From an uncultured Chloroflexia bacterium (lineage in GTDB: Bacteria > Chloroflexota > Limnocylindria > QHBO01), in contig CAWBBG010000009.1 in assembly GCA_963787025.1 (NCBI GenBank), forward strand, positions 7,765 to 71,764: a DNA stretch of 64,000 bases, read 5' to 3'. The translations under genes and the position numbers were made by a program. The notes beneath the pieces were generated by a model. It ran no database searches and was not told the DNA's origin. It saw only the letters and a list, made by a program, of their open reading frames with translations. How positions within the stretch are numbered: the stretch's first letter is position 1; each line of letters starts with the position of its first letter. Positions 1-64,000 of this stretch are shown here, piece by piece.

Positions 1-1
1 G

Positions 2-163
2 GACCAGCGGCCCGGCATTCACGTCCACGCCACCCTCGACGGGCTGGCCCGGCGCATGGCACGCGACGAGGTGCTCACCGATGCGCAGGTGGACCGCATC
101 GTCGCACTGCTCGACCCCCGGCAGCCGCTCCCCCGCCTGGCACCCTCGACACCGAACGGCTGA
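2..163 (+). CDS. 3' end of a CDS entering from the left edge (DQRPGIHVHATLDGLARRMARDEVLTDAQVDRIVALLDPRQ...NG*); product uncertain, weakly like a phosphoribosyltransferase C-terminus
   Basis: Open frame from base 2 to TGA at 161-163, directly abutting the next GTG at 164; GC3-rich codons. Confidence 0.5.
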   Translation, partial: DQRPGIHVHATLDGLARRMARDEVLTDAQVDRIVALLDPRQPLPRLAPSTPNG

Positions 164-2221
164 GTGAGGGGCCAGGGGTCGCCCGCCGCGGCCGGGTTCG
201 CCGCGGTCGTGGCCCTCGTCGCGCTCGCCGCCGCGTGGGCCCTGCCTCCGCTGGCGATCCTGTTCGTCTGGCCGCTCCTCTACGTGGTCCCCGGCTGGGC
301 GCTGGTGGCCATCACGGCACCGCGGATCCCCGCCACCGGGCGGCTGGGGGTTGCCATCATCCTGTCTGTAGCGGTCAGCACGCACCTCGTCTGGTGGCTC
401 GCGCTGGCGATGGGATACACGCGCACCACCGTCTTCCTGGCCGCCACCATCCTGGCCGCGGGCCTGCCGCTCGCCGCATGGCGGGGCTCTCCGGCCGCTG
501 GCCTGGCGAACGGCCTGCGGGCGGCCCGGAACGCGTTCACACGCGACCGCGCGCCGTTCCTGCTGGCGGCCCTGGCTTCGGGTTTCGTGGGCGTCGTGCT
601 GGCCAGCGGCCTGTGGCACGTCACCGCCGCCGGCGTCGACAGCGGCGGCTCGAACTGGAGCGACCTGGGCGTCCACCTTTCCATCGCCCAGAGCCTGAAT
701 GCCGGCAACTTCCCGCCGCAGGTGCCCTACTTCGCCGGCGCGCCGCTGGTCTACCACTGGTTCGCGGACTTCCACGACGCCATCCTCGCCAGCGCGGCGG
801 GGATCTTCGCCATCCCGGCGTTCATCACCTCGTCGGCGATCCTGGCCGGAGCGCTCGTCCTCTGCGTCCACGGCCTGGCCCGCACCCTGCTGCGCGACGC
901 GGCGGCGCGCAGGGCTGCCCTGATCGCCGCCACCCTCGCGGTCTTCGCCGGCGGGCTCGGCTGGATCCGGCTCGTCGGCGACGTCGCGAACGGGCTCGGC
1001 AACCCGATCAGCCTGGTGATCAACAACAGCTACGACAACGTCTGGTACGACGCGCTGGGCCATGTCAGCTGGCCGTACTTCCGGATCCCATCGGTGATGG
1101 GCACCGGGCTCCTGGTGCACCGGGCAACCATGGCGGGCCTGCCGATGCTTGTGGCGATGGTCCTGCTCCTCGTGGCGGGGTTGCCGACCGCCCGCCGGCG
1201 ACGTGCGGGGTGGCGTGATCGCCCGGGGCTGATCGCCCTGGCCGGCTTGACCGGTGCCCTGCTGGCCCCGTTCCACTTCTTCTTCTTCCCCGCCGGGTTG
1301 CTCATTGCACTCCTGTGGGTCGTGACCGGCGGCCGGCTGACGGATGCCGCGACCCCGCGAAACGCGCTGCTCTTCCTGGGTCCCTACCTGTTGAGCCTGC
1401 CGTTCGCCGTGGCACCGCTCCTCCAGGCTTCGAGCTCCGGGGCGCTGAAGCTGGTCGCCGGTTGGGAGTCCGCCCCCTTCGCGGACGGACCGGCGGCGGT
1501 CGTCTTCTTCTATGCCACCAACCTGGGCGTCCCCATGCTCCTGGCCGCCGCCGCCCTGCTCTGGCGCCGGACGCCGGTGCGCTGGTTCCTGGCCGGCTGG
1601 GCGGTGCTCCTGTTCACGGTCCCCAACGTGATCCAGGTCAGCTCCATCGCCTTCGACATGAACAAGTACTTCCAGGCGATGTGGATCGCCGTGGCGCTGC
1701 TGGCGGCCTGGCTCATCCGCCGCTGGCCTTGGCCGGCGGTGGCGGTTGTGCTGGCCCTGAGCATTCCGTCCCCGCTGCTCGTGGGCGCCTGGACGGGCCT
1801 GAACCGGGAGCAGGTCCTGTCCGCGGACCAGCTCGCCGCGGCGGAATGGATCGCGAGCAACACCCCGGACCGCGCGGTCTTCGCCACCGACGGCTGGCTC
1901 AATGCGCCAACGGACCCGGCCGGGCGGCTGCGCCTGCTCACCTTCGAGCCGTACGTCGCCAACCTCGGCTATTCGCCGGACCTCCGCGCGTCACAGCTGA
2001 CGCAGATCTACTGTGGCGGCGATCCGTTCATGACGGTCGCGCTCATGCGCCAGCTGGGTGCGTCCTATCTCATCGACGGGGGCCGGCCGTCGCCCTGCCC
2101 GAGCCCGGTGGACTTCGCTGAGACCCCCGGTTTCGAGCGTGTGTACGCGAATCCGTCGCTCACCATCTACCGCCTCGCGACGGCCGGTGCGGCAACCGGC
2201 CCCGTATCATCGGTGCCATGA
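164..2221 (+). CDS. Polytopic membrane protein, GT-C-like glycosyltransferase fold (YYY/DUF2298-like) with extracytoplasmic C-terminal domain
   Basis: 685 aa with many hydrophobic helices; luminal loop WSDLGVHLSIAQSL...PPQVPYFAG.PLVYHW; C-terminal AAEWIASNTP..AVF segment typical of this family. Confidence 0.7.
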   Translation: MRGQGSPAAAGFAAVVALVALAAAWALPPLAILFVWPLLYVVPGWALVAITAPRIPATGRLGVAIILSVAVSTHLVWWLALAMGYTRTTVFLAATILAAGLPLAAWRGSPAAGLANGLRAARNAFTRDRAPFLLAALASGFVGVVLASGLWHVTAAGVDSGGSNWSDLGVHLSIAQSLNAGNFPPQVPYFAGAPLVYHWFADFHDAILASAAGIFAIPAFITSSAILAGALVLCVHGLARTLLRDAAARRAALIAATLAVFAGGLGWIRLVGDVANGLGNPISLVINNSYDNVWYDALGHVSWPYFRIPSVMGTGLLVHRATMAGLPMLVAMVLLLVAGLPTARRRRAGWRDRPGLIALAGLTGALLAPFHFFFFPAGLLIALLWVVTGGRLTDAATPRNALLFLGPYLLSLPFAVAPLLQASSSGALKLVAGWESAPFADGPAAVVFFYATNLGVPMLLAAAALLWRRTPVRWFLAGWAVLLFTVPNVIQVSSIAFDMNKYFQAMWIAVALLAAWLIRRWPWPAVAVVLALSIPSPLLVGAWTGLNREQVLSADQLAAAEWIASNTPDRAVFATDGWLNAPTDPAGRLRLLTFEPYVANLGYSPDLRASQLTQIYCGGDPFMTVALMRQLGASYLIDGGRPSPCPSPVDFAETPGFERVYANPSLTIYRLATAGAATGPVSSVP

Positions 2222-3369
2222 GCACCACCGCCGCGGCGGGGGCGGTCGTCGCCCTCGACCACGTCTCGAAGCGGTACGGCCCCGACGGCACCGCGCCCGC
2301 GGTGACCGATCTTTCCCTCACCATTCCCGCCGGCGAGATCTGCGTCCTGGTGGGACCCTCAGGCTGCGGCAAGACCACCACCATGAAGATGGTCAACCGT
2401 CTCGTGGAACCCACATCGGGCACGGTGACCATCGACGGCGAGGACGTGATGCGGCTGCCCCCCGTGGAGCTGCGGCGCCGGATCGGCTACGTGATCCAGC
2501 AGGTGGGCCTCTTTCCGCACATGACCGTGGGCGAGAACGCCGCGGTGGTCCCGCGCCTGCTGCAATGGCCGAACGTCCGGATCCGCGACCGCGTGGACGA
2601 GCTGCTCGACCTGGTTGGGCTCGACCCGGCCACCTACCGGGACCGATACCCGTCCGCGCTTTCCGGCGGCGAGCGCCAGCGGGTGGGGGTCGCCCGCGCC
2701 CTGGCCGCCGACCCCCCGGTGATGCTCATGGACGAGCCGTTCGGCGCCGTGGATCCGATCCGCCGGGAGCGCCTGCAGAACGAGTTCCTGCGCCTCCAGG
2801 CCAAGGTCCGCAAGACGATCGTGTTCGTCACCCATGACGTGGACGAGGCGATCAAGATGGCCGACCGGATCGCCATCCTGCAGCGCGGGGGCATCCTTGC
2901 CCAGTACGACAACCCGAACGCCATCCTGGCCCAGCCCGCGAGCGAGTTCGTCGAGCGCTTCGTGGGCGCCGACCGCGGGCTGAAGCGCCTCTCCCTGGCG
3001 CGCGTGCGTGACCTGCCGCTCCTGGAACCGGTGATCGTCCACGGCGGAGATCGCAGCCGCGACGCCGTGCGCGCGGTCGACGCCGCACCGATCGACTTCG
3101 CGCTGATGGTGGACGACCGCGACCGGCCGATCGGCTGGATTCACGGCAGCGAGCTCGCCCGCGGCGGAGCCATCGATCCTTCCCTCGCGACGCCCGGGGC
3201 GAGCCTCCTCGAGCCCGAGACGACGCTGCGCGACGCGCTCTCGGCCATGCTCGCCTCGTCGGTCCAGCTGGGCGTGGTGGTGGACGAGCGCGAACGGGTG
3301 CTCGGCCTGGTGAGCGTCGACCAGATCAGCGGCGTTCTCCAGAGCGCAACGCCGCCAAAGGCGAGCTGA
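2218..3369 (+). CDS. Osmoprotectant (glycine betaine/choline/proline) ABC transporter ATP-binding protein with C-terminal CBS domains
   Basis: Walker A GPSGCGKTT, LSGGERQRV signature, LLMDEPFGAVD Walker B, FVTHD switch; OpuA/ProV-like architecture. Confidence 0.93.
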   Translation: MSTTAAAGAVVALDHVSKRYGPDGTAPAVTDLSLTIPAGEICVLVGPSGCGKTTTMKMVNRLVEPTSGTVTIDGEDVMRLPPVELRRRIGYVIQQVGLFPHMTVGENAAVVPRLLQWPNVRIRDRVDELLDLVGLDPATYRDRYPSALSGGERQRVGVARALAADPPVMLMDEPFGAVDPIRRERLQNEFLRLQAKVRKTIVFVTHDVDEAIKMADRIAILQRGGILAQYDNPNAILAQPASEFVERFVGADRGLKRLSLARVRDLPLLEPVIVHGGDRSRDAVRAVDAAPIDFALMVDDRDRPIGWIHGSELARGGAIDPSLATPGASLLEPETTLRDALSAMLASSVQLGVVVDERERVLGLVSVDQISGVLQSATPPKAS

Positions 3370-3373
3370 GCCG

Positions 3374-4042
3374 ATGCCGCCCGGCGAGCCGTTCATCCGC
3401 CCCGACTGGATCGTCAACAACATGGACGTGATCTGGGAGCGGCTGCTGCAGCACGTGGGAATGACGTTGACCGCGGTTGTGATCGGGTTCGTCCTCAGCT
3501 TCGGCGCGGCGCTCTTCATCCGTCGCCGAAGGCGCGCGACCGCGGCGGTCATCGGTGTCACCGGGGTTCTCTACGCGATCCCCAGCCTGGCGCTCTTCGC
3601 CTTCTTGATCCCGTTCACCGGTCTCAGCTTCTTCTCGGCCGAGATCGCCCTCACGAGCTACACCCTGCTGATCATCATCCGGAACATCCTTCTCGGGCTC
3701 GAGTCGGTTCCGCCCGACGTTGTCGAAGCGGCATCGGGGATGGGGTACACGCCGAGCCAGATGCTGTGGCGCGTGGAGCTGCCCATCGCGGTGCCGATCA
3801 TCGTGGCCGGGCTGCGCATCGCGACCGTCACGACCGTGGGCCTCGTGACGGTCACCGCGCTGATCGGTCAGGGCGGCCTGGGGTACCTGATCGTCGTGAC
3901 CGGGCTCAGGGGCTTCTTCCCCACCGCAATCTGGGTCGGCTCCCTCCTCTCCGTGGCACTCGCCGTCGTGGCGGATCTCGCCCTGCTCCTCCTTCAGACC
4001 CGCCTCACACCGTGGGTCCGGGCACGGAGCGCGACGTCGTGA
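3374..4042 (+). CDS. Osmoprotectant ABC transporter permease
   Basis: YAIPSLALF and EAA loop (VVEAASGMGYT..Q.LWRVELP.A.P.I.AGLRIA); in operon with the ATPase. Confidence 0.9.
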   Translation: MPPGEPFIRPDWIVNNMDVIWERLLQHVGMTLTAVVIGFVLSFGAALFIRRRRRATAAVIGVTGVLYAIPSLALFAFLIPFTGLSFFSAEIALTSYTLLIIIRNILLGLESVPPDVVEAASGMGYTPSQMLWRVELPIAVPIIVAGLRIATVTTVGLVTVTALIGQGGLGYLIVVTGLRGFFPTAIWVGSLLSVALAVVADLALLLLQTRLTPWVRARSATS

Positions 4043-4798
4043 AACTGATCGAAGAGCTCGCCCAATGGCTCTCGGTCCCCGCCCACTGGACCGGTGCAGA
4101 CGGCATGCTCCCCCGCCTCGTGGAGCACCTCGCCTTCTCAGGTGGGTCGCTCCTTCTCTCGGTTCTCATCGCCCTTCCCGTGGGTCTCGCCATCGGCCAC
4201 TCCGGGCGCGGCGCGCTTGCGGCGATCAGCGTCGCGAACATCGGCCGGGCGCTGCCGACGCTCGGCCTGCTCGGAATCGTCCTGACCATCACCGCCAACT
4301 GGTGGCCGCCGCTTGGCTTCTTTTTCATCCCCACCGATCGTGGCCCTCGTCGCACTTGGCATCCCGCCCATCGTGACCAACACGTACGCCGGCATCCGGG
4401 AGGTGGAACCGGACGCCGTCGAGGCCGGGCGCGGGATGGGGATGCGCGAGCTCCAGCTCCTGTGGTTGGTGGAGGTGCCGCTCGCCCTGCCCTCGATCCT
4501 GACCGGTCTGCGCATCTCTGCGGTGCAGGTCGTCGCGACCGCGACGCTGGCCGCAGTCCTGGGGGCCGGCGGCCTTGGCCGGCTGATCATCGACGGCATC
4601 GCCCAGCAGGACGACGCCCAGCTCTTCATGGGCGCCGTGCTGGTGGGCGCACTGGCCATCGGGACCGAGCTCGGCTTTGCCTGGCTCCAGCGACGACTCG
4701 TCTCGCCGGGGATCGGGTCACACCCACAATCGCCGGCGCGGTCCTGGGGCGGGGACGAGCACTCGATGCAGACCCCGGTCGGGGGCCCGTTCGCCTAG
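4039..4798 (+). CDS. Second osmoprotectant ABC permease, frameshifted near 4330
   Basis: GTG overlaps the upstream stop (GTGA). N-half (NIGRALPTLGLL) is in the 3766 frame; C-half with the EAA loop (AVEAGRGMGM) is in the 4313 frame. The switch falls at a CCCC run. Confidence 0.85.
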
Positions 4799-4935
4799 CT
4801 CAGCGATCTGAACCCGGCTGAAAGAATCGGCCTATTCCTGTCATCGGAGCGTCACGAGTCGGCTGATAGACTCCGAACCCTGAACCGTCGCGGCATGCGG
4901 CGGCAATCCCTTGTTCGCACCAGAAGGAGGACCCA

Positions 4936-5893
4936 ATGCGGAGATTCCGCATGCTCGCCCTCGGGGCGTCGGTGCTGGCGCTGGTCCTCAGCGCCTGCTC
5001 GACGGGAGGGGGCGGCAGCTCGGCACCATCGGCGGCCAGCATCGGCCCATCGCAATCCCAGGAGCTGCCGAAGGTGATCGTCGGCTCGGCCGACTTCTAC
5101 GAATCTGCCCTCGTCGGCGAGATCTACGCGCAGGCGCTCGAGGCCAAGGGCTTCACCGTGGAGCGCAAGCTCAACCTGGGTGCGCGGACCCTCACCAACG
5201 ATGCGCTCAAGAGCGACCAGATCAACCTGATGCCCGAGTACCTGGGCTACGAGGCATCGGAGCTGAAGGCGAATGCCACCGGCGACCCGGCGGCCACCAA
5301 GACCGCGCTCGATGCGGCGCTGGATCCCCTGGGGCTCACCTCGCTCGCCTACGCGCCCGGGGCCGACCAGAACGGCTTCGCGGTTCGCAAGGAGACGGCG
5401 GACCAGATGTCGCTCACGACCATGAGCGACGCAGCCAAGGTCGGCGACCCAGCTGAAGTGGGGCCTTCCCCCGGAGTGCGGGACGAACGCCGGCTGCGGG
5501 CAGGCGCTCAAGGACAAGTACGGCATCGACATCACCGCCGCTGGTTTCCAGTGGGTCAAGCTGGCGCCGTGCTCGCGCAGCGATCGCGGTCGCGCTGAAC
5601 AGCAAGAACGTCGACGTCGCCGAGCTGTGCACGCACCCAGCCGGACATCGCCAGCTTCAACTTCGTCCTGCTCACCGACGACAAGCAGTCGCAGGTGGCG
5701 GGCAACATGATTCCCGTCCTGCGCAAGGACCTTCTCGACACCGGCGGGTCCGCCCTCTCGGACACGCTCAATGCGGTCTCGGCCAAGCTGACCACCGATG
5801 CCCTCACCCAGATGGGCGTCAAGGTCGAACGTGGACCAGCAGAAGATCGCGGATGTGGCCAAGCAGTTCCTGACCGATAACGGCCTGATCTAG
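4936..5893 (+). CDS. Osmoprotectant ABC transporter substrate-binding lipoprotein (OpuAC/OsmF-like), several frameshifts (about 5445, 5575, 5630, 5830)
   Basis: Lipobox LSAC, VGSADFYES..GEIYAQALE, INLMPEYLG. Later segments (KWGLPPEC, FVLLTDDKQSQVAGNMIPVLR, VAKQFLTDNGLI*) continue in other frames to TAG at 5891-5893; AGGAGG RBS upstream. Confidence 0.85.
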
Positions 5894-5963
5894 CCGTTCG
5901 TCTGCATGCACCGATGGCGGGCGCCCCGCGCGGGGCGCCCGCCGTCTATCCTCTCGTGTATCC

Positions 5964-6590
5964 ATGTCCGAGTACCTCGACCTTGCCGACTGGCGACGGC
6001 GCGTGGCCGTCCTCTACCAGACCCTCCGTTCCGACACGCGCCCGCAGCCGATGCGACTGGTCGCCTTCCGCTCCGCGCGCGAGCACCTGTTCCGCGAGCA
6101 CCCCTCCTCCCCGGTGCCGGCCGCCGAACGCGCCGACTTCCGTGGCGTCGCCTACTGGCGGCACGATCCGTCCCTGCGCTTCACGGCCCGGCTTGAGCCC
6201 GATCCCGACGCGCCACCGCTCGAGCTGCCGCGCTCCGGGGAAGGGCCCTCGCTTCCCTATGCGCGGATCGGGTGGGTGCGCTTCGTCGCCGATGGGACGC
6301 CCTGCACCCTGGCCGTGTACTGGATGAACGAGTACGTCGGGGGCATCTTCATCCCGTTCCGCGACGCGACCAGCGGGCACGAGTCATACGCCGCGGGGCG
6401 CTACCTGTGGGACTCCGGGAAGGGCGCCGACCTGGGCTCGAACGGCGACGAGATGGTGCTCGACTTCAACTACGCCTACCACCCCTCCTGCGTCTACGAC
6501 GCCCGCTGGAGCTGTCCGCTGGCGCCGCAGGAGAACTGGCTCTCCGTGCCGATCCGGGCCGGCGAGCGACTTCCGGAGGGCCACCCATGA
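5964..6590 (+). CDS. DUF1684 family protein
   Basis: FIPFRDATSGHESY.AGRYL and LDFNYAYHPSC.Y..RWSCPLAP.EN.L.VPIRAGE motifs. Confidence 0.9.
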   Translation: MSEYLDLADWRRRVAVLYQTLRSDTRPQPMRLVAFRSAREHLFREHPSSPVPAAERADFRGVAYWRHDPSLRFTARLEPDPDAPPLELPRSGEGPSLPYARIGWVRFVADGTPCTLAVYWMNEYVGGIFIPFRDATSGHESYAAGRYLWDSGKGADLGSNGDEMVLDFNYAYHPSCVYDARWSCPLAPQENWLSVPIRAGERLPEGHP

Positions 6591-7069
6591 CCGCCGACGG
6601 ATCGGAGGCTGGCGCGACCGATTCGCGCGCTCCGCGGCGCTGCTACAAGTGCGGACGGCAGATCGGACCTGACGAGTCGATCTGCGACGTCTGCAACCGG
6701 GCCGGCATGGCGACGCCGTCTGCGAGCCAGTACCACGGGACGATCGTGGTGGCCATCGTGGCCGGCGTGGCGCTGCTGGCCATCGCGGCCAGCCTGGCCA
6801 TGCGCGGCATCGGTCCCTACACCGCGCGAACGCTGTCGTTCCACGCAGGCTCGCAGGGGGCCGTGGTGGCAACCGTGTTGGTCAGCAACGAGGGCACCAG
6901 GTCCGGACGTGCGAAATGCCGGCTGGAGGCCAGGGACGCCGGCGGCCACGAGCTGGGCGCGGTGACCTCGGTGTCTCCGCCGGTGAGCGGCGGGGACACG
7001 GTCACCTTCGACCAGTCGATCCCGGGCGTGGGCGGCGAACCCGCCAGCGTGGCGGTCAGCTGCCAGTAG
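6587..7069 (+). CDS. Membrane-anchored protein with N-terminal C4 zinc ribbon and extracytoplasmic beta (FxLYD-like) domain
   Basis: ATG overlaps the DUF1684 stop (ATGA); CYKC...CDVC, one TM helix, then a beta-rich domain with two Cys. Confidence 0.75.
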   Translation: MTADGSEAGATDSRAPRRCYKCGRQIGPDESICDVCNRAGMATPSASQYHGTIVVAIVAGVALLAIAASLAMRGIGPYTARTLSFHAGSQGAVVATVLVSNEGTRSGRAKCRLEARDAGGHELGAVTSVSPPVSGGDTVTFDQSIPGVGGEPASVAVSCQ

Positions 7070-7096
7070 CGACCCGGCTCCGGTGTCGAGCCGTCC

Positions 7097-7639
7097 TCAG
7101 CCGAGGATGACCGTTACGTGCACCAGGCCGCGCGAGAGCGGCAGGTCGGTGACCAGCGCCCACGCTACGGGGGTGAGATCCGCGACACGCTGCTTCGCGG
7201 TTCCCCAGTAGCAGTTGCAGTAGTCCACGACGGGGAGAGTGGCGCATCGGTCGGCGCAGATCGTCACCGTCCCGCTGATTCCGCCCGTGTAGCGCCCGCC
7301 CAGTGCCCCGGGGAGAGCCACCGCCGCGCGGCCGATGAACCCGCGCGTGCCCGAGTAGTGGGACGCGGTCCCGCTGATCCGTGGACGGCGCGCGGGGGGG
7401 GTCGGAGCCGGAGCCCTGCGAGCGACCAGGCTGGGAGTTGGATCGGCGATCGCCGTGATCGGGCGGAGGCCGTCGTCGGCAATGCCGCGCAGCTGCGCCG
7501 CGGTAAGCGCGGGTGTGGTGGGATTGACGATTGTCGGCCGCGGCGCATCGAACGCGTGGGCGGCGGTGACGGTGATGGCGAGCACGAGGGCAGCCGCCGG
7601 CACGAGGGTGGACAGCACCCTCCTGGGGTTTCGCAACAT
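7097..7639 (-). CDS. Secreted RlpA-like double-psi beta-barrel (expansin/lytic transglycosylase-like) protein
   Basis: Signal peptide ending AAHA; GTASHY, V.ICADRC..LPVVDYC.C and RVADLT..AW..V, typical DPBB pattern. Confidence 0.7.
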
Positions 7640-7920
7640 GGGGCTCCGGTAGCGGATTCTTCAGGCTCCGCGCACGGACCGCCATGGCGCATCCGTTTGT
7701 CGCGCGGGCCTCGAGCGCGGCCCCGGGCGGGGCCACGACAGTAGACTCGGTTGGGACACCTTCAGGGTGCCAGCCGGCGGCGCATCGGTCAAATGGGCAC
7801 GGTTCGCGAAGCGGGCGGGCCGCAGCCCGGATACCGGTGGGGGGTCGTGCACCCTCGTCGGCGTCCGACCGAGCCAGGGGCTCGCTGGTCAAGCTCGAGC
7901 GCGGCAGCTAGAGTGGCCCC

Positions 7921-8868
7921 ATGCCCAATGATCGACGCGGCGACCGCCGCCAACCATCGCGTCCCGGTGGGGGCGGCTTCGGTGAACGCCGACCGTACCG
8001 TCCCGGCGGACGTCCTGCGGGACCACCGGAAAGCCGCGGACCCCGCGAGTTCACGCCGCGCGACCGCCCGCCGCGCGACTCCACGCCCCGAGATTTCCCG
8101 CCGCGCGACTCCACGCCCCGCGACCGCCCGCAGCGCGATTTCCCGCCGCGCGACTCCGCACCCCGCGAGTTCACACCGCGCGACCGCCCGCAGCGAACCT
8201 TCCCTGATCGTGGCGCCCCGCGAGCGCCATACGCTGCCGGCGGCCAGGACGACGGCGGGATGGCGATCCGGGTCGATCCGCGCCGCCTCTCCCTCCTGAA
8301 GGAGCTCGCCGCGGGGCAGGGACTGCGGCCCGGCCAGCTGGTGCAACGCTGGATCGAGGAGCGCCTCGACGCAGAACGCCAGGGCCTGCCCGTCGCCCAG
8401 CCCGAGGGAGCGTCGCGGCTCGCGCAGCTGGAGGCCACCGTTGCCTCGCTCGTCACGCAGGTCACCGAGCTCGCGTCCCGCGCGGCCGACAGGGCCTCGA
8501 CACCGCAAGCGGCGGCGCCCGCGGAACCAACGGTGCCCGCAGATCCTCCGGCGCAGGCCGCCACCGAACCGGCCGAGGCTCGTCCGCGGCGAGGACGGCC
8601 GCCGAAGGCCACCGGCAAGCGCCAGCGTGCCACCGCGCCCACGAGCGGTGGCAGGATCGCCCTCCACGACGAGATCGCGGCGGTGATCGGTGAGCGCGGA
8701 CCGTCCACCGCGGCAGAGATCGCCGACGCCATCCGCGACCGCGGACACTATCACGCTCCACGCTCCAGCCGGCCGCTCGACGCGGCCACGGTGAACAGCC
8801 GGGTCTCGAACCCGGTCTATCGGTCCCGGTTCGTGCGCTCCGGCGGCCGCATCGATCTCGTCCGGTAG
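7921..8868 (+). CDS. Putative nucleic-acid-binding protein: PRDxx repeat N-terminus, ribbon-helix-helix-like segment, coiled coil, C-terminal winged helix (HARE-HTH-like)
   Basis: 315-aa ORF with GC3-rich codons; MAIRVDPRRLSLLKELAA..GLRPGQLVQRWIEERL and LHDEIAAVIGERGPSTAAEIADAIRDRG segments. Confidence 0.7.
   Translation: MPNDRRGDRRQPSRPGGGGFGERRPYRPGGRPAGPPESRGPREFTPRDRPPRDSTPRDFPPRDSTPRDRPQRDFPPRDSAPREFTPRDRPQRTFPDRGAPRAPYAAGGQDDGGMAIRVDPRRLSLLKELAAGQGLRPGQLVQRWIEERLDAERQGLPVAQPEGASRLAQLEATVASLVTQVTELASRAADRASTPQAAAPAEPTVPADPPAQAATEPAEARPRRGRPPKATGKRQRATAPTSGGRIALHDEIAAVIGERGPSTAAEIADAIRDRGHYHAPRSSRPLDAATVNSRVSNPVYRSRFVRSGGRIDLVR
8041..8205 (+). repeat. Eleven imperfect 15-bp tandem units encoding (P/Q)R(D/E)xx pentapeptides
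   Basis: Read directly: PREFT PRDRP PRDST PRDFP PRDST PRDRP QRDFP PRDSA PREFT PRDRP QRTFP. Confidence 0.9.
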
Positions 8869-8879
8869 GGCGCCCGCGG

Positions 8880-9776
8880 GTGGACGGCATCGGCGCACAC
8901 GGCGTCTGGTCAAACTGGGACAGGCTGGCGGCGGAGGAGGCGACCGCCCTGGTGCGCAGCGCTGAGTCGCTGGGGTACGACGTGGCCTGGACCCAGGAAG
9001 GGGTCGGTCGGGAGCCCTTTGCGCTGCTGGGGCACCTGGCGGCCCGCACGCAGCGCATCGGCCTTGCGGTGGGGATCGCACAGACGACGGCGCGTGACGC
9101 GGTCGCCGCGCATGCCGGCGCAGCCACACTTCATGAGCTCTCGGGCGGCCGGATGCTCCTGGGCCTCGGCGTCGGCCACCAGGAGGTCGAGCAGGTTCGC
9201 GGTCACCGCTGGCTGCCACCCATCGAGGCCATGAGCGCCTACCTCGACGCGTACCGGGCGGCGCCCTACCGCGGTCCTCTGCCGTACGGCGAGCCGCCGC
9301 TCGTCCTCGCCGCGCTGCGCCAGCGGATGCAACGGCTCGCGGCGGAGCGCACGGACGGCGCCTTCCTGTACTGCGTCCCCGTGCAGGCGGTCAGCGAGGC
9401 GAGGACCCTCCTGGATGCGGTGGCGGCGCAGACCGGCCGGCCACGGCCGGTGCTGATCGTGAGCGCCGCGGTGCGCCTCGATCGTGACCCGTCGACCGCG
9501 CGGGAAACGGCCCGCCGCTACCTGGCCCGCTACCTCTCCCTGCCGAACTACCTCGCGAACCTGCGACGGCTGGGGTTCACCAATGCCGAGCTGGTGGCAC
9601 CCGGCGCCGATCGCCTGGTTGACGCGCTGGTGTCCTGGGGCACGGATGCCGCGGTGCGCGAGCGGCTCGCCGGCCTGCGGGTCGCCGGCGCGGACCACGT
9701 GGCCATGATCCCGCTCAACGCGGAGGGACTCCACGCCGACCGGGCGACGGTCGAGCGGCTCGCGCCTCCCTGGTGA
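8880..9776 (+). CDS. LLM-class (probably F420-dependent) oxidoreductase
   Basis: AESLGYDVAW..E..GREPF, ELSGGR.LLGLGVGH, LAALR.RM..LAAE..DGA; luciferase-like fold pattern. Confidence 0.85.
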   Translation: MDGIGAHGVWSNWDRLAAEEATALVRSAESLGYDVAWTQEGVGREPFALLGHLAARTQRIGLAVGIAQTTARDAVAAHAGAATLHELSGGRMLLGLGVGHQEVEQVRGHRWLPPIEAMSAYLDAYRAAPYRGPLPYGEPPLVLAALRQRMQRLAAERTDGAFLYCVPVQAVSEARTLLDAVAAQTGRPRPVLIVSAAVRLDRDPSTARETARRYLARYLSLPNYLANLRRLGFTNAELVAPGADRLVDALVSWGTDAAVRERLAGLRVAGADHVAMIPLNAEGLHADRATVERLAPPW

Positions 9777-9789
9777 CCCCCTTCGACCA

Positions 9790-9993
9790 CTAGTCCTCGA
9801 GGATGAAGGTCACCAGGAGGTTGGCCTGGAACTCCAGGCTGCCGTCCCGGCCTACGTTGACGCGCTGCTCCTTGATCCACGCGCTCCGCACGCCGCGAAG
9901 CGTCTTCATCGCGCGTTCGAGGCCCTGGCGGATGGCGTCCTCGAAGGACTGGTTCGAGGTGCATGAGAGCTCTGTGACGCGGGCGACGGACAT
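9790..9993 (-). CDS. Dodecin family flavin-binding protein
   Basis: 67 aa; SVARVTEL...S..SFEDAI..G..RA.KTLRGV...W.KEQ...V......F.ANL.VTF.LE; GGAGG RBS upstream. Confidence 0.93.
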   Translation of the reverse strand: MSVARVTELSCTSNQSFEDAIRQGLERAMKTLRGVRSAWIKEQRVNVGRDGSLEFQANLLVTFILED

Positions 9994-10089
9994 GGCGACC
10001 TCCAGCGTTCGGGTGCAGTCGTGAACGCAATCCAGTATGGGCCCATCGATCCGGGCTGACCACCGCGGCGCCCGGCGCGCGGCCCGGGG

Positions 10090-11145
10090 TCAGCCCGCCC
10101 CGGCGCCGTGGCTGGCGGACCAGGCCAGGAGGCGCTCGACCTCCCATGCGTTCACGACACGATCCGCCTCCACGCCGCACAGGAACGCGCGCTCGGCCCC
10201 GTTCGGCAGCCAGGCAAGCTGTCCCGGCGCGTGCGCATCCGAGTCGATGGCGAACCGGCAGCCGGCCTCGACGGCCAGGCGCAGGAGCCGCTTTGGCGGA
10301 TCGAGGCGCTCGGGGCGGCTGTTGACCTCGACCGCCTTGTCGAAACGGGCGGCGGCCGCGAACACGATCTCCGCGTCGAACGCCGACGGCGGACGGCGGC
10401 GGCGCCCGGTCACCATCCGCCCGGTGACGTGTCCCAGGACGTCGAGGTGTGGATCCGCCAGCGCGGTGACCAGCCGACGCGTCATCAGCCGCCCCTCCAT
10501 GCGCAGCTCCGAGTGAACGCTGCCGACCACCAGGTCCAACCGCGCGAGCAGGTCCCGCTCCTGGTCCAGTGAGCCGTCCGGCAGGATGTCGACCTCGATC
10601 CCGGTCAGGATCCGGAAGGGTGCGAGGTCGCGGTTCAGCTCCGCCACATGGTCCAGCTGCTCGCGGAGCCGATCGGCGGAGAGGCCCGTTGCGACCGTCA
10701 GCCGCGGAGAGTGGTCAGTGAGCACCATCCAGGCATGGCCCATGTCGCGCGCGGTTTCGGCCATCTCCCCGGGCGATGCGTCGCCATCGGACCAGTTGGA
10801 ATGGACGTGGCAGTCTCCGCGGAGCGCTGACAGCAGCTCGGCCGCGCCTTCCGACACGGGCCGTCCGCCGGTCGCCTCGAGGCGCCGGAGGTAGACCGGC
10901 TCCTCGCCGCGCAGGGACTCGCTGATCGTGCGCTCGAGCACCTCGCCGATGCCGGGCAGCTGGCGCAGCGTCCCGGCGCGCACGCGATCGGCGACCTCCT
11001 CCGGCATCAGCCGCGCCAGCCGCGCCTCGGCGGCGCGGAAGGCGCGCACGCGGTGCGTCGGCTCATTCGCGGCCTCGAGCAGGAACGCGATCCGGCGCAG
11101 ATCGGCCCGCGGGTCGCGCGGCTTTGGTGCGTCGCGGTCGCTCAT
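10090..11145 (-). CDS. PHP domain protein with PolX-type N-terminal helix-hairpin-helix domain (no polymerase palm)
   Basis: LPGIG HhH motif; GDCHVHSNWSDG, LTDHS, GIEVDIL.DGSLD, VHS, VLGH.TGR, IDSDAH PHP motifs. Confidence 0.88.
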   Translation of the reverse strand: MSDRDAPKPRDPRADLRRIAFLLEAANEPTHRVRAFRAAEARLARLMPEEVADRVRAGTLRQLPGIGEVLERTISESLRGEEPVYLRRLEATGGRPVSEGAAELLSALRGDCHVHSNWSDGDASPGEMAETARDMGHAWMVLTDHSPRLTVATGLSADRLREQLDHVAELNRDLAPFRILTGIEVDILPDGSLDQERDLLARLDLVVGSVHSELRMEGRLMTRRLVTALADPHLDVLGHVTGRMVTGRRRRPPSAFDAEIVFAAAARFDKAVEVNSRPERLDPPKRLLRLAVEAGCRFAIDSDAHAPGQLAWLPNGAERAFLCGVEADRVVNAWEVERLLAWSASHGAGAG

Positions 11146-11172
11146 CAACGCGGATCGGGCCGGGGCGGCCGG

Positions 11173-12111
11173 TCAGCCGACGGTCAGGATCCGGCGTGGG
11201 TTCTCCACGGTCATCGCCGCGATCTCGCCCTCGCCCACCGCCGCCGTGCGCAGGTGCGGCAGGAAATGCTGCGCGACGTAACCGTAGCCCGTCCCGCCGA
11301 AGGTCCTCAGCTGGTCGCTGGTGCACACGTTCTGGCTGAGAAGGATCCGGTCGGAGAATCCGCGTTCCAGAAGCTCGACGAGCAGCTCGACCAGGCGCGC
11401 CTCGCGCGCCGCGGCGCCCTCGCCGGACCGGCCGAGGAGGTCGAAGCACAGGTTCGCCCCGCGCTCGAGGAGGGCAAGCTGGTAGTCGAGTTCCGGTACG
11501 GAGTCCGCGTGGCTGATCACGACTCGCGACGGATCGAGGCGCTCTTCCTCGAATATGTGCAGCTGCGCCAGCGCGACCGCGCTCCACAGCGAGTGGGTCA
11601 CCACCGCCAGGCCGCTGCGCACCGCCGCGCGCGCCGCCGCCCGATGCACGCGCTCCTCGCGCGGGCTGATCCAGGCCCGGTCGGTCCCGATCTCACCGAT
11701 GATCCCCGGGTGGACGCCGGTCTCCGCCACGCCGTGCTCAACCTCGGCGACGATCTCGTCCGCAAGATCGTCGGCGCTGCGGCGGTCGATGTCCGCCTCG
11801 GCCGGGTAGAAGCTCTCCCGGTACCAGCCGGCGGACATCACGATCGCCAGGCCGGTGCGCGTGGCGAGGTTCCGGAGCCAGACCGGGTCGCGGCCGAGCC
11901 CGGGAGGCGTCAGGTCCACGACGCAGCTCCCGCCGCGCCGCCGGAAGTCGCGGAGCTCGTCGGCCATGACCTCCGGGTCCGACGTGAAGTCGACGAGCTG
12001 CCGGCGGTCGGAGACACGCTCGAGCCGGCAGGACGTGTGCTCGTGGGGAAGGGTGAAGCCGATCCGCTCTGGCGGGACCGGCCCGCTCACGGTGAGTACG
12101 CGCGGGGCCAT
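11173..12111 (-). CDS. Phosphotriesterase-related amidohydrolase (PTE/PHP-like)
   Basis: G.TLPHEH, VDLTP.GLGRD, GIIGEIG, VTHS, ISHAD, AMTVENPRRIL. Confidence 0.9.
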   Translation of the reverse strand: MAPRVLTVSGPVPPERIGFTLPHEHTSCRLERVSDRRQLVDFTSDPEVMADELRDFRRRGGSCVVDLTPPGLGRDPVWLRNLATRTGLAIVMSAGWYRESFYPAEADIDRRSADDLADEIVAEVEHGVAETGVHPGIIGEIGTDRAWISPREERVHRAAARAAVRSGLAVVTHSLWSAVALAQLHIFEEERLDPSRVVISHADSVPELDYQLALLERGANLCFDLLGRSGEGAAAREARLVELLVELLERGFSDRILLSQNVCTSDQLRTFGGTGYGYVAQHFLPHLRTAAVGEGEIAAMTVENPRRILTVG

Positions 12112-12292
12112 CCGTCTGCACCTCGATGCGCTGGGACGCCGGTCGACGGCTGCTGGTCGCCGGCGCCGCGGTTCTTCCTGTCGGCGACCATCTTGCCACG
12201 CGGGTTCCGGGCTGGTCCCCGCGCAGCGCAGCCGCTAGCCTTGACCGATACCCCGATCAGAGGGGCCCATCGGTCCACGACGAGGAGGAGTC

Positions 12293-13555
12293 ATGGCGTC
12301 GCGCAACGCAGTCGATGACGACGTCTGGTCTGAGGCGCAGGCCGAGCTTGACGCCGCGGCCGAACGGCTGGGGCTTGACGACGCGATGCACCGTGTCCTG
12401 CGGGTCCCGAAACGCGAGCTGGAGGTCCACTTCCCGGTCCACTTCGATGACGGGCACGTCGAGGCCTTCACCGGTTTCCGTGTTCATCACAACCTGAACC
12501 GTGGCCCGGCCACCGGTGGCGTGCGCTTTACGCGGGACCTGACGCTGAACCTGGTCCGCGCCAACGCGATGTGGAACACCTGGAAGGCCGCGCTGGTCGA
12601 GATCCCGTACGGGGGCGCCTTCGGCGGCGTGGTGGTCAACCCGCGCCGGCTTTCGCCGCACGAGCGGGAGGGGCTCACGCGGCGATATGCGACCGAGATC
12701 AAGCTGCTCGCAGGCCCCGAGCGCGACATCCCGAGTCCAGACGTCAACACAGGGTCGCAGACGATGGCCTGGATGATGGACACCTTCAGCATGCACCTGG
12801 GCTACACCGTGGCCGGCTCCGTCTCCGGCAAGCCGCTGCCGGTGGGTGGTACCGCCGGGCGTCGCGAGGCCACCAGCCGCAGCGCGTTCCGTGCCACCCT
12901 GGCCCTGGCGGCCGCCAGGGGGATCGCGCTCGACTCCGCCCGCGTCGCGGTCCAGGGCTTCGGCCGCGTGGGTGGCACGCTCGCCCAGATGCTCGCCTCG
13001 ACGGGGGCGCAGATCGTCGCCGTCGCGGACGACCGCGACGCGGTGCGCGCCGACGCGGGCCTCGACGTCGGAGCGGCGATCGACTGGGTCCGGCAGCACG
13101 ATTCCATCAAGGGCCTGCCCGGCGGCGAACCGATGGCGCGCCAGGACATCTTCGCGACCGACTGCGCCGTCCTCGTCTCGGCCGGTGTGCAGGACCAGAT
13201 CACCCCCGCCGTCGCGTCGGCGATCCGGGCGCCGATCGTGGTGGAGGCCGCGAACGGACCCACGACCCCGGAGGCGAGTGCCATCCTTCGCGACCGGGGC
13301 ATCGCCGTGCTTCCCGACATCCTGTGCACCGCGGGCAGCATGGTCCTGGGCTACTTCGAATGGGTCCAGGACATGCAGTCGTTCTTCTGGAGCGAGCAGG
13401 AGATCACCGCGGATCTCGACCGGATCATCGACGGCGCGACGGCAGCCGTGGTTGCGCTGGCCGAGAAGCAGCGCATCGACCTGCGAAGCGCGGCCACCAT
13501 GCTTGCCGTGCAGCGCGTGGCCGAGGCGACGACCCTGCGCGGGCTCTATCCCTAG
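12293..13555 (+). CDS. Glu/Leu/Phe/Val dehydrogenase family protein with substituted active-site lysines
   Basis: GFRVHHN..RGP, QGFG.VG Rossmann motif, EAANGPTT, YFEWVQ; GGAG-type RBS at about 12283. Confidence 0.9.
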   Translation: MASRNAVDDDVWSEAQAELDAAAERLGLDDAMHRVLRVPKRELEVHFPVHFDDGHVEAFTGFRVHHNLNRGPATGGVRFTRDLTLNLVRANAMWNTWKAALVEIPYGGAFGGVVVNPRRLSPHEREGLTRRYATEIKLLAGPERDIPSPDVNTGSQTMAWMMDTFSMHLGYTVAGSVSGKPLPVGGTAGRREATSRSAFRATLALAAARGIALDSARVAVQGFGRVGGTLAQMLASTGAQIVAVADDRDAVRADAGLDVGAAIDWVRQHDSIKGLPGGEPMARQDIFATDCAVLVSAGVQDQITPAVASAIRAPIVVEAANGPTTPEASAILRDRGIAVLPDILCTAGSMVLGYFEWVQDMQSFFWSEQEITADLDRIIDGATAAVVALAEKQRIDLRSAATMLAVQRVAEATTLRGLYP

Positions 13556-13577
13556 GGGGCATCCTCCGCGACCCGGC

Positions 13578-13652
13578 GACCGACCTCGGGGCGGGATCCA
13601 CGGACTTCCCCCCTTTGGCGTCCGCGTGACCCCGCCCTGAAAGAGGTCGGTC
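13578..13652. terminator. Long imperfect hairpin between convergent genes
   Basis: GACCGACCTC 13578-13587 pairs with GAGGTCGGTC 13643-13652; inner GGGCGGG/CCCGCCC and CACGGAC/GTCCGCGTG stems. Confidence 0.55.
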
Positions 13653-13663
13653 CTCCATCCCCC

Positions 13664-14050
13664 TCAGGCGGCCGGGCTCGGATGAGCCATCACCGGCGCC
13701 CACGCCGATTCCGCCGCGTAGCTCGAAAGGAGCACGGCAGGATCGGATGCAGGCCGATCGTTCAGATCCAGCCCGGTGATCGCCTCTATGGATCGTTTGA
13801 ACCACAGGTCAAACGGGTCCATCGAGATGGCGAGCAGGCTCATTGCCCTTGGGAAGTCCTCCGCCTCGATCATGCCGATGAGGAGGTCCGTCCCATCGCC
13901 TGTTGTGAACCAGGCCTGCCGCTCGATGCCCAGCCGTCGCTCGCTCCGCGCGAGCTCGTGCGCCCGCGTGTCCCCCAACGTGCGCAGCCAGCTCCTCGCC
14001 ACTTCCCGGGCACCGGGTCGCAGCGGGATCACGAGGCAGGTCTGCTCCAT
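13664..14050 (-). CDS. DUF6176-like small protein
   Basis: 128 aa; P..PG..E.AR.W...L...R..E...SERRLGI..QAWF, S.DPFD.WFK......TG.DL pattern. Confidence 0.7.
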   Translation of the reverse strand: MEQTCLVIPLRPGAREVARSWLRTLGDTRAHELARSERRLGIERQAWFTTGDGTDLLIGMIEAEDFPRAMSLLAISMDPFDLWFKRSIEAITGLDLNDRPASDPAVLLSSYAAESAWAPVMAHPSPAA

Positions 14051-14112
14051 GGGGCCACTCTGGCGCGCGGGTGCACGCGGCGCATCGGGCTGCGCCTTAT
14101 TTCCGCAGCCAT

Positions 14113-14170
14113 CGCGCCTTAGGCCACCGCGCCTTAGGCCACCGCGCCTGGGCCACCGCGCCCTGGGTCC
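14113..14170. repeat. Four 14-15-bp tandem units (CGCGCCTTAGGCCAC x2, CGCGCCTGGGCCAC, CGCGCCCTGGGTCC) in the upstream region of the DUF6176 gene
   Basis: Read directly from the sequence between the LuxR-type regulator stop and the DUF6176 start. Confidence 0.8.
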
Positions 14171-14184
14171 CCGCGGCCCGCGGT

Positions 14185-17100
14185 TCAGCGCGCGACGCCG
14201 GTGTCCGCGATCCCCAGCCGAATGGCGAACGCCGCGGCCTCGACGCGCGTGCGAACACCGAGCTTCTGCTTGATGTTGGTGACATGGACGCTCGCCGTCT
14301 TGGAACTGATGAAGAGCGCGGTCGCGATCTCGCCGTTCGTCCGCCCGCCGGCCAGCAGGGCCAGCACTTCCCGCTCACGGGGCGTGAGCCGTTCGACCGG
14401 CTCGCGGGTCGGGTCTCGAGGCGCGGTGGCACCGTCCACGGACGCCGCCGGCCCGTTGCCAAGTGGCGCCCCGAGCGCGATACGGGCGCGCTGCGCCAGG
14501 GCCTCGATCCGCGCGATGGTCGGTCGCGCGCCAAGGGCCACGGCGGATGCGTGCGCGGCGCGCAACGGTCCCGCCGCCTCGGAACGCGGCCGCCCGGCAA
14601 GCAGCAGCGCCTCCGCCTGGCGCCACCGGGCGCCAATCTCGTCCCAGGGATGCTCGATGGCCGCGAACTCGTCCGCAACACGGCACCACAGCGCCGCGTC
14701 CGGCTCGCGACGATAGCGAGACAGCTCGGCCCGCGCGAGGAGCAGATCCACCGCGGTGTGCCGGTCGAGCCGCCCGGCAAGGGCCTCGACTGCGGCGATA
14801 TGGGCGTCGAGCCGCCGAACAAGATCGGAGACCAGGGATGACGAGGCGGCGAGCGCCGCATCGTCGCCGCGGGCCCGGGCGGCCTCCGCCACCCCGGTCG
14901 CCGCCTGGAGGCCGCGGACCGTCAGCCATCGGATCTCGCCCGACTCCGGTGCGATCGCCTGCCGGTCCAGGGCGTCGAGTGCCGCGCGCACCTCGCGCAC
15001 GGCGTCCTCGGGCCGATCCAGCTCCAGGTAGAGGTGCGCGCGCTGCTCGTGCGGGCCGTACCAGCCCGGCGCCCGGGCACTGTGGTCACCGCCCAGGACC
15101 CGATCCAGGTGCGCGCTCGCCTCCTCGAAGCGACCCTGGACGATCTCCAGCTCGGCAAGGGCCATGGCCGTCCAGTCGGCCGAAAGCCCGCGCGGGGCGT
15201 GCTCCAGCACCTGGACCGCCATCCGCTCGGCCTCCTCCCAGCGACCGAGGAGAAAGAGCCAGTTCACCGCGATGGCGTTCATCGTCTCCCCGTAGGTCCG
15301 CTCGAGCCCGTTCGCGCGTGCGCGGGCCAGACCCTCCAGCACGACGCCGAGCGCCTCGTGCAGCGATCCGGCCTGGTGCAGCGCCTCCGAGAGGTTGGAT
15401 CGATCGATCGCCTCGTCGCCGAAGAGACCCAGCTCCTGGCTGATCACCAGGCCCTCCCGAAGGTGACCGACGGCGACGTCGGATGCGCCCGAGAGGTAGA
15501 GCACGGTCCCGAGGGTGCTCAGCGCCTTGCCCTGCTCCGCCCGGGCGTCGATCCGGCGCGCGACGGCCAGCGCCTCATCCGCCATCCGCCTGGCCTGCGC
15601 GAGCTGCGAGGCCAGGCTTAGGGCGATCGCCAGCTTGGCGAGAACGTAGGCCCGGAGGGCGCTCGGCGGCTCCGGCGGCACCAGCTCCACGGCGGCCTGT
15701 CGAGCGGCGACGAAACGGTCGAGACGACCGGCCAGGAACTGCGTCTCCCCCAGCCGGACATGGAGGTCCACGCGCACCTCGGGCGCCGCCCCGGCCGCAT
15801 GCTCCAGCGCTCCGTGCCAGCTCTGGATCGCGCGCTCGAAATCGCCGACCGCCTCCGCCGCCAGCGCGGTTCGCGCGTCGAGCTCCCAGCGCTCGATCCC
15901 GAGCACCGCATCGGCGTCCCGGAGACGATCGGCAAGCTCGGTGGCCCGCAGGAGATAAGCCAATGACTCGCTCTGGGCATGAACGCCCCGCGCCTCGTCG
16001 GCGGCCAGCACCAGCGCCGGGAGCGCGCGGCGCATCACGCCGGCCGCATACCAGTGGTTGGCCAGCTCGGCGGCAGCGCGGGCGGGCGACGCGTCACCCA
16101 GCTCCGGCTCCGCCGCCAGCGCCTGGGCGAAGGCGCGGTGCAGCCGGCTGCGCTCGGCGGGAAGCAGTTCGTCGTAGACCGCTTCTGCGATGAGCGGATG
16201 GCGGAAGCCGTATCGCCCGGACCCCGGGTCGGGCACCACCACCGCGCGGTCGACCGATTCGCGCAGGGCCGCGAGGAGCGCGGCCTCGTCGAGGTGTGCC
16301 ACCCGGTTGAGAAGCTGGTGGGAGACGGACCAGCCGACGGAGATGACCCGGACAACCTCGCGCGCCGCCGGGGAGAGCTCACGGAGACGGACCAGCACGG
16401 CGTCCCTCAACGATTCCGGCAGCCGGGCGGCATCGGGATCCCCGGCGGCGAGGAGCTCCTCAGTGAAGAAGGGATTGCCCGCGCTGCGCGCGTAGGTGGC
16501 CCGCAACAGGGCGGACGGCGGATCCCCCCCGAGCAGCTGCGCGACATGCGTGGCGTGCTCCTCCGGTCCAAACGGTGCGAGGTCCAGGCGAGCGGCGCCA
16601 CGCCCACGAATGAGCTGTCCCAGGACGGCGCGCATCGGGTGCAGCGGCGGTAGCTCATCGGTCCGGAAGCTCCCGATCAGACCGATGGGCGCGCCGCCGA
16701 CGTTGCGGGCGAGGTAGACGAGCAGGTCCCGGGTCGAGCGGTCCGCCCACTGCAGATCCTCGAGGGCGAGGATCACGGGCGCGCGGGCGGCCAGCCGGAA
16801 GAGCAGCCCAAGCAGCTGCTCGAAGAGTCGCACCTGCGCAAACTCCTCCGGGAGGCCCGCCACCGATGGTCGGCTGGTGGGTGCGGGTCCAAGGCTGGGC
16901 AGCAGACGGCCGAGATCGGCGCCGATGGGTCCCGACCTGGCCAGGACGGATCTGCCCGGGTCCTCGGTGAGCGGCCGCAGGGCCTCGACGATGGCGACAT
17001 AGGGCAGCGCGGCCGTCTCCCCGACATCCACCGCACCACCGGAAAGCACCAGCGCCCCGCGGGCGCGGGCGCGGCCCGCCCATTCGGCGATGAGCCGGCT

Positions 17101-17232
17101 CTTGCCGATGCCCGCCTCGCCACCGACCAGGACAAGCCGCAGCCGATCGTCTTCGCCGCCGAGCAGCCGGTCGAGCGTCGCCAGCTCATCGGTGCGGCCG
17201 ATGAACCGCGCGCTCGTGCCTCGAACAGCCAT
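14185..17232 (-). CDS. Large ATP-binding LuxR-family (LAL/MalT-like) regulator: AAA ATPase, TPR region, LuxR HTH
   Basis: GEAGIGKSRL Walker A, LEDLQWAD Walker B, GNPFF, C-terminal LTPREREVLALLAGGRTNGEIA..LFIS.KTASVHVTNI..KLG. Confidence 0.93.
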   Translation of the reverse strand: MAVRGTSARFIGRTDELATLDRLLGGEDDRLRLVLVGGEAGIGKSRLIAEWAGRARARGALVLSGGAVDVGETAALPYVAIVEALRPLTEDPGRSVLARSGPIGADLGRLLPSLGPAPTSRPSVAGLPEEFAQVRLFEQLLGLLFRLAARAPVILALEDLQWADRSTRDLLVYLARNVGGAPIGLIGSFRTDELPPLHPMRAVLGQLIRGRGAARLDLAPFGPEEHATHVAQLLGGDPPSALLRATYARSAGNPFFTEELLAAGDPDAARLPESLRDAVLVRLRELSPAAREVVRVISVGWSVSHQLLNRVAHLDEAALLAALRESVDRAVVVPDPGSGRYGFRHPLIAEAVYDELLPAERSRLHRAFAQALAAEPELGDASPARAAAELANHWYAAGVMRRALPALVLAADEARGVHAQSESLAYLLRATELADRLRDADAVLGIERWELDARTALAAEAVGDFERAIQSWHGALEHAAGAAPEVRVDLHVRLGETQFLAGRLDRFVAARQAAVELVPPEPPSALRAYVLAKLAIALSLASQLAQARRMADEALAVARRIDARAEQGKALSTLGTVLYLSGASDVAVGHLREGLVISQELGLFGDEAIDRSNLSEALHQAGSLHEALGVVLEGLARARANGLERTYGETMNAIAVNWLFLLGRWEEAERMAVQVLEHAPRGLSADWTAMALAELEIVQGRFEEASAHLDRVLGGDHSARAPGWYGPHEQRAHLYLELDRPEDAVREVRAALDALDRQAIAPESGEIRWLTVRGLQAATGVAEAARARGDDAALAASSSLVSDLVRRLDAHIAAVEALAGRLDRHTAVDLLLARAELSRYRREPDAALWCRVADEFAAIEHPWDEIGARWRQAEALLLAGRPRSEAAGPLRAAHASAVALGARPTIARIEALAQRARIALGAPLGNGPAASVDGATAPRDPTREPVERLTPREREVLALLAGGRTNGEIATALFISSKTASVHVTNIKQKLGVRTRVEAAAFAIRLGIADTGVAR

Positions 17233-17407
17233 GCAGCCTGATTATGACGCCCGTGGCGTGCCGTGATGGACGGTGCGGTCAATCAGCCGTTGACGAACGG
17301 AGACGCATGCCGCGCTCTCAGGCTGGAGGACCGCACCACCCCGAATGGCCCACAATTGCGCAATCACGATCAAGCGTGCAGGGCACCGCCAGCGGCAGGA
17401 TGAGGCC

Positions 17408-18324
17408 ATGAGCACGTCGCAGGACACCTTCCTCGCCTTCGTCGACGCGGTGGCGTCCGATCTCGACGCCCTCGAGCTCGACGCGGGCGACCTCGCGTCG
17501 CGCGCCCACCTGTCCCGCCACCACTTCGACCGGGTGATCAGCGCCGCGGCTGGCGAGCCGCCCGCGACGTTCCGGCGCCGCGTGCTCCTCGAGCGCGCGG
17601 CCTACCGGCTGGTGACCAGCCGAGCAGGCATCTTGGACATCGCGATCGAGGCCGGGTACGGCTCGAACGAGGCCTTCACGCGCGCATTCCGGCGCGCGTA
17701 CGGGGCCGCCCCATCGGCCTGGCGGGCGGCCCCGGGCAGATCCGGATCCCGTGTCCAACCGATGTGCATTTCCATCCCCCGGGCGGCCTTCGGCTGCCCG
17801 CACGAACCGAGGTGACCGCGATGAATCTTCTGGTCCGCATGGTCGAGCATCACGTCTGGCTGGTCGGCGAGCTCGTCGATCGCGCCGCGAAGCTGGATAC
17901 CGCCACCCTTGATACCCCCATCAACCTCTCCGTCGAAGGCATCGACGACAACCCCACGACCCGCTCGCTCCTCTCCCGGCTCATCGGGCAGATGGACATG
18001 TGGAACAACGTGATCGCCAGCCGCGACTACGACTTCGAGATCGAGCACGGCGAGTCCATCGCGAGCATGCACACGCGCCTGGGCGCAGCCGGCGGCGCCT
18101 TCCTGGCGGAGGTCCGGCGCGTGGTGGACGAGGGTCGCCTGGATGAGACCTTCGTGGATGCCCATTGCGATCCACCGGAGATCTTCACCTACGGCGGGCT
18201 GATCGCCCACGTCCTCACGTTCGCGGCCCACCGGCGCGCGCTCGTCCTCGGCGCCCTGTACAGCGCCGGCATCACCGACCTGGGCGCCGGCGACCCCCGC
18301 AAGTGGGTGGTCGACGCCGCCTGA
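17408..18324 (+). CDS. AraC-type HTH regulator with C-terminal DinB-like domain, frameshifted near 17740
   Basis: N-half LSRHHFDR...LLERAAYRL...[25 protein letters not shown] (AraC) continues in the 17764 frame as [12 protein letters not shown]...[17 protein letters not shown]. Confidence 0.8.
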
Positions 18325-18400
18325 CCGCCATCGCACCGATGTCGTCGCCGCCGCGGGTCACGGTTGCGGCGACATCGGTCTTGCCCGCACACTGCGCTCC

Positions 18401-20155
18401 ATGAGCGATCCGAAGCGATGGGCCGAGCACGAGGATGCCTGGAAGCGGGAGCGCCTGGACCCCGCCCTCCAGCGCGGCGGCGAACGGCGACCCCGGTTCA
18501 TCACGCAGTCCGGCGTGGAGATCGGGAGGGTCTATACCCCGCGCGACCTGCACGATCCGGTGAACGACCCCGATGCCGGGCGTCCCCGCTACCGATTCAG
18601 CCCGGCGCCGGCGGACGGTGGCGACCCGGCTGGGTGGGACGAGATCGACGACCTGGGTCTGCCCGGCGAACCGCCCTACACCCGCGGGATCCATCCCACC
18701 GGGTACCGCGGCCGGCTGTGGACGATGCGCATGTTCGCCGGATTCGGCACCGCCGAGGACACGAACCGGCGCTTCAAGCGGCTCATCGAGGCGGGAGGCA
18801 CCGGGCTCTCGATCGCGTACGACATGCCCACCCTGTACGGGTACGACCACGATGACCCGATGGCCGCGGGCGAGTTCGGCACCTGCGGCGTGGCGGTCTC
18901 CAGCCTGGCCGACATGGAGATCCTGCTCGACGGGCTCCCGGTGGGCGAGATCAGCACATCGATGACCATCAACTCCCCCGCCGCCATGATCTGGGCCATG
19001 TACGTCGTCGCCGCGGAGAAGATGGGGGTGCCGCGCGCGCAGCTGACCGGGACCCTGCAGAACGACATCCTCAAGGAGTTCATCGCCCAGAAGGAGTACA
19101 TCTTCCCGCCCGCTCCCTCGCTGCGCCTGGTCACCGACACGGTCGAGTGGGGCACGCGCGAGATGCCGCGCTGGAACACGATCAGCATCAGTGGCTACCA
19201 CATTCGGGAGGCTGGATCGACGGCGGTCCAGGAGCTCGCGTTCACCATCGCGGACGGCATCGCCTACGCGGAGGACGCCATGGCCCGCGGGATGCGCTTC
19301 GACGACTTCGCGCCGCGCCTTTCCTTCTTCTTCAACAGCCACAACGACTTCTTCGAGGAGATCGCCAAGTTCCGCGCCGCGCGACGCATCTGGTACAAGC
19401 TGTGCCGCGAGCGCTTCGGGGCGGAGAACGAGCGCTCGACCTGGATGCGCTTCCACACCCAGACCGCGGGCGTCTCGCTCACTGCCCAGCAGCCCCTGAA
19501 CAACCTGACCCGCGTCGCGATCCAGGCCCTGGCCGGGGTCCTGGGCGGCACGCAGAGCCTGCACACCGATGCCTACGACGAGGCATGGGCCGTGCCGAGC
19601 GAGGATGCGGCGCTGCTCGCCCTGCGCCAGCAGCAGATCCTCGCCGAGGAGTCGGGCGTGGCGAACACGGTCGACCCGCTGGCCGGTTCGTACTTCGTCG
19701 AGAGCCTCACCAATCGCACGGAGCAGGCGGCCTGGCGCTACATCGCGCGCATCGACGAGTTGGGTGGGATGGTCAAGGCGCTCGAGGCGGGCTTCCCGCA
19801 GGCGGAGATCGCTGATGCGGCCTACGAGCAGGCCCGCGAGCTCGAGGTCCACGACCGCGAGCTGGTGGGCGTGACCCGCTATGCCAATCCGGACGAAGAG
19901 CTGCGCATCCCGCTCCTGGAGATCACCGGTGAGCAGGAGCGGCGTCATCTGGAGCGACTGGCGCGGACCCGTGCCGAACGTGATGGGGCCGCGCACGCCG
20001 CCGCGATGCGACGGCTCGAGGACGAGGCACGCCACGGCGATGTCAACCTGATGCCGGCGATCCTCGAGGCCGTGCGCGCCTACGCCACCGTGGGGGAGAT
20101 GTGCGGCGTGCTGCGGCGCGTCTACGGCGAGTACCGGGAGCCGCTCGCCGTCTGA
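18401..20155 (+). CDS. B12-dependent acyl-CoA mutase, large (substrate-binding) subunit; methylmalonyl/isobutyryl-CoA mutase family
   Basis: [73 protein letters not shown]; no C-terminal DxHxxG domain. Confidence 0.93.
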
Positions 20156-20194
20156 TCAGTCGCAGCCGCGGGGCGGCGTAGGGGGTGAACCGGG

Positions 20195-21925
20195 GTGGAC
20201 CATCCGGGGGTGCAAGGGCGATCGTCGTGGCGCCGCCGTGGCTGGATCCCTGCCGCCGTGCTTCTGAGCATTGTCGGCGCCCTCATCCTGGCGGGGACGC
20301 TGCAGCTCGGTCTGAATGGAGACGTCGCCTACGTGCTGGGCGGCATCGAGGTCCGTGGCGGCGGGCTCGGGGCAGCAGTCGGTACCTTCGTCCACCGGCC
20401 GCTCCTCTACCGGCTGATCCTGGGAGCACTCGACGCGGTTGCCGGCGTGGCGGGTCTGCGCCCTGTCAACCAGGTGCCCTACGAGGCGACGATCCGCCTG
20501 CTCGCCGATACCGGGATAGCCTTGGCCTGCTGGTTGCTGTTCCGGGCTCTCGCGCCAAGACTGGGAACCACGGGGGCTGCGGCCTCATCGATCGCCACCG
20601 GGGTCGCACTGGTCGCTGCGCCAGCATGGGACTTCCTGCAGCCTGAGTGGGTCGCATCGGCGTTCGTGGCCGTGGCCGTCGCGGCCGCCCTGCTGCCGCG
20701 AAACGAGCTCATGGCTGGGGCCTTGTCCGGCGCCTGCATCGTGGCCGCGGTTGCGACGAAGGTGGCCACAGCCCCGTATGCGCCGATCGCCCTCATCCTG
20801 ATCCTGCTCCTGGACCGACGTCGCGCGCTCCTCGCAACGATTGGGGCGGTCATATGGGGAGCCGGCTGGGTGGTCATGACGCTGGTGGTTCCCCACGAGC
20901 GGCAGTGGGTGATGGACATGGTCCACCTCAACCCCAGCTCACCGCTGCATGACGGCCTCGGCGCAATTGACGTGCGACTGACGGTCAAGGCGCTTGGCTC
21001 GAAGGCGGCACTGAGTCCAGCGCTCCTGCTCCTCCCTGCGAGCGCCGTTGCGCTCGCGGCTACCGTCCGGCCATGGCGGACTCGGGCCGCCGTCCTCGCG
21101 GCGCTCTTGATCTGTGTCGGACTTGGGGTCGCCACCATGGTCGCTCAGGGTGCGTACTACCTGTACCACCTCTCCGTGCTCCCGATCCTTGCAGCCGGCG
21201 CGGGCGGGCTCGCCCTGGCCCGCCTGCTTCAGCGAGCGCCGACCGCCGCGATCACCGGTGCCGTGGCGCTGGCCGCGGCGGGGGCAGCCTCCGCTGCGGT
21301 CCTCGCGCAGAGCCCTGCCTGGCGAACCGGCCACCTCGTCCTCGTCCTTGGGCTGATGGTCGGCTCTACGCTGGTCGTTGCGGCCATGATCGCCGTCCTG
21401 GCCGTGCGACCGTCCTCCGGGCGGAGCCCTGACCCCTGGCGAGGCGGGACACTCGCCGCCGTCCTGGTCGGATCGTTGGTCGCGCTGGCTCCGGTCCTGC
21501 TTCCCGCGGACGCCTGGGCGCTCAGCCCACGGCAGACCGCGGCAACGAACCAGAGCTGGACCCAGAGTTCGCAGGCCGCCGGTGACACGCTTGCGTCGCT
21601 GAGCGACCGCATTGGACGGCAGACTCCGGTCCTCTACCTTGCGTACGGCACCGTGCCGTATCACATGGGGAACCCAACCGATTGCCGCTACCCGTCTCCC
21701 CTCTGGCTCTACACGGCGCACCGTGCTTTCGTGCGCGACTTCGCCAGTTATCAGGACAACGTCGCCTGCCTGACGTCGGCCATGGATCAGTGGGCGATCC
21801 TGGAACCTGGCTGGCTGGATCCGGCGACGCTACCCGCGGATGTCAGGGCCATGATCGATGTGCGGTACGACTGCGGGTCGGCCATCGCTGCGGGTGACGT
21901 GATCGCCTGCCCTCGTCGCCGGTGA
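20195..21925 (+). CDS. Polytopic membrane protein, possibly GT-C-like, with C-terminal extracytoplasmic domain
   Basis: 576 aa with about 12 hydrophobic segments; HRPLLY and DFLQPEW loops; Cys-containing soluble C-terminal domain; start codon uncertain. Confidence 0.65.
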   Translation: MDHPGVQGRSSWRRRGWIPAAVLLSIVGALILAGTLQLGLNGDVAYVLGGIEVRGGGLGAAVGTFVHRPLLYRLILGALDAVAGVAGLRPVNQVPYEATIRLLADTGIALACWLLFRALAPRLGTTGAAASSIATGVALVAAPAWDFLQPEWVASAFVAVAVAAALLPRNELMAGALSGACIVAAVATKVATAPYAPIALILILLLDRRRALLATIGAVIWGAGWVVMTLVVPHERQWVMDMVHLNPSSPLHDGLGAIDVRLTVKALGSKAALSPALLLLPASAVALAATVRPWRTRAAVLAALLICVGLGVATMVAQGAYYLYHLSVLPILAAGAGGLALARLLQRAPTAAITGAVALAAAGAASAAVLAQSPAWRTGHLVLVLGLMVGSTLVVAAMIAVLAVRPSSGRSPDPWRGGTLAAVLVGSLVALAPVLLPADAWALSPRQTAATNQSWTQSSQAAGDTLASLSDRIGRQTPVLYLAYGTVPYHMGNPTDCRYPSPLWLYTAHRAFVRDFASYQDNVACLTSAMDQWAILEPGWLDPATLPADVRAMIDVRYDCGSAIAAGDVIACPRRR

Positions 21926-22088
21926 CCGTCCCTCGCGCCCGGCGCTGGGACCAGCGGATGGCCGCCGCAGGGCCGAAGGTACTCCCCGCAAACTGAAACC
22001 TTCCGGACTCCCCGCACCTCTTCAGTGATGTGAGCTGTCAGTCCCTGGCCGCGCGTCTCCGCGGTCGAACCCTCCCGGCGGTCCGAGC

Positions 22089-22808
22089 ATGAAGCTGAGC
22101 GGACGCGCCTTCTCCATCCTCTTCGCCGTCGCCGGCCTGGCGATCCTGGTCGTCACCGACCAGGTTGTGCCACCGGCCACCCCCTACCAGGCCCAGATGC
22201 GCGTCTGGCTGGCGGCCCGCGCGACCGGCATCACCGTTCTCGTCCTTCTGGCGATCATGGTCGTCCTGGGCCTGGCGTTGAGCCACCCCGACCAGGCGCA
22301 GTGGAAGCAGGCGAAACGGATCTACCCGTGGCACGAGACGCTGTGGGTCTTCGTCATCGCTTTCCTGGTGGTCCACGTCGCGGCCATCCTCCTGGATCCG
22401 TACGCCAACGTGGACTTCGTGGGAGCGCTCCTGCCCGGTCTGTCGAAGTACCGGACCGTCCCGGTGGCCCTGGGGTCGCTTGGCCTGTACGCCACCCTCA
22501 TCACCGGCGCCACCGCCCGCTGGACCCGGCTCCTGCCGTCCGGCCTGTGGCTCAAGCTGCACCGATTCGCCGCGGTCGCGCTCGGGCTGGGCTGGATCCA
22601 TGGTGCCCTGTCCGGGACCGATACCGGTGCCCTTCGCCTCGTCTACTGGGGGATCGCCGTCGTCGTCGTCGCGGCCGCCGTCTATCGGTACTGGATCGTT
22701 CGGCGGCGCGCCGAGCGCCGTGCCCAATCGCCGCAGCACCCGGGCCGGATGCCGCTCCCGGTGCCGGTGCCCGCTCGTGACCTCATGGAGGAATCCGATG
22801 TCCGTTAA
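22089..22808 (+). CDS. Ferric reductase-like (MsrQ/cytochrome b-type) transmembrane protein
   Basis: RATGIT...LL, and four His in TM context (YPWHE, VVHVA, KLHRF, WIHGA) consistent with di-heme b; GTD motif. Confidence 0.85.
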   Translation: MKLSGRAFSILFAVAGLAILVVTDQVVPPATPYQAQMRVWLAARATGITVLVLLAIMVVLGLALSHPDQAQWKQAKRIYPWHETLWVFVIAFLVVHVAAILLDPYANVDFVGALLPGLSKYRTVPVALGSLGLYATLITGATARWTRLLPSGLWLKLHRFAAVALGLGWIHGALSGTDTGALRLVYWGIAVVVVAAAVYRYWIVRRRAERRAQSPQHPGRMPLPVPVPARDLMEESDVR

Positions 22809-23253
22809 CACGCCGCGACGGGGCCTGGTGGCGATCGTCGCCGTCCTGAGCCTCCTGGGCGCCGTGGCCGTCGTGCGCGGCGCAAGCGCGTGGACCAGCT
22901 CGAACGCCGCGCTGGCTGCCAAGCCCATGGATGCACAGACACTCGCGTCGCAGCTCCGCGACGAGCAGACACGCAGTGCCACCCTGCGGACGCAGTTGGA
23001 CCAGGTCAGCACGCAGGCGGCACAGCTCACCGATGCGCTCAAGGCCGCGCAGGACAAGGCCGGTGCCGATTCCGACGCCGCTGCGCAGCTGGCCGCGCAG
23101 CTCAAGGCGGCCCAGGCCAAGCTCGCGGCACTCCAGACCCAGACGGTGGCGGCACCCCCCACGACCGTCACCCGGGTCGTGACCCAGACGGCCGCACCGA
23201 CCGCGACCGCCACGCCATACACAGACGGTGAAGGCGGCGGAGGCGACGACTGA
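22798..23253 (+). CDS. Exported coiled-coil protein with Thr/Pro-rich, acidic C-terminus
   Basis: GGAGG RBS; MSVNTPRRGL plus a hydrophobic signal ending ASA; Ala/Gln heptads; ends TPYTDGEGGGGDD. Confidence 0.8.
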   Translation: MSVNTPRRGLVAIVAVLSLLGAVAVVRGASAWTSSNAALAAKPMDAQTLASQLRDEQTRSATLRTQLDQVSTQAAQLTDALKAAQDKAGADSDAAAQLAAQLKAAQAKLAALQTQTVAAPPTTVTRVVTQTAAPTATATPYTDGEGGGGDD

Positions 23254-23687
23254 TGGCCGCCCAGAAGAAGGCACCGCTCCACGTCCCCATCGCCCTGGGT
23301 GTCACGGCCGGGCTCTACGCGGTGTCGCTGGCAGGGATCACGGCCCTGCAGCATCAGACCGATGCCGTCGCCACTGCGGCGCAGCAGCCGCTCGCCGATG
23401 CGATAGCGGGACTCGGTCGTGACCGAACGTCGCTGGAAGCCGACCTGCGGGCGACGGTCGACTCGCTGAACGCCGCGGCAGGCGCCTACGGGACGGCGGC
23501 GGAGCACACCGCGGCGCTCGAGGCATCGGTCGCGGCGCTCGCGACCCGGGTGCAGGCGGCCACCGGTGCGGCGGCGCGCATCCCGGCCCAGAGCGCCTCA
23601 CGGCTGCCGTCGGCGCCACGCACGGTCACCGTCGTGGTGACCGTCCCGGCCACGCAGGCGACGACGGGCGCGTCGGGCAAGCCCTAG
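23253..23687 (+). CDS. Membrane-anchored coiled-coil protein ending in a TGAS flavinylation motif
   Basis: TGATG overlap with the upstream gene; N-terminal TM; coiled coil; C-terminus PATQATTGASGKP. Confidence 0.8.
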   Translation: MAAQKKAPLHVPIALGVTAGLYAVSLAGITALQHQTDAVATAAQQPLADAIAGLGRDRTSLEADLRATVDSLNAAAGAYGTAAEHTAALEASVAALATRVQAATGAAARIPAQSASRLPSAPRTVTVVVTVPATQATTGASGKP

Positions 23688-23722
23688 GACACACGAGCGT
23701 CGCACATGCGCCAAGGGAGCCC

Positions 23723-24707
23723 ATGACAGGACGATTCGCCGTAGAGCAGTACTCGACCCGGGCCATGGGCTCGGCACTGCGTGCGACCGTGGTTGGCGTG
23801 TCGCGGCGCCGGGCGAACCGAGCATGGGAGCGGCTCGTCGCCGACGTCGAGCGCACGGAGGCCGCCCTCTCGCGCTTCCGCGCCGAGAGCGAACTGAGCC
23901 GGCTGAACGCATCGGCGGGCGAGGGCAGCTGGCAGGTCAGCGACGGTCGCCTGTATGCCATGGCCGCCACCGCGGCACGAGCCCATCGACGCACCGCGGG
24001 CCATTTCGACGCCCGCGTGCTGCGAAGCCTCGAGGCCCTCGGCGAGCAGGCCGGCGTGGCCATTCCCTCCCTGGAACGCCGAGCAGAGGACCACACTCCG
24101 CCGCCGGACCGGGCTCTCGACTGCGGGATCGAGCGACGTCCCCGCGAGCAGGCGCTGCGCATCGCGGAGCCCATCGACTCCGGCGGTCTCGGCAAGGGTC
24201 TTGCCCTGCGTTGGGCCGCACGCGCGACGCGCGAGCCTGCTTCGCGGTGATGCCGGCCTCCTGGTCGAGGCCGGCGGCGACATCATCGTGTCCGGTCCGC
24301 CGCCGGACGGTGACGCATGGCGCGTGGGCATCGAGGACCCGGCCGGCAGCGATCAACCGATGGCCGTCGTCGCGCTGGCGTCTGGAGCGATCGTCACCTC
24401 GTCGACGGCCGTGCGCCGCTGGATGGGTCCGGATGGCAGCGAGGTGCATCACCTCATCGACCCGCGGACGGGCCAGCCGGGCGGAGACGGCCTGCGCGCG
24501 GTGACCGTGGCCCTCGCCGACCCGGCCTGGGCGGAGATCTGGTCCAAGGCGCTGTTCCTGGAGGGCCCGTCCCGCATCGGACCCGAAGCGAGATCGCTGG
24601 GGGTCGCCGCCTGGTGGGTCCGCGACGACGGGACCCTGGAGATGACGCCGGCCGCTCGGGCGGCCACGATCTGGGAGCGGCCAACCGCACAGCGTCGCAG
24701 CGCCTGA
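23723..24707 (+). CDS. apbE: FAD:protein FMN transferase, frameshifted near 24230
   Basis: AMGS, LSRFR.ESELSRLN, T.G.FDA, IDSGGLGKGLA; in the second frame VEAGGDI, W.VGIEDP, VTSS...RRW, HHLIDPRTG.P. Confidence 0.9.
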
Positions 24708-24851
24708 CGCCGAAGCGAGGGACCGGCGCGGCGCCGCGACGGTGGACCGTCCCGGCTTCGCAGGGCACGCGCCCGCGCCGGTCCCCTGCGGGCGAACCAT
24801 CGCTCAGCGCGCCTTACCGCGCGCTTATCGGGCCGCGTACCATGCGGGAGG

Positions 24852-25730
24852 ATGAAGCTCCATCTCGTCGACGCCACGTTCGAGCTGTTCCGCGCCTACT
24901 ACTCGCACCCCGCCGAGCGAGGCCCCGACGGCCGGCCGGTGAACGCGGTGCGTGGCCTGATCGACTCGATGCTTTCCCTGCTCCGCGAGCCGGACGTCAC
25001 CCACCTCGGCGCGGCCACGGACCACGTGATCGAGTCGTGGCGCAACGACGTCTACCCGCCATACAAGAGCAGCGCCGGTGTCCCGCAGGACCTGCTGGAC
25101 CAGTTCACCGATGCCGAACGGGCGCTTGACTCCCTGGGAATCGTCACCTGGCCGATGGTCGCGGACGAGGCCGATGACGCCATTGCCAGCGCCGTGGCCC
25201 GCTTCGCCGACGACCCGCGCCTGGAGCAGATCGTGATCTGCTCCGTGGACAAGGACCTGGCCCAGTGCGTCCGGGGGTCCCGCATCGTGCTGCGCGATCG
25301 GATGCGCCGAATCACCTACGACGAGGCGGGCGTGGTGGCCAAGTGGGGCGTGCCACCCGAGTCGATCCCGGACTACCTGGCGCTTGTTGGCGACAGCTCC
25401 GATGGCTATCCCGGGCTCCCCGGCTGGGGTGCGCGAAGCACCGCCACGGTGCTGAGCCGCTTCGTGCATCTCGACGCGGTTCCCGAATCTCCCCTGGACT
25501 GGGAGATCCCCCTGCGCGGTGCGAGCCGACTGGCCGCGACGCTGCGCGACCAGAAGGCGGAGGCGCTCCTCTTCCGCAGACTCGCGACGCTCAACCCCGA
25601 CGCCGCGGTCGACGAGAGCCTGGACGACCTCGCCTGGGCTGGCGTGCGTCGCGAGCCGTTCCTTGCGCTGTGCGAGGAGCTGGGGTTCGACCGCGTTCGC
25701 GAACGGATTCCCCGCTGGGCGAACGGCTGA
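24852..25730 (+). CDS. Stand-alone 5'-3' exonuclease / flap endonuclease (Pol I N-terminal domain-like)
   Basis: LVDAT.ELFRA, NAVRG, EADDAIAS, SVDKDLAQ, DYLALVGDSSDGYPGLPGWG..S (H3TH). Confidence 0.92.
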   Translation: MKLHLVDATFELFRAYYSHPAERGPDGRPVNAVRGLIDSMLSLLREPDVTHLGAATDHVIESWRNDVYPPYKSSAGVPQDLLDQFTDAERALDSLGIVTWPMVADEADDAIASAVARFADDPRLEQIVICSVDKDLAQCVRGSRIVLRDRMRRITYDEAGVVAKWGVPPESIPDYLALVGDSSDGYPGLPGWGARSTATVLSRFVHLDAVPESPLDWEIPLRGASRLAATLRDQKAEALLFRRLATLNPDAAVDESLDDLAWAGVRREPFLALCEELGFDRVRERIPRWANG

Positions 25731-25789
25731 TCGGCCTAGGACCATTGGTGCCTTCTGGTGCGGTCGAGTGACCTGTACGGTCGCTGCAC

Positions 25790-27156
25790 ATGGCTCGACG
25801 CATCCTCGCGAGCGCCCTGCTCGCCGTGATCACGATCGTGAGTGGGCTGCTACCCGGCACGCTGCCGAAGGTGGCGGCCGCCTCGTGCACGGACTGGACC
25901 AGCGAATCCGACGCCACCGCCCACGATCAACGTCTACCGCCATGCGACCGGAGCGGTGGACACCGTCGACTTCCAGACGTACGCGAAGAACGTGCTCTCG
26001 CGCGAGTGGATCGGCTCCTGGACCACGGAATCTCTGCGAGCGGGGGCGCTGGCCGTGCGCAACTACGCCTGGTACCAGGTCCTCCACTGGCGCGGAGGCG
26101 TCAGCGCCGACGGGCAGTGCTTCGACCTGCGTGACGACACCTGGGACCAGGTCTACGATCCGACCAGGCCGACGTACAGCACGGCGGCGTCGGCGGTCGA
26201 TGACACCTGGTCCTGGCGCGTCTACAAGAGCGGACACATCTTCGCGACCTACTACAACGCCGGCACAGCGGCGAAGCCTGCGGGGCGAACGCCAACGGCT
26301 GGAAGGCATACCAGTGGGGCACCCAGGCCTGCGGCCTGGCGGGGATGCGCGCGCCCCAAATCATCCCACCTACTACTACCCGGATGTGGCGGTGACCGGC
26401 GCCCCGGCGACGCCTCCCACGCCGACACCGACGAGCACCCCCAGCCCGACCGCCTCCGCCACGGCCATCGCCACGCCGACACTCAGCTCGACCCCGACGG
26501 CGACTCCCACCGTGGCGGCAACGCCGACCGCCTCCGCCACGGCCACGGCCATCGCCACGCCGACACTCAGCTCGACCCCGACGGCGACTCCCGTGGCGGC
26601 AACGCCGACCGCCTCCGCCACGGCCACGGCCACCGCCACGCCGACACTCAGCCCGACCCCGAGCCCGGTCCCGACGGCGACGCCGCGCCGAACACCCTCA
26701 CCCACGCCGACGCCGACCCCGCTGGCCACGCCACCCGCCGACCAGCAGCTTCCGGGTGGCGGCCAGGCGACGATCGTGAACGCCAGCGCACCGCCGACGC
26801 CGCCGCCCGCTGACCCGACACCGGTCGTCGCAACGAAGATCGCCGCCGATTCCCCGGCAACGCCGGCCCACACGACCGTTGGAGGCTCGGGCCCGCTGGA
26901 ATGGGCCGATCCATGGGGGGCGCCGATCGCCACGGCAGGCGCCCTCGTCAGCGGCCGCCTGGCGGCGTCCAGCGCGGAGGTCGCGGCGCTGGAGCAGACC
27001 CTCGCCCGGATCGCGGGCGAGCCGCGCGTCTTCGTCGACCCGCGGCTGGTGACCTTCCGAACGCTCTTCGCGCCGACCGCGGAACGCCTGTTGCGCGCCC
27101 TCGCCTCGGAGCTGGAACCGGCGGATCTGCTGGCGGCCCTGCTCCTGCGCTCCTGA
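25790..27156 (+). CDS. Secreted SpoIID/LytB-domain protein with Pro/Thr-rich linker; frameshifts near 25915, 26275, 26365
   Basis: Signal peptide; YAKNVLSREW..SW..ESLRAGALAVRNYAWY...D..WDQVY (SpoIID core) in the 25842 frame; PT-rich region in the 25519 frame. Confidence 0.75.
26446..26660 (+). repeat. About 2.7 copies of a 78-81-bp coding tandem repeat (PTASAT(AT)AIATPTLSSTPTATP(T)VAAT)
   Basis: Units start at 26446, 26524 and 26605 with CCGACCGCCTCCGCCACGGCCA. Confidence 0.9.
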
Positions 27157-27163
27157 GCCGCCC

Positions 27164-28114
27164 TCAGCCGGCCAGGAGCCGCCCGACAATCAGCTCGCTG
27201 GCCGCGACGTCCTGGATGGCGAGGCCGACGCTCTTGAAGATCGTGACCGCCGCCGGATCCCGGCCTGCGGCCCAGTCGCGCTCCAGCGTGCCGATCTCCA
27301 CGTAGCCGTCATCGGAAAGATGGCCGGCGCGCAGGGCCGCCACCAGGTCGCCCGCCTCGGCGAGAGCGGCCTCGCGGGCATCGACCGCTACCAGCGCCGC
27401 CCGTCCGAAGAGCGCGGGTGGGATCTCGACCATGTCCAGCCGGAAGGCGCCCACGCCGTTGACGTGCGTTCCCGGGTCGATCCATGCTGCGTCGAAGATC
27501 GGCTCGGTCGCGGTGGTGGCACAGCAGATCACGTGTGCACCGCGCACGGCGGCCTCGGCCGAGACGCTGGCGATGACCTGCACCGCGGACCCGAGCTCGG
27601 CGGCCATCCGCGCGGCGAAGGACTCGCGCGCCGCCGCCGTCCGCGCGTACACCCGGAGCTCGCGGATCTCTCGTGCGGCACAGACCGCGCGGACCTGCCA
27701 GGCTGCCTGTCCGCCACAGCCGAGGAGAGCAAGGATCGAGGCATCCATCCGCGCCAGCAGCCGGGTCCCGACGCCGGAGGCGGCGCCCGTGCGCATGGCG
27801 GTCACCTCCGCACCGTCGAGAATGGCCAGCGGCTCTCCCGTGAAGGCGTCGAACCAGGCGATGACGGCCTGGACGGTGGGCAGGCCGCGGCCGGCATTCG
27901 CCGCCACCACCGTCACCAGCTTCACGCTGCTGCCCGCGCCACCATCGCGGATGCCCGGCATGAGCAGCAGGTCGCCGTTCGGAAGCGGCACACGGCTTCG
28001 CACCGGCGAGCGGTCGCGCCCGGCCGCGACGTCGCGGTAGGCCGCCTCTACAGCGTCGAGCAGCGCCGGGGCGGGGGTCACCGCACGGATGGCGTCCGCG
28101 TCGAAGGTGCGCAT
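27164..28114 (-). CDS. Ornithine cyclodeaminase / mu-crystallin family protein
   Basis: LLLMPG, VKLVTV...N..RGLPT, TAMRTGAASG, GCGGQA, PGTHVNGVGA, IFKSVGLAIQDVA. Confidence 0.92.
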   Translation of the reverse strand: MRTFDADAIRAVTPAPALLDAVEAAYRDVAAGRDRSPVRSRVPLPNGDLLLMPGIRDGGAGSSVKLVTVVAANAGRGLPTVQAVIAWFDAFTGEPLAILDGAEVTAMRTGAASGVGTRLLARMDASILALLGCGGQAAWQVRAVCAAREIRELRVYARTAAARESFAARMAAELGSAVQVIASVSAEAAVRGAHVICCATTATEPIFDAAWIDPGTHVNGVGAFRLDMVEIPPALFGRAALVAVDAREAALAEAGDLVAALRAGHLSDDGYVEIGTLERDWAAGRDPAAVTIFKSVGLAIQDVAASELIVGRLLAG

Positions 28115-28216
28115 CCACGGAGTCTAGCCCGCCCCCGCCGGAGCCCGACGGGCGGTGAGCGCCGGCGACGACCGACGGTCGCCAGGGAGCGGGGCATCGG
28201 GTAGCATGCCGCGACC

Positions 28217-28678
28217 ATGCCCTGGTTCCCGGTCCTCCTGGCGACCCACATCACCCTGGCGGTCTCGCTGCTGCTTCCGACCCTGCTGCTCCCGTTCCTC
28301 CTGACCGCAGAGGACGGCGGCCCCGGGCCCGCGGAGCACCGCGGACCGGTCGCCCGCTTCCTGCTGACGCTGCAGGGCGGCGGAAGCGTGGTCGTCGCCA
28401 TCGGCCTGGCGCTGACGGGGGCCGGACTGGTGGTGGTCCTGGGCCCGGACCTCCTGCGCCGTCCGTGGCTGCTGACCGCCCTGGGCATCTACGCGGCGAA
28501 CCTCGTCGTGGCGGCATTCGTGTCGCGGCCGAACCTGCGGCGGCTGCTGGGTCGCAACGCGGATCGCGACGCGGCGCGCTGGCAGCGGCGGGCGCGTCGC
28601 CAGCGGCTCATCGCCTACGCGATGGCTGCGGCGACGGGGCTGATCGGCTTCCTGATGAGCGCGAAGCCGGAGTTCTGA
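28217..28678 (+). CDS. Four-helix membrane protein (DUF2269-like)
   Basis: LATH near the N-terminus, four hydrophobic segments, C-terminal FLMSAKPEF. Confidence 0.7.
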   Translation: MPWFPVLLATHITLAVSLLLPTLLLPFLLTAEDGGPGPAEHRGPVARFLLTLQGGGSVVVAIGLALTGAGLVVVLGPDLLRRPWLLTALGIYAANLVVAAFVSRPNLRRLLGRNADRDAARWQRRARRQRLIAYAMAAATGLIGFLMSAKPEF

Positions 28679-28687
28679 GCGGACCGA

Positions 28688-28795
28688 TCAGAACTGCGGA
28701 AACGGCAATGGCCTGCCCAGGACGATGTAGATGCCGACGACGATCAACAGCACCGCCAGGACGAAGACGATCATCCAGCGCAGGACTTCCCACAT
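28688..28795 (-). CDS. 35-aa single-pass membrane protein MWEVLRWMIVFVLAVLLIVVGIYIVLGRPLPFPQF (absent from the ORF track)
   Basis: ATG at 28795, TGA at 28690-28688, GGGAG RBS just upstream, GC3-rich codons, clean TM helix. Confidence 0.75.
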   Translation of the reverse strand: MWEVLRWMIVFVLAVLLIVVGIYIVLGRPLPFPQF

Positions 28796-28938
28796 GACAC
28801 GGCTCCCGAGGTGCGACGGAGTTGGCAGCTCACCCGATGCGTACGGGATGGCCGAATTCTACGAGCCCACGCAACGCGGCGACGCCCGCATCGACGACCC
28901 GCACGCAGCCGCTCCGCCAGCGCCCTAGAATCGCGGGC

Positions 28939-30226
28939 GTGAGCCTCCGACTCTTCGACGTCCGCCGCGGCGAGGCGCTTCCCTTCGAGCCCATCGGTGA
29001 CCGACCGGTCGGCCTCTACGTGTGCGGGGTCACGCCCTACGACACCGGCCACCTGGGGCACGCCTTCACCTACGTCAGCTTCGACGTGCTCCACCGGTAC
29101 CTGGAGTACCTGGGCCATCCGGTGACCTACGTGCAGAACCTGACCGATGTGGATGACGACCTCCTGCGCAAGGCGCGCGAGCTCGGCGAGGACTACCTGG
29201 CCCTGGGCAACCGCCACGTCACCACCTTCCTGACCGAGATGGCCGCGCTCAACTGGCTGCCACCCGACCACTTTCCGCGTGCGACGCGGCACATCCCGCA
29301 GATGCAGGAGCTGATCGCCGCCCTCATCGCGCACGAGCATGCGTACGTCGCCGCCGGCCACGTCTACTACTCGGTCGCCTCGCGCCCGCAGTTCGGGGAG
29401 CTGTCGCATCTCCCGCGCGAGGCGATGCTGCCGATCGCCAACGAGCGCGGCAACGTCCCGGACATGCCGGGCAAGCGAGATCCGCTGGACTTCGTCCTGT
29501 GGCAACCGTCGGCACCGGACGAGCCCTCGTGGCCGTCACCCTGGGGCGAGGGCCGCCCCGGCTGGCACATCGAATGCTCCGCGATGAGCATGGCCTACCT
29601 GGGTCCCCGGTTCGAGCTCCACGGCGGCGGCGGGGACCTGATCTTCCCGCACCACGAGGCGGAGATCGCGCAGTCCGAGGGCGCGAGCCACCGGCGCCCC
29701 TTCGTGCGCTACTGGATGCACGCAGGGATGCTCCGCTATCAGGGCGAGAAGATGTCGAAATCGCTCGGGAACCTGGTCCTCGTCCGCGACCTGCTGACCT
29801 CGTACTCGGGCGACGCGATCCGCCACTACCTCGTCAGCCATCGCTACCGCGAGGAGGTCGACTTCGACCAGGCCGACCTGGATATCTCCGCGGGCCACGT
29901 GGCCCGGCTGCGGAGCGCATGCCGCCTCGCCGAGGAGCTGGAGCCGCTGGCCCCGGCACAAGCCGACCCCGATACCCTGGATCCCGCGGTCGCCGCCCAC
30001 CGGTCCCGGTTCCTGGCCGCCATGGACGACGACCTGGACACGCCGGCCGCCCTCCCCGAGCTGCATGCGCTGGCGACGCTGGCCGGTCCCGCCGCCGCAC
30101 CCGAGCTCGCGGCACAGGCGGGATGGATGGTGCGCGAGCTTGGTGCCCGCATCCTGGGGCTGCGCCTGGCCACGGGGCCGGCCGCGGAACCCGCCGAGCA
30201 CGCCGGAGGGCGCAGCGATCGCATGA
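28939..30226 (+). CDS. MshC-like / short cysteinyl-tRNA-synthetase-family Cys ligase lacking the C-terminal anticodon-binding domain
   Basis: [13 protein letters not shown] (HIGH), [47 protein letters not shown]. Probable stop is the TGA at 30224-30226 after a one-base slip; the track instead reads through to 30765. Confidence 0.85.
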
Positions 30227-30765
30227 GGGAGCCTATCCCCGACGACGAGGTGCCGGTCAGCATCAGGCTGGGCGCGGTGGTGCCGCCGGAGGACCCGGAG
30301 GATTGGACTCGCCCGCTCACCTGGGTCGCGGCGCTCGGCATGCTCGCCGGACCCATCGTGGCCCTCGGATGGTTCTGGTTCGCGCCGCCCACCGCCTCCA
30401 CCGACCCGATCCCGGGGACATGGGCGCTGGCCGCGGCCCTGGTGATCGGTGCGGTGGCCACCGGAAGCACGCAGATCGGCGCCTTCCGGGCCTTCGCGGG
30501 AACGCTGGGATCCGGCCTTTTCGCCGCCCTGGTGACGGTCATCGTGGGCGCGGCGCTCGCCGGGCAGCGACAGGTCGGCACCGCCTCGCCGACGGTGGCC
30601 CACGGCTTCCTGGCGGCCACGGCCGGGCTCGCCGGCGCACTCGCCGCCTCGACCCTGGCTCCGGCCTTTGCGCGCGCTCGGACCCGCGCGCAGCGCATCG
30701 CGGCTCCGGCGGCCATCGGGATCGCGGTGTCGGCGATCGTCCTGCAGCTGCTCTTCAGCCTCTAG
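30223..30765 (+). CDS. Membrane protein (4-5 TM) with an acidic N-terminal PPEDPEDWTRPLTW segment
   Basis: ATG at 30223 in an ATGA context with GGAGG about 12 nt upstream; hydrophobic helices. Confidence 0.7.
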   Translation: MREPIPDDEVPVSIRLGAVVPPEDPEDWTRPLTWVAALGMLAGPIVALGWFWFAPPTASTDPIPGTWALAAALVIGAVATGSTQIGAFRAFAGTLGSGLFAALVTVIVGAALAGQRQVGTASPTVAHGFLAATAGLAGALAASTLAPAFARARTRAQRIAAPAAIGIAVSAIVLQLLFSL

Positions 30766-30793
30766 GTCAGCGGAATGCCACCGCGACCCTTCG

Positions 30794-31342
30794 TCAGGCC
30801 GGAGACTTGCGGCTGAGCCGCTCCGCGAGGCCACCCACGGTCAGGGCCAGGCCCAGGGCAATGATCCCCACCGCACCCACCAGGCGGAAGGTCTCGCCGC
30901 CGAAGGCGGTGGCCAGCGCCAGGTAGGCGATCACCGAGCCGACCGCAACACCGAAGCCGATCCACTTGAAGGCCGGGGCGTCCGCGATCCAGCCGGCCGC
31001 GTACATGCCGATGCCGAAGCTGAAGGGCAGCACGGTCCACAGGGACGACCAGGCGGACCAACGGCCGTCCAGGCTCGTGTACAGCAGGCCTGCGCCCACC
31101 CCGAGCAGCACCGCGCCCGGGATCGCCATTCCGGCGCGCAGGCGGCGATGCTGGCGGCGCCCGATCAGCGCGGGCCCGATGAAGAACAGCGAGAGCACGA
31201 TGAGGAGCACCGGCCAGTAGGCGAGCCAGCGATCACCCGCGCCAAGGCTCCCGAACCAGTCCGCGATCCAGCCCGAGGCGAGGACCAGGATCCCGATGGC
31301 GAGGAGCATCAGCCCGGCGACCAGCTCGATCGTGCGACTCAT
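30794..31342 (-). CDS. Multi-pass membrane protein (LiaF/DUF5668-like)
   Basis: MSRTIELVAGLMLLAIG..., YWPVLLI, W..LWTVLP motifs; about 6 TM segments. Confidence 0.75.
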   Translation of the reverse strand: MSRTIELVAGLMLLAIGILVLASGWIADWFGSLGAGDRWLAYWPVLLIVLSLFFIGPALIGRRQHRRLRAGMAIPGAVLLGVGAGLLYTSLDGRWSAWSSLWTVLPFSFGIGMYAAGWIADAPAFKWIGFGVAVGSVIAYLALATAFGGETFRLVGAVGIIALGLALTVGGLAERLSRKSPA

Positions 31343-31399
31343 GGCCGCGAAGTATAGAAGCCGCGGAGGACGGCACAAACGCAGTAGGCTTTGGCCGCC

Positions 31400-33763
31400 A
31401 TGGAATTTGACTGGCCCAGGCTCCTCCTGCGCCTCCTCGGAACCCGCCTGCCGCGCACGCGCGGCCGCCTGCGCGTCGCCGGACCCGGTGGCCGGATCAC
31501 GATCCGGCGCGACCGCTGGGGCATTCCGCACGTGGAGGCCGGGACGGACGACGACGCCTGGTTCGCGCTCGGCTTCTGCCACGCCCAGGACCGTGGGTTC
31601 CAGCTGGAGCTGCTCCGCCGGGTCGGCTCCGGGACCCTGTCGGCGCTCATCGGCGAGGATGGCATCCCCATCGACCGCATGAGCCGCAGGCTCGGCTTCC
31701 ATCGGAATGCCGAGGCCCAGCTGGCGCACCTGGGAACCGAAGTCCGCGCAGCGCTGGATGCCTACGTCTCCGGGATCAATGCCGGCTTCGCCCACGGCCT
31801 GCGCCGTCCACCACACGAGCTGCGGCTGCTGCGGTCCGAACCGACACCCTGGACCTCCCACGACGTCCTCGCCTTCGTGGGCCTCCAGGCCTTCTCCCTG
31901 GCGAGCAACTGGGACGTCGAGCTCGCCCGGTTCAAGGTGCTCATCACCGATGGTGCCGAGGCGGTCCGGGCCATGGACCCGGCGTACGCCGACTGGCTCC
32001 CGGTCACCTCGCCGCCCGGGACGGCGGCGGCTCCGGTGGTCGATCGCCTGGGGGCCGACCTCGCCGCGCTGCAGGCCATGCTGCCGACCGGCGGTGCATC
32101 GAACAACTGGGCCATCGCCGGATCGCGAACCGCCTCCGGGGCGCCGCTCCTCGCGAACGACCCGCACCTGGCCCCGACGCTTCCCGCGCCGTGGTACCTC
32201 GCGCACCTTCGGACCCCGGAGTGGGAGATCGCAGGAGCCTCATTCGTGGGCGGACCGGCGTTCCCCATCGGGACCAACGGCCACGCCGCATGGGGGATCA
32301 CCGCGGGCCTGACCGACAACTCCGATCTCTTCCTGGAAGAGATCGGGCCGGACGGTGCCTCCGTGCGCGAGGCGGACGGGTTCGTCCCCTGCGAGGTGCG
32401 CGTGGAGCGGATCGAGGTCAAGGGCACGCAGCCGGTCGAGGAGCGGATCCTCGTCACGCGCCGCGGCCCGCTGATGACCGCCATCGTGGAGGAGGAGATT
32501 CCGCAGGCGCTCTCCCTGTCGGCCGTCTGGCTCCGCCCGCTTCCCGTCCGGGGGTTCCTCGACGTGGTGCGGGCGCGCTCGTTCGACGCGTTCCGACGCG
32601 CGTTCGCGGATTGGCCGGGCCCGGCGCTCAACGTGGCATACGCGGACCGTGACGGGCACATCGGCTGGCAGCTGGTGGGCCAGCTCCCCCGCCGCCGATC
32701 GGGGAACGGGACTCTGCCCATGGCGGCCTGGGACCCGTCGGCCGGCTGGGAGGAGACGCTGGTGCCGTTCGAGGAGATGCCCTGCAGCCTCGATCCGGAG
32801 ACCGGCTGGATCGCTTCTGCGAACGCCAAGCCGACCGTCGACGGGGATGGACCGTTTCTCGGCAACGACTACATCGACGGGTACCGGCTGGCTCGCATCG
32901 CCGAGGCGCTCTCCGGGCGGGACGCCTGGGACGTCTCCGCGGCGCAGAGCCTCCAGATGGACGTCGCCGCCATGCCGTGGCGCGAGCTGCGTGATCTGGT
33001 CCTGGCGCTGCCCGTCGACCCGGCCGTCGACGCGGCCGCCGTCCGCGGGCTGGAGATTCTGGCCGCATGGGACGGGCAGGTCGCGGCGAGCTCTCCGGGC
33101 GCATCGGTCTACGAGGGCTTCACGGCCCTGCTCACCCGGCGGCTCGCACAGGCAAAGGCTCCCGGGTCCTGGTCGTGGGCCATCGGCGCAGGCTTCGGGC
33201 AGATCGTGCCGTACACCCTCTTCTCGACCCGGGCCATGAGCCGGCTCGTGCGCCTCCTGCGCGACCCGCCCGCCGACTGGTTCGCCGGCTCAAGCTGGGA
33301 GGAGCAGGCCATCGCGGCACTCGGCGACACGGTGCGTGACCTGGCGGCCGCCCACGGCGACGACCCTGCCGGCTGGGCGTGGGGCCACCTGCGACAGGTG
33401 ACGCTGGCGCATCCCATTGGCGTGCGGCGTCCGCTGGACCGGATCTTCAACCTGGGACCCGTGCCCATGGGCGGTGACAGCAACACGCCGATGCAGGTGT
33501 CGTCGAGCCCGGTCGACCCCTTCGGCCCCGCGGGCGCCCTGGCGAACACGCGCTGCGTCATTGACCTCGGCGATCCGGCCGCCAGCCGTTTCTCGCTCGC
33601 CGGCGGCCAGAGCGGGAATCCCCTGTCACCGCACTACCGGGACCTGTACGAGCTCTGGCTGCGGGGCGACGGCGTCCCGATCGCCTGGAGCGAGGCGGAG
33701 ATCGCTGCGGCGGCCAGGGCCACGCTCGTCCTGGAGCCGGCGGACCCGGCGGCAGACGCCTGA
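31400..33763 (+). CDS. Penicillin acylase family Ntn hydrolase
   Basis: I.RDRWGIPH, LGFCHAQDR.FQLEL.RR, GASNNWAI (N-terminal nucleophile Ser), LLANDPHL, SLAGGQSGNP.SPHY.D. Confidence 0.95.
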   Translation: MEFDWPRLLLRLLGTRLPRTRGRLRVAGPGGRITIRRDRWGIPHVEAGTDDDAWFALGFCHAQDRGFQLELLRRVGSGTLSALIGEDGIPIDRMSRRLGFHRNAEAQLAHLGTEVRAALDAYVSGINAGFAHGLRRPPHELRLLRSEPTPWTSHDVLAFVGLQAFSLASNWDVELARFKVLITDGAEAVRAMDPAYADWLPVTSPPGTAAAPVVDRLGADLAALQAMLPTGGASNNWAIAGSRTASGAPLLANDPHLAPTLPAPWYLAHLRTPEWEIAGASFVGGPAFPIGTNGHAAWGITAGLTDNSDLFLEEIGPDGASVREADGFVPCEVRVERIEVKGTQPVEERILVTRRGPLMTAIVEEEIPQALSLSAVWLRPLPVRGFLDVVRARSFDAFRRAFADWPGPALNVAYADRDGHIGWQLVGQLPRRRSGNGTLPMAAWDPSAGWEETLVPFEEMPCSLDPETGWIASANAKPTVDGDGPFLGNDYIDGYRLARIAEALSGRDAWDVSAAQSLQMDVAAMPWRELRDLVLALPVDPAVDAAAVRGLEILAAWDGQVAASSPGASVYEGFTALLTRRLAQAKAPGSWSWAIGAGFGQIVPYTLFSTRAMSRLVRLLRDPPADWFAGSSWEEQAIAALGDTVRDLAAAHGDDPAGWAWGHLRQVTLAHPIGVRRPLDRIFNLGPVPMGGDSNTPMQVSSSPVDPFGPAGALANTRCVIDLGDPAASRFSLAGGQSGNPLSPHYRDLYELWLRGDGVPIAWSEAEIAAAARATLVLEPADPAADA

Positions 33764-33767
33764 TCCG

Positions 33768-34268
33768 GTGTCACGCCGCGCAGTCTTCCTCCGTCGCTCC
33801 GCCCTCGCGCTGGACAGCGCCCTGGGCGTGGTCCTTGCCGGGCTCGCGGACCTGGCCATCGCCGCCTGGATCGTGTACCTGCAGCATCCGGGGCTCTCGC
33901 TGACGGCGGCCTACCGGCGCGGCCTCGAGCCCTGGACCTCCATGGGCATCGGCGCCGTGATCGGCGGCGCCAGCGTGGCCCTGGCGGTCGGGGTGCTCCT
34001 GGCGCAGGTCGAGGGGAGCTGGATCCGTCGCCTGCTCGGCCTGGCCGTGCTGGCCCTGGGGGCCGCCTGGTGGCTGACCGCGCTCGGCGTGCTCCGCTAC
34101 CCGGGGTTCACCGGCCCGGACCCCATCGGTTTCGCGTACCGCTGGCCGCGCGAGACGCTGATCGCCCTCCTGCTCCCCACCGTCGTCGCCGCGCTGCTGG
34201 TCTTCACCCCGCGGCGCGAACGACCGACCTCTCGGATGGCGCCCGTCCACCCCGACGAGCCCCGCTGA
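33768..34268 (+). CDS. Four-TM membrane protein of unknown function
   Basis: GTG 4 nt after the acylase stop; four hydrophobic helices in the 33417 frame. Confidence 0.65.
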   Translation: MSRRAVFLRRSALALDSALGVVLAGLADLAIAAWIVYLQHPGLSLTAAYRRGLEPWTSMGIGAVIGGASVALAVGVLLAQVEGSWIRRLLGLAVLALGAAWWLTALGVLRYPGFTGPDPIGFAYRWPRETLIALLLPTVVAALLVFTPRRERPTSRMAPVHPDEPR

Positions 34269-34271
34269 CGA

Positions 34272-34293
34272 GGGGGTTCCACCCCGAACCCCC
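34272..34293. terminator. Short hairpin between convergent genes
   Basis: GGGGGTTC-cacccc-GAACCCCC. Confidence 0.45.
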
Positions 34294-34304
34294 GAACGCG
34301 CCGG

Positions 34305-35501
34305 CTACATCTCCCCTTCGAACGGCGGCTGCGGCATGCGCAGCGGACGATCCTTGCGGTAGCCGAGCAGGTAGTCCGCCTGGACGAGGGTGTGGATCTG
34401 GTCCGTTCCCTCGTAGATCACCGAGCCCTTCGAGTTGCGCAGGTAGCGCTCCACCGGGTAGTCGGCGCTGTACCCGTACGCTCCGTGGATCTGGACCGCG
34501 TCGAGTGCGCACTGCACGGCGTGGTCGGTTGCGTACCACTTGGCCAGGCTCGTCTCGCGCGTGTTGCGCTCGCCGGCGTTCTTCTTCCAGCCGGCCTTCC
34601 AGACCAGGAGGCGGCCAGCCTCGATCCCCGCCTGCATGTTGGCGAGCATCTGCTTGACGAGCTGATAGCGCCCGATCTCCTCGCCGAACGCCTTGCGCTC
34701 GTGGGCGTACTTCAGGCTCGCGTCGAGGCAGGCGACCCCGAGGCCAACCGCGCCGGCGGCGACCGTGTAGCGGCCCTGGTCGATGGCGCTCATCGCGATG
34801 GTGAAGCCCTCGCCCTCCTCGCCCACGCGGTTCGCCACCGGAACCTCGCAGTTGTCGAAGTAGAGGATCCCGGTGTTCCCGGCCCGGACCCCCAGCTTGC
34901 CGTGCAGCGAGTCCGACGAGAAGCCGGGGAAGTCGCGCTCGACGATGAAGGCGGTGATCCCCTTGTGGCCCTTGCTCTTGTCGACGGTGGCAAAGACGAG
35001 GAAGTTGTCCGCGACGTCAGCCAGGCTGATCCAGATCTTGCTGCCGTTGAGGATGTACCGATCGCCGTCGCGTCGGGCCGTGGTCGCCAGGTTGGCGGCA
35101 TCCGAGCCGACCCCCGGCTCCGTCAGCCCGAAGGTTGCCAGCTTCTCGCCGCGGGCCTGCGGCACCAGGTAGCGCTGCTTCTGGTCCTCGCTCCCCCATT
35201 GCAGGAGCGTCAGGGAGTTCAGCCCGGTATGCACCGAGTAGACGACCCGGAAGGCGGTATCCGCCCGCTCCATCTCCTCGCAGAGCAGGGCGAAGGCGAT
35301 GTAGTCCATCCCTGCCCCGCCGTACGCCTCGGGGATGGGCAGACCAAGGAAGCCCTCGGCGCCCATCTTCTCGAAGAGCGAACGGTCGTAGGTCGCCGTG
35401 CTGTCCAGCTCGGCGATGCGCGGCAGGATCTCGCGTTCGGCGAAGGCGCGCGCCGTGCGCTGCACCTCGCGTTGCGCATCGGTCAGCGAAAGGTCGATCA
35501 T
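34305..35501 (-). CDS. Acyl-CoA dehydrogenase
   Basis: FGLTEPGVGSD, LNGSKIWIS, KLGVRAGNT, RKAFGEEI, QIHGAYGYS.DYPVERY.R, IYEGT. Confidence 0.95.
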   Translation of the reverse strand: MIDLSLTDAQREVQRTARAFAEREILPRIAELDSTATYDRSLFEKMGAEGFLGLPIPEAYGGAGMDYIAFALLCEEMERADTAFRVVYSVHTGLNSLTLLQWGSEDQKQRYLVPQARGEKLATFGLTEPGVGSDAANLATTARRDGDRYILNGSKIWISLADVADNFLVFATVDKSKGHKGITAFIVERDFPGFSSDSLHGKLGVRAGNTGILYFDNCEVPVANRVGEEGEGFTIAMSAIDQGRYTVAAGAVGLGVACLDASLKYAHERKAFGEEIGRYQLVKQMLANMQAGIEAGRLLVWKAGWKKNAGERNTRETSLAKWYATDHAVQCALDAVQIHGAYGYSADYPVERYLRNSKGSVIYEGTDQIHTLVQADYLLGYRKDRPLRMPQPPFEGEM

Positions 35502-35619
35502 GGAATCTCCAAGCGCGGAGTCGTTACAGTCTCGCTGCGATTCTAGACGTGCCGGGTGGCGACCCGTCGCCGTCACCGCCGCGTACCGCCATTTCCGACC
35601 CGAGTCGGGGGAGTTCGCG

Positions 35620-35648
35620 TTGACGAACGTCCGGCCTCACCGTAGCCT
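35620..35648 (+). promoter_or_regulatory. Sigma70-type promoter upstream of the FTR1 permease
   Basis: TTGACG (35620-35625), 17-bp spacer, TAGCCT (35643-35648). Confidence 0.55.
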
Positions 35649-35728
35649 GATTCGCGCACGCTTCCCGGCCGCGAGGACCCGGGGAACCGCGTCCCCAACC
35701 TCTCACGACCGTCGGGAGACCCACCTTC

Positions 35729-36610
35729 TTGGATCTCGGATCACTCACCACCGGGCTGCTCACCGGGCTGCGCGAAGGCGTCGAGGCCGCGCTCATCATC
35801 AGCGTCATCCTCACCTACCTGGCTCGCACCGGTCACCGCGCCGCGTTCGGCCGGATCTGGGCAGGGGTTGGTTCGGCGATCGCCCTGAGCGCCGCCCTGG
35901 GCGCCATCCTGTGGCTCACCATCCAGGATCTGCCCTCGCCGGCGGAGCAGATCTTCGAGGGAACGACCCTCCTCCTCGCCGCAGCAGTGGTCACCTGGAT
36001 GCTCTTCTGGATGCGGCGCACCGCGGCGAGCGTCAGCCACGAGCTGCGTGCCGCCATCGACCGCTCGCTGACGGGCGGGCGGGTGACCGGGCTGGCCGTC
36101 CTGGCCTTCACGGTGGTCATCCGGGAGGGCATCGAGACGGCGCTCTTCCTGCTGGGGCAGGCGACCGCCGCCTCGCGCGCGGAGGAGGGCGCTGTCTCCG
36201 TGCTGGCCGGCGCCCTCGTGGGGCTGGCGAGTGCCGCGGTCCTGGGGATCGGCTTCTACCGCGGTTCGCGGCGCATCAACCTCCACGCCTTCTTCACCTG
36301 GACCGCGGTGGCCCTCGTGTTCGTGGCCGGCGGCCTGGTCGCCAGCGCGGCGCACGAGTTCATCGAGATCGGCTGGATCTCGTTTGGCACCCACACCGCC
36401 TTTGACATCTCGGCCGTGCTGCCCGACACCGGTGGCGGCCTGGGGGTCGTGGGCCAGTTCCTGCACGCCCTGGTCGGCTACGCGGCCGCCCCCGAATGGA
36501 CGACCCTCGTCGCCTGGCTGGGCTACATCGGCCTGGTGCTGGCGCTCTATCTCCGTCCGGTCCGGCCCGCCGAGGTCATCCGCACCGAGCAGACCGCCTC
36601 GCGCGTCTGA
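35729..36610 (+). CDS. FTR1/EfeU-family iron permease
   Basis: Two RExxE motifs (LREGVEAAL, IREGIETAL), 7 TM, TTG start after GGAGA. Confidence 0.92.
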   Translation: MDLGSLTTGLLTGLREGVEAALIISVILTYLARTGHRAAFGRIWAGVGSAIALSAALGAILWLTIQDLPSPAEQIFEGTTLLLAAAVVTWMLFWMRRTAASVSHELRAAIDRSLTGGRVTGLAVLAFTVVIREGIETALFLLGQATAASRAEEGAVSVLAGALVGLASAAVLGIGFYRGSRRINLHAFFTWTAVALVFVAGGLVASAAHEFIEIGWISFGTHTAFDISAVLPDTGGGLGVVGQFLHALVGYAAAPEWTTLVAWLGYIGLVLALYLRPVRPAEVIRTEQTASRV

Positions 36611-36634
36611 TCGTCCACGGCCGCCGCGGCGAGA

Positions 36635-37408
36635 TCAGGACTCCGCGTGGACGTCCATGAAGTCGAGCATCCTGCGCCACGCGTCGGACGATGCGTCGGC
36701 GAACTCAACCGCGCGGCGGTCGAAGAAGGAGTGCGGAGCTCCCTCGTACGCCACCGTCACGTGCGTCTTCCCCGCGGCGTCCATGGCCGCATCGAACGCG
36801 TCGCGCGCCTCCGCCGGGATCGCCTGGTCGGCGCCGCCCCACAGGGCGAGCACGCTGCAGGAGAACCGGGGCGCCATCTCCGCGGGAGACGCCAGGCCGG
36901 TCCGATGCTCCCCCACCGGCCAGCCGTAGAAGCCGATGACCCCGGCAAGGTCGAGCTCCGGCCGCGCCGCCTGCAGGTAGCTGATCCTTCCGCCGAAGCA
37001 GAAGCCAACCGTGAAGAGGCGGCTGACCGCACCGCCGTCGGGGGTCCGCAGGTAGGCGGCGGCAGCGGCCACATCCTGGTAGAGCGTGTCCGGCCGCGTG
37101 AGGGCGACCTGTGGCTGGTAGTCGAAGTCTCCCCCACGCTTGCCGGTTCCGGCGGTCCGGCTGAAGTAATCGAAGACGACGGCGTCGACGCCCGCTTCGG
37201 CAAAGCGCAGCGCCAGCTCCTCGTAGTACGGCACCAGGCCGCGCACGTCCGGACAGATGACGATCCCTGCGCCGGACGGCTTGGATGCGCGCGCGCCGTA
37301 GGCGGCGACGTGCGTGCCGTCCTGCGCGGTCAGCGTCAGGTCGCGAGCGTCGAGCGCGGCACCCTGGATGGGAGGGAGGGGCGGACGGGCATCGATGTCA
37401 AAACACAT
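36635..37408 (-). CDS. Dienelactone hydrolase family protein
   Basis: PDVRGL, GFCFGG nucleophile motif, GGADQAIP, YEGAPHSFFD. Confidence 0.92.
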   Translation of the reverse strand: MCFDIDARPPLPPIQGAALDARDLTLTAQDGTHVAAYGARASKPSGAGIVICPDVRGLVPYYEELALRFAEAGVDAVVFDYFSRTAGTGKRGGDFDYQPQVALTRPDTLYQDVAAAAAYLRTPDGGAVSRLFTVGFCFGGRISYLQAARPELDLAGVIGFYGWPVGEHRTGLASPAEMAPRFSCSVLALWGGADQAIPAEARDAFDAAMDAAGKTHVTVAYEGAPHSFFDRRAVEFADASSDAWRRMLDFMDVHAES

Positions 37409-37434
37409 GCCCCGATTCTACGGCCGCCGGCGTG

Positions 37435-38607
37435 CTAGAAGAGACCGCGGCCGGGTGGCTGGCTCATGGCCCAGCTCGTGCCCAGCGCCAGGATCGCGAA
37501 GATCACCGCGTAGACCACCACGCGCGCCATGACCGGGAACGGGCGCTCCATGCTCTCGCCGGTGGGCGTGCGCCACATCCCCGCCAGCGTCGTCCCGCCC
37601 GCCGGAGGGACCAGCAGGCCGATGGCCGCACCGGTCAGCAGCCCGCCGACGTGGCCGGTCCAGCTGATGCCGGGAATGCTGAAGGTGAAGACCAGGTTCA
37701 GGACCAGCAGGGTGCCCACCTGCGACAGGATGGCGCGGGCCCTGGGGTTGAGCACCAGGTGCCGGCGTCGCCAGACCAGGAATCCCAGCCCGAAGAGCCC
37801 GAAGATGGCGCCGGATGCGCCGGCCGCTGCCTGCGTCGGCGTCAGGAGGATGGTGAGGACCGAGCCGCCCAGCGCGCAGAGGAGGTAGATGACGAGGTAT
37901 TCGACGTGGCCGTAGAGGTCCTCCATGATCGGGCCGAACAGGTATAGCGCATACATGTTGAAGCCGATGTGCAGCCAGCCCAGGTGGAGGAAGGCGGAGG
38001 TGATCAGCCGCCACCACTCGCCCTGCGCCACGAGCGGCTGGTACACGGCACCGGCATCGACCAGCGGCCCGCCGGAGCTGCCCCAGATATTGCCGAGGCT
38101 TCCCCCCAGCGTGGCATCGATCAGGAAGACAACGACGTTGATGGCGATGAGGCCCCAGGTCACGTAGGCCGCGTAGGTGCCGTAGGCGCCGCGCGCGCGG
38201 TTGAACTGGCGGCGGGCGGCGAGGTCGTGGCCGGTCTCCTTGAGCAGCCACGCGATGCGGTTGGCGATTGCGCCGCGCTCCGCCGGTGGCGCCCGCCGGT
38301 CCGCCTCGCGGTAGGCGGCGACAGCCTCCTCGAGGTTGCCATCCCGGACGTTCTGCTCCGCGACACTCTTCCAGCCCAGCCAGGCGTTCGACGCTCCAAG
38401 GGCGGCCACCTGCTGCCAGGCCACGAGGGCACCCGGCTCGTCGTCGAGCCGGTACCGGGCGCTGCCGATCATGAGCCACGCCTCTCCCGCCAGGTCGTGG
38501 TCGGGATGACCGGTCAGCGACGCGAGAATCCGGATCGCCGCATCGTTGTCGCTGGAGTCGAGGAGGCGCTGCCCCTCGGCCAGGCGCAGGCGGGCTTCAT
38601 CGGTCAT
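37435..38607 (-). CDS. Rhomboid intramembrane serine protease with N-terminal TPR-like domain
   Basis: GEWWRL.TSAFLH.G.LHI.FNM, GASGAIFG (Ser), HVGGL (His); helical repeats in the first ~160 aa. Confidence 0.92.
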   Translation of the reverse strand: MTDEARLRLAEGQRLLDSSDNDAAIRILASLTGHPDHDLAGEAWLMIGSARYRLDDEPGALVAWQQVAALGASNAWLGWKSVAEQNVRDGNLEEAVAAYREADRRAPPAERGAIANRIAWLLKETGHDLAARRQFNRARGAYGTYAAYVTWGLIAINVVVFLIDATLGGSLGNIWGSSGGPLVDAGAVYQPLVAQGEWWRLITSAFLHLGWLHIGFNMYALYLFGPIMEDLYGHVEYLVIYLLCALGGSVLTILLTPTQAAAGASGAIFGLFGLGFLVWRRRHLVLNPRARAILSQVGTLLVLNLVFTFSIPGISWTGHVGGLLTGAAIGLLVPPAGGTTLAGMWRTPTGESMERPFPVMARVVVYAVIFAILALGTSWAMSQPPGRGLF

Positions 38608-38746
38608 GGGGCGGCATTATGCCGGAGATCGGGATCCGGACATGCCACGACCGCCGAGAGATCGGCACCTCGGCGGTCGTCGCACGCCCCCCTGGGGGGA
38701 CGTCAGGCGCTCTGGCGTGGGCGCCGGAGCGCTGCTCGAATGCGGG

Positions 38747-38932
38747 CTACTTGGCCCGGCGCAGGAAGTTCAGAACGTCGTCGTAGCGGAAGCGGCGGTC
38801 GCCGCGCTTGCAGACGCGGAAGAACGGCAGCTCTCCGCGGTCGCCGAGCCGCTTGACCGTGTTCACGTGCAGGTGCAGCATGTCGGCGACCTCGGACGCC
38901 GTCAGCAGCTTCCCCACCTCGTTGGTCATCAT
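38747..38932 (-). CDS. Small excisionase/BldC-like helix-turn-helix DNA-binding protein
   Basis: LLTASEVADMLHLHVNTVKRL.DRGELP.FR...RGDRRFR..DV..FL. Confidence 0.88.
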   Translation of the reverse strand: MMTNEVGKLLTASEVADMLHLHVNTVKRLGDRGELPFFRVCKRGDRRFRYDDVLNFLRRAK

Positions 38933-39082
38933 CGGTTGCGAACTCCCTTGGGCACTTCTGGTGTCGGATCGCGTCGCACGGGTTCGGTGTGGTGGGCGCG
39001 GCTCCTGACTGGATAGTAAGGTTGCGGTGCCGTTTCCCCATCCGGTACTTTCGGTCGAGCGCCAGGAGTACGTTCCTCAGTC

Positions 39083-39475
39083 ATGCCCCCCTTCGACCGC
39101 CACGTCTTCGTCTGCACGGCCGGCGACTGGTGTCCCGCCGTGGACGGCGACGGTATCGGGGTGCATGCCCGACTGAAGGCGCTCGTCAAGGCCCGCGGGC
39201 TCGGCGACCGCGTTCGCGTCAACCGCGCGGGCTGCCTCAGCCAGTGCGGCAACGGACCCATGGCCGTGGTCTACCCCGATGGCGTGTGGTACGCCGCGCT
39301 GAGGCCCGAGGACGCCGCGGAGATCGTGGACCATCACCTGGCAGGGGGCCAGCCGGTGGCGCGCCTCCGGTTCGACCCGCCGACGCCTGGCTCGCACAAG
39401 CTTGAGCGTGGTCCGGACGGACGACCCCGGGGCCGGTCCGCGACGTGGCCTGCCGGGGACAGGCCCGGCCGGTGA
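39083..39475 (+). CDS. Thioredoxin-like [2Fe-2S] ferredoxin
   Basis: HVFVCT.GDWC, RVNRAGCLSQC..GP..VVYPDGVWY, EIVDHHL.GG.PV. Confidence 0.9.
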   Translation: MPPFDRHVFVCTAGDWCPAVDGDGIGVHARLKALVKARGLGDRVRVNRAGCLSQCGNGPMAVVYPDGVWYAALRPEDAAEIVDHHLAGGQPVARLRFDPPTPGSHKLERGPDGRPRGRSATWPAGDRPGR

Positions 39476-40440
39476 GCGAAGCGATCCCCGCGGACGCGGC
39501 ACGGCTCGTCGCCGAGCGGTCGGCTGCGCGGGCGTCACGCGACTATGCCCGCGCCGACGCGCTCCGGGAGCAGCTGCTCGCAATCGGCTGGGAGGTCGTC
39601 GACGGCCCGTCCAAGAGCACCCTGCGGCCTGCGCTGCAGGCGGCAGCTCCGGAGCAGGTCGGCTACGCTCGCGCCGAGGACATGGCCAGCCTCCTCGATC
39701 AACCCGCGACCGTGGCTGTCACGCTTGTCGTCCTGGCCGACGAGCATGCCGACGACCTGGTCCGCTTCGCAGCCGGCCTCGCCGCGCATCCACCGGCATC
39801 CTCCTGGGAGCTGATCGTGGTGGCCAACGCGCCGTCGTTCGACCTCGACGGGGCGCTCGGGGTGGGCCGGCTCCCCGTCGCGCCTGTCGTCCTGCGCACC
39901 AGCCAGCGGCTGGGATGGGCGGAGGCGGTCAACCTTGGCCTGCGTCGCGCCCGCGGTGGAGCGGTGATCCTGCTCGACACATCGATCGAGCCGATCGGCG
40001 AATTCTGCGGGCCGCTGCTCACCCTGCTGCAGCAGCCCGGCGTGGGGATCGCCGGCGGCTACGGCCTGCGCTCCACCGATCTCCGCGAGTTCACCGATGC
40101 CCCTCCCGGCGAGGTGGACGCCGTGGAGGGGTATTGCCTCGCGGTACGGCGCGAGGTGCTGCGCGATGTCGGTGGCTTCGACCACCACTTCCGCTTCTAC
40201 CGCAACGCGGATATCGATTTCAGCTTCGCCGTGCGCGCCGCAGGCTGGCGCGCCCTGCGCAGCGGGCCACTGGCGCTGGAGCGACATGAGCATCGCGGCT
40301 ACACGGCGCTGCCCGAGGCGGAGCGCGATCGTCTCAGCCGGCGCAACTTCTACCGCTTCCTCAAGCACTGGGGCGATCGCCCGGACCTGCTGCTCGCTCC
40401 CGGCCCGTGGCCGCCTCCCCGTCGTGACCGCCCCGCCTGA
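39472..40440 (+). CDS. Family-2 glycosyltransferase with N-terminal CysRS-anticodon-domain-like module
   Basis: GTGA overlap; N-terminal LVAERSAARASRDYARADALREQLLAIGWEVVDG; GT2 features ELIVVAN, LGWAEAVNLG, ILLDTS, VEGYCLAVRR, FYRNADIDFS. Confidence 0.85.
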   Translation: MSEAIPADAARLVAERSAARASRDYARADALREQLLAIGWEVVDGPSKSTLRPALQAAAPEQVGYARAEDMASLLDQPATVAVTLVVLADEHADDLVRFAAGLAAHPPASSWELIVVANAPSFDLDGALGVGRLPVAPVVLRTSQRLGWAEAVNLGLRRARGGAVILLDTSIEPIGEFCGPLLTLLQQPGVGIAGGYGLRSTDLREFTDAPPGEVDAVEGYCLAVRREVLRDVGGFDHHFRFYRNADIDFSFAVRAAGWRALRSGPLALERHEHRGYTALPEAERDRLSRRNFYRFLKHWGDRPDLLLAPGPWPPPRRDRPA

Positions 40441-40822
40441 GCCACCCGAGCAGGTCCTCTCCTGCGACGCGCCGGGCACGGACGTACCGTCCCACCGGGT
40501 TCACGTCGTGCCGTGGCTGCGGGGGCTCGGATCGCGCCTGCTGCTGCCGAACTGGCTCGCGATCACCCTGGGCCACCACGTCGTCACCTGGCGTTCGCTG
40601 CGTCCGGACGAGCTGGCCCATGAGCTCGAGCATGTCCGCCAGTGGAAGCGGTTCGGATCACGTTTCGCGGCGCGCTACCTGCGGGCGTCGTGCCGATCCT
40701 GGCGTGCGGGGACGGGATGGTATGCGGGCAACCGCTTCGAGGTGGCGGCACGGACCGCGGCGCGGACCGCGGCGGCGCGCGCGAGGGCCGTCAACAGCCA
40801 TCCGCAGGATCCGCCCCGCTAG
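40424..40822 (+). CDS. Small HExxH (DUF4157-like) zinc-metallopeptidase-type protein
   Basis: AITLGHHV, LAHELEHVRQW, YLRAS, NRFEVAA; overlaps the GT2 3' end. Confidence 0.75.
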   Translation: MTAPPEPPEQVLSCDAPGTDVPSHRVHVVPWLRGLGSRLLLPNWLAITLGHHVVTWRSLRPDELAHELEHVRQWKRFGSRFAARYLRASCRSWRAGTGWYAGNRFEVAARTAARTAAARARAVNSHPQDPPR

Positions 40823-41124
40823 CGGTGCCCCTCAAGACAGGTGCAGCCGGCGGGCCCCACCACCGCCGAATGGCGCGTCCCCGCCGGCAGGACGAATCCC
40901 TCCCCGGGGTGAAGCTCCAGCGCCGCGCCGTCGTCGAGCAGGAAGCTGATGGAGCCCGCAGCGCACATGAGCAGCTTGGTGAAGCCGTGCTCGTGGGCGG
41001 CGTACCGATCACCGGGCCCGTTCGACCAGGCATACGGCTCGACACCGGCGGCGCGCAGGAACCGCTTGACCGAGGTGCGATCCGGCGTCTCCCCCGCCGG
41101 CAGTCGAAGCGACTCGAGGCTCAT
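40819..41124 (-). CDS. Cupin domain protein
   Basis: WSNGPGDRYAAHEH, LELHPGEGFVLPAGTRHSA; ATG overlaps the upstream TGA. Confidence 0.85.
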   Translation of the reverse strand: MSLESLRLPAGETPDRTSVKRFLRAAGVEPYAWSNGPGDRYAAHEHGFTKLLMCAAGSISFLLDDGAALELHPGEGFVLPAGTRHSAVVGPAGCTCLEGHR

Positions 41125-42870
41125 TTGACGACGAGGACGGCGTGGCCCTCCAACCGGCCCGAGTCGACCCTGCCTGCCGCGGCAAGGTAGTCGAACGGCG
41201 CGATCCACTGGCCCGCGGCCTGCGGGATCGTCGATGCCCATGGCCCCTTCGACGGCTGTGCGGATTGCAGCGAGGTCGAGCCAGGTCATCCCGGTGTTCG
41301 ACGCTCCGCCGACCGCATCCACCGCAGCCTTGAAGCGCGCCTGTTCGGCGAGCGAGTCCGCGGCGGTCATGTCGAGCACCCGGGCCACGAAGGAAGTGCC
41401 GGTCCCGATCACCACCCGCGTGTCGGTCACCGCGTACTGGATCGTCCCGGCCCACTGTTCGGCCGCCGGCACACCCGCGAAGGTGATGGTCGTGATCCTC
41501 GTCCCACCGTGATCGGTGTCGGTCACCGTCACGGCCGGGCCACCGCCCGAGCCGCTCAGCTGCAGGAGACCCTGGAGCTGGAGCAGGCGGACGCTCGCCT
41601 CGTGCGCATCGGTGGGGGTGATGATGATCCCCGCGTACGGCTCGCTTTCGCTGATGCCGGCCACGATTGCCGCGTCGCCGATCCACGACACGACCGACGA
41701 CAGATCGCCCCCCAGGAGCGACTGCAGCTGCTGGAGCTGGTCGGCCGGTACGCTCGTTCCCAGGGCCTGTGTCAGGGCGCCCATCGACGCGGCCAGGCTG
41801 GTGCCGACGTTACCGGCATCCGCGAACAGGAAGGCGTCCGCCGGCGCGGCCGCCGCAAGCCCGTAGTCCCGGTTCTCGAGGCTTGATCCGCTGGGCAGCG
41901 CGCTGCTCTCGTCCATCACCAGCCGGTCGCCCTCGATGCGCGCGCTGCCCATGAAGAACTGCGAGCCCTGGGCGCTCAGCGCGTCGAAGAGCGAAGCCGC
42001 GGACGGAGCAGCCGACGCGATCGCCGGCTGCAGCTGATCGAGGATGGGCGCCGTGTCGACGCTGAATGTCGCCACCCGATCTGCCGGGAGGCGCGCAAGC
42101 CCGTCCTTGAACTCCTGCCGCCCCGCGAGCGACGGTTGGCTGCCGGCATGGACATCGAGCGCAGAGGCCACCAGGTCACTGCTGGTGCCCACCACGACCT
42201 CGTCATCGGTCACCGTCCAGGCGAGGGCCAGGCTGATGCCGGCGGACGACGTGGGTGGCAGGGACCAGATCGTGAAACCGCCGTGGGTGGTGCTGCTGAT
42301 TCCAGTCGCGCCGCTCCCCGTTCGAATCCGGTCGAGTGCGCTGCGCGCCGCCTCGGCGTCCTTGACGCCGGCGAACACGAGCATATCCGGCATGGCGGCC
42401 GCCGCCTGTGTCGGGTTGGTGATCTTCGGCCATCCGATCATGGCCGCAGCCAGGCTGCCGTCGAACCAGGGCTTCAGATCCGTCGTGTAGTGCAGGCCGC
42501 TCGGCTGGGCGGACGCCCCGCCGTCAAGCAGCGTGTCCAGCCCGTCGCCGAGGATCGTGCTCGCCGCCTGGTCCGGGAAGTGGCCCAGGAGCGTCTCGAA
42601 GTTCGTCCGCTGGTCGCCGGGGAGGTCAAGCCGCAGCTCGTAGTACATGGAGGCATTGGCCGGCACGTACCCGGCGGCGGCGCTCGCGGCGCCCCCGGTG
42701 CGCCGGCTGTTGATGGTGAACCCCGCGACGAGGCCAATCAGCATGGCGAGGACGACGACGGCAACGACGGCGGCCACCAGCCAGCGCGGCCGCGCCGTGG
42801 CACGGGACGGCCGGCCCATCCCCATGGGCTCCGGCCGTGGCGTCTGCGGTGGTAGCGAGTCGGTGATCAC
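41121..42870 (-). CDS. Membrane-anchored DUF3352-like protein, frameshifted near 41225
   Basis: GGAGG then GTG at 42870; TM helix; AAAGYVPANA.MY.E, DLKPWFDG; C-terminus WIAPFDYLAAAG...HAVLVVK* in the adjacent frame ends at 41121. Confidence 0.75.
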
Positions 42871-43037
42871 GTGTGTCCCTCCTGTCATGGACCGCGCGAC
42901 CCCCGGGGGTCGCCGGGACAGCATAGGCCGGTTCGGCCGAGGGCGCGCATCCCCCAAAGGTCACGATCCGGCGGGCCTGCGGCGGGGTGCTAGAGTCCAC
43001 CCTCCGCGCCCAGCCTGCTCGCCACCACGGAGGATCG

Positions 43038-43883
43038 ATGCCCGAGCCGACCGGCCCCTTCGTGCTTGCCGGGCTCGCCTCCGCGGCATCGTTCGGGGCC
43101 GGAGACTTTGCCGGCGGACTCGCCACGCGACGGGCGAGCGGCCTGGCCGTGGCAGCCGGCGCCCAGCTGGTGGGATGCGTGCTCCTGGTCGGCCTGCTGG
43201 CCGTCGTCCGACCACCGGCTCCCGGACCGTCGTCGCTCGCCCTGGGCCTGGCGGCGGGCGTGGTCGGCGCGATCGGGGTCGCGTCGCTCTACCGCGCGCT
43301 TGCCATCGGCGCGATGGGGCTGGTCGCCGCCGTGTCCGGCGCTGGGACCGTGGCGGTTCCGCTCCTGGCGAGCCTCTTCCTCCTGGGCGGCGGCATCCGC
43401 CCCCTTCAGCTGGGCGGCGTGGCCTGCGTGGTCGCCGCCGTGCTCGCCGCGAGCGGCGCGGCGCGGAGCCGGGCCTCGCGCAGGGCCATTGGCCTGGCAC
43501 TCCTGGCCGCCCTGGCCTTCGGCTTCTGGTACGTGCTGCTCGACCGCGCGGCAGCGGCCGAAGGGCTGTGGGCGCTCACCAGCAGCCGCGTTTCCGGGAC
43601 GGCGTTCATGCTCGTCCTGGCGGGCCTGCGGGGAAGCCTGTCCTCCATCCGACGCACCCGTTTGCTGGTGACCACCAGCGGTGCCTTCGACGTGACCGGC
43701 AACGCCCTGTTCGTCCTCGCACGGGGCGGGCTACCGGTGGGGCTGGCGGCAGCCCTCTCGGGCATCTATCCGCTGGTCACCATGCTCCTGGCCCGCACGG
43801 TCCTGGGCGAGCGGCTGCCACGCCTCGGGTTGGCCGGCGTGGCCCTTGCCCTGGCGGGGATCGTCCTGATCTCGATCGGTTGA
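43038..43883 (+). CDS. EamA/DMT family transporter
   Basis: GGAGG RBS; FGAGDFAGGLATRR, D.TGNALF, LSGIYPLVT.LLAR.VLGERL; about 10 TM. Confidence 0.88.
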   Translation: MPEPTGPFVLAGLASAASFGAGDFAGGLATRRASGLAVAAGAQLVGCVLLVGLLAVVRPPAPGPSSLALGLAAGVVGAIGVASLYRALAIGAMGLVAAVSGAGTVAVPLLASLFLLGGGIRPLQLGGVACVVAAVLAASGAARSRASRRAIGLALLAALAFGFWYVLLDRAAAAEGLWALTSSRVSGTAFMLVLAGLRGSLSSIRRTRLLVTTSGAFDVTGNALFVLARGGLPVGLAAALSGIYPLVTMLLARTVLGERLPRLGLAGVALALAGIVLISIG

Positions 43884-43949
43884 GAAGACAGTCGTTGGCG
43901 GTCAGCCCCCTAAGCGGGGAAGCCGCTTCCGTTGGTGACCGTGGGGCGT

Positions 43950-43990
43950 CGTGCGGGGCGTGGCCGTGCGGGGCGGGGTCGTGCGGGGCG
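43950..43990. repeat. Three 15-bp-period copies of CGTGCGGGGCG in the intergenic region
   Basis: Copies at 43950, 43965 and 43980, preceded by a partial CGTGGGGCG. Confidence 0.75.
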
Positions 43991-44137
43991 ACATGCGGAA
44001 TCCTCCACGGTGGCGCGGCCCGGTGCCTGTCACCGGTCGACACACCACGAGCCAAGGAGACCGCTGCGGCCCTTATCTGCCGCTTACCGCGCGCTTACTC
44101 GACCCGCCCCATCGGCCGCTATGATGCGAATCGCCCC

Positions 44138-46406
44138 ATGACCTTCGACCGCGTCGCCATCGTCTCCGGAGCGCTCGACGCCTTCCTGGCCGAGGTCCGC
44201 CCCGCGACGGCCACGCTCGCGCGGGACGCGACGCTCCGCCCGGGGGGATCGCTCACCGTGCGACGCGCCATCGGGCTCTTCGAGGACCAGGTCGCCAGCC
44301 GCGTTCTCGACGTGGCCTCCCGGGAGCTGAAGAAGACCGACCGCAGCTTCTACACCATCGGCTCGGCCGGCCACGAGAACAACGCCGTGCTGGGCGCACG
44401 GCTGCGGATCACCGATCCGGCCTTCCTCCACTACCGCTCCGGTGCGTTCATGATGGCCCGCGCCCGGCAGCTCCCCGGTTCGACGCCCGCTCTTCGACAC
44501 CCTCCTGGGGATGGTTGCCTCCTCCGAGGATCCGATCGCCCAGGGACGGCACAAGGTCTGGGGCAGCCGCGCCCTCTGGGTGCCGCCGCAGACGTCGACC
44601 ATCGCCAGCCACCTCCCCAAGGCCATGGGCCTGGCGTTCTCGCTGGCGCGCGCGCGGCGGCTGGGCGTCGGGGGCGAGTTGCCCGCCGACGCCATCGTCA
44701 TGGCCTCCTTCGGCGACGCGTCGGCGAACCACGCCACCGCCCTGTCCGCGTTCAACACCGCCCGCTACGCGGCGAAGATCGGCCTGCCGATGCCCATCCT
44801 CTTCGTCTGCGAGGACAACGGCACCGGGATCAGCATGCCCACCCCGGCCGGCTGGATCGCCGAGACCTTCGCGAACCAGCCGCACCTGCGCTACTGGCAC
44901 GCGGAGGGCGAGCTCGACGAGATCTGGGAGACCGCCGGGGAGGCCATCGACTTCGTGCGCAACGCGCGCCGTCCGGCCTTCCTGCACCTGCGGACCGTGC
45001 GGCTCTGGGGCCACGCCGGAAGCGACGCCGAGCACGTGTACCGCGAGCTCCACGAGATTGCCGCGATCGAGGCCCGCGACCCTGTCCTCCACAACGCGCG
45101 ACGCCTGGTCGAGTCCGGCGCCGCCACGCCGGATGAGCTCAAGCGTCTGGTCCGCGACCTGCGTGAGCGGGTGGCGGCCGCGGCGGACGAGGCCGCGCGC
45201 CGGCCACGCCTCACGACCACGACGCAGGTGATCGCCACGCTGGCGCCCGATCACCCGGACCGCGTCGCGACCCGTGCCGCCCTGCCGGTGCTCGATGCGG
45301 ACGCGCGGCGCGCGGCATGGGAGGGATCCCTGCCGGAGGACGCCACCGCCCCGAACGCGCACACGCTTGCCGGGCTCATCAACGCCGCGCTGGCCGACGA
45401 GATGGCGCGCCGTCCGGAGATCATCGTGTTCGGGGAGGACGTGGCCCGCAAGGGCGGCGTCTACAACGTGACCCACGGGCTCCAGCGCCGCTTCGGCGCG
45501 GGGCGCGTGTTCGACACGCTCCTCGACGAAACGTCGATCCTGGGGATCGCCCAGGGGGCGGCCCACATCGGCCTCCTCCCGATCCCCGAGATCCAGTACC
45601 TGGCCTACATCCACAACGCGCTGGACCAGATTCGCGGCGAGGCAGCCTCGCTGCAGTTCTTCAGCTCCGGCCAGTTCCGCAACCCCATGGTCGTGCGCAT
45701 CGCGTCGCTCGCCTATCAGAAGGGGTTCGGCGGCCACTTCCACAACGACAACAGCATTGGCGCCCTGCGCGACATTCCCGGCCTGGTGATCGCCTGCCCG
45801 TCACGCGGCGACGATGCCGCCCGCATGCTCCGTGGTGCGATCGCCATGGCCCTCGAGGACGGGCGGATCGTGGCCTTCCTGGAGCCGATTGCCCTCTACC
45901 ACGAGAAGGACCTCCAGGAACCTGGCGACGCGGGCTGGCTGTTCGCCTATCCGCCGCCCCCGGAGGTGCTGCTGCCCGGCGAGGTGGGCGTCTACGAGCC
46001 CGATGGCGCCGCCCCCGACGATCGCGCGGACATCCTGCTCGTCAGCTACGCCAACGGCCTGCGCCTCTCGCTGCAGGCCCAGCGACGCCTGGCAGCCGAA
46101 CATCGCGTGCGCGCCCGCGTCATCGACCTGCGCTGGCTGAACCCGCTCCCCGTCGCGGCGCTGCGCGAGGCGGCGGAGCATACCGACGCGGTGCTGGTCG
46201 TGGACGAGTGCCGCGCCACCGGCGGTGGCGTGGCCGACGCGATCATCGCGGATCTCGCCGAGCACCGGGCCGGCGATCGGCTGGCATCGGTCCGCGCGTT
46301 CGACTCGTTCGTGCCGCTAGGCCCGGCCACTGAGACGGTCCTGGTGGGCATCGACCAGATCATGGCCGCGGCGCTCGCCGCGGTGCCGGGGGGGACCGGC
46401 GCATGA
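44138..46406 (+). CDS. ThDP-dependent 2-oxoacid dehydrogenase E1, fused alpha+beta, frameshifted near 44490
   Basis: FYTIGSAGHE, HYRSG, FGDASAN...CEDNG ThDP motif, GHAGSD, VFGEDV, DTLLDE, EIQY, HFHND, FLEPIALY. Confidence 0.9.
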
Positions 46407-47413
46407 GCCGCGCGCTCCTCGTTTTCCCCGGCCGCGGGTCATACACGTCGGCCAGCCTGGGGTCGCTCGATCCTCACCAGCCCCTGGTTCGGCAGGCGGA
46501 GGAGATCCGGGCCCGCTACGACCTGCCCTCGCTGGTGAGCCTCGACGCCGCCGAGCGGTTCGATCCCAAGGTCCACCTGGCACCGGCGAACGCCTCCCCG
46601 CTCACCTACCTCGTGTCACTCATCGACGCCGGCACCCTCCCGCCCGAGACGGAGCCGGTGGTGGCGGTCGGCAACTCGCTGGGCTGGTACACCGCGCTCG
46701 CGGCCGCCGGCGCGCTCTCCTTCGAGGATGGGTTCCGCCTCGTCCAGGAGATGAGCCTGCTTCAGGAGGCACCCCTGCCGGCCGGCGGTCCGGGCGGCCA
46801 GGTCATCTATCCCGTGGCCGGCGCCGACTGGCGCCCGGACCCGACGCTGGAGGGCGCCATCATCGGAGCCCTGCGCGGCGCCGAGCTGGCGCACGTGCAG
46901 GCGCATCCCAGCATCGACCTGGGCGGCTACGCGGTCCTGGCCGGGGACGAAGCAGGCGTGGCGGCGCTCATCGAGCGGTTGCCGCCCGTGCATATCGGCG
47001 AGCGCCTGTATCCCCTTCGCCTGGCCCTCCACGGGCCGTACCACACGCCGCTCGTGGAACACGTGTCCATAGAGGCCCGGGAGCGCCTGGCCGCGCTCAG
47101 CTGGCAGCTGCCGCGCATCGCGCTGGTCGACGGGCGTGGCGTGCGCTGGTCCCCCTGGTCCACGGACCCGGCCGCCCTCCGCGACTACACGCTGGGCGAG
47201 CAGGTCACCACGCCATTCGACTTCGCGACCGCGGTGCGGGTGGCGCTCCGCGAGTGGGCGCCGGACCGGCTGGTCCTGCCGGGACCCGGCAACTCGCTGG
47301 GGGGCATCTGCGGGCAGATCCTGGTTCGCGAGGGGTATCGGCAGATCCGCAGCCGTGCCGACTTCGAGGCGGTCCAGCGCTCGAGCCCGCTCATCCTCTC
47401 CATGCGCCGATGA
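46403..47413 (+). CDS. FabD-like (ACP S-acyltransferase fold) protein
   Basis: ATGA overlap with E1; VFPGRGS, GNSLGWY, GPYHT, LPGPG. Confidence 0.85.
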   Translation: MSRALLVFPGRGSYTSASLGSLDPHQPLVRQAEEIRARYDLPSLVSLDAAERFDPKVHLAPANASPLTYLVSLIDAGTLPPETEPVVAVGNSLGWYTALAAAGALSFEDGFRLVQEMSLLQEAPLPAGGPGGQVIYPVAGADWRPDPTLEGAIIGALRGAELAHVQAHPSIDLGGYAVLAGDEAGVAALIERLPPVHIGERLYPLRLALHGPYHTPLVEHVSIEARERLAALSWQLPRIALVDGRGVRWSPWSTDPAALRDYTLGEQVTTPFDFATAVRVALREWAPDRLVLPGPGNSLGGICGQILVREGYRQIRSRADFEAVQRSSPLILSMRR

Positions 47414-48312
47414 CGCCTGACGCCAAGGGGACCATCGTGCTCCCCGGGCCCGTCGAGCTCGCCGCCACGCTCTGGCCGCTGGCCCACGGCACCGGCGATC
47501 CAGCGATCCGCTTCGGAGCGGATGGCGTCTGGCGGGCGTCCCGCCTCCCCTCGGGCCCGACCACCATGCAACTCCGCCAGGTCGCGGTCGACCGCATCGA
47601 GGTTCATGCCTGGGGTCCCGGGGCCGACGAGGCGATCGCCGTCGCCGGCGAGCTGGTCGGCGCGCTCGACGATCCGGCGGCGCTCGTCCCGCGCCACGCG
47701 GTGCTTCGCGATACGGTGCGCCGGCATCCCGGGCTGCGGCTGCCGCGCTCGCGTCGTGTCTTCGAGGCGCTCCTGCCGGCCATCTGCGAGCAGAAGGTGA
47801 CCGGGGTCGAGGCCCGCCGCGCCTACCGCGCGCTGATCCGCGCCCACGGCGACCCGGCGCCTGGACCACCGGGCCTGCGGCTGGCGCCGGATCCCGCGCG
47901 GCTCGCCAGCCTCCCGTCGTACGACTTCCACACCTTCGGAATCGAGCGGCGCCGAGCCGAGATCATCCGGCGGGCGGCGCGGCTCGCCACGCGCCTGGAA
48001 TCCGCGGAAACGGCGCAGGAGTTGGACACGCTCCTTCGCTCGATACCCGGCATCGGGCCGTGGACGAGCGCCGAGGTCCGCCGCGTCGTGCTGGGCGACC
48101 CGGACGCAATCAGCATCGGCGATTACCACGTCCCCGACCTGGTGGCCTGGGCGCTCGCCGGGGAGGCGCGGGCGGACGACGCGCGCATGCTTGCGCTGCT
48201 TGAGCCCTACGTCGGGCAGCGCGGACGCGTCCAGCGCCTGCTGGAAGCATCGGGGATCCGGCTGCCGCGCTTCGGTCCACGTACCGCGCCGCGCAGCATC
48301 GCCGCCGTATGA
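47410..48312 (+). CDS. HhH-GPD DNA glycosylase (AlkA-like)
   Basis: FEALLPAICEQKV, LRSIPGIGPWTSAEV, GDPDAISIGDYH; ATGA overlap. Confidence 0.88.
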   Translation: MTPDAKGTIVLPGPVELAATLWPLAHGTGDPAIRFGADGVWRASRLPSGPTTMQLRQVAVDRIEVHAWGPGADEAIAVAGELVGALDDPAALVPRHAVLRDTVRRHPGLRLPRSRRVFEALLPAICEQKVTGVEARRAYRALIRAHGDPAPGPPGLRLAPDPARLASLPSYDFHTFGIERRRAEIIRRAARLATRLESAETAQELDTLLRSIPGIGPWTSAEVRRVVLGDPDAISIGDYHVPDLVAWALAGEARADDARMLALLEPYVGQRGRVQRLLEASGIRLPRFGPRTAPRSIAAV

Positions 48313-48352
48313 GGATCGCACCGGCCACGGTCGGCACGACTGGCGACGTGGC

Positions 48353-49627
48353 CTACAGGAAGTGGATCCTGCGCGCGGCGTGCTCCAGCTCGTCGCGGAA
48401 GTCCGGGTGGGCGATGGCGATCAGGGCCCGCGCCCGCTCGGCGATGCTCCGGCCGTGGAGCTCCGCGACGCCCCACTCGGTCACGATGGTCCGAGCGTGC
48501 GCCCGGGTCGTCACGACGCCCGCGCCCTCGCGCAGGAACGGGTGCGATCCGCGAGATGGTTCCGTTCGACGCGGTCGAGGGGAGCGCGATGATGGCGCGG
48601 CCCTCCGGTGCCAGCGAGGCGCCCCGCACGAAGTCCATCTGGCCGCCGACGCCCGAGTAGAAGCGCGGACCGATCGAGTCGGCGACGACCTGCCCGGTGA
48701 GGTCCACCTCGATCGCCGAGTTGATGGCCGTCATCCGGCGCAGCTTGCGGATGACCGCGGTGTCGTTGGTGTAGTCGACGCCGCGCATCTCGACCATGGG
48801 GTTGCGGTCCACGAAGTCGTAGAGGCGCGACGTCCCCATCACGAACGTGGCGACCATCTTGTAGCGGTTGATCTCCTTCGCCGCGCCGGTCAGCGCGCCC
48901 GCACTCCACGAGGGGCAGGACCGCGTCGGTGAACATCTCGGTGTGGATCCCCAGGTCGTGCTTGTCGGTGAGCGCCTGGGCGGCCGCGGACGGGATGGCC
49001 CCGATGCCCAAGCTGCAGGGTCGCCCCGTCCGGCACGAGCTCGGCGATGTGCTCGCCGATGCGCCGCTCCACCTCGCCGATCGGCGGCTCCGGCACCTCG
49101 TAGGGCGGCTGGCTCACCTCGGTGGCGAAGTCGATCTGGGAGACGTGGATGCAGCTGTCGCCCATGGTGCGCGGCATCTGGTCGTTGAGCTGGGCGATGA
49201 CCGTCTTCGCGCTGCGCACCGCCGCCAGGTTGGCCAGGACGCTGGTCCCCAGCGAGCAGAAGCCGTGGCGGTCGGGGGTGCTGACGTTGAGGAGCACCGC
49301 GTCGAGCGGCATACGCCGCTGGCTGAACAGGTCCGGCACGTCGGAGAGGAAGACCGGGATGTACTGGGCGCGGCCCTCGTTGACGGCCTGGCGCGCGTTC
49401 GGACCGATGAACAGGGCCTGGTGGAGGAAGTGGCCCTCCATCTCCGGCGCGAGGTGCGGCGCGGGTCCCTCGATGTGGAAGTGTGCAATGCGGACGCCCT
49501 CGAGCTCATCCGCGCGGTCGACCAGCGCCTGGAGGAGGACCGAAGGCGTCGCGGCGGCGTCGTGGACCCAAAGCTGCTGCCCGGAGGCAATGGAGGCGAC
49601 CGCCTCCGCGGGGCTGACGATCTGCAT
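48353..49627 (-). CDS. Acetyl-CoA hydrolase / 4-hydroxybutyrate CoA-transferase family protein; frameshifts near 49015, 48895, 48545
   Basis: STPDRHGFCSLGTS, VPDGATLQLG-IGAIP, LGIHTEMF, INSAIEVDLTGQV.ADS, SGVGGQMDF.RGA, VTTRAHARTIVTEWG, IAHPDFR. Confidence 0.9.
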
Positions 49628-49679
49628 GGCCCGAGTCTACGGCTCCCCTGCGCCCGAACGCGAGGGGCGCAGGGCACCA

Positions 49680-49713
49680 GAGCACGGACCGATCGGCCGG
49701 TCGGCCCGTGCTC
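49680..49713. promoter_or_regulatory. Inverted repeat in the divergent promoter region between the CoA-transferase and the GNAT
   Basis: GAGCACGG-ACCGATC-GGCC-GGTCGGC-CCGTGCTC. Confidence 0.45.
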
Positions 49714-49756
49714 TTCGGCACTCCCGAGAGTGAGCCCGCCGCGCGACGATGCGCAC

Positions 49757-50251
49757 ATGGAGCAGGGACCCATCCTGGTTCGTCATGCCCGCTTCCGGGA
49801 TGCGGCGGCGCTGGTCGCCTTCTACGCACGCCTCTCGCCGGAGAGCCGCGGGCTGCGCTTCATGGGGGCGACCCGCGGCATCACCCTCAGCCAGGCGCTC
49901 GCCTTCGCGAGAGCCGCGAGCCTCGGCAGCGACGGGTTCGTGGCCATCGAGCGCGCGAGCGGGCTCGTCGTCGGCCACATCTGCCTCGCATTCCTGCGGG
50001 CCGGCGTCGAGGAGGTGGGAGTGGCGGTCGACGACGGGTTCCAGCGACACGGGATCGGACGAGCGTTGCTGCGCGCCGCGGTGGGCTCCGCGCGTCGTCG
50101 CGGGCTCGTGACCCTCGAGGCACGCATGCTTTCCGGCAACACGGGGATCCATCGGCTCCTGCAAGGCGCCGGCATCCCCTGGCGTCGCCGTCCCGCCAAT
50201 GGTGGTGCGGAGATCCTCAGCCTGGACCTCGCTGCGGCGGCTGCGGCCTGA
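49757..50251 (+). CDS. GNAT family N-acetyltransferase (resembles the GNAT domain of Pat-type protein acetyltransferases)
   Basis: RLSPESR.LRF, EEVGVAVDDGFQRHGIG..LL, L.A.ML.GN..I.RLL. Confidence 0.88.
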   Translation: MEQGPILVRHARFRDAAALVAFYARLSPESRGLRFMGATRGITLSQALAFARAASLGSDGFVAIERASGLVVGHICLAFLRAGVEEVGVAVDDGFQRHGIGRALLRAAVGSARRRGLVTLEARMLSGNTGIHRLLQGAGIPWRRRPANGGAEILSLDLAAAAAA

Positions 50252-50662
50252 TCAGCCGCCCACCACCTCCAGCTCGCTGACCTCGAGCTCCTCCAGCCCT
50301 TCGCGCAGCCGATCCACCTGGCGCTGCTCATCCGCGCCCAGCGCCTGGAAACGTTCAGCCACCTCGCCCTCGCCATCCTGGTACGCCTGCGACGCGAAGC
50401 GCGGGTAGAGGCTGCGGTGTTCGGCCACCTCGCCGGAGATCGCGGCCCGCAGGTTCTGCCGCGTGGTACCGACCAGGCCGACCAGCGCCGCGAGCTGCCG
50501 GAAATGCTCCTTCCGCTCCAGGAGCGCGGTGGCGCCGAACAGCTCCGAGATCCGCTCGTGGCCCTCCTCCCGTGCCTGGTCGGCGAACAGCTGATAGCGC
50601 AGGGCCGCCAGCGCCTCGCCGGCAAGCGCGGCTTCCACGTTGAATCGCGTCCTGCTCTGCAT
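50252..50662 (-). CDS. Rubrerythrin-like ferritin-fold protein without rubredoxin domain
   Basis: AALAGEA.A..RY.LFA..A.EEG, EH, NL.AAI.GE..E...LYP.FA..A..DG; GGGAGG RBS. Confidence 0.85.
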   Translation of the reverse strand: MQSRTRFNVEAALAGEALAALRYQLFADQAREEGHERISELFGATALLERKEHFRQLAALVGLVGTTRQNLRAAISGEVAEHRSLYPRFASQAYQDGEGEVAERFQALGADEQRQVDRLREGLEELEVSELEVVGG

Positions 50663-50898
50663 TGATCGCCTCCCGATCTCGTGGCCGCGCGTGGCCGGTC
50701 CCGCGAGCACCGCATGCGGCGAGCCCGGATCGTCCGTCTTCCGTGGACCTCAGCGTCTTCCCAAACCCCGTGCCGCGACCACGGGCGGTGCGCCCGAGCC
50801 GGTGGACCCTTCGGCACCTTCGAAGGAGACGGATGGCTCTCGCTGCGTGGAACAGCTTGGCGGAGTCTGGCCCCATAGACCGCCGGAGGTGGCTCGGG

Positions 50899-51840
50899 AT
50901 GCGCGTCCTCCTTGCCTACGATGGATCGGCCGGCGCCGAAGCGGCCCGCGAGCTGCTCGGCCACCTGCGGCTGCCGGCGGGTGCCGTGGTCGCGGTGGTC
51001 GCCGCCCTCGAGTCTGCGCCCGACCTGTTCGGAGCACCCGAGACGGGGCTGATCCCCGGCGACTCGGGCGAAGCGGAGCGCCGGCTGGTCAAGGATCTCG
51101 ACCGGCAGCTCTGGAACGTCGGGGCGCTGCTGCGTGCCCCGGATCGCGGCTGCGAGGCCCGGGTCCTGCGAGGCCGTCCGGCGAGCGCTCTCGTCGATGA
51201 GGCGAAGCGCTGGGAGGCGGACCTGATCGTGATCGGAAGCCGTGGCCACGGCCCGCTCGAGTCCCTGCTCCTGGGCTCGGTCTCCGCGGAGGTCGTGGAT
51301 CACGCTCCCTGCCCCGTGCTCGTGGTGCGCCACCCCACCGCCCGGCGCATGCTGCTGGGCGTCGACGGCTCAGACAGCGCCCACCGCGCGGTGGCCACCC
51401 TGGCGGCCTGGCGGCTGCTCCACGCGGTGCCGACCACCGTCGTGGCCGTGCTGGAGCCGGTGGCTTCCTGGCCGGTCGCGCTGGGCGGCGCCTTCGCGCC
51501 GACCGTCGTAACCCTGGTTGACGGGACCTACGACGACCGCAGGAAGACGCTGCGTGGTGTGGTGGCCGAGGCGCTCGCAACGCTGCGCGGGGCGGGCATG
51601 ATCGCGGAGGGGGAGATCCGCGAGGGCGACCCCGCCAACGAGCTGGTCAAGGCATGCGCCGAGCACGCGGCGGACCTGGTCGTGGTCGGCACCCGCGGGC
51701 TTGGGACGCTCGGCCGCATCCTGCTGGGCAGCGTCGCACGCAAGGTCCTGCTGCACACCGATGCGTCCGTCCTCGTCGTCCGACCGGTACGAGTCGAGTC
51801 CGAGGTCCGTGACCACGCGCGGGGCCTGGCGACCGTCTGA
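50899..51840 (+). CDS. Tandem universal stress protein
   Basis: RVLLAYDGS, ADLIVIGSRGHG....LLGSVS..V..HAPCPVLVV; second domain LLGVDGS...VVGTRGLG...LLGSVA. Confidence 0.93.
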   Translation: MRVLLAYDGSAGAEAARELLGHLRLPAGAVVAVVAALESAPDLFGAPETGLIPGDSGEAERRLVKDLDRQLWNVGALLRAPDRGCEARVLRGRPASALVDEAKRWEADLIVIGSRGHGPLESLLLGSVSAEVVDHAPCPVLVVRHPTARRMLLGVDGSDSAHRAVATLAAWRLLHAVPTTVVAVLEPVASWPVALGGAFAPTVVTLVDGTYDDRRKTLRGVVAEALATLRGAGMIAEGEIREGDPANELVKACAEHAADLVVVGTRGLGTLGRILLGSVARKVLLHTDASVLVVRPVRVESEVRDHARGLATV

Positions 51841-52010
51841 GCTTCGCGCGTCACACAACCGTCATCGCGACGACGCGCCTCCGTCGCGGGCGCGTTCACA
51901 TCGGTACACGGGGCATCTCGAGACTGGGCCACGGATCCGTCACCGGCAGACGAGAGACGGAGCCGGCACCGGACCCGCCACGCGGTCCACGCACCACCAG
52001 AGGGACACCC

Positions 52011-52427
52011 ATGCGACGCCTACTCGCCAGTCTCGTGGCGGCCACACTCTTCGCGACCATCACGGCCACTGCCGCGTTCGCCGGTAACGGTCCGCCAAGC
52101 GGAATGATCTACGCCGGCGACCAGCTGTATCGAACCGTCGTCACCCCGACGGACTTCTCCAACACCGGCGCACCCGACAGCAGCTACGAGCCCATCTACA
52201 AGATCGACACCCAGGACGCCAACGTCGCGTTCGCGGCGCCGGGTGAGCCGGGCTTCAGGGGTGGACGGTGGCAGGTCTTCCAGGTGACCTGGAACGTTGC
52301 CCCGTACGAAATCACCAACGGGACGGCGGTGCTTGCCGCGAAGGCGAAGGGCGACCTGACCATTGGCACCGTCCCACTCAAGCAGTTCGAGTGCCCGCTG
52401 ATTCCCCTGCCGCACGGCGCGCACTGA
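52011..52427 (+). CDS. Small secreted protein of unknown function
   Basis: Signal peptide ending AAFA; APGEPGFRGGRWQV..VTW and FECPLIP motifs. Confidence 0.75.
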   Translation: MRRLLASLVAATLFATITATAAFAGNGPPSGMIYAGDQLYRTVVTPTDFSNTGAPDSSYEPIYKIDTQDANVAFAAPGEPGFRGGRWQVFQVTWNVAPYEITNGTAVLAAKAKGDLTIGTVPLKQFECPLIPLPHGAH

Positions 52428-52455
52428 TCGGCTGCAGCTGATCGGACCGCATCAC

Positions 52456-52485
52456 GAACGGCCCCGCCGCAAGGCGGGGCCGTTC
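52456..52485. terminator. Perfect 13-bp hairpin with GCAA tetraloop between convergent genes (bidirectional terminator candidate)
   Basis: GAACGGCCCCGCC-GCAA-GGCGGGGCCGTTC. Confidence 0.8.
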
Positions 52486-52504
52486 TCCTCCGTGGCCGCG
52501 ACGA

Positions 52505-53023
52505 TCAGGGCTTGACGGCCTCCCAGTTGGTGTAGACCCCGTTGGCATCCCCCGCTGCGTTGTCACCCGAGAAGAAGTAGAGCGGGAGGCCGTTGTACGT
52601 CACCTGGAGCGAGCCGTCGTCGGCGCGGGTGATGGTGCCCAGCTGGCCGGTCACGCCATCGCCGCCCGTGGGCGATGCGCCCGGCGGAACGGTGAGCGCG
52701 GGCCAGGTCTGGAGGCAGCCGCCGGTGCAGTTGCTGGTGCCGCTGTCCGGAACGTCCTTGGTGAAGGTGTAGACCGTCCGGCCGCTCGCCCCGTCCACGA
52801 GGACGACGCCGATGCTACCCACCGACGTGGCCATGACGGTCGCGGCTGTCGGGGAGCCGGCGGTGGATTGGGTGGCCGTCGCGGCCGCCGTTTCGGTGGT
52901 GGTCGCCTGCGCCTGCGAGGCGGATGGTGTCCCCCCAGTTGCGCTGCAGGCGCCCAGGATGAGGGGTGCGAGGAAGCCGAGGGCGGCGATGCGAAGGGTC
53001 GGGCGCATGGATTCAGGCCTCAT
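52505..53023 (-). CDS. Lipoprotein with Y-X4-D repeats (COG4315-like)
   Basis: Lipobox LGAC; GRTVYTFTKD, SNCTGGC..TWP, QVTYNG.PLYFFSGD..AGD.NG. Confidence 0.88.
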   Translation of the reverse strand: MRPESMRPTLRIAALGFLAPLILGACSATGGTPSASQAQATTTETAAATATQSTAGSPTAATVMATSVGSIGVVLVDGASGRTVYTFTKDVPDSGTSNCTGGCLQTWPALTVPPGASPTGGDGVTGQLGTITRADDGSLQVTYNGLPLYFFSGDNAAGDANGVYTNWEAVKP

Positions 53024-53104
53024 TGCGGTGTCGTCTGTGCGCCGCTCTGCCGTCGGCGACACCATTGCTACGCGCCGGGTTTCACACCGATTGGTGCGAG
53101 CAGC

Positions 53105-53329
53105 TCAGCCGAAGAGGTGGAGCACCGCCCCGGCCAGCCAGAAGAGCACGACCAGGCCCGCCAGGACCGCGAGGACCAGCAGCACGGTGCGGAGGCAACC
53201 CGGCCGCGGTCGCGGATCATCGTCTCGAGGACCGGTGCCATAGTCGCGCAGGGCATCGGCACCACGGGCGGCCTCCGGGCTCGCGCCCTGCGTCCCGACA
53301 CCGCCGCCGCCGGTCGATCCCCAGCTCAA
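53105..53329 (-). CDS. Small single-TM membrane protein
   Basis: C-terminal GCLRTVLLVLAVLAGLVVLFWLAGAVLHLFG; start uncertain. Confidence 0.5.
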   Translation of the reverse strand: MSWGSTGGGGVGTQGASPEAARGADALRDYGTGPRDDDPRPRPGCLRTVLLVLAVLAGLVVLFWLAGAVLHLFG

Positions 53330-53417
53330 TCCGCACCCTCCGCCGTTCGGACCCGCGCAGCATAGCCCCCCGGCGGGCCGTTGAGCCCGAGGCTTCGTGC
53401 CTTCCGGCCCTCGGATA

Positions 53418-53435
53418 TCTCACGCCAGACTGAGA
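53418..53435. promoter_or_regulatory. Putative ArsR operator, inverted repeat TCTCA-N8-TGAGA
   Basis: AT-richer palindrome immediately upstream of the arsR-like start; autoregulation is typical of ArsR/SmtB. Confidence 0.5.
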
Positions 53436-53449
53436 CAGTGACGGCTGAG

Positions 53450-53788
53450 ATGATACGTGAAGTCGAGGAGCTTCCCCTCCTCCCAAACCCGCGCCTGGAT
53501 ATCGCGGCGCCCGACGTCGCCGGCGCCGTCGCTGCCGCGTCGCTCCTTGCTGATCGGACACGCGCCGGCATCCTGCGCCTGCTGCGGGACGGCCCGCACT
53601 GCGTCTGCGAGATGGCGTCCGCCCTGGATGAGCGCCAGAACAACGTGAGCAACCACCTCGCCCGTCTGCGGGACGCTGGATTCGTCCAGGCCATCCGCCA
53701 CGGGGCGGACGCCCGCTGGGTCTACTACGAGCGGGACGAGGAGGCAATCGCCGCTGCCCGCGAGCTGCTGCGCGAGGTGACCGGATGA
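53450..53788 (+). CDS. arsR: ArsR/SmtB family regulator
   Basis: LADRTR..IL.LL..GPHCVCEM...L...QNNVSNHL..LR.AG.V; CxC metal site. Confidence 0.88.
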   Translation: MIREVEELPLLPNPRLDIAAPDVAGAVAAASLLADRTRAGILRLLRDGPHCVCEMASALDERQNNVSNHLARLRDAGFVQAIRHGADARWVYYERDEEAIAAARELLREVTG

Positions 53789-54831
53789 CCGCCTCCGCAC
53801 TTCGGCGCACGCATCTCCCGGCTGGCGGAGTGGCGCTGCTGGCCGGCGGAGCCTGGGTGGTGGCCTGGTTCGGGAACCTTCCCGCCGCCAACTGGTTCGC
53901 CTTCGATCTGCTGGGCCTGCAGCCGGGCACCCACCTTGGCGACGCGGTCGCCTTCTTCGTCTACGACGTCCCCAAGGTGCTGCTCCTGCTGCTGGGGATC
54001 GTCACTCTGGTCACCTTCGCGCGCAGCTACTTCCCTGCGGAGCGCGTGCGGGCTGCCCTGGCAGGGCGCGGAGCGCTCACCGGGACGGTCGCGGCCGCCG
54101 GTTTCGGGGTCATCACCCCGTTCTGCAGCTGCTCCGCCGTTCCCCTCTTCATCGGCTTCGTGGAGGCCGGGATTCCCATGGGCGTGACCTTCGCCTTCCT
54201 CATCAGCTCGCCCATGGTCAACGAGGTCGCCCTGGTCCTGCTGTGGGGCCTTTTCGGCCCGGGCATCGCGTTGCTGTACATGGCCGCGGGCCTGTCGGTG
54301 GCCATCGTCGGCGGGCTCGTCCTCGGCCGGCTTCCAATCGAGCGCTGGATCGAGCCGTGGGTCCTGGAGATCCGGAGTGGCGGAGGCGCAGCCCCGGAGG
54401 GGATCCGGCCGAGCGTTGATGAGCGTCTTCGAGACGCCTGGGCCTACACCAGGGCCCTCGTCTGGAAGGTGGCACCCTACGTCCTGGCCGGAATCGCCAT
54501 TGGTGCCCTCATCCACGGGTACGCGCCCATGGACCTCGTCGCAGGCATCGGCGGGCGTGACAACCCGCTGGCGGTTCCCCTGGTGATCGTGCTGGCAGTG
54601 CCGCTCTACTCGAACGCGGCGGGCACCATTCCCATCGTCGAGGCGCTGCTCGGCAAGGGCATGCCGCTCGGCACAACCCTCGCATTCATGATGGCGGTGG
54701 TCGCCATCAGCCTGCCCGAGTTCATCATCCTGAGGAAGGTCATGCGTCTCCCGCTGCTCGGGCTCTTCGCCGGTGTCGTCGTCGCGGGCATCCTCGCGGT
54801 CGGCATCGGCTTCAACGCTCTTGGACTCTAA
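53785..54831 (+). CDS. ArsP/DUF318-family permease
   Basis: TPFCSCSAVPLF.G, FAFLISSP.VNE, VPLYSNAAG.IP, GT.LAFMMAVVAISLPE. Confidence 0.9.
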   Translation: MTASALRRTHLPAGGVALLAGGAWVVAWFGNLPAANWFAFDLLGLQPGTHLGDAVAFFVYDVPKVLLLLLGIVTLVTFARSYFPAERVRAALAGRGALTGTVAAAGFGVITPFCSCSAVPLFIGFVEAGIPMGVTFAFLISSPMVNEVALVLLWGLFGPGIALLYMAAGLSVAIVGGLVLGRLPIERWIEPWVLEIRSGGGAAPEGIRPSVDERLRDAWAYTRALVWKVAPYVLAGIAIGALIHGYAPMDLVAGIGGRDNPLAVPLVIVLAVPLYSNAAGTIPIVEALLGKGMPLGTTLAFMMAVVAISLPEFIILRKVMRLPLLGLFAGVVVAGILAVGIGFNALGL

Positions 54832-54844
54832 GGAGACCGTACTC

Positions 54845-55084
54845 ATGAAGAAGATCGAAGTCCTGGGATCAGGCTGTCCCAACTGCAAGAAGCTCGAGGC
54901 GAACGCTCGCGAGGCGGTCGCCTTGGCCGGGGTCGAGGCGGAGATCATCAAGGTCACCGACTATCGCGAGATCGCGGCACACGGTGTGATGAGCACGCCG
55001 GGCCTGGTCATCGACGGCAAGCTGGTCAGCAGCGGGCGGATCCCCGAAGCGGGCGACATCGCGGGCTGGCTCTTCGAGGGCTGA
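54845..55084 (+). CDS. Small redox-active disulfide (thioredoxin-like) protein
   Basis: AAGGAG RBS; IEVLGSGCPNC, GVMSTPGLVIDGK. Confidence 0.9.
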   Translation: MKKIEVLGSGCPNCKKLEANAREAVALAGVEAEIIKVTDYREIAAHGVMSTPGLVIDGKLVSSGRIPEAGDIAGWLFEG

Positions 55085-55237
55085 GCGACACCACCCAACG
55101 CAGCCAGCAGACGACCCGCGGGCATGCCATCCTGAGCGCATCGACAGCACCGCGCACCGGATGCCGGAGAGCCTCTGCCCTGATGTGATCGCGCCGGCAC
55201 GCGAGATGCGCACACCGCGACCGAGGAGGAGCTCCGC

Positions 55238-56239
55238 GTGTTGAAGCTTGGGTACAAGGCATCAGCCGAGCAGTTCGGACCAGGTGAGCTGCTGCGTTTC
55301 GCGGTCGAGGCCGAGGAAACCGGCTTCGACAGCGTGATGGTCAGCGACCACTTCCAGCCGTGGCGCCACACCGATGGCCACGCCCCGAATGTCTTCGCCT
55401 GGCTGGGCGCCCTGACCCAGGCCACCTCGCGCGTTGCCATCGGCACCAGCGTGGTTACCCCCGCCTATCGCTACAACCCCGCGGTGGTGGCCCAGGCCAT
55501 GGCCACCATCGGCTGCCTGGCACCCGGACGCGAGGTGATCCTGGGGGTGGGCACCGGTGAGTCCATGAACGAGGTGCCGGTGGGCATCGCGTGGCCGGAG
55601 CAGAAGGAGCGCTTCGCCCGGCTCAAGGAGGCGGTGCTCCTCATGCAGGAGCTATGGGACCACGAGTTCGTCACCTACGAGGGGACCTACTACCGCACTC
55701 ATAACGCCACCATCTACGACCTGCCCGATGACCCGGTGAAGGTCTACATCGCCGCCTCCGGGCCGGCGGCCTCGCGTCTTGCCGGACGCATCGCCGACGG
55801 CTTCATCTGCACCTCCGGCAAGGGCATGGACCTCTATCGCGAGACGCTCCTGCCCGCGGTCCTCGAGGGCGCGGAGAAGGCGGGCCGCGACTACCACGCC
55901 ATCGAGAAGACCATCGAGGTCAAGGTCTCCTTCGACACCGATCGCGACCGCGCCATGGCCGACACCCGGCTGTGGGCCGCGCTGGCCCTGCCCGGCGAGG
56001 CGAAGATGGGCGTCGAGGACCCGCGCGAGATGGAGCGCCTGGCGGCCACCGTCGCCGACCAGGCCCACCGTCGCTGGCTGGTAAGCGACGATCCCGCCGA
56101 GCAGGTGGAGCAGATCCGCCCCTACGTGGAGCTGGGTTTCACCCACCTTGTCTTTCACGCTCCCGGCGCCGACCAGTCGCGCTTCCTGCGGCTCTACGGC
56201 GAGAAGATGCTGCCTCTGCTGCGCTCGACCTTCGGCTGA
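55238..56239 (+). CDS. fgd: F420-dependent glucose-6-phosphate dehydrogenase
   Basis: LKLGYKASAEQFGP, VSDHFQPWRH..GHAP, GTSVVTP.YRYNPAVVAQA, GTGESMNE, GFICTSGKG, FHAPGADQ.RFL; GGAGG RBS. Confidence 0.92.
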   Translation: MLKLGYKASAEQFGPGELLRFAVEAEETGFDSVMVSDHFQPWRHTDGHAPNVFAWLGALTQATSRVAIGTSVVTPAYRYNPAVVAQAMATIGCLAPGREVILGVGTGESMNEVPVGIAWPEQKERFARLKEAVLLMQELWDHEFVTYEGTYYRTHNATIYDLPDDPVKVYIAASGPAASRLAGRIADGFICTSGKGMDLYRETLLPAVLEGAEKAGRDYHAIEKTIEVKVSFDTDRDRAMADTRLWAALALPGEAKMGVEDPREMERLAATVADQAHRRWLVSDDPAEQVEQIRPYVELGFTHLVFHAPGADQSRFLRLYGEKMLPLLRSTFG

Positions 56240-56592
56240 AGGCCGGAGGACTTGGCGAGCCATCGTTGAATGCGCATCGCCACGCGCGAGACGCGACGGC
56301 GGTCCCAGTGCCTCAGTGAACCAGAGCGGCCGCCTACAGGGGCAGGGTGCCCGGCGCCTGCTGTGGCTTTGGGCTTTGATGGTCGCGGCGCCAGCGCCCG
56401 ACGGTGACTGCCACCAGGCCTCTGCTGGCAGAACCGGCTATCGAGATGGCGGCGGCGAGGGTCACGGCAGCACCCAGGAGCATCACGTTCCGGCTGGTCC
56501 CAACCGCGGCCGCCGTGAATTCGGCCGATTCATCCGCGGCGGCTCACTACGCGGTGGGGACGTGAGCGTGACTCATCGGCCGCTCCGGATCA

Positions 56593-56609
56593 CATGACCG
56601 ATTGTCATG
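56593..56609. promoter_or_regulatory. Inverted repeat CATGAC-N5-GTCATG upstream of the DUF3494 gene
   Basis: Perfect 6-bp arms in a locally AT-richer intergenic stretch. Confidence 0.35.
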
Positions 56610-56729
56610 ACTGGACGGTGGTCTGCGGGCATGCTTCGGCGAGCGGTCGCTGGCGCACAGGCTGATCATGCGTCCGACCGCGTGCGGAATTGCCCCTGGC
56701 GCTGATCAGTGCGAGGGCGAGAGGACCAC

Positions 56730-57695
56730 ATGCGCACGATGCGGGCACGGCTTCCCGGCGTCAGCCTGCCATTCTGGGCGGCCATCTTCACCATAGCTGC
56801 CATCGGCGGCCTCGCCGTCGCGCCGATGGTCTTTGCCGCAGGTCCCGCGGCGCCGGGCCTGGGAACGGCCGGATCGTTCGCGGTCCTCGCCGGCGCGGGG
56901 ATCACCAACACGGGCGCGACGACGATCAACGGCGACGTCGGCACGTTCCCCACCACCACGGAGACCGGGTTCGGCTCGGTCACCCTGAGCGGGACCGATC
57001 ACGCCGGTGACGCGGTCACCCAGGGAGCCAAGACCGATCTGACGACCGCCTACAACACCGCGGCGGGCAGCGGGCCGACCATCCCGGTTGTCGCCGACCT
57101 CGGCGGCCAGACCCTTGTCCCGGGTGTCTACAACTCCGCGTCCACGCTCGGACTCACGGGCATCTTGACGCTCTCCGGTACGTCGAGCGATGTCTGGATC
57201 TTCCAGGCCGGCTCATCGCTGACCACCGCCAGCGGAAGCAGCGTGGTCCTTACCGGCGGCGCCACATCCTGCAATGTCTTCTGGCAGATCGGCAGCAGCG
57301 CGACGATCGGGACGGGCTCCGCGTTCAAGGGCACGATCATGGCCCTGACCTCGATCACCGTGACGACCGGAGCGAGCATCGAGGGCCGAGCACTGGCACG
57401 CAACGGTACGGTGACGCTGGACACCAACGCCATCGACGCGTCGGCGTGCGCGGCCGCAGCCGCATCGGCCACCCCGGTGGCCAGCTCGACAGCCAGCGCG
57501 TCGGCCACCCCGGTGGCTGCTTCGGTGGCCAGCGCCGCGCCGTCCGCCGCTGCCAGCAGCATTCCGAACACCGCCTACCTCTCCGATGAGGGCGTGGCGT
57601 CATGGCCCCTCTTCCTGTTCATGGTCGCGCTGGTGGGCGTGTTCGTGGTCGTCACCGTGCGGGTGACCCTGGCGGCCGAACGAAAGGAGTCCTGA
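56730..57695 (+). CDS. Ice-binding-family (DUF3494) secreted protein with C-terminal anchor
   Basis: LGTAGSFAVLAGAGITNTG.T.INGD, DLGGQTL.PGVY, WIFQ.GS.LTTA, NVFWQ.GSSAT.GT.S.F.G.I.A, GRALA.NG.VTLDTN. Confidence 0.93.
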   Translation: MRTMRARLPGVSLPFWAAIFTIAAIGGLAVAPMVFAAGPAAPGLGTAGSFAVLAGAGITNTGATTINGDVGTFPTTTETGFGSVTLSGTDHAGDAVTQGAKTDLTTAYNTAAGSGPTIPVVADLGGQTLVPGVYNSASTLGLTGILTLSGTSSDVWIFQAGSSLTTASGSSVVLTGGATSCNVFWQIGSSATIGTGSAFKGTIMALTSITVTTGASIEGRALARNGTVTLDTNAIDASACAAAAASATPVASSTASASATPVAASVASAAPSAAASSIPNTAYLSDEGVASWPLFLFMVALVGVFVVVTVRVTLAAERKES

Positions 57696-57700
57696 TTCAG

Positions 57701-57976
57701 ATGGGCTGGATCGCGTGGATCGTGGTGGGTGCCATCGCCGGCTTCCTCGCCAGCATCATCGTCGGCAGCCGGCAGGGCCTGCTGATGATGGTCGTGGTCG
57801 GCATCGTCGGTGGGCTGGTTGGTGGCTTGGTGGCCACCAACCTGCTGCACATCGGCACAGTCAATGGTTTCAACGTTGAAAGCATCCTGATCGCCACCCT
57901 GGGAGCCGCCGCGGTGCTGATGGTCATGCACCTGGCAACCCGTCCGCGGGGCCTGAACCGACTGTGGCGTCACTGA
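57701..57976 (+). CDS. GlsB/YeaQ/YmgE (transglycosylase-associated) family membrane protein
   Basis: MGWIAWIVVGAIAG.LA, VVGIVGG.VGG, SI..AT.GA. Confidence 0.9.
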   Translation: MGWIAWIVVGAIAGFLASIIVGSRQGLLMMVVVGIVGGLVGGLVATNLLHIGTVNGFNVESILIATLGAAAVLMVMHLATRPRGLNRLWRH

Positions 57977-58068
57977 GGGTCGACGGGCCGGCCATCGTCG
58001 TCGGCGCCACGGCCATGGGAAGGTAGCTGCCGACCCCATAGGGGCGGATTCTCTGAAGGGAGAACGCG

Positions 58069-58155
58069 ATGGGAAACCTGCTCTGGATCGTAATCGTCGT
58101 CCTTGTTGTGCTGTTTGTCCTCGGGTACTTCGGTCGCGGACGCCTGCGCCGCTGA
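58069..58155 (+). CDS. 28-aa membrane peptide MGNLLWIVIVVLVVLFVLGYFGRGRLRR (absent from the ORF track)
   Basis: AAGGGAG RBS, ATG at 58069, TGA at 58153-58155; TM helix followed by a basic tail. Confidence 0.8.
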   Translation: MGNLLWIVIVVLVVLFVLGYFGRGRLRR

Positions 58156-58267
58156 TTTCCTTGGAGGCGAGCGCGAGAAGCGGTACGAACCGCCGCCCGA
58201 CGCCACTTTCAACCGGGGGAGGATCCCGGCACCGCGCTGACCAACCCCCTTCGACGGAGGTCACGAA

Positions 58268-58645
58268 ATGACGAACCAGAACGAGCCGCGAAGCCAGGTG
58301 AACGTGAACGCCGGCGCGACGGCGTCCAGCTCGCCCGGTCCCCTCGCCTATGCTCGCCGAGTGGTGGCGCTGCTCTTCGGCATCCTGGTCATCCTGATCG
58401 GTCTGCGCTTCCTGCTGCTCGCCCTCGCCGCAAACAGCGGGAACGCGCTGGTCGACTTCATCTACAACGTCAGCGAGCCGTTCGTTGCCGTCTTTCGCGG
58501 AGTGTTCACCCTCGAGCACTTCTCTCCCGTTGGGCAGAGCGTGATCGACGTGGCCGCCCTGGTGGCCATCGTGGGTTATGCACTGCTGGCCGTGCTGATC
58601 ATCGCCGTCCTGCGGCTTGGCGACCGCGAGCGGACGGGCGCCTAG
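58268..58645 (+). CDS. YggT family membrane protein
   Basis: GGAGG RBS; LIGLRFLL..L.AN..N..V.FIY.VSEPFV..F.GVF, ID.AALVAIV.Y. Confidence 0.85.
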   Translation: MTNQNEPRSQVNVNAGATASSSPGPLAYARRVVALLFGILVILIGLRFLLLALAANSGNALVDFIYNVSEPFVAVFRGVFTLEHFSPVGQSVIDVAALVAIVGYALLAVLIIAVLRLGDRERTGA

Positions 58646-58891
58646 CCGGCCGGAGCAGCTTCAGCGCGCCGCGTCGCTCCTCGGGTGTCATACGCAGCTC
58701 GGGGTCGACCTCGCGCTCGAAGCGGAGGAGGGCCGCCTGGCGCCTCCAGGCGGCCCATTCCCGCGGGTCTTGGCGGGCGTGAACGCGGCGCCGATGCGAC
58801 CCTTCGATTGCGCACCCGTGGGAAGGCCTGACCCTCGGAACCCGTGCTAAGGTCAACGGCGCCTTCCGCGGAGGGTGTTGTCCGACCACGG

Positions 58892-58968
58892 GTCCCCGTA
58901 GCTCAGTGGACCAGAGCGGCTGCCTTCTAAGCAGCGGGTCGCAGGTTCGAATCCTGCCGGGGACGCCA
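58892..58968 (+). tRNA. tRNA-Arg (anticodon UCU)
   Basis: Acceptor GTCCCCG/CGGGGAC, D arm GCTC/GAGC, anticodon stem GCTGC/GCAGC with loop CTTCTAA, T arm GCAGG-TTCGAAT-CCTGC, encoded CCA. Confidence 0.97.
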
Positions 58969-59009
58969 CCTCCCCTGGTACCAAAGGCGATCGCCGCCCT
59001 GCCGACCCG

Positions 59010-60137
59010 CTAGTCGACGACGCGGGACTGCCTCCGCCGCCTGGGCTTCGTCAACGAGGCGGGCCCCGCCTTCGGCGATGCGGACGAGTCCGCCAGTCGG
59101 GAGCGTCGCCGCGCGGCTTCGGAGCTGTCGGCCGGCGCGGCATTCCTCGACCGCTCGACGGCCGGCGCCTCCGCTGTCCGGCCGCGTGCCCGGCGCCGCT
59201 TCTCCGGCGGCGGGAGAGCGCCCGCGGGGAGCAGCTGCAGCTGCTCGTGGGTCATGACGTGCGCGGAGGGGATCGCCTCCGACGCCAGCTCCAGGTGCGT
59301 CATCTGGTCGTCGAAGAAGATATGCGGTCGCAGGACGCGCAGCACATCGGCCTTCTCCAGGCCACCCAGGAAAAAGGTCTCGTCCACCCGCACCTTCCAG
59401 CTGCGCAGGGTGGTGATGACGCGCCGATGGGCCGGCGCCCCGCGTGCCGTGACGAGGGAGGTTCTAATGGGCGAGCCATCCTCCGGGAACCGGTCCTGGA
59501 TGCGACCCAGCGCCTCGAGGAAGGCGCGGAAGGGCCCGGCGTTCATCGGCTCTGCCGAGCGCAGACGCTCGTTCTCCTGGAAGGCCTCCAGCCCCTCCGC
59601 GCGGAAGATCCGCTCCGACTCCTCGCCGAAGAGCACGGCATCCCCATCGAAGGCGATCCGCACCGGGAACGGCTGCTCCTCGATCGACGTCCCCTCCGGA
59701 GGCGGGAGCAGGAGCGCCGCGGCAAATCCCTGCCGGAGCGCAGCCACCACGTCGTGTGGCTCCACGGAGAGGAAGAGGCTGCAGTGGAAGGGCGTGATGT
59801 ACCGCCAGGAGTCCCCGCCGTTGGTGAATGCCCCGCGCGAGATGTCCAGGCCGTAGTGGTCGATGGAGTTGAAGACGCGCATGGCCGACTCGGCGTCGTT
59901 GCGCGAGATCACGATGACCTCGACGAGCCGCTCCTTTGCGCGGTCATTGATGCCCAGCAGGCCGCGGACCAACGGGAAGGCTGCACCGGGGGCGAGCACC
60001 TCGTCCTCGTGCGCGCGCTGGTAGGCGCGGTAGGCGCGCAGCCCTTCCTGCTCGAAGACCGTGTTGGCCTCCGTCAGGTCGAAGAGCGCGCGGGACGAGA
60101 TGCCCACGACCAGCTTGTCATCGAGTGAGTAGCCCAG
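59010..60137 (-). CDS. 5'-nucleotidase (PF06189-type); probable CTG start at 60137
   Basis: LVVGISSRALFDL, SRND..S..RVFNSI.HYGL.I.R..FT.G, RIAFDGDAVLF, LVTAR.APAH.RV..TLR.W, PHIFFDDQ..H. Confidence 0.92.
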   Translation of the reverse strand: MGYSLDDKLVVGISSRALFDLTEANTVFEQEGLRAYRAYQRAHEDEVLAPGAAFPLVRGLLGINDRAKERLVEVIVISRNDAESAMRVFNSIDHYGLDISRGAFTNGGDSWRYITPFHCSLFLSVEPHDVVAALRQGFAAALLLPPPEGTSIEEQPFPVRIAFDGDAVLFGEESERIFRAEGLEAFQENERLRSAEPMNAGPFRAFLEALGRIQDRFPEDGSPIRTSLVTARGAPAHRRVITTLRSWKVRVDETFFLGGLEKADVLRVLRPHIFFDDQMTHLELASEAIPSAHVMTHEQLQLLPAGALPPPEKRRRARGRTAEAPAVERSRNAAPADSSEAARRRSRLADSSASPKAGPASLTKPRRRRQSRVVD

Positions 60138-60291
60138 GACCCTTCACCTCCAAGATCCCACGCCGACCAGTGAAGTCCGGATCGTGCGGCAGCGCCACCC
60201 CACCTTCGTACCGGGACGGTCGTGGCCGAGCGCCGGGCACCAGCATACGTCGCGGCTCAACCGTGCGCCCGACGAGCACCTGCGGACCCGA

Positions 60292-61539
60292 TCAGGCAAG
60301 GATCCGCCGGTCCGCCTCCGTGGCCAGCACGCCGCCTATCGCCAGCGAGGCGGTCGCGGCCGGCGACGGGGCATTCAGCACCCGCAGGACACGACGCGTG
60401 CCGCCCAGCCGGAAATCATCCACGAGCGATCCATCGGGATCGATCGCCTGGGCGCGGAGCCCGGTCGGGCCGGGCAGGAGGTGCTCGTCGCGCAGCTCCG
60501 GCACGAAGCGGCGCACCGCGGCGGCGAAGGCCGGCTTCCACAGGTCGCGCCACTGCTCGGCGGCGCCCACCCGCCAGAAGCGATACGCCAGCCGCCGAAA
60601 TCCCGGGTGACCCAGAACCCCCACCACGTGACGGAGATCGACATCGCGACGGCGGTAGCCGGCGCGAGACAGGGCAAGGACCGCGTTGGGGCCGGCCCAC
60701 ACCGCGCCGTCGATCCGTCGCGTGAGGTGGACGCCGAGGAACGGGAAGCGCGCGTCGGCGACCGGATAGATCAGGCCGCGGACCAGGGGTCGCGCGTCGT
60801 CGCGGAGCCGGTAGTAGGCGCCGCGGAACGGGACGATCTTCTCGGGGTCCCGGCTGCGCGCGGCCACGGCCACCACGTCCGCCCAGAGCCCGGCACAGGT
60901 GACGACGCCGTGGCAGGCGATGGTGGCCGATGTGGTGGCCACCACGACCTCGTCCGCCCGCTCGTCCACGCGCAGGACCTCCTGGCCCGTGAAGATGGCG
61001 CCCCCGGCGCTACGAACATCGTCGGCGAACGCCCCGGCGACCTCCCTATAGTCGACGATGCCGGTGGTTGGTGACCGGAGCGCCCGAAGCCCCACGGCAT
61101 GCGGCTCGTGCTCGCGGATGCCGGCTTCATCGAGGGTCTCCAGCCCCGGGACCCCGTTCGTCCGCGCCCGCCGCTCCAGCTCGGCGAGGGCCGCGAGCTC
61201 CCGACGCTCGACGGCGATCACGAGCTTGCCGACCTGCGCCAGCGCGATGCCCCGCTGGCTGCAGTAGGCCTCGAGCAGCCGCTTGCCCTCCACGCACAGC
61301 CGCGCCTTCGCGGACCCGGGCTGGTAGTAGAGCCCGGCATGCACGACTCCCGAGTTGCGCCCGGTCTGGTGCGTGGCCAGCGCCGGCTCGCGTTCCAGGA
61401 CGACGACCGATCGCTCCGGGTGGCGCAGGAGCAGCTCGCGGGCCGTGGCGAGACCCAGGATGCCGCCGCCCACGATGACCAGGTCGGCCCGTGACGGAGG
61501 GGCGGCCGATGCGGGGGGAGCGGATGCAGATGGTGCCAT
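60292..61539 (-). CDS. lhgO: L-2-hydroxyglutarate oxidase
   Basis: IVGGGILGLATA, HQTGRNSGVVHAG.YY.PGS.KA, PFRG.YY, YPV.D.RFPFLGVH.T, GLRAQA, NAPSPAATASL.IG. Confidence 0.93.
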   Translation of the reverse strand: MAPSASAPPASAAPPSRADLVIVGGGILGLATARELLLRHPERSVVVLEREPALATHQTGRNSGVVHAGLYYQPGSAKARLCVEGKRLLEAYCSQRGIALAQVGKLVIAVERRELAALAELERRARTNGVPGLETLDEAGIREHEPHAVGLRALRSPTTGIVDYREVAGAFADDVRSAGGAIFTGQEVLRVDERADEVVVATTSATIACHGVVTCAGLWADVVAVAARSRDPEKIVPFRGAYYRLRDDARPLVRGLIYPVADARFPFLGVHLTRRIDGAVWAGPNAVLALSRAGYRRRDVDLRHVVGVLGHPGFRRLAYRFWRVGAAEQWRDLWKPAFAAAVRRFVPELRDEHLLPGPTGLRAQAIDPDGSLVDDFRLGGTRRVLRVLNAPSPAATASLAIGGVLATEADRRILA

Positions 61540-61613
61540 GGGCCCAGGAGTATGCGCGCGACATCGGCATTCGGACTGCCCTGCGGCTCCGCCTCGGCTA
61601 GACTTTGGCGGCG

Positions 61614-61916
61614 ATGGCTGACAACGACCGCATCCTCACCCGGGTCCAGCTCCAACCGACCCAGATCGAGCTGGACAAGCAGCTCCTCCGCGACGAGGAC
61701 CTCCTCAACGAGGAGCATCTTCGGCGCATGGACCAGGTGCTCCTGCGCCGCAACCTGGACCACGCGCGGATGTTCAGCCGGAAGCTCTCACTGGAGCTCC
61801 AGAACTTCGTGCACCTGTACACGCCGGAGGCGAACGAGCTCCGACGGCGCATCGAGAAGTACATGGTGATGGAGCGCCTGATCGAGAAGGAGATGGCGCG
61901 CCGCCATAGCTACTGA
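61614..61916 (+). CDS. Helical hypothetical protein (100 aa)
   Basis: Strong GC3 bias with charged, non-shadow amino-acid composition; clean ATG-TGA. Confidence 0.8.
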   Translation: MADNDRILTRVQLQPTQIELDKQLLRDEDLLNEEHLRRMDQVLLRRNLDHARMFSRKLSLELQNFVHLYTPEANELRRRIEKYMVMERLIEKEMARRHSY

Positions 61917-61947
61917 GGCGGCCGCGGCCGCGCGCCGGGCGCCCGAC

Positions 61948-61988
61948 TGTGGATAGTCGGAGGCCGTTGCAGGCTGCGATGTGGATAA
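61948..61988 (-). promoter_or_regulatory. Two DnaA-box-type nonamers (CTATCCACA 61948-61956; perfect TTATCCACA 61980-61988, reverse strand)
   Basis: Forward text TGTGGATAG and TGTGGATAA. Confidence 0.65.
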
Positions 61989-62073
61989 CCCGCAACAGGC
62001 CGATTGGCCCTCCGGTCCCGGTTGCCGGGGAGCACGGGATCGGTGCGGGGGAGGGGGCGGCGCGGCCGCCCGG

Positions 62074-62391
62074 TCAGCTGCCCCGGGTGATTCCCGCCCC
62101 GAGCTCCAGGTGCTCCGGACCGCTCGCCAGGGTGGCCCGGACCCACCCTGCCAGGCGGGGCAACCCCGAAAGCCCGAACGTCACGCCGTGATCCGCGAGC
62201 TGCTCGTGGCCCCACCCGTTGAACTCACCCCGTGCGGCCACGGCGCACATCTCGTCGTACAGCTCCGGCCAGTTGGCCGCCCGTCGGTGGTGGCAGAAGC
62301 GAATGAACTCCTCGATCTCGGGAGGTGGCACATCACCGGCGTCAACTCGTGCCTGGTGGTCCCGATTGGCAGCCGTCGATCGCTCGGGCAT
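62074..62391 (-). CDS. Hypothetical protein (105 aa)
   Basis: GGAGG RBS; EIEEFIRFC..RR...WPELYDEMC.VA.RGEF.GW segment looks like a folded domain. Confidence 0.7.
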   Translation of the reverse strand: MPERSTAANRDHQARVDAGDVPPPEIEEFIRFCHHRRAANWPELYDEMCAVAARGEFNGWGHEQLADHGVTFGLSGLPRLAGWVRATLASGPEHLELGAGITRGS

Positions 62392-62485
62392 GTGGATCGC
62401 GCCTCCGCAGGATGAAGGGATGAGTGCCGAAGGATAGGCGTCGGCGGCGAATGGTACGAGCCGATTCCGGCATTCGGAAGGGGGT

Positions 62486-62570
62486 ATGTCCACCAACTTA
62501 TCCACATTCCTTTCCACAGTGCGGCGTCGGGTGGACAGATGAGCCGTGAGAACCCCTGGGCGGTGGACGA
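62486..62570. promoter_or_regulatory. DnaA-box cluster: perfect TTATCCACA at 62498-62506 plus degenerate copies
   Basis: ATGTCCACC 62486, CTTTCCACA 62510, reverse GGTGGACAG 62530 and GGTGGACGA 62562. Confidence 0.6.
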
Positions 62571-62627
62571 ACCACGGCGCGCGGGTCGCAGAGCGGGGTC
62601 CCGAGAGCTACGAGGCGACCTTCCGGA

Positions 62628-64000
62628 TCATCGCGGGACGCCCGCCTGGGCCGACGGCGTCGCCCGGCACACGGCGGCAACCGTCCTGAGCGCCGCATCG
62701 GCCGTGCGGAAGACCGGGATGCCCTCCGCCTCCAGCTCCGATGCAAGCGGGTCGTACCGCGCTCCGGCGTCGACCACCATCACCCACGGCTTCGTCGACT
62801 CGTGCCACACGTTTGCCAGCCGTCGAGCCACGGAGCCGGCCGACGCGACGTCCTCGCCCGGCACGACCCCGGCCGGCAGCGTCTGGAGCGCCGTCGTGAA
62901 CGGGACGATGCCGACCACGCCCACGTCGACGCCATCGTCCTCGAGGATGGCGCGGACCGCCGCCGAGAACGTGGCATCGTCCGCCATCGGCGTCAGGTCG
63001 AGCGGGTTGTGGACATCCACGACCCCGGTGAGCTGCGCGCCGGCCAGGATCCGGTGCAGGCGGGCATCGGTCTCCGGCTCGAAGGTGGCCATCCGCAGGC
63101 CGTCCAGGGCGTCGGCGATCGCCACGCTCTCGTAGCCGGCGTTGGTCACCGCGCCAATCCGCCGGCCGGCCGGACGTCGACGATGCAGGAAGGTGGAGGT
63201 CCGGGCCAGCTCATCGAACGCCTGGAGCGAGTCCGCCATGACGATGCCGGCCTGCTCCGCCAGCGCCCGGGTGACGACCGCGTCCCCGGCGATGGAGGCG
63301 GTGTGGCTGGCGGCGGCGCGAGCACCCGCGCGGGTCCGCCCGGCCTGGTAGAGGATCACGACCCGGCCGTCGTCGACGATCTCGCGGGCGAGACGCATGA
63401 ACCGGATCCCGTCGAGCGGCGCGAAGCCCTCGATATATACCGCGAACACGTCGATCTCGGGGTCGTCCTTGAGGTGCGCGAGGTAGTCGCTCGCGGTCAG
63501 GTCGAGCTGATTCCCCACGGTGATCGTGTACTTGGGATCGACGCCCTCGATCCGGCTGAGCCGGGCCAGGGCGAAGCCGCCGCTCTGGGCGATGATCGCC
63601 AACGGCGCGGCGCGGCCGGACGGCGCGGCGAGCTTCGTCTCGGGGATGAACATCGTGTCGTACCCGCCGGGGCGCGAGCGGATGCCCAGGCAGTTGCCGC
63701 CGTTGACCAGCGGCCCGCGGTCGGGCGTCCGGCGTGCCCCACCAGCGCCTGGCGGATGCGCCGGGCGAGCGGCTCGCTGCCGGGCGTCTCACCGATGCCG
63801 CCGGGGATGACGATGATCGACTCGGCCGCCTCGTGGGCGATCGCCGCGGTGATGACATCGGGCGCCTGGTCGGCCGAGACGGCGACCACCAGCAGGTCGA
63901 CCTTCTCTGGCAGGGAGCCGATATCGGGCACGCAGGCACAGCCGTCGATCGCGTCCGTACCGGGCTTGATGACGGTGATCCGGGCGGGCTCGATCCCGTC
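62628..64000 (-). CDS. Acetate--CoA ligase (ADP-forming) family protein, 5'-truncated by the window edge, frameshift near 63730
   Basis: LPEKVDLLVVAV, GGIGE, VNGGNCLGI, IIAQSGGF, TVGNQLDL, YIEGF, AAASHTAS, VTNAG, HNPLDLT. Confidence 0.88.

Follow-up and report, generated by a model that had tools for sequence, protein, structure and literature searches.

The locus described here raises the question of what a glutamate dehydrogenase (GDH), an enzyme that connects carbon with nitrogen metabolism, is kept for after the loss of its catalytic lysine. The window, a stretch of 64,000 nucleotides (64 kb) of DNA from an uncultured member of the Chloroflexota, carries such a gene, P0001, at positions 12293 to 13555 of the plus strand. 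Translation gives an intact reading frame of 420 amino acids. A Shine-Dalgarno-like sequence, GAGGAGGAG, can be read directly at positions 12282 to 12290 of the same strand, with the end of its GGAGG core 4 nucleotides 5' of the ATG. A preliminary description made from the letters alone had called the frame full length, intact and well provided with a ribosome-binding site, which agrees with these findings. A scan of positions 11900 to 13900 for promoters and terminators found none.

The product shows both Pfam domains of the Glu/Leu/Phe/Val dehydrogenase superfamily over its full length, ELFV_dehydrog_N (PF02812; E value of 5.5e-45) and ELFV_dehydrog (PF00208; E value of 2.6e-57), each with a score far over the cut-off, which places it in this superfamily. 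The GDH equivalogs of NCBIfam match with scores of 412 (cut-off of 750) and 388 (cut-off of 620), far under their cut-offs. The top PDB matches are GdhB from Thermus thermophilus (3aoe_A and 3aog_A) and the GDH from Thermotoga maritima (1b26), with gapless alignments and E values of ∼1e-118. The AF2 model built from a deep alignment of 124 rows reaches a pLDDT of 95.8 and a pTM of 0.93, and Foldseek aligns it with the hexameric GDHs at TM scores of 0.95 (1b26) and 0.93 (3aoe and 3aog). Domain I comprises approximately residues 39 to 185 and the NAD-binding domain II residues 186 to 355. The low confidence of domain I in a model from 29 clade-only rows (mean pLDDT of 61) was set aside as an artefact of alignment depth, as the 124 rows gave a confident domain. 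P0001 shares 54 to 57% identity over the full length with the canonical GDHs of its own lineage (e.g., G006:C5:33788-35026), GdhB and T. maritima GDH (3AOG and 1B26), together with their length, their two-domain fold (TM scores of 0.93 to 0.95) and the C-terminal RGLYP. Judged by these matches, it is a full-length homologue of the hexamer-type GDHs.

The catalytic lysine of the GGxKGG motif is Lys125. [quoted passage not shown] The place of Lys125 within the motif was fixed by Gly122 and Gly123 of the same study, and the residues of P0001 were mapped to this numbering by motif spacing. The gapless alignment with GdhB pairs RGPATGG (residues 70 to 76) with RGPAKGG, YGGAFGG (residues 106 to 112) with YGGGKGG, GFGRVG (residues 222 to 227) with GFGNVG, and CTAGSMVLG with ANAGGVTVS. 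Thr74 (codon at 12512 to 12514, plus strand) thus replaces Lys89, Phe110 (12620 to 12622, plus strand) replaces the catalytic Lys125, and Arg225 (12965 to 12967, plus strand) replaces Asn240. In contrast to the canonical GDHs, which carry these three residues, P0001 is further altered at the sites of Gln110 (Asn95), Ala163 (Ser148), Val377 (Met350) and Ser380 (Gly353), and with Thr74 and Gly353 neither binder of the glutamate side chain is left. Lys98 (12584 to 12586, plus strand), the equivalent of the alpha-carboxylate binder Lys113, and Asp150 (12740 to 12742, plus strand), the equivalent of Asp165, are retained beside the two lost lysines and are invariant across the clade of related proteins described below. 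Since both Lys125 and the nicotinamide-holding Asn are lost, P0001 is very unlikely, as read from its sequence, to catalyze the normal GDH reaction.

The three motif changes are those named in the preliminary description, and the same sites are altered in the 120 closest homologues. The roles given there to the two lysines hold in part. Substrate binding is correct for Lys89, the binder of the gamma-carboxylate, and the other residue is the catalytic Lys125; the Schiff base also ascribed to them does not apply, as no enzyme-substrate Schiff base is involved.

The 120 closest homologues in the databases reach down to 68% identity, and all of them read RGP[AT][T/A/S]GG, xGGA[F/M/A]GG and G[FY]GRVG; because they share these changes without exception, chance is not the explanation. 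Their source names are MAGs of Chloroflexota or Candidatus Limnocylindria, and the JGI annotation is glutamate dehydrogenase. The pocket of 129 members of this lysine-less clade was compared with that of 32 canonical GDHs from the same class and of 106 representatives that bear the lysine. At 24 positions with a conserved residue throughout both other sets, the 129 members carry a residue of their own. The Lys89 site holds T, A or S in 129/129 members and K in all canonical copies; the Lys125 site holds M (83 members), F (41) or A (5), compared with K in every canonical copy of that comparison; the Asn240 site holds R in 128/129. The replacements, in P0001 numbering, include Q65H (100%), K74T, H80T, V83L (100%), M95N, K110M/F/A, D116N, A148T/S, N225R (99%), S245A, P296S, A298G (100%), N346T/S, V350L/M and S353G/S/A. 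Among them, H65, T80, L83, R225 and G298 are fixed at 98 to 100%, with H65 at 100%, T80 at 98% and R225 at 99%, and T74 and N95 reach 95% and 92%. Several fall on universally conserved GDH sites, namely, the Gln110 site (M to N), A163 (to S/T), V377 (to L/M), S380 (to G/S/A) and N346 (to T/S).

A basal member of the clade, locus L036 (G009:C44:47190-48458), shows RGPATGG and FGGAMGG together with GFGDVG and CATGGVTVS. From its motifs it looks like an intermediate in which the lysines were lost ahead of the remaining remodelling of the pocket.

Other parts of the protein are strictly preserved. The clade alignment contains more than 150 invariant columns, among them K98, D150, the loop glycines G222, G224 and G227, D246 (position 7 of the dinucleotide fold), T194 and N321. 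In the Thermus enzyme, the allosteric leucine site is built from one Arg, one Asp and the C-terminal R..YP (PMC9570180), and the equivalent residues R131, D163, R416, Y419 and P420 are all invariant in the clade. Within the genus, the dN/dS ratio of the lysine-less copy is 0.09 to 0.18 (∼0.1; Nei-Gojobori method), with values of 0.11 to 0.18 for P0001 against its orthologues there, compared with 0.08 to 0.13 for the canonical paralogue in the same genomes; its dN is ∼2.2 times that of the canonical copy across 91 genome pairs, so that it evolves faster than this paralogue at nonsynonymous sites. By these ratios the gene is under purifying selection and is not decaying, and the relaxed selection that the preliminary description had named as a sign against its reading does not appear among the orthologues. 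Identity by domain was considered as a mark of kept interfaces and rejected: P0001 and the canonical copy are 68% identical in domain I and 46% in domain II, and pairs of canonical GDHs at equal divergence give a similar ratio (1.36 versus 1.48). On this comparison, the higher conservation of domain I is generic to the protein family and does not discriminate.

The occurrence of the lysine-less copy was followed with a profile from the clade, searched against 200 genomes of the class. In the family of the window, f1, ∼60 of 65 genomes score at the lysine-less level (at least 651 bits, plus the basal form of G009), across a narrow boundary of 651 versus 645 bits; the motifs were read directly in 22 genomes of f1 and 17 others. 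The four other families show no lysine-less copy in 134 genomes, with best scores of at most 603 bits, the canonical level. Within the genomes searched, and by these profile scores, the lysine-less copy occurs in a single family of the class. Two genomes of f1, G023 (95% complete) and G204 (91% complete), have the canonical copy only, and G164 and G189 (82 to 83% complete) are assigned to neither state. The tallies include unpublished genomes, G010, G020, G100, G109 and G136 in f1 and G081, G104, G119, G125 and G162 elsewhere, on which no conclusion rests; the tree and the dN/dS analysis omit G010 and G020.

Nearly all lysine-less genomes of f1 also carry a canonical GDH on the same contig, 20 to 30 kb away, and in more than 30 genomes the two copies lie on one contig at this distance in divergent orientation. 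Among 40 relatives, all genomes of the same genus possess this second copy, with ∼55% identity, 20 to 28 kb away on the opposite strand of the same contig. The second copies, all of whose matches were extracted, read RGPAKGG, YGGGKGG, G[FY]GNAG and CNAGGVTVS and are canonical. The assembly that contains the window (2.34 Mb in 27 contigs, 80.8% complete) has P0001 as its single ELFV gene, and a second GDH is found neither in the 64-kb window nor in the whole of this assembly. Position 1 of its contig (G000:C9) aligns with G006:C5:35912, and the two contigs are collinear up to the lysine-less gene with 78 to 85% nucleotide identity, except for one short segment. The canonical GDH of G006 lies at C5:33788-35026. 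Because the contig of P0001 stops ∼0.9 kb short of the equivalent place, its orphan state is, from this synteny, most simply an assembly gap. The genome search for an active GDH proposed in the preliminary description thus gives none in the assembly itself and a canonical copy in nearly all relatives. The statement made there that no catalytic partner is adjacent is literally correct, and extends to the window and the assembly, but the contig ends just before the site at which the relatives carry their GDH; an orphan state is not supported for a gene whose relatives have a canonical GDH 20 to 30 kb away and whose own MAG is 81% complete.

Two further observations concern canonical-type copies. 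Locus L049 (G008:C40:384-1619), otherwise canonical (RGPAKGG, GYGNAG and CNAGGVTVS), reads YGGGTGG in one genome, a change of the catalytic Lys to Thr. L049 lies outside the canonical comparison set in which Lys125 is K throughout, and its Thr may stem from an error in sequencing or from a second, very recent loss. A third, canonical-type paralogue is present in some genomes of the class (loci L062 to L070, e.g., G002:C12:2450-3667 and G026:C1:53693-54934). The f1 copies of this paralogue show FGGAKGG and PDMGT or PDVGT, the f2 copies show LGGAKGG and PDVNT, and all show GFGNVG, with positions on different branches of the tree.

The alignment and phylogeny called for in the preliminary description place the lysine-less clade among the canonical GDHs of its own lineage. 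The tree of 96 sequences (IQ-TREE; LG+C20+F+G4 PMSF; quick search) gives the clade an SH-aLRT support of 100 and nests it within a clade of support 99 that also contains the canonical GDH of the family and lies itself inside the canonical GDH clade of the class. A 36-row tree is concordant, with supports of 98 to 100. Because of this nesting the lysine-less copy is read as a local duplicate; by the trees, the duplication that produced it took place at the base of a single family of Limnocylindria-like Chloroflexota.

The loss of Lys125 is not restricted to this clade. Among the best 150 representatives of clusters at 50% identity (P0121 to P0270), approximately 20 have A, M, Q, S, F, R, G, C or H at this site, and in most of these the loop Asn is missing as well, as in the lysine-less clade. 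These other lineages stand at 10 or more separate places in the tree with different substitutions, such as the frequent Leu at the Lys89 site, and the state of Lys125 changes at least 10 times on the tree. One of these representatives, P0156, has T. thermophilus GdhA as its best match (3aoe_E; 449 bits) and is found elsewhere in the tree; P0001 itself scores 398 bits with GdhB and 292 bits with GdhA. The free trees, in which this GdhA-like proxy is placed apart, do not support orthology of the lysine-less clade to GdhA. Forcing P0156 and the lysine-less clade together on the 36-row tree costs 18.8 log-likelihood units with an AU p value of 0.067, at which a joint clade is not formally rejected. 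The placement is suggestive of an origin independent of that of GdhA.

GdhA is the closest functional precedent. Two sources describe GdhA from T. thermophilus (TTC1211; PDB 3AOE, chains C to F) as the inactive regulatory subunit of a GdhA-GdhB hetero-hexamer (PMC9570180) and, likewise, as inactive and regulatory (bioRxiv 10.1101/2025.10.31.685773). A literature search for GDH pseudoenzymes and for GDH of Limnocylindria found this Thermus case only. For the inactive-subunit role, PMC9570180 cites Tomita et al. (2010 and 2011). As read from the alignment of P0156, GdhA has the motifs RGPAKGG, MTLKAA, FGGAAGG, GLGQVG and VAVATS. P0001 and GdhA share a full-length hexamer-type GDH fold, the replacement of Lys125 within GGAxGG (Ala in GdhA and Phe in P0001), the replacement of the Asn of GxGNVG (Gln and Arg, respectively), an Ala for the Ser of the VAVSD strand, and an altered NAGGV(T)VS segment. 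Both keep the Arg and Asp of the leucine site and the C-terminal R..YP. GdhA has a canonical paralogue in the same genome, and so does the lysine-less copy in nearly all relatives of the MAG that carries P0001. Unlike GdhA, which keeps Lys89, P0001 has also lost this residue. The lysine-less and canonical genes lie 20 to 30 kb apart on opposite strands, in contrast to the side-by-side gdhA and gdhB genes of Thermus, and the lysine-less clade nests in the canonical GDHs of its own lineage. P0001 shows the GDH fold, the missing catalytic Lys and the purifying selection of a GdhA-type protein without the adjacent operon.

The immediate neighborhood of P0001 is conserved. A phosphotriesterase (PTE)-family gene (PF02126; Pfam E value of 6e-60) lies divergently at positions 11173 to 12111 on the minus strand and is present in the same position at 18 of 19 checkable related lysine-less loci (L007 to L025). 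It was considered as a functional partner, and no functional link is drawn because the wider region is also syntenic; from the synteny, the linkage may reflect only shared ancestry. Upstream of the GDH-like gene, the PTE-family gene is accompanied across the family by a gene for a PHP-domain/HHH_8 protein (PolX-like C terminus; here at 10090 to 11148 on the minus strand), and the two are a conserved pair. Directly downstream lies an open reading frame of 128 amino acids (13664 to 14050, minus strand) with no Pfam match, and a frame of equal size is found at the corresponding site of two related contigs (L002 and L003). It is followed at 14185 to 17232 on the minus strand by the gene for a STAND-type transcription regulator of 1,015 amino acids with AAA_16, TPR and LuxR (GerE) domains, which also adjoins the lysine-less gene in a close relative (L002). 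The annotations of these flanks and of those in two relatives include no ATP-grasp/PPDK_N gene.

The reading favored here, to which about an even chance is given, is that the lysine-less protein would be a noncatalytic regulatory subunit or ligand sensor acting on the canonical GDH. The reading rests on the purifying selection, the kept fold and leucine-site residues, the co-occurrence with the parental enzyme and the Thermus precedent, in which GdhA shows the same lesion, with FGGAAGG in place of GGxKGG. The proposal of a pseudo-enzyme or regulatory subunit in the preliminary description fits these observations. The NAD(P)-dependent hexameric GDH native to the lineage was duplicated at the base of the family, after which this copy lost the catalytic Lys125 along with the residues specific for glutamate while retaining the fold, the alpha-carboxylate Lys, the pocket Asp, most of the dinucleotide-binding residues and the inter-subunit residues of the leucine site. 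It would form mixed hexamers with the canonical GDH encoded 20 to 30 kb away, in which it would serve as a regulatory or ligand-sensing subunit that tunes GDH activity, in the manner of GdhA with GdhB in T. thermophilus. Three points count against this reading: the assembly itself contains no canonical GDH, for which the contig end 0.9 kb short is the likely reason; the two genes are neither adjacent nor co-oriented, unlike gdhA and gdhB, and so provide no operon support; and new residues have become fixed in the pocket, a state that would also fit a new ligand or a new reaction. A complex prediction for P0001 and the canonical GDH of the closest relative gives a median score of 0.21, below the mark of 0.32, and is counted neither for nor against binding.

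The missing operon is also one of the grounds for a rather unlikely alternative, a stand-alone, noncatalytic homo-hexamer that would sense NAD(H) or an amino acid and act on another partner or moonlight in regulation without joining the canonical GDH. It is favored by the retention of cofactor-site residues (the GxGxxG glycines, Asp246, Thr194 and Asn321) and of the alpha-amino-acid anchors K98 and D150, by the conserved divergent PTE-family neighbor of the gene, and by a further pseudoenzyme of T. thermophilus, which derives from a dehydrogenase, senses NAD+ and regulates an enzyme unrelated to it (bioRxiv 10.1101/2025.10.31.685773). The parental canonical GDH accompanies the lysine-less copy in nearly every genome, however, and the preserved residues of domain I and the C-terminal leucine site are those that build inter-subunit contacts in GDH hexamers. 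The search brought up no candidate for another partner, and the PTE linkage sits in a generally syntenic region. The strict conservation of the new pocket residues, which show no drift (H65, T74, T80, N95 and R225), the dN/dS ratio of ∼0.1, and the retention of D150, K98 and most NAD-site residues would also suit a neofunctionalized enzyme, in which residues other than Lys125 would serve another NAD(P)-dependent reaction or act on a substrate that is neutral or hydrophobic. This explanation appears quite improbable, as Lys125 has given way to varying apolar residues (M, F or A) and the nicotinamide-holding Asn240 is replaced. To our knowledge, every characterized Glu/Leu/Phe/Val dehydrogenase possesses the catalytic Lys, and the sole characterized relative without Lys125, GdhA, is reported as inactive. 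A pseudogene in decay or an artefact of assembly or sequencing, conceivable from the loss of key catalytic residues and the fragmented state of the MAG, is extremely improbable in view of the intact frame with its good ribosome-binding site, the same substitutions in 120/120 closest homologues from independent samples, the dN/dS ratio and the confidently predicted fold.

A more specific proposal, unlikely on present sequence evidence, regards the remodelled pocket (H65, T74, T80, N95, M/F110 and R225, with K98, D150 and most NAD-site residues kept) as a working ligand site and not a scar. The protein would then either serve as a dedicated sensor, responding to NAD(H) or to a neutral or hydrophobic amino acid and supplying GDH with a new allosteric input, or be an enzyme of the ELFV fold that works without the catalytic lysine.

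The experimental documentation of GDH control by a dead paralogue comes so far from Thermus only. The lysine-less clade would represent a second version, apparently independent in origin and fixed in a family of abundant uncultured Chloroflexota from soil and freshwater. Because the lysine-less genes carry the annotation glutamate dehydrogenase, the number of GDH copies may be miscounted when metabolism is reconstructed from these MAGs. Together with the many other lineages without Lys125, the clade suggests that pseudoenzyme control of GDH recurs widely. If the pocket of the lysine-less protein is indeed a working ligand site, then, along with the 10 or more other Lys125-less lineages, dead GDH paralogues would be a common and largely unrecognized means of control of bacterial carbon-nitrogen metabolism.

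Follow-up and report, generated by a model that had tools for sequence, protein, structure and literature searches.

A fused 2-oxoacid dehydrogenase-type E1 paired with a FabD-fold acyltransferase: a candidate two-protein 2-oxoacid-activating module in Chloroflexota and Planctomycetota

Textbooks present the 2-oxoacid dehydrogenases as machines built of E1, E2 and E3, and the question raised by this locus is what an E1 does when the gene coupled to it encodes a FabD-like acyltransferase. The pair lies in a window of 64,000 nucleotides from an uncultured Chloroflexia bacterium, the features of which are collected in Table 1. A previous reading, made from the letters only (the sequence-only reading), had proposed a route independent of lipoate for it and had named no characterised pathway that employs such a pair. 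Literature searches on the pairing, on lipoate-independent 2-oxoacid dehydrogenases and on bacterial 2-oxoadipate E1 enzymes likewise returned nothing on an E1/acyltransferase pair. The evidence presented here confirms part of what that reading observed and supports part of how it interpreted this.

Table 1. Features of the E1/acyltransferase locus and its surroundings (positions are those of the window).
Feature	Coordinates	Strand	Basis or remark
EamA-family transporter gene	42987..43883	+	Pfam EamA; upstream neighbour conserved in the window's Chloroflexota family (synteny)
Conserved block upstream of E1	44054..44126	+	Alignment of 37 upstream regions
Gene for fused E1 alpha-beta ThDP enzyme	44138..46406	+	~756 aa if read through; split between two frames
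Extra-base site, E1 frame shifted by +1	44486..44492	+	blastn against 8 relatives
ATGA, overlap of E1 stop and acyltransferase start	46403..46406	+	Translational coupling
Ser-His acyltransferase of predicted FabD fold, 336 aa	46403..47413	+	Profile, AF2 model, Foldseek, family alignment
Acyltransferase key residues	Ser92 (46676-46678), His214 (47042-47044)		Also Arg11, Asn91, Met117
AlkA-like HhH-GPD glycosylase homologue, 300 aa	47410..48312	+	Pfam HhH-GPD; NF007641 E=1.2e-9
Family-I CoA-transferase gene, butyryl-CoA:acetate CoA-transferase-like	48356..49627	-	Pfam AcetylCoA_hydro + AcetylCoA_hyd_C

The first gene of the pair was correctly recognised as an E1 alpha-beta gene, with the Pfam domains E1_dh, Transket_pyr and Transketolase_C and an alignment to intact orthologues of 752-765 aa, but its division between two frames had been overlooked. 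The frame that starts at 44138 (MTFDRV...QLPGSTP) carries the first ~100 positions of E1_dh and yields near 44489 to that of the open reading frame at 44511, such that no uninterrupted E1 frame exists in the window, while the orthologues are intact. Aligned by blastn with eight relatives, the window reads ACGCCCGCTCTTCGAC where they read ACGCCC-CTCTTCGAC; each alignment contains exactly one gap at this site and the extra base is found in the window only, being absent from all eight. The CoA-transferase gene is likewise spread over four frame segments and a DUF3352 gene changes frame at ~41234, which brings the frame breaks to at least five in three genes within 9 kb, the segments keeping 64-93% amino-acid identity. 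Among relatives whose contigs bear long-read-looking names of the contig_N style, E1 is frame-broken too, at other positions.

Since the relatives lack the extra base and neighbouring genes are also broken, the frameshift in E1 is most likely an assembly error and not the sign of a dead gene. A programmed frameshift was ruled out by the absence of the extra base from all relatives and of any slippery or stop context. That E1 is a genuine pseudogene in this genome, and the module in decay, seems highly improbable. The assembled gene cannot be translated as one protein and the breaks in the nearby CoA-transferase and DUF3352 genes might be taken as further decay, but the frame segments contain neither in-frame stops nor other signs of degeneration, identity to relatives is 82-92% on either side of the break, and the module is retained by 38 of the 40 genomes of the family. 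With several breaks in only 9 kb, in a genome of 2.3 Mb, consensus errors are the better explanation, and the long-read-looking relatives have their breaks at other positions.

Read across the break, the E1 retains the residues expected of its type: the ThDP/Mg motif (GDA...EDN), the alpha-His (in WGHAGSD, aligned to human GHHS), the beta-His (FHNDNS against LHSDS in Geobacillus and HHSQS in Thermus) and the ThDP-activating beta-Glu (DETSILG against SEAAIVG). The alpha-His and beta-His act together in the reductive acylation of lipoamide. Domain searches found no flavin or Fe-S oxidant domain in either the E1 or the acyltransferase.

The second gene had been described as a non-malonyl, FabD-like transferase with the motifs FPGRGS, GNSLG, GPYHT and LVQEMS, and this description holds. 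The protein scores 60.8 bits with the FabD model TIGR00128 (E=1.4e-16), for which the cut-off is 260.9, and 12.6 bits with PF00698 (Acyl_transf_1), for which the threshold is 32.7. Its AF2 model (pLDDT 89.8) retrieves FabD structures in Foldseek with E=2e-18 and TM 0.72-0.78 at 20-25% identity, and as modelled the fold is that of FabD, a large alpha/beta and a small ferredoxin-like subdomain. Profile alignment indicates that the Ser-His dyad is kept (Ser92/His214, equivalent to Ser92/His201 of FabD) and that Arg201 corresponds to the ACP-docking Arg190, while Gln11 is replaced by Arg, His91 by Asn and the malonyl-binding Arg117 by Met. Arg11 and Met117 are conserved across the acyltransferase family, which comprises ~157 clusters at 50% identity and is invariant for G-N-S-x-G-W-Y, R-L-V-Q and H-G-P-Y-H-T-P. 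Away from the pair, next to its fatty-acid genes, the genome has two canonical fabD genes; these, the low profile scores and the loss of Arg117 rule out a canonical FabD, and we predict that the protein is not a malonyl-CoA:ACP transacylase.

That the two genes belong together is borne out by their co-occurrence, which extends far beyond chance. Of 80 loci in Chloroflexota and Planctomycetota, 78 have E1 as the gene immediately upstream of the acyltransferase. Zooshikella shows the same adjacency, and loci L094, L099, L100 and L101 show it outside these 80. The 4-nt overlap of stop and start that the sequence-only reading pointed out recurs across phyla, at 71 of 81 loci, and on one eukaryotic contig (L095) the acyltransferase continues the frame of the E1 C-terminus without a break. 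A single locus, L071, has the acyltransferase without E1. Within the window's family the acyltransferase is encoded by 38 of 40 genomes, every one of them small (1.8-3.0 Mb), and it is also present in ~13% of sampled Planctomycetota and in a cultured gammaproteobacterium. The strict adjacency, the 4-nt overlap and the eukaryotic fusion support the view that E1 and acyltransferase constitute a dedicated functional unit. In one further candidate, P0203, Transket_pyr runs straight into the final two-thirds of the acyltransferase; this suggests a chimera made in assembly, and P0203 was excluded.

The surroundings of the pair are less constant. In the window a glycosylase homologue is ATGA-coupled to the acyltransferase (47410-47413), and this gene follows the pair in 38 of 44 loci of the Chloroflexota type, with a contig end truncating some of the rest; a synteny scan found it in no Planctomycetota locus, and it is an operon member in the window's Chloroflexota family only. 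The CoA-transferase gene is convergent with the operon and present in 15 Chloroflexota loci; an intact orthologue of 423 aa matches TIGR03948 with 302 bits. No conserved third partner was found in the Planctomycetota loci, where the flanks vary. The commonest neighbours of the pair there are DUF2807 and HD proteins, at seven loci. Ahead of E1, the conserved upstream block contains AAGGAGACCGC, with CTTA[CT]C three times at 11-nt spacing (44072, 44083, 44094) and an invariant TAT[CG]AT (44120-44125), an arrangement that appears promoter- or operator-like; it was missed by a consensus promoter scan, and an Rfam search gave no match to a riboswitch 5' of E1.

Any account of function must deal with the missing partners of a classical complex. 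The absence of lipoyl, E2, E3 and ACP genes noted for the window extends to its entire contig (C9), in which domain and profile searches found no E2 catalytic domain, lipoyl domain, ACP or E3, but it does not extend to the genome: a complete Lpd-E1a-E1b-E2 operon is located on contig C15 with LipA close by, and the genome carries one ACP. No cognate lipoyl-E2 or E3 stands beside the pair in any of ~85 related loci, the eukaryotic fusion included. The genome also encodes an OdhA-like E2o-E1o fusion of 1234 aa that lacks a lipoyl domain and must use lipoyl arms in trans; such use has a published precedent in the 'two-in-one' 2-oxoglutarate dehydrogenase OdhA/Kgd of Actinobacteria (PMC10415282). 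Because a lipoyl operon and an OdhA-like enzyme are present in the same genome, borrowed lipoyl arms appear, by analogy, at least as plausible as a lipoate-independent route.

In proposing a function we favour, tentatively and as somewhat short of probable, a two-protein 2-oxoacid-activating module in which the acyltransferase replaces the E2 core. The fused E1 would bind ThDP and decarboxylate a 2-oxoacid; the FabD-fold partner would then take up the acyl group on Ser92, with His214 as base, and transfer it to a thiol, of which CoA is the likeliest, so doing the work of the catalytic core in an ordinary E2. The two electrons would go, on the most conservative view, to a lipoyl arm lent by the E2 that the genome encodes, and the E3 of this genome would reoxidise that arm. 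We infer from this combination of features that acyl groups flow in this direction, that CoA accepts them and that lipoyl arms are borrowed. Two considerations count against it: we know of no FabD-type transferase that takes an acyl group from dihydrolipoamide, and if E1 loads the E2 of another complex, the core of that complex might finish the reaction itself, which would leave the need for the acyltransferase unexplained. Nor does any lineage examined encode a lipoyl domain within the pair or beside it, an observation that weighs against borrowed arms.

The same observation speaks for the route put forward by the sequence-only reading, in which acyl-ThDP on E1 is attacked directly by Ser92 and the acyl group is delivered to CoA, ACP or a small molecule. 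Lipoyl, E2 and E3 genes accompany the pair in no lineage, the eukaryotic single chain has no room for a lipoyl domain, and the tight coupling suggests a direct hand-over; moreover, acyl-ThDP is intercepted by a nucleophile in phosphoketolase, pyruvate oxidase and PFOR. The acyl-ThDP would have to arise through some oxidant, or else from a redox-neutral substrate, examples of which are 2-oxoaldehydes, alpha-diketones and 2-oxoacids that carry a beta-leaving group. However, a serine is unable to take up the two electrons and neither protein contains a flavin or Fe-S domain; E1 retains both of the histidines that serve lipoamide acylation, and the genome has lipoate synthesis and lipoylated E2s. 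Lipoate independence is not supported, and we regard it as unlikely.

Two readings assign the pair a more specific place in metabolism. The module might convert 2-oxoadipate to glutaryl-CoA during the breakdown of lysine or tryptophan, as the occurrence of glutaryl-CoA dehydrogenase (GCDH) would suggest in other lineages: a true GCDH (611 bits to 3gnc) directly precedes E1 and transferase in the cultured organism Zooshikella ganghwensis, the eukaryotic fusion has an acyl-CoA dehydrogenase as its neighbour, and GCDH orthologues occur in 19 of 19 transferase-positive Planctomycetota genomes against 54 of 132 negatives, an association that may be phylogenetic. In the window's own family, by contrast, none of 60 genomes has a GCDH orthologue, and the best matches (39% identity, 235 bits, where Planctomycetota orthologues reach at least 333 and mostly more than 400) are butyryl-CoA-dehydrogenase-like. 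No acyl-CoA dehydrogenase occurs within 6 kb of the pair in any of the 80 Chloroflexota and Planctomycetota loci, and the pocket motif before the catalytic His is GPYH in the window but AAFH in Zooshikella. For the window's lineage the reading is not supported, and we consider it quite unlikely. Less likely still is that E1 operates with a canonical E2 and E3 encoded elsewhere while the transferase acts later, moving the product from CoA to ACP or another carrier as an unusual primer for lipid or polyketide synthesis. FabD-type enzymes do normally shift acyl groups from CoA to ACP, the equivalent of the ACP-docking Arg is kept, E2, E3 and one ACP are available in the genome, and at one distant locus a PP-binding/AMP-binding/PlsC-type protein is encoded directly upstream of the pair. 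Yet ACP, KS and fab genes adjoin the pair in none of ~85 loci, the genome is already provided with two canonical FabD genes, and it would be hard to explain why the fused partner is E1 only and not E2 or ACP.

If the replacement of the E2 core is real, it would represent a new and widespread architecture for a central type of reaction, in which that core has been exchanged for an unrelated FabD-fold serine transferase. Were the pair lipoate-independent instead, it would add a further way of making activated acyl groups from ThDP intermediates to those of lipoyl-E2, PFOR, pyruvate oxidase and phosphoketolase. On the reading in which the E2 core is replaced, thousands of annotations as 'ACP S-malonyltransferase' would also need correcting.

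The proposed module and its components can be compared with several known systems. The E1 resembles the heterotetrameric (alpha2beta2) E1 of BCKDH and PDH in its domains, ThDP/Mg motif, activating Glu, alpha-His and beta-His, and its nearest solved structure is the branched-chain E1 of Thermus thermophilus (1um9); it differs in joining alpha and beta in one chain, in its low similarity (~138 bits for beta and 62 for alpha, far under the NCBIfam cut-offs), and in having as partner a FabD-fold protein instead of a lipoyl-E2, with no E3 nearby. The acyltransferase shares with FabD (TIGR00128; 1mla, 3h0p) its fold, Ser-His dyad and full-length collinearity, but lies outside any fab cluster, has Arg11, Asn91 and Met117, and is only 20-25% identical. 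The QncN/QncL/QncM glycolicacyl-ACP cassette also employs an E1/transketolase-like ThDP enzyme to charge a carrier with an acyl unit, away from any classical complex; it keeps a lipoyl-E2-like protein and an ACP, and the pair has neither. The 2-oxoadipate dehydrogenase DHTKD1, which shares E2o and E3, is similarly an extra E1 without its own E2, and the GCDH linkage of the pair in Zooshikella and Planctomycetota adds to the likeness; however, DHTKD1 is a SucA-type E1 that needs no extra transferase, and the window's family has no GCDH. In OdhA/Kgd, as in the pair, an E1 is tied to an acyltransferase that has no lipoyl domain of its own, with lipoylated E2 and E3 encoded elsewhere. This is analogy and not homology, since OdhA/Kgd combines a CAT-fold E2o core with a SucA-type E1, whereas the module described here would combine a FabD-fold serine enzyme with an E1 of the alpha/beta type, the two being separate chains in bacteria.

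In the window (72% G+C), as in relatives, the fused alpha-beta gene of a ThDP-dependent 2-oxoacid dehydrogenase (E1) and the downstream gene for a FabD-like transferase are a conserved unit. The fused E1 lies directly upstream of the transferase in 78 of 80 loci scanned. Of the 80, 44 were assigned to a Chloroflexota group that consists mostly of Chloroflexota/Limnocylindria MAGs, the other 36 to Planctomycetota; one exception is cut at a contig end and the other, locus L071, is a genuine orphan. The co-occurrence check proposed in the sequence-only reading was positive, and the ATGA coupling that it described is present, a 4-nt overlap of E1 stop and transferase start being found in 71/81 loci. 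Three metagenomic loci that are more distant share this gene order, as does Zooshikella ganghwensis, a gammaproteobacterium in culture. On a eukaryotic metagenome contig (L095; 64% G+C), which also carries a septin gene and metacaspase genes, E1 alpha-beta and the transferase are fused in the product of a single gene with introns; the E1 C-terminus runs on into the transferase in one continuous frame through a linker of ~50 residues, and the introns lie in other parts of that gene. The transferase is present in 38/40 genomes of the window's own family, 0/80 genomes of other families of its class and 19/151 sampled Planctomycetota genomes, a patchy distribution that suggests horizontal spread.

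Coordinates of features in the window, elsewhere in its genome and in related sequences
Feature	Position	Strand	Remark
Ornithine-cyclodeaminase/mu-crystallin family gene	27167-28123	minus	
DUF3352 gene	about 41124-42957	minus	frame shift near 41234
Micro-ORF	43902-43994	minus	between EamA and E1
Conserved block 5' of E1	44054-44126		AAGGAGACCGC
Fused E1 alpha-beta	44138-46406		
Transferase	start 46403		336 aa; starts inside E1 stop as ATGA
AlkA-like HhH-GPD glycosylase homologue	47410-48312		ATGA-coupled to transferase at 47410-47413
CoA-transferase gene	48356-49627	minus	
DAO-family FAD oxidoreductase gene	60295-61635	minus	
Second E2 catalytic domain	C18:3694-4225		
OdhA/Kgd-like fusion	C21:~127000-130700		1234 aa
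E1-transferase fusion	L095:6418-10111		
Aas-like protein	L099:144-3164		1007 aa

No Pfam domain scored above threshold in the transferase; it aligns end to end with the NCBIfam models of FabD (E=1.4e-16; 60.8 bits, cut-off 260.9) and MdcH, a family profile (n=17 members) matched FabD crystal structures at E ~1e-18, and its AF2 model (pLDDT 89.8) superimposes on FabD structures with a TM of 0.72-0.78 at 20-25% identity. In the profile alignment to FabD, Ser92 and the catalytic His (His214 in the window) are retained, while Gln11, His91 and the malonyl-binding Arg117 are replaced by Arg, Asn and Met respectively, and so the four FabD-like motifs named from the sequence had been correctly read. 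There are at least 1920 homologues, mostly annotated 'ACP S-malonyltransferase'; the transferase belongs to a family of its own, which comprises about 157 clusters (50% identity, E<=1e-30).

E1 has the Pfam domains E1_dh, Transket_pyr and Transketolase_C, and among solved structures the branched-chain E1 of Thermus is the closest to it. Alignment shows that it retains the ThDP/Mg motif GDA...EDN, the ThDP-activating Glu, the alpha-His (WGHAGSD, aligned with GHHS of human BCKDHA) and the beta-His (FHNDNS, aligned with LHSDS of Geobacillus), the two histidines that serve reductive acylation of lipoamide in E1 enzymes. The earlier statement that E2, E3, lipoyl and ACP genes are lacking holds for the window, where Pfam scans of the other ORFs gave no E2 catalytic, lipoyl, ACP or E3 domain, and for its whole contig, C9, on which none occurs, but not for the remainder of this MAG (2.34 Mb, 81% complete). 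Contig C15 carries a canonical Lpd-E1a-E1b-E2 cluster with LipA about 3 kb past the E2 gene, C18 carries a second E1b/E2, and the genome has one ACP and two canonical fabD genes. C21 encodes an E2o succinyltransferase domain joined to a SucA-type E1o, with no lipoyl domain in the fusion; this OdhA/Kgd architecture, here in a Chloroflexota MAG, has been described as actinobacterial, and actinobacterial OdhA relies on E2p lipoyl domains (PMC10415282).

The mechanism that we tentatively propose, at somewhat less than even probability, is that E1 would reductively acylate a borrowed lipoyl arm, supplied by the E2 of this genome, that the FabD-fold transferase would play the part of the E2 core, passing the acyl group by ping-pong from thioester to Ser to CoA, and that E3 would reoxidise the borrowed arm. 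The usual chemistry of FabD is ping-pong between two pantetheine thiols. Borrowing an arm is more conservative than the lipoate-independent route originally suggested, in which the acyl group passes directly from ThDP to the transferase serine; we consider this unlikely. Serine cannot take the two electrons released as the ThDP enamine becomes acyl, so direct transfer would depend on an oxidant that was not seen or on a substrate that is redox-neutral. That the transferase is a downstream CoA-to-ACP loader seems quite improbable. Choosing among these three readings goes beyond sequence alone.

E1 in the window is split over two frames, the N-terminal 116 residues (MTFDRV...QLPGST) in one and the remainder in another, with one extra base near 44489 (ACGCCCGCTCTTC vs ACGCCC-CTCTTC in 8 relatives). 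Changes of frame divide the CoA-transferase gene into four segments; the DUF3352 gene, once shifted, runs on into a cupin gene; the segments of both are each 64-93% identical to intact orthologues. Counting E1, at least five frame breaks fall within 9 kb. This indicates consensus errors of the assembly, the most likely origin of the E1 frameshift, and we regard a true pseudogene as very unlikely. E1 is broken at other positions in several of the nearest relatives, which are Chloroflexota MAGs whose contig_N names resemble long-read assemblies, and the E2 domain on C18, split between two frames, is likely another assembly indel.

As to substrate, conversion of 2-oxoadipate to glutaryl-CoA is plausible for some clades. 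The gene before E1 in Zooshikella is a true glutaryl-CoA dehydrogenase (GCDH; 611 bits to 3gnc), the eukaryotic fusion has a neighbouring acyl-CoA dehydrogenase gene in divergent orientation, and a GCDH ortholog occurs in 19/19 transferase-positive vs 54/132 negative Planctomycetota genomes, a comparison open to phylogenetic confounding. However, 0/60 genomes of the window's family have a GCDH ortholog (best match 39% identity, 235 bits), the best matches being butyryl-CoA-dehydrogenase-like, and the catalytic His is preceded differently, as GPYH in the window vs AAFH in Zooshikella; in related acyltransferases the two preceding residues set acyl specificity, as in polyketide AT motifs. The 2-oxoadipate reading is therefore unsupported in the window's lineage. 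The cyclodeaminase-family and DAO-family genes are 13-17 kb away from E1 and the transferase; lysine cyclodeaminase and pipecolate oxidase belong to these families, and at this distance we claim no link.

The operon order in the window's Chloroflexota family is EamA, E1, transferase and HhH-GPD protein, the last being present in most loci of that family and absent from Planctomycetota loci, in which no other conserved gene surrounds the pair; a convergent family-I CoA-transferase follows the operon in 15 loci. The micro-ORF is conserved (L017, L018, L020, L022, L023, L026 and other related loci), follows a strong Shine-Dalgarno (GGAGG, 5-8 nt, ATG) and in most loci specifies 18-aa peptides with C-terminal HTGGGWP[ATSG]; the peptides of the window's nearest relatives have C-terminal VTNGSGFP[LG]. 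Coding is argued for because one Gly wobble position shows all four bases, and the product may possibly be a peptide precursor; the window's copy has three GTGCGGGGC repeats, and its reading frame is not that of the conserved C-terminal block. The block 5' of E1, without an Rfam match, contains an invariant TAT[CG]AT and three CTTA[CT]C direct repeats (11-nt spacing), a possible operator array, and in most relatives reads as a predicted TTA(C/T)CA-17 nt-TATCAT promoter; the window's TATGATG starts a mini-ORF of six codons (MMRIAP), and the TGA that ends it overlaps the ATG of E1. In one distant lineage (L099), a PP-binding/AMP-binding/PlsC-acyltransferase protein lies directly upstream of the pair, a possible lipid link.

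The literature searched held no description of the E1-transferase pairing, in agreement with the earlier remark that no characterised pathway was known for it. We regard the pair as a system of the 2-oxoacid dehydrogenase type whose acyltransferase is non-homologous; only a demonstrated lipoate-independent mechanism would make it categorically new.
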